Part shown: positions 1-64,000 of the stretch, one piece after another
Numbering within the stretch: position 1 is the stretch's first letter
Layout of the letters: the number at the start of each line of letters is the position of its first letter
From: Macrostomum lignano
Lineage: Eukaryota
Direction of reading: 5' to 3'
DNA length: 64,000 nucleotides
Assembly (NCBI GenBank): GCA_002269645.1
Contig: NIVC01000052.1
Location: 186,001-250,000, forward strand
The notes under the pieces: generated by a model
The model's database searches: none
Told to the model about the DNA's origin: nothing
The model's input: the letters and a program-made list of their open reading frames with translations, nothing else
Position numbers and translations under genes: made by a program

Positions 1-132
1 GACCATAAACAATAGAGTAATTGACCCATCACATGATCACGTGATCTGTTCTTGTGTGCAAATTAGACCCGAGAAATAATGCTCGAATAAGTTTTAGTAA
101 TTTACTAGATATATTTTGCTTATTGGACTTAC

Positions 133-46495
<46,363 letters not shown>

Positions 46496-47220
46496 TTCCG
46501 AGTCTCTCTGTTGAAGTTGCTTCGCCTAGATTGCATAGGCTATCGCATTTTCCTCCTTGCAAGATGGTACAATTTTTATGTTTCTCTTCACTATAAAATT
46601 GGAATTTGCCTTCCCCAGCAAAGCTCAGTTCTGCTCCTGATAGTCAGTGGCGGGGGGGAGGGTAGAAATACAATGTTCAGTTGAGTTGAGCAGCTCGCGG
46701 GGGAGTCGCGGCACGCAGGCAGGCGCTTATCTGTTGCAACTTCCAATTCGGATTGCAGTTTTTCCTGTCCGGAGAGCAGCTGCAGACCCGTTATGTGTTA
46801 TTGTAGCCTCGGGACCGAGGGGCAGTGCGTTCGGTTTGTGCGGCTTCACTGGAAGCGGTCTCTGCGGCCTCCTTCCCTTCCTTATCGGGCGCGTGGAGGG
46901 GAAGTCTCCGACCATTTTTATAACCTCGCGCCAGCCCCAATAATAAAAGCGGGGGCCTGTGTGTGGACCGAAGGCACCGTCTGCCTCATCTCATTGGCTG
47001 TGTTCGTCTCAGTCAGGAGCGTGGAAGCCAAAGGGAAACGAAGCGTTTATTGGACAGGAGAGAATTGCAGCCTAACCCTGGGGGACCAACTGGGTATTGT
47101 TTCCAGTTAATTTGGCTGCACGTGGGCTTTTTCGTGAAGCGCTACTTTAAGTAGCGTTTATATAAACTTTTTATATCATCGCTGTTAAACAAAACTTTAC
47201 AAGCAGAGGATGCTTTACAC

Positions 47221-47606
47221 CAGGGTTGGCAAATTTTTACCTGAAGGGCGAGATGGAGAGTCTAGCGCATGACCATGGACTACGGGCCAGAGGAGGGGAG
47301 AGCGGAGATGAAATAGGGGAGAGCGGAGATGGAATAGGGACTTAGCTGCAGGGCGGTCCGAAGACGCAGCGGGGAGGCGAGCGTCGCCCATTCCGCTAGA
47401 TGGAATAGGGAAGAGAGGAGAGGAGAGGAGAGAGAGAAGAGAAGGGAAAGGAGAGAGAAGGGAGAGGAGAGAATGGAGAGGAGATTAGAGAGAAGAGGGC
47501 GAGAAGAGACGCAAACCTTCGTTGTGAGCGTCAAAAAACCTGAGGGCCGGATAGAGCGGCTTGGCAGGCCGCATGTGGCCCGCGGGACTGAGTTTGCCGA
47601 CCCCTG
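47221..47606. mobile_element. hAT-type non-autonomous DNA transposon (MITE), ~386 bp
   Basis: Imperfect TIRs CAGGGTTGGCAAA / TTTGCCGACCCCTG; right end GGCCCGCGGG...AGTTTGCCGACCCCTG is typical of hAT MITEs; degenerate flanks ctttacac / ctcttacac; GA-rich interior. Confidence 0.7.
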
Positions 47607-48377
47607 CTCTTACACATACTGCACGATCCTGCATAAAATTGCCTGTGCTCTAATTTGTCCCCGTCTTTTCCTTTCATTTATTTCTGTCAGTGTACACTAA
47701 AAGCGCAAGAAACTAAATCTTTAAAAATAAATTTTCGACGTGTCAATTATTTTTAATATAAAAATTCATACACCAGTCTGAAAGCAGAAGAAAATAAGCA
47801 GTTAGAATAAGTTGGATATTCTTGCAAGAATATAGAACAAGAATATAGAACTACTGAATACAAATAAATCTTAGTCGATTAGCAGTTTATATATCAATTT
47901 AAAAGGTTTCAAAATTCGTCGAATCAAAACAAATATACAGCATGTCAGTATTGAGCTATTAACTCAAGTTTAGAAAATATCAATTTGCAAATTTGCAAAC
48001 ATGCAGAACAGGCGAAGTCGGGCTTCTTACAATCCGAATCATTCGATCAGATTTGCAAAAGTTAAAAAATAATTATCGTGGAGAGGTTAAGTATTCTTTT
48101 CTAATTGAATGATAAAACCTATTTAAAACCTGATAAATCTATGGACTGATAAGTCTGAATATTGCTCCGTTTGCCTCCTAAATACCCCTAAAATTTTCCG
48201 ACTTTTGTTAAAAAGAAGGGACAAATTTCAAACTACAGGAAATACGAAATGTGACTGCACCGTTTAGTGCGCGCGCGGTTTCCAGGGTAAATAGTAGTCC
48301 ATTTTTTGACTTTTTTCGGACAAATTTTCTGCAAATAGTATTCTGTAACTCCTATTTCCCCTCAAAAGTATCGAGAA

Positions 48378-50724
48378 ATGGGTTGGAAGTTAAAGAAACG
48401 GGATGATGTAGAGCCACTTCTTCCTTTAAAGCGCTGTTTCTGCTTCGACAATCGAATGGGAACTTTCGTAGGCAGCGTCATCATAATAGTGAGTTGGCTT
48501 AATATTTTCAGTTTAATTACAGCGTATTTAAATATATTATTAAATATAGCGAAAATATGCTTAAAATAAAATTTTACAAAGAATCAATAGCAATAAACTT
48601 CATGAAAATATTTAAACAAAATAAACAAATACAAATTAGATTCAAAGGTTTATTACAAGTTGTATATCAATATTATATATCTATATGATTTTCATAAAAA
48701 ATATTTGCTTTTTTGTAAAAGTCATTTTCAAAAGCAAGTGTGACATGGCATTTTTATATATTTGGTAGTTTAACTTCAATGTAAATCCCAACTATTTATA
48801 CGAGTAATGTATATATTTAAGCATTACTAAAATATTTCTAACTATTAAAAATCATATAAATGAAATACATGCTTTTATTTTCAAAAAAAAACTATTTATA
48901 CTGCAAATTACATAGTTTTTTATCCACAAAAATATGAAACAACAAAGTAAAAATTGCATAAATACTTCTTCATACAGATCTTCACATTTGTGGAGCTGAT
49001 CACAGTAATCCTAGACTGGTTCACATATGATGAGTCGCGCAACTTTAACATCATGGGCGCATTTCGTTCATTCTGGAAGAGAATATTCTGGAAAGGCTTT
49101 GTCATTTGTGATGGTGTAATGACCCTGGCCCACATTGTGCTGCTCGCAATTGCCATCTTCACTGTGGTGGCCATCCTTAGACCAGCCAAGTTTGTAAGTC
49201 AGGATTGTAGCATTGATTTATGTTTTACTCTTGAACATGGATAACACCTCACAATGGCTGCCATTGCAGAAAATCTATACTCTCAGGCCGATTTTGAAAG
49301 CCTACTACATATTGCTGACCCTTCATATCCTCATTGAGCTGGGGGTCAGCTGCTACATCTACTCATGGTATGGTCTGGCTGGCTGGGTGAGTGCTAGCTT
49401 AGCTAACTTGGCTTGTGTCATGTGCCTGCTGACTTGATACCTTCTCATCCCCTTCCCATCTCCCCTTCCCCATCTCCCCTTCCCCATCTCCCCTTTCCCA
49501 TCTCCCCTTCCCCATCTCCCCTTCCCCATCTCCCATTTCCATCTCCCCTTCCCCATCTCCCCTTTCCCATCTCCCCTTCCCCATCTCCCCTTCCCCATCT
49601 CCCCTTTCCCATCTCCCCTTTCCCATCTCCCCTTCCACATCTTCTCTTTCCCATCTCCCCTTTCCCATCTCCCCTTCCCCGTCTCCCCTTCCCCACCTCC
49701 CCTTTCCCATCTCCCCTTCCCCATCTTCCCTTCCCCATCTCCCCTTTCCCATCTCCCCTTCCCCATCTCCCCTTTCCCATCTCCCCTTCCCCATCTCCCC
49801 TTCCCCATCTCCCCTTTCCCATCTCCCCTTCCCCATCTCCCCTTCCCCATCTCCCCTTTCCATCTCCCCTTCCACATCTTCTCTTTCCCATCTCCCCTTT
49901 CCCATCTCCCCTTCCCCGTCTCCCCTTCCCCATCTCCCCTTTCCCATCTCCCCTTTCCCATCTCCCCTTTCCCATCTCCCCTTCCCCATCTCCCCTTCCC
50001 CATCTCCCCTTTCCATCTCCCCTTCCACATCTTCTCTTTCCCATCTCCCCTTTCCCATCTCCCCTTCCCCGTCTCCCCTTCCCCACCTCCCCTTTCCCAT
50101 CTCCCCTTCCCCATCTTCCCTTCCCCATCTCCCCTTTCCCATCTCCCCTTCCCCATCTTCCCTTCCCCATCTCCCCTTTCCCATCTCCCCTTTCCCATCT
50201 CCCCTTTCCCATCTCCCCTTCCCCATCTTCCCTTCCTCATCTCCCCTTCCCCATCTCCCCTTTCCATCTCCCCTTCCACATCTTCTCTTTCCCATCTCCC
50301 TTCCATCTCCCATCTCCCCTTCCCCATTCTCCTTCCAACCCCCCTTCGCATATCCCAGCTTCCCCATCACCCCTTCCCCATCTCCCCAACTGCCTCTGCT
50401 CCACAATCCCCAGCCACAATTGATTCTATCCCACCGCAGCGCCTGCCATTCCTGGTGTGGAAGAACATGTTCTACTTGATCCGCTTTCTCACAAACGTGG
50501 GGTTCTGCATAGTGATCTACTCCTACTGCCGTGAGATCTCGGACGAGCTCAGCCAGGGCCCAATTGACGACACAGATTTTGGCACCTCAACCGACAAGCT
50601 GCAGGAGAACCCGTCGGATCTGCCTATGCCAGGCAATCCCTACTATACCAACGGCTTCAATAGCGGCTTCCACGATGCTCGAAACCCCCACGATGAGGGC
50701 GCCGGGGTCTATGCCAATGCCTGA
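48378..50724 (+). CDS. Four-transmembrane LAPTM/DUF4728-like membrane protein, 242 aa, 4 exons (48378-48488, 48978-49193, 49270-49386, 50440-50724)
   Basis: All introns GT-AG phase 0; N-terminal CFCFDNRMG before TM1; four hydrophobic segments; VIYSYCREI after TM4; acidic tail with Tyr motifs. Family call is by motif resemblance only. Confidence 0.8.
49447..50390. repeat. Pyrimidine-rich 14/15-nt minisatellite (CCATCTCCCCTTCC)n filling intron 3 of the 4-TM gene
   Basis: Direct inspection. Confidence 0.95.
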
Positions 50725-51327
50725 CTCTGAGCTGCTCAAGGGAACCAGAATAAAAAAATCTAGGAAGACGACTGCCTACGGTATAAACATTTTCCTTACC
50801 AAGTTTATTAATAATTTTCTTGGTGCTTATTTTTGTGTTACCTCCTGTTAGGTTTTGTAAAAGAACTCTTCCAGAGGTAAACTTGAATTTTTTATTGGGC
50901 ATTGCTGATATTATAACAAATTGTTATTTTCATATTTTCCTTTTTAGAGCCACAGTGTGGCACGTTTATTTGCGTGTATTTTTACTTGCAGTAGCTAAAA
51001 AGGCTGTTTATATTATCTTACCATTTTTAGAAACAAAGAAAAAATCAGCTCAAAGGAATATGTAATCTTTTATTCCATCAGTTTTTTTTCATTTTCAGGC
51101 TTTTTATGCGTCTGAGCGTTTTTCTATTTTTTTGCTACATGTACATAAGCGGGAAAAAAGACTTTACACCCCTTCCACATTTAACTTTTCTTTTATTCAA
51201 AATCATGCAACGGACAATTTCTAACGCAACTGCATGTTCATTTTTTAAATTCATCAGATCATGTTCTCCGTTTTTAGGCAGTGTGGAATCTTATGAATGC
51301 TTTCTGTAGTATTTGTGTACATATAAC

Positions 51328-51333
51328 AATAAA
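51328..51333 (+). terminator. Distal AATAAA poly(A) signal candidate of the 4-TM gene (proximal one at 50749-50754)
   Basis: Hexamers downstream of stop 50724 in an AT-rich 3' region. Confidence 0.45.
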
Positions 51334-51355
51334 GCTGACAATGAAGAATTATGAA

Positions 51356-52646
51356 TGTTATGCCGTGGGCTTTCGCCCGAGATAGAACAAGGATTTCCCT
51401 GGGTGGTCGGGTAGGTCTTGATATCCCACCGCTGCCACCAGTGTAATGCTGGTGCCGGATCCCACCAATGTAACCAATGTAATGGCCTTGTGGATCCCCG
51501 TCTCTTTGGTGATTACTGCTGTTGCCTACTACTTCCTCTGTCTGTCCTCGCTATCTAGCACGGCCGGTAGCTGGCCTGAGTGGTCTAGCTATGGTCCGAA
51601 TTAACCCCTCTTAGTCTCCACTGAGTATAGTTAGATAATAACCGAGTATTGGTAGTTGGGTTGCTGCCACCTTGTAGGGCTACCGGTGATATCCTCGACA
51701 GGTTACCCCTAGGTAGGCCTACTGATAAGTAGAAATTAAATAAGACAAACAAGTCAGTTAAACGCTTATTAATGTGAGTAACGGTCACAGGCCGATCCTA
51801 AAATATCGTTTAATAGCTCAACTGGTGTCGCAGTAACAAGTCCCAACCCTATTAGGTGTCACTGATGTTGCCCAACAGCGTAGGTTGTAGGCCACGAGAC
51901 CAGGTCCAGACGGTGTCGAAGGTCTGGCGAGCTGATGACACAAAGACCTGCGGCAGTCTTAATGAGCAAATGGCAGCTGCAACAAGGATTTGTTAGCAGG
52001 TTATCCCTAGGAAAAGCGTCTAGCGATCTGCCTAAGCTAGTTCGTCTAGGAAAAGCGTCTAGGAATACTAGCCTTTGCTCGAAGCCAAGCAGGCGGTCTC
52101 CGAGAGGAAGATCGTCTCTTTGGGCCTTCACCTACTCTGTATTTATACTAAAATTCGGGGGTCTCAGGGCCAATGGGAAGCTCAGAGGCAGTTCCGTGGC
52201 AGATCCCATGGCAGTTCCGTGGACTACCCGGCGCCCGGAGCGATCTTGGAGATGTCCATAAGACATCTGCCTCATCATGCAGCCTCCGCATGGCCTGCTG
52301 GTACACTGCTTGCATGTTGCCGCATGCAAGGAGTGCAACCAAGACCCCACGAGATCCTACCCGGGCGGAGAGCTATGCTCTCACTCCCGCTGACTAAATA
52401 AGCCTGTACTAAGGGAGAAATATCCCACTGACTAATGTTTCTATTTTTAGCCCATTGCAGACTGCGCCAGGGGGAGAGGGGGAGAGATTTCTCTCCCTGT
52501 CCCGCGACAGCTGCACACCTGAGCCTGCACAAGGAAGAAGGGGAAGGGACAGCCCTATGCCCAGCTCCCACTGCTGCAGCCCAAGCACTAACTGACTAAG
52601 GGGGGATCCCAGGAGCAGCCTATGCTAGCTATGCTGGATCACCACA
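51356..52646 (-). repeat. 3' LTR (1291 bp), with candidate TATAAAT (52147-52141) and ATTAAA (~51814-51809) on the element strand
   Basis: Direct repeat of 59216-60507. Confidence 0.97.
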
Positions 52647-52660
52647 CCCACCCCACCTGA
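52647..52660 (-). promoter_or_regulatory. Polypurine tract
   Basis: AGGTGGGGTGGG immediately before the 3' LTR TG. Confidence 0.7.
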
Positions 52661-52853
52661 AAAAGAAGAAGCGACACCAGGAGGTTCTTCATCAAGTAAG
52701 GTAAGTCAATGTATTTAATAAGTCATGTAGGTATCAATTAGAGAAAGGCCATAGGCCAATACACAGAAGCTGATAGTTATAATGAAAGGCCTGAGCCAAT
52801 ACGCCTGTGAGGCCATATGCCCCACGATGAGCTACTGTAGACGAGCGTCTCCG

Positions 52854-55800
52854 TTAATGGGCCGGCCTCGCCGTATTCAGCAGAGCGAGGGCCTCGGCTG
52901 ATAGGGCCGGCATGCGGCCGAGATCTTGAGCTGCTCTGCGTACTGCGGCCTCCAACGCCACGGCGTAATGCCGATATGGCATGAGCAAAGAGCGCGTTCT
53001 CGTGAAGGCTTCGTTGATGAGGGCGCGCCGCTCATCCTCAGCCATAGCCTTTAGTGCAATGGTTTGCGGTGTGGGCCAGGCCGTTATTTCTCCGGTATAC
53101 GCGGCTTTCAGCAGAATGGCCGCGATCATCTGCTTGATGGGCTCCCTGGCCGGCTGCGACTGGCTGCTACAGGCCGTCCCGCCACTGCTGGCCGGTGCCA
53201 CCTTGCTGGGAGGGGAGCGGCTTCGCCCTCCCAGCCTTTCCAAGGCCGTCGGCCGTCCAGCGGGCTGCCAGTTGGCCGCGCGCTGCCGGGAGCGACTCCT
53301 CGATGGTCCTGCCGCTGCCCGGCCTCTGGCCGGGGGCTTCTCCAACAGCGCCGTCTTCCTAGGGGTTGGCTCTGTTTGAGGCCCGGCCACAGCCTGGACG
53401 TTCGTGTCGACTCGCAATAATGTACGGCGGGTAATGCCGATGGGCGCTGTAACCGGCGGGCCAGACGGTATTGGCGTTGGCTTGGTCTTCACCCGCCCTT
53501 CATCGGGACGCGGTGATGATGACTCGATCGGCTCGAAAGAGTCGTTCGAAGCTGACAGAGAGAGCTGCTGCTCTAGAGGCATCTCGTCCTCGCTCATGAT
53601 GGTGCTGGAATGCGGAAAGAAGCGCCTTATTGAAGAGGCGAGCGCATCCCTGATCCTAGCAACATAAGATTTAGCTCTAGGATTCATGATTAGTCTATCT
53701 GGGGCTCGGCGGTCTCTCCGCGGGCGCTCAGCAACAGGCTGAGGGTCCGGGGGCACCGCTTCGGGCTGTTCTATTTCCCTGTGTGCTTCAGGTTGCTCAT
53801 TAACAGCTTCCCCATCCTCATTCATTTCAGGTTCGGCGACTTCTGGGATCGCTGCTAATGCTGCGGCCGGACGCAGAAAGTAGCGCGGAGCCCAGTCATC
53901 ATCGTCGTCATCGAGCTCGTCAACGTCATCGGCGGCTTCGCCGGTATTCTGAGAGGCAGTGGTTTCTAGGGCAACGCGACGCTTATGCGGCGGCCCAGCA
54001 CGGTGCTCAGCTGCCCGGCCAGCCGGCTCTGGATAGTCAGCTTGCGGAACCGGTAGCATATTGCGACGGTGCACCACCAACTCCTCTCGACGAGCCCTAG
54101 GATTCCGGAGGCGAGGTCTGATCTTGTAGACCACTTCTCCTTGCGCTCTACTACTTCATACACAGCCTTGCGTGGTCTGTGAAATTTCTGCGCTTCCCAA
54201 GACTGATCTAAGACTGGATTGTTCAAGAAGACTAGGTCACCCGGTGAGAGCTGCTTGGCCTTCGGGCGATTCTCATAATGTTCATCGCGAAGTTCTTGAT
54301 GCAGCTTCACACGGTCCTGGGCTAACTTATTAGCTTCCTCTAGTCTCTTCTGGAAGTCTTGGACGTACGTTGGCAAGTCCGGATATTCAGGTGGGACCCG
54401 AAGCTCATTATCAATGGGCATCCGGAATTCTCTTCCAAAGACCAAGAAGTAGGGCGTAAACCCTGTAACCGGGTGAACGCTAGATCGCAGAGCGATCATG
54501 CATGCTGGGAGGAAGGTATCCCAATCTTGGTGATTCTTCTCCAGCAAGCACGTGAGTACACTCTTGATTGTCTTGTTGAGATTTTCCACCTGGCCATTCG
54601 AACTAGGATTATACGGCGTTGTAGTCGTGTGCCTAATGCCGTACAGCTCACAAAACTTCTTAAAGTCCTTTCCAGTGAAGTTCGTTCCTTGGTCGGTGTG
54701 CAGCCACGCTGGTACCCCGTACTCCGGAAACAACCTTTCCTGAAGAATCTTGACTACGGTCTTGGTCTTCTGGTTCCGCATAGGGAACGCAAAAGGGTAT
54801 TTTGAAGTAGCATCGCACAGAGTCAGAATATAGCGGTGGCCAGCTCGCGAAGGCTGCGCGATTGGGCCGACAACGTCGCAGTGTAGCCGTCCCATTACTT
54901 CACAGACTGGGAAACTCTGCACGGGCACAGCTTCGCGACGGCGAGTCTTGCTCTCCAGGCAGACTCGACATCGGGCCACGTAGGCCTTAACCGCTTTGCT
55001 CAAAGACGGCCTCCAAAACCTTTGTCTAACCCGAAGATAGGTCTTAGTTTCGCCAAGGTGTCCACTCAAGGGAGCATCATGGAGCTCTTTGAACACCTGG
55101 TCATCTAGACTCTTCGGCAGCACAATGCGCGGTGGACGGTCTGCTATGTCTTCATCGTAGACGAGCAGGTTGTCTACTAGCCGCAACATCTCAAAGTAGC
55201 CTAGTAGGTTGCGCGTATCCCTACTAAGACGTAGTCGGGCGTCAAAGGACGGCTTGGGCGAACTAGTCGCTAAAAGATTTCTGACGAACTCAATGTCCGG
55301 GTCCTTCTGCTGCTCGAGGAGCAGTTGGTCTCGCTTCAGAGATTCGGACAGAAAATCACTAAGCAGAACACGACAGCGTGGAGGAACATCCTCACTAACG
55401 CTACGGTTCGCTGATTCCGTTATTGAAGCAGATAATGGCCTTGCTGCGTCGTCGGTCCGGATTCCTGCGGTCAGGTCACCTGAGACACAAGGGCGCACAG
55501 CTTCTATGGCCGTAGGTGCGGTAGTGTGGCGTCCAACTGGGGCAAAGTCCACAGCTAAACCAGCAACCTTGGCTGCCCATTCTGAGCGGCGGTCCACTGA
55601 GGGACAACATGTCGCATCAGTCTGGCAGACAGCCTCGGACGCTCCAGCCGAACAACGGTTCACTGAGGAACAACATGTTGAGTCGGCAGAAACGGCCGCA
55701 ATAACGGGTGTCGGACATCGGTCCACTGAGGGACAGCATGATGAGCCGGCGACGGCAATACGAGATTCCTGCGAGGCAGAACTGCTGGATGTTACTTGGT

Positions 55801-58232
55801 CGGCGTCTTCGACTAATCGAGGGCTGAGGGTACAGTGGCCTCATTTTCTGTCTGGTTGGGTGTCCGTGCTCCAGGACGACAGTCATCGAACTCCGGACCG
55901 TCCGGCTTTCTTGATAAGCTGTCTGCGTTCTGGTGCAAACTTCCCTTCCGATGAATGACAGCAAAGTCGAATTCACTTAGCCGTTCGACCCAACGACCCA
56001 AGATCCCTTCGGCTTCAGTCTGGCGAATGAGCCAAAGAAGAGCCCTGTGGTCTGTTCTAACCTCAAATCTCTTGCCGATTAAGTAGTAACGAAAGTGCCT
56101 CATCGAGTCAACAACGGCCAAAAGCTCACGCTTGGTGTTGTTGTACCTCGTTTCAGGCTCGCGCAATTTCCGACTAAAATAGGCAACAGGCCGCTCCGCA
56201 CCATCGGATTGGCGCTGGCCTAAACAGGCGCCGATTCGGAAACCTGAGGCATCACAATCCAGGACGAAGACTGTGTCTGGGTCTGTGTTGTACTCTGGGT
56301 ACGCGAGGACCTCAGTAGAGCACAGCTTCTTCTTGAGCTCATCGAAAGCTTTCGAGTGTTGCTCTGTCCAGAGCCCTTGAACCCAACAAGGTTCTTCCGA
56401 GTCAATTGATGCAACGGGGCAGCAATTTCGGCGTAATTCTTGACGAATTTGGCATAGTAGTTACAGAGACCTAGAAAGCTCTGCAGCTGCTTGACTGTCT
56501 GAGGACGCGGCCAGTCTAGTATCTGCTGTACCTTGTCTTCATTAGTCCTAATGCCTCGTCTATCGACTACATGTCCGAGATAGTGCAACTCTGTCTTAAA
56601 CAGATGGCATTTGCGTGGCTTTAGCTTAAGATTGGCTTCAATGAGCCGCCTGAACATTTCGCGAAGATGTTCGAGGTGCTCCTCGAAGGCAATACTATGA
56701 ATGACAATGTCATCCATGTATCCTAAGGCGAACTTAGTGATACCGTCTAGCAGCATATTGATGCATCGCTGGAAGGCTCCAGGGCTATCGCGAAGCCCCA
56801 TAGGCAAGACGTTGAACTCAAACTGACCTCGATTGATCACTGAGAAGGCTGTGCGAAAACGATCCTCTTCACGCAACGGGATCTGATAGAACCCTTGAGC
56901 AAGATCCAAGCTGCTGAACCATTGAGATCCACGGAGACATGCAAACGTCTCCTGGATAGATGGCAACGGATACGGGCGATATTCGCATCTCTCATTCAGC
57001 TCGCGATAGTCATGGACTATGCGGACAGATTTGTCCTTCTTAGGCACTACTAAGATAGGAGAGCTGTAGCTTGAATAAGATGGCCTGATCAAGCCCTTCT
57101 CTAGCATCTCATCTAGCAGCTGATTGACCTGATCTTGCAGGTGCGGGGGGACCCTGCGAGCTGGAATCCTAACTGGAGTCTCGTCCTCGTCCCGCATGAC
57201 GATCTGATGGGTCACCAGGTGAGTCAGACCGTGATCGAGAGTGTGCGTGGAGAACGCATTCCGCGACTCTCTGATCAGCTCACGAACCTGGGACTTCTGG
57301 TCCTCCGTGATCGAATCGCCTATCTCTATCTCATTGATCCAATCGTCACTGGCTGAATTGACGTTATCGTCTAGGTGCAACTTACGCACAGGTGTTGCTT
57401 TCAGTTCTGGATAGTACTCGAGGTCTTGCGTCCGGAGCGGTGTGGCAAGGCCCACCAAGGCTCCTTTGGCTATATTAACTGGAAAGTTGTTAGGATTAAC
57501 AACTTCCATGCAGCCTTTGCCTTCATGCATCGTTACCAATGCTGCAGATGCGCGGACCTGGGAAAGCCCAGCGCGGAGTCCAGATCTGAGTGGTTCAACC
57601 ACTGCTGGCACTCCATAATTCGATTCTTTGCCACGTGCCAGTTGCACAGAAATGAGGCCAGAACTTCGAGCAGGAATCTGATGTTTTCCGGCAACATAGA
57701 CTCTGCAAGAGGTTGGCTCACGGCGCGTATAGCGCACAGGTACACAAGTACCAGTAGTGAGGGTAAGCATTCCTGTCTGGAACTCCAAAGTCCGACAGTG
57801 CTTCCTCATAAAATCAATGCCTAGGAGATTCTCCTGATCGCCGCTTACAATGTAGAATTCAGCTTCAGCTGAGAAATCTCCGAAGACAACATCAAGCATA
57901 ACCTTACCGGTTAGCTGTAATTCAGAACCATCATAGGTTAGAATACGATCGGAATAAGTAGGTGTAACTACGCATGCATGAGCAGTATTACGCGATATCA
58001 ATCGCCAAGTAGAAAGGCCCATCAGGTTCAGTCTGCTCCCGCTGTCGAGAAGCAAGGGGACCTGTTGGCCGAAAATAAGCGCAGTTACATAAGGATCAGC
58101 ACCAGAGTTATATACATTATTTACAAAGGAAGAGTCTACGGTATCGCCAGACTCTCCAGACTGCTTTAGTGCGACTTCGGGGGTTGGCCCTGGAGAGGGT
58201 CCTGGTTGGCAACCCCCGCCCGGACGTTTCCC
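52854..58232 (-). CDS. pol: Pol polyprotein PR-RT-RNaseH-IN plus long C-terminal extension; three apparent single-base frameshifts (~56375, ~55822, ~54140)
   Basis: LLDSGS protease; YPLP, QGFYQI, YMDD RT; DAS/ELLAVV/TDH/NADSLSR RNase H; HDAPLSGH..CRVC zinc finger; CDVVGP/HTDQG/QVE DDE integrase. Confidence 0.93.
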
Positions 58233-59131
58233 GGCTTCTGAGCCTTGAACTTAGGACAGTCAGGCCTCTTGTGGCCTGGTTTACCGCACTCGTGGCACAC
58301 AATGCCTTGCAGCCTATCCCTGGCAGATGCGGCTGGCGTCTGCTTGAGAAGCTGCTCAAGCATCTGCTGCTGCTTCTGCAGGACCTCATTCTGATGCCTG
58401 ATTAGATTTTTAAGCTCATCGTCCTGTCGGGGAACCGTAGCTTTGTCCCCACCAAGGCTGCGACAGGGTGCGTCTTTGCTGCGGGCAGCAAGCTCACGCG
58501 CTGTCTCGATGCGCTTGAAGGCGAACTTGGCGTCCTGTAGAGTCTCTGGACGACCCCAGTACAGCCGTTCTCTGGCCTCAATTGTAGTTCTGACACCTTT
58601 CAGGAACTGATCAACAAGTTCTGATTCGAGCTGAGCTGGCAAGAGATAAGGGTACGCGAGTTCTCCAAGTTCGCGGAGAGCATCTGCGAACTCGTCAATG
58701 TCCTCGTTCTTGCGCTGAGTTCGGCAGCGGAAATCTTCTCGGAATTCCTGTGAGCCGCCTCTCTTTGAGAATCTCTCAATCAGCGCTTCCTTAAACTCTT
58801 CGTACTCCAGATGGTCTGGCAAGTTCAGGCGCAGGACCGAAGCATACGCCGTGTGCACGTCAAGGTTGGCGAGCAACTCCGCCTTCCTGTGGCAGGCACG
58901 AATGTCTTCGGTATCGCAGCGAAGATCGAAGGCTTTGATCCACGTGCGGATGTCTTGGGACGGCGTGTATTTAGCCATCTTGACATGCTGCCTGACTTGG
59001 CCTATACCAAGCTGGCGCTCCAGTGCATCAGCGAGACGATCAAGACGTTCGCCTAGTACCGGTTCCTCAGCTCCTGCTCCAGCACCATCGTCAGGTGGTG
59101 CCATTGAAGCACGACTGCTGGCAATAGACAT
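58166..59131 (-). CDS. gag: Gag, 321 aa, with CCHC zinc knuckle
   Basis: Retrotransposon-gag core (..FRCRTQRKNEDIDEF..L..LAYP) and CHECGKPGHKRPDC. Confidence 0.93.
   Translation of the reverse strand: MSIASSRASMAPPDDGAGAGAEEPVLGERLDRLADALERQLGIGQVRQHVKMAKYTPSQDIRTWIKAFDLRCDTEDIRACHRKAELLANLDVHTAYASVLRLNLPDHLEYEEFKEALIERFSKRGGSQEFREDFRCRTQRKNEDIDEFADALRELGELAYPYLLPAQLESELVDQFLKGVRTTIEARERLYWGRPETLQDAKFAFKRIETARELAARSKDAPCRSLGGDKATVPRQDDELKNLIRHQNEVLQKQQQMLEQLLKQTPAASARDRLQGIVCHECGKPGHKRPDCPKFKAQKPGNVRAGVANQDPLQGQPPKSH
58178..58232 (-). promoter_or_regulatory. -1 programmed ribosomal frameshift signal (gag-pol)
   Basis: G GGA AAC heptamer in gag phase (58232-58226), 7-nt spacer, then 9-bp stem CGGGGGTTG / CAACCCCCG; pol is in the -1 frame. 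Confidence 0.8.
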
Positions 59132-59196
59132 TGCTATGATTACTAAGTGAGACTAAGACGTAGGTGGACGAAGGATTGACGTGGTCGTTTTACCGG

Positions 59197-59214
59197 ATCC
59201 CACCGCTGCCACCA
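59197..59214 (-). promoter_or_regulatory. Primer-binding site complementary to the 3' 18 nt of tRNA-Leu
   Basis: TGGTGGCAGCGGTGGGAT one base inside the 5' LTR; complement ATCCCACCGCTGCCA-CCA is the 3' end of metazoan tRNA-Leu(AAG/UAG). Confidence 0.9.
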
Positions 59215-59215
59215 G

Positions 59216-60507
59216 TGTTATGCCGTGGGCTTTCGCCCGAGATAGAACAAGGATTTCCCTGGGTGGTCGGGTAGGTCTTGATATCCCACCGCTGCCACCA
59301 GTGTAATGCTGGTGCCGGATCCCACCAATGTAACCAATGTAATGGCCTTGTGGATCCCCGTCTCTTTGGTGATTACTGCTGTTGCCTACTACTTCCTCTG
59401 TCTGTCCTCGCTATCTAGCACGGCCGGTAGCTGGCCTGAGTGGTCTAGCTATGGTCCGAATTAACCCCTCTTAGTCTCCACTGAGTATAGTTAGATAATA
59501 ACCGAGTATTGGTAGTTGGGTTGCTGCCACCTTGTAGGGCTACCGGTGATATCCTCGACAGGTTACCCCTAGGTAGGCCTACTGATAAGTAGAAATTAAA
59601 TAAGACAAACAAGTCAGTTAAACGCTTATTAATGTGAGTAACGGTCACAGGCCGATCCTAAAATATCGTTTAATAGCTCAACTGGTGTCGCAGTAACAAG
59701 TCCCAACCCTATTAGGTGTCACTGATGTTGCCCAACAGCGTAGGTTGTAGGCCACGAGACCAGGTCCAGACGGTGTCGAAGGTCTGGCGAGCTGATGACA
59801 CAAAGACCTGCGGCAGTCTTAATGAGCAAATGGCAGCTGCAACAAGGATTTGTTAGCAGGTTATCCCTAGGAAAAGCGTCTAGCGATCTGCCTAAGCTAG
59901 TTCGTCTAGGAAAAGCGTCTAGGAATACTAGCCTTTGCTCGAAGCCAAGCAGGCGGTCTCCGAGAGGAAGATCGTCTCTTTGGGCCTTCACCTACTCTGT
60001 ATTTATACTAAAATTCGGGGGTCTCAGGGCCAATGGGAAGCTCAGAGGCAGTTCCGTGGCAGATCCCATGGCAGTTCCGTGGACTACCCGGCGCCCGGAG
60101 CGATCTTGGAGATGTCCATAAGACATCTGCCTCATCATGCAGCCTCCGCATGGCCTGCTGGTACACTGCTTGCATGTTGCCGCATGCAAGGAGTGCAACC
60201 AAGACCCCACGAGATCCTACCCCGGGCGGAGAGCTATGCTCTCACTCCCGCTGACTAAATAAGCCTGTACTAAGGGAGAAATATCCCACTGACTAATGTT
60301 TCTATTTTTAGCCCATTGCAAACTGCGCCAGGGGGAGAGGGGGAGAGATTTCTCTCCCTGTCCCGCGACAGCTGCACACCTGAGCCTGCACAAGGAAGAA
60401 GGGGAAGGGACAGCCCTATGCCCAGCTCCCACTGCTGCAGCCCAAGCACTAACTGACTAAGGGGGGATCCCAGGAGCAGCCTATGCTAGCTATGCTGGAT
60501 CACCACA
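59216..60507 (-). repeat. 5' LTR (1292 bp)
   Basis: Direct repeat of 51356-52646; by eye only one substitution and one C-run indel differ. Confidence 0.97.
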
Positions 60508-62258
60508 TGAACAATACATACCATCCTGTGACAACAAATACATGTAGCTGTTTCTCATGTTTTGTTTCTAAATTGGAATGCATATGCTTCAATTTATCCG
60601 TTAACATTCTAATCGCTTGTTTTTCAAACAGTTTTTTACTCTATAATTTTATATTTATTTTTTTAGAAAACACTTATCATCTTATCTTTGTTGTACCGTA
60701 GTTTTACATGTACATTCACATGTGAATTCACAAGCGTCCTCCCCTCTAAGGACGACTGAAGTAGGCTCTACAATTAGCGACATCATGCCTGTCTTCATTG
60801 GCTCTGATCTGATAAAGTGATTTACTAGCCAAATTTTTTACAGAGCAGAAAAATTATTGCAGTCTTAATAAGAATAACGTCACTGAATAAGTAGATATAT
60901 TTAAATGAAACAATATAAAGCGTTCTTTTACCGGTTGTATTAATGCTAACTAAAACAAAATACATGAATGCAGACAGTAAGCTTGCATTAAAATTGCAAT
61001 TTTTGTTTTTAATATATAAACTTTCAATAAACTTTGTTTTATATAGATGAAATTGGATAAGAAACTTTAAATAAATTTTTATTACCACCTTTAAAGGTGA
61101 AAGTTTCGTAGAACTAACTGATCTCTACCTATAAGTGGACGTGGTACAACTTACGAGGTTAAGTTGAGTTGAGTTGAGTTAAGGTAAAAATGAAGGTTGA
61201 CTTTAAGATGTTGAATTTTATTTTACATGCTTTTTGTTTTTACGAATGTATTGGCCCCAAAGTTCACTTACAGTAAGCGAACAAAAATTATAGGTAATCA
61301 AATCAAGTTCTATAAAATTAATAAACATTTTAAATCTCAGACTTACATTCAAAGCTAAAAGATTAATATTACAAACGTTATTTTTTTCCAAATCTTTGTT
61401 CATAAGCGCATTAATTTTGTTCTAGCCGTCTCATCTACAATATTGCGATTGAAATTTAATTTTTAATGCTTTAAATAAAATGCAAATCGTGTTTTGTATT
61501 TCTTTTACACTATAAATAAAGTTTAAGATAAAGCAAATTATGTACCTTTGGAATTTATTTCTAATTCTATGTATTTTTAAATACATATAAGTCAGACAGT
61601 TTGCTCTAACTAAATAAAGTAGAATTTTTAGTCTATTAATTTACAACCAGAATTCTTCTTTTCAATGCCATCTTTAGAGAGTTACTTTGAATATTTATAG
61701 CTGAACGTTTTGATGCTTGATTTCATCTTTTCTTAAAATATAGAAATGCTGCCTTTGACTTTAGGAACAAAGTTTTTAGTAATAGACATTTTAGACTTAG
61801 GAAAATAAGTTCTATAAACAAAATACTGTTTTATTAGGCAGTGGGATAGCCAGGAGTTTGCCTTGCTGGGCAAGAGTGTAAAAGGCAAGATTTTAGCTTT
61901 CAAACTTGTCTACCTACTATCACTTTTTTGTTGAAAATTGCAAAAATTAACATTCAAAGTTTATGGCTGGTTGTCTGAGGGGGGGTCTGAAACTGAAAAC
62001 TTAAACATTAATGTAAAGGACATTATTTCTCTAAGAAAAAATATAGGAATTCATACAATAAGCTTTTATGTTAAGTTTTACTCAACCTTTTTGTCTCACT
62101 GACTTCTAGAACTTTCTATTCCTGTACTCGTATGATAATTTCAGCACAGACTGGTCGCAAACCAGATGGTCATGGCAACATGACAGAGAGATGCAGTGGC
62201 TGCAATAGAATTTTAAAAGTAAAAAATTCAGTTCTCAAATAGACTACTAAGCCAAAGT

Positions 62259-63809
62259 ATGGACAATGTTGACCTCGAACTGACACCAGACCTACTTGAG
62301 CAGCAGCAAATTCCTCTAAGCGCCATCAGCCAAACCCTGCTTTTGTTGCTGAAGCCATTGGAAGATGCAACAACGCGAATTGTCACAGTTGATGGGGTGG
62401 AGCTGCTGGACAATTTACAGGGACTGGCCGAACTGCTAATTTTCAAAGGTGAGATGTGTTGTATTGAGTTGAACTTTTGCCATTAGTATGCTATTGCAGT
62501 GCAAGTCTGTCTCCAAATTGTACTTTATGTGCATGGGCCACCACAATAGTTATCCTTTGACAGGATCCTAAAGACAACGCAATTGAGCTTGAATCTAGTA
62601 AACTACCCGAAGAAGCAACCATGCCCTAAGAATCTAAGAAGACCCCAAGCTACCCTAAGAATCGACCCCAAGCTACCCTAAGAATTGACCCCAAGCTACC
62701 CTAAGAATCGACCCCAAGCTACCCTAAGAATTGACCCCAAGCTACCCTAAGAATCGACCTAAAACTACCCTAAGAATCGACCCCAAGCTACCCAAAGAAT
62801 CGACCCCAAGCTACTCTAAGAATCGACACCAAGCTACCCTAAGAATCGACCCCAAGCTACCCTAAGAATTGACCCCAAGCTACCCTAAGAATCGACCCCA
62901 AACTACCCTAAGAATCGACCCCAAGCTACCCTAAGAATCGACCCCAAGCTACCCTAAGAATCGACCCCAAGCTACCCTAAGAATCGACACCAAGCTACCC
63001 TAAGAATCGACACCAAGCTACCCTAAGAATCGACCCAAGCTACCCTAACTAACATTAACCTAACCCTATAAAACCAGGCTGCGTCACCGACTGGGGTCTG
63101 GCTGGTACGGCCTCGGTTAGCGCGGTGCTTGACACCTGGGGCCGGCAGGATCAGCGCGCTAGCTGTGCCGTCCTGTGGCGCCTGCTGGTGTCCCTCGGCC
63201 GGTTCGATTTGCTGCGCAGCATCCGCGGCCGCCTGCTGAGAGACGCGGAGCTGTACATGCAGAGCGAGCAGCGGGAGCGGCGGCGGCTGCGGGAGGCCAC
63301 ACAACAGCCGTCAGCCGCTCCCGAGCGGCGCTTTGACGTCTATGTGAGCTACTCCGAGACCTCGCAGGAGGACTCAGCGAGGGCGGCCGAGATTGTGGCC
63401 CGGCTGCGGGACAGCGGCTTCGATGTCATCAGCGCCGAGGACCGGCTGGCCGGTGGCTTCTCGCTGGACGAATTTCACGATATTGTGCGCCGGTGAGAGA
63501 GAGAAGCGTGTTTTGGCGGCCTGAGGTTATAAATGCAATTGAGTCACTGAGTCACTCCAACGCAGGTGCAGCCGGGTGCTGGTGCTGTGGTCCCGGGCCT
63601 ACGAGGCGGAGCCAGAGCTGCGCTACGAGCTTAGCCTCTCCCGCTCCATGGACCCGGCCGCCGATCGGCGTCGAGTGATCCCCGTCCTGCTGGACGACAC
63701 GCAGCGGCCCGGCCACCTGATCGGCATCCGGGCTGTTCGATTCGGCAGCCGCAACTGCATTCAGCAGCTTGTCAACTCTTTGAGAGATGGAAATGGACGG
63801 CGTAGCTGA
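62259..63809 (+). CDS. MYD88: MyD88-like adaptor (death domain + TIR), 282 aa, 3 exons (62259-62448, 63078-63492, 63566-63809)
   Basis: Death domain IPLSAIS...LQGLAELLIF...VLDTW...LWRLLVSLGRFDLL; TIR box 1 FDVYVSY, RCSRVLVLWS, RRVIPVLLD; splice phases 1 and 2 match. Confidence 0.85.
62640..63047. repeat. 23-nt minisatellite (GACCCCAAGCTACCCTAAGAATC)n in MyD88-like intron 1
   Basis: Direct inspection. Confidence 0.95.
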
Positions 63810-63852
63810 GTGAGACAGATTGGCGTTCAGTGTTGACAGTATTATCAGTGAG

Positions 63853-64000
63853 TTGGCTGTGCGGAGTGAAGTGGCTGTGCGGAGTGAGGTGGCTGTGCGG
63901 AGTGAGGTTGCTGTGCGGAGTGAGGTGGCTGTGCGGAGTGAGGTGGCTGTGCGGAGTGAGGTGGCTGTGCGGAGTGAGGTGGCTGCACGGAGTGAGGTGG
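63853..64000. repeat. 18-nt minisatellite (GAGGTGGCTGTGCGGAGT)n just after the MyD88-like stop, runs off-window
   Basis: Direct inspection. Confidence 0.9.

Follow-up and report, generated by a model that had tools for sequence, protein, structure and literature searches.

The ends of long terminal repeats (LTRs) and their neighbouring primer binding site (PBS) are usually treated as fixed. In Drosophila, 412 reportedly has LTRs of two lengths that differ by about 90 bp, and priming inside the LTR has been discussed for mdg1; if that is correct, the two-end phenomenon described here has a single-family precedent and is the less novel for it. Engineered two-PBS vectors (Voronin and Pathak 2004, by title) reportedly showed dual initiation, and the likeness to the present locus would lie in initiation at either of two sites. 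A literature search, whose coverage did not extend to older subscription literature, returned no description of natural PBS-bearing modules at LTR ends.

Among the described systems, a bipartite PBS that contacts the tRNA D-arm is known for yeast Ty3 (PMC5371799), and a 5'/3' PBS pair for Drosophila gypsy (PMC1635307). Both resemble the element studied here in having more than one tRNA-binding stretch per element. In these two systems the second site is close to the RNA 3' end and, in the available portions of these two papers, is not reported to set another LTR end. The present family differs in that a full 18-nt PBS stands behind a used CA end, in the predicted U5 and in variable number. A bipartite PBS of the Ty3/gypsy type has its second tRNA site in U3, whereas the inner PBS here is 86 bp from the U5 end and about 370 nt past a candidate poly(A) signal, from which the R/U5 border is predicted. 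HIV-1 revertants with multiple PBSs appeared in culture by PBS duplication during reverse transcription (PMC1084362), as is proposed here. These are laboratory products of forced primer change, whereas the modules reported below are natural and inherited, carry a regenerated integration end and occur in several lineages. The Helenus/Ajax TRIMp3 elements share tRNA-related sequence inside the LTR and, in some families, a tRNA-Leu PBS and a 4-bp target site duplication (TSD) (PMC10886601). They are non-coding, unlike our element, which has gag and pol, and their tRNA-like part is a proposed promoter without PBS complementarity.

Ty3/gypsy (Ty3/Mdg4) LTR retrotransposons, the superfamily of our element, have been described from Macrostomum lignano (PMC12801592), and a protein named for this species (P0002) is 65% identical to the reverse transcriptase (RT) of our element and 83-100% identical to sister-lineage loci. 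The main text of that paper contains no occurrence of PBS, primer binding or tRNA, and four motifs are absent from 76,578 text characters of its supplement 5. Nothing on such modules was found in the available portions of PMC3601003, PMC10886601 and PMC12801592.

The window element and its terminal module

The window (the whole 64-kb stretch of M. lignano DNA that was analysed) contains a young element on the minus strand at 51356-60507. It is an ordinary Ty3/gypsy member, with direct LTRs that have TG...CA ends, a TSD, a PBS, a polypurine tract (PPT) and Pfam matches in the Ty3/gypsy pol order (RVT_1, RT_RNaseH, Integrase_H2C2, rve). Its features are as follows.

59216..60507, minus: 5' LTR, TG...CA, 1292 bp, by sequence comparison
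51356..52646, minus: 3' LTR, 1291 bp, one substitution and one indel relative to the 5' LTR
51352..51355, unstranded: left TSD copy, 4 bp, matches the right copy
60508..60511, unstranded: right TSD copy, 4 bp, matches the left copy
52647..52657, minus: PPT
59197..59214, minus: terminal PBS next to the leader, fully complementary to the 3' 18 nt of tRNA-Leu
58166..59152, minus: gag frame, with weak Retrotrans_gag and zf-CCHC matches, both below the curated cut-off
56220..58250, minus: pol piece 1, RT and a protease-like motif (motif seen in the translation)
55813..56460, minus: pol piece 2, RNase H, different frame
53966..55840, minus: pol piece 3, integrase, different frame
52854..54155, minus: open frame of 433 codons, 3' of the integrase, no Pfam match
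60002..60007, minus: candidate TATA box, LTR position 501
59669..59674, minus: candidate poly(A) signal ATTAAA, LTR position 834

The pol region (53966-58250, minus) is spread over three overlapping frames despite almost identical LTRs, and the frameshifts may be real breaks or base errors. The 433-codon frame (52854-54155, minus) is acidic and then proline/arginine-rich, either an integrase tail or a third ORF. Dense minisatellite and microsatellite arrays with unit lengths of 8-33 bp fill most of the window (2000-50700 and 62500-63100).

Each LTR closes with 86 bp made up of one spacer base, an exact 18-nt tRNA-Leu PBS and a 67-nt linker with the outer CA at its end. This anatomy is read directly from both LTRs, and the candidate TATA and poly(A) signals would put the module in U5.

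59216..59301, minus: 86-bp module at the end of the 5' LTR (spacer base, then PBS, then 67-nt linker with the outer CA)
51356..51441, minus: 86-bp terminal module of the 3' LTR
59283..59300, minus: inner PBS of the 5' LTR, 18/18
51423..51440, minus: inner PBS of the 3' LTR, 18/18
59302..59309, minus: inner LTR terminus; five TSD-verified relatives are integrated at the corresponding end
59262..59282, minus: linker head of the 5' LTR, common to several lineages, with predicted hairpin pairing to the PBS
51402..51422, minus: linker head of the 3' LTR, by LTR identity
59315..59345, minus: two decayed earlier junctions of the 5' LTR, CA ends followed by a truncated or internally deleted PBS
51455..51485, minus: two decayed earlier junctions of the 3' LTR

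The repeated junction had been pointed out in an earlier note on this DNA, and its sequence comparisons hold: 59283-59309 and 51423-51449 match the true junction at 59197-59223 in 26 of 27 positions, and the 18-mer of the true PBS (59197-59214) recurs at 59283-59300 and 51423-51440. The third, partial PBS copy that it named is a 12-mer at 51455-51466, also present at 59315-59326 within the relics at 59315-59345, and matches 59193-59204. A TG/CA-type end does lie at 59302, 86 bp inside the outer end, and the PBS is indeed carried in the 3' LTR and in solo LTRs. The PBS exactly complements the 3' 18 nt (CCA added) of the host tRNA-Leu(AAG/TAG), and all 12 fetched loci were called tRNA-Leu. The genome holds 666 exact copies of the 18-mer and none of a reversed control, so that the copies are not due to chance.

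Could the duplication have been made by the assembler? The assembly does contain duplicated loci (C1967/C3017, C255/C2712, C3314, C1849), and the frameshifted pol may reflect base errors. Against this, the module occurs at many independent insertion sites, with exact TSDs at dozens of independent flanks, and the possibility of an artefact raised in the earlier note is thereby answered. Four public runs gave contigs over the region. One contig spans 58900-59280 (leader, true PBS, outer end and linker), placing the linker beside the terminal PBS, and a loose contig end from an independent run has the window insertion's own flank at the outer terminus. Both PBSs in full were spanned by none of the contigs listed from independent public runs. 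A contig joint at 59222-59383, ambiguous and with a 23-nt side, was not counted towards the short form. An artefactual duplication is already largely refuted and is exceedingly improbable.

Length classes and modules in other lineages

LTRs of the window family were gathered by DNA search (at least 52 matches, from 40 scored of 286 candidates) and again by an anchor pattern (39 matches). An insertion was taken as verified when both outer flanks and an exact 4-bp TSD were present, and loci with identical flanks were merged. The resulting 23 insertions fall into directly observed length classes with zero (5), one (17) or two modules (1). Those that end at the inner terminus are the full-length element C1746 and the solo LTRs C3106, C3314, C755 and C1407; the two-module insertion is solo C2378. 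The inner terminus had been called false in the earlier note, which these five insertions correct: it is a used integration end. Seven loci that were truncated or without a partner LTR were left out (C2657, C616, C13, C2303, C173, C1414 and C251), and C616, C2657 and C13, for which a 3' LTR was not found, were excluded from the 5'/3' counts. All terminal PBSs read in this family are exact.

A tree of 26 LTR cores was built with one row per insertion and the module region excluded. The five short-LTR rows require five changes on it, which rules out a single clade of short LTRs, and module states as a whole require eight changes compared with 7.6 for shuffled labels, so no clustering is seen. 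C1746, with no module, and C2303, with one, are near-identical neighbours. The prediction of LTRs 86 bp shorter was thus borne out in that there are two terminus classes, each with its own TSD, but the short LTRs do not form a sub-family. Since module number is scattered over the tree, the short form is a recurrent switch, although LTR recombination can itself scatter the module label.

Searching for the PBS end together with the linker head gave about 300 genome matches. Among the examples fetched, lineage B and a related group, C/D/E, carry a module of this kind. The RTs of B and of C/D/E are 60-68% identical to that of the window element, and their LTRs gave no alignment with the window LTR at E 1e-4. 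As C, D and E are close in pol, three deep lineages carry the module. It has the form of a PBS, a 45-68-nt linker and a CA end, and its tail finishes with the lineage's own terminal sequence. In the sister group, 60 stretches were reduced to 39 elements after dropping 13 without a 3' LTR, five duplicates and three tandem arrays. With both ends read (5'/3'), 24 have no module, nine are 1/1 (including C1020, scored by eye), four are 2/2, one is 4/4 and one is 1/0. C550 has a second, variant module, seen by eye.

Other tRNA-Leu-primed families, known from short stretches only, have inner or relic PBSs with different linkers (L066 from C246, L128, L131, L133, L145 and L147); these linkers are A/T-rich and do not fold on the PBS. 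No match was found in viral contigs. Metagenomes gave three loci of a different element in one marine assembly (L083, L084, L085). L084, an insertion of 359 bp with TG...CA ends and a 4-bp TSD, consists of a short repeat and five PBS-linker-CA units, and is a similar architecture in a different element. In L084, and also in L083 and L085, the terminal repeat is short and nearly palindromic, with similar stacking in another organism.

Whole elements with LTRs in common also occur as tandem arrays (C255, C1903, C3668 and C4250), and L200, L203 and L215 are arrays of this sort. C255 (L003-L005, L016) has four LTRs within one TSD, its last unit being shorter. The repeat unit of a tandem LTR array comprises an internal region, a PPT and a whole LTR. 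The module has neither PPT nor U3 and is therefore not an LTR-internal-LTR unit.

How module number may change

The LTR 3' end of these elements is a stackable module (PBS, linker and new CA end) present in zero to four copies among relatives, and insertion has taken place at inner and outer ends alike. We consider it probable that module number changes during reverse transcription. How modules are gained and lost we infer from sequence comparison. The LTR end would be set by whichever PBS the tRNA primes. The leader-adjacent site would be primed about nine times in ten, and priming at the inner PBS would give shorter LTRs and leave the module behind in the leader. With its PBS repeated, the element could pair out of register at the second strand transfer, or jump between co-packaged RNAs, adding or deleting a module. 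A new module would form if a tRNA-copied plus-strand end fell back onto U5 and restored a CA end; with such births U5 would grow by accretion, and old junctions would decay into relics.

Possible traces of slip-back are present. C251 has three 35-bp units (PBS plus 17 nt), with a joint in short homology between the PBS end and U5, as would be expected of a tRNA-copied plus-strand end slipping back onto U5, and the relics at 59315-59345 resemble what such an event would leave after decay. The earlier idea that the LTR grew by capturing its own junction stands insofar as U5 has been extended by repeated PBS-junction pieces (these relics, and three 35-bp units in L046). The captured piece, however, is not simply the element's own leader, since the linker is common to other lineages. 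A plain copy of the leader was rejected as the source of the module, the match being weak (p=0.04 by base shuffles).

In lineage D, where 59 junctions less eight presumed duplicates left 51, 12 have an exact leader-adjacent PBS and 39 an imperfect one, in most cases through one common 2-nt insertion (examples are L158, L164, L166 and L176, in the first 300 bases of the element strand). The inner PBSs detected there are exact in 27 of 29 cases (Fisher P 8e-10, an overstated value since the copies are related and are not independent events). Lineages B and C have other 2-nt PBS insertions at a similar place. Imperfect PBSs are common in active mouse endogenous retroviruses (ERVs) (PMC7472051), and tRNA sequence is not normally inherited in the Ty1/Ty3 transfer model (PMC5371799). 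The imperfect leader-adjacent site suggests either selection for imperfection or a tRNA copy that is not inherited. Exact inner and imperfect terminal sites would fit tRNA-copied inner and RNA-inherited terminal PBSs, and the modules of lineage D would then fit rescued tRNA-copy ends. This argument from bulged PBSs does not apply to the window family, because its terminal sites are exact. The lineage D leader is also joined to at least two U5 types (L160, L166, L170 and L176 versus L156 and L159), which suggests LTR swapping between sub-families.

Pooling the lineages gave 32 non-tandem elements with modules in which each end was read (15 + 6 + 3, plus 8 of the window family), and module number is equal at both ends in 28 of them, the outcome that priming at the leader-adjacent PBS would give. 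Asymmetric elements are observed directly. An extra module is present at the 5' end only in C1967 (2/1, LTR identity 99.75%), C163 (1/0, 99.9%) and C2478 (1/0), all with matching TSDs, and this is the product expected of inner-PBS priming. The inner-site priming put forward in the earlier note fits these three elements but is not proven by them. C206 is reversed, with one module at the 5' end, two at the 3' end and an intact TSD. The same elements may be explained if the inner PBS never primes and module number shifts by template switching between co-packaged RNAs with zero, one or two modules, the repeated PBS being the crossover point. C163 has near-identical relatives with zero and one module (1-2 differences in 996 bp), so that its asymmetry could come from a mixed particle without inner priming, and the U5 tails of C511 differ between its two ends (6 differences), which implies mixing of templates; C511 and C206 require mixing or loss. 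These cases indicate that exchange between co-packaged RNAs happens and could account for all four asymmetric elements. The many equal ends also agree with recombination alone, and a local hairpin could block the inner site. Nevertheless, C2478 has a module at its 5' end only although its LTRs are 100% identical over 983 bp, the asymmetry runs 3 to 1 in the inner-priming direction (too few cases to test), and the inner site, which follows a used CA end, is an 18-mer without mismatch. Recombination without inner priming is accordingly the whole explanation only at modest odds, and we think it unlikely. Stacks of unlike modules (C616, C224, C659, C981 and C1545) require exchange between different templates. 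That stacked modules are often unlike in sequence speaks against post-insertion change, whether through slippage of host replication or through unequal crossing-over of tandem PBS-bounded units, as does the fact that both LTRs of one element are usually equal in number, including 2/2 and 4/4. Moreover, solo LTRs stop exactly at the inner CA and continue into the TSD, which deletion between PBS copies cannot yield at the 3' end. The units are short direct repeats, and C206 and the identical double modules (C1967, C2378 and C1140) could have arisen in this way, yet as a general account post-insertion change is very doubtful.

The linker may itself have a function. A common linker head is a direct observation: over its first 24 nt, identity is 62-75% for the window lineage compared with the others and 79-88% for B compared with C/D, whereas in the neighbouring U5 and leader it is near the alignment background. 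This conservation may be due to selection or to transfer between lineages. Under selection at the RNA level, the linker would give the terminal PBS another contact with the tRNA, at the D-arm, or the spare PBS would catch primer tRNA or absorb 3' tRNA fragments, with length switching as a side effect. The conserved head is complementary to tRNA-Leu nt 7-12 and 18-22, the hairpin loop bases are unchanged in 21 of 21 linker variants, and in mouse ERVs a proposed role of imperfect working PBSs is to escape tRNA fragments (PMC7472051). Predicted complementarity to the tRNA-Leu D-arm has z of about -1 to -2.8 in the sister lineages, but in the window family it is no better than in shuffles (z about 0). 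The 24 of 39 sister-group elements without a module insert well, and an additional exact PBS in the RNA would be expected to draw silencing. RNA-level selection as the main cause is thus quite improbable. In 51-nt folds the linker pairs back on the PBS with z of -2.5, -2.7, -2.7 and -1.3 for four modules, compared with about 0 at two terminal PBSs. Across 21 variants, 99.1% of stem cells are paired and 12 of 14 stem changes keep the pair, counts that carry little weight because the PBS side does not vary and a transition leaves a wobble pair in any case. In longer folds (330-550 nt) opening the inner PBS costs more than opening the terminal one in only 10 of 16 comparisons, so hiding of the inner PBS is not established and strong silencing by the hairpin was rejected as not robust. 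The difference in opening cost (inner minus terminal, -2.0 to +2.5 kcal/mol) is not uniformly positive, a counterpoint to the priming mechanism that we favour.

A further stretch complementary to tRNA-Leu, from nt 1 to about 31, lies in U5.

59426..59447, minus: U5 box of the 5' LTR, score 37, 1/200 shuffles
51566..51587, minus: U5 box of the 3' LTR

The box is exact in 42 of 46 family matches and could be a second tRNA contact or a fossil over-copy of the primer. It resembles the linker, and we speculate that both came from over-copying of the primer past the normal stop; read-through past this stop with reduced m1A58 has been described for HIV-1 (PMC8599865). A tRNA 5'-half box was not found outside the module in the LTRs of lineages B, C and D.

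Implications for LTR ends

A tentative reading, for which we hold limited expectation, is that the module is a minimal hitch-hiking piece of about 65-85 bp, without promoter or coding part, which moves between distant tRNA-Leu-primed lineages by template switching at the common PBS and rebuilds the lineage-specific integration end. If so, the module would parasitise LTR ends, and LTR length would be set by the choice of primer site.

The roughly 300 PBS-plus-linker matches and the 666 exact PBS 18-mers come from overlapping, not nested, patterns and are inflated by duplicated loci; they imply that a large share of the tRNA-Leu PBSs of the genome may sit in LTRs, including solo LTRs. For annotation, read-through RNA of such LTRs could hypothetically be primed or targeted by tRNA fragments.

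One genome preserves the intermediates: zero to four modules, asymmetric copies, mixed stacks and decayed relics. The process that we favour, with module number changing during reverse transcription, would let U5 both lengthen and shorten, and the family would offer a natural system for studying the choice between competing primer sites and the inheritance of a tRNA-copied PBS.
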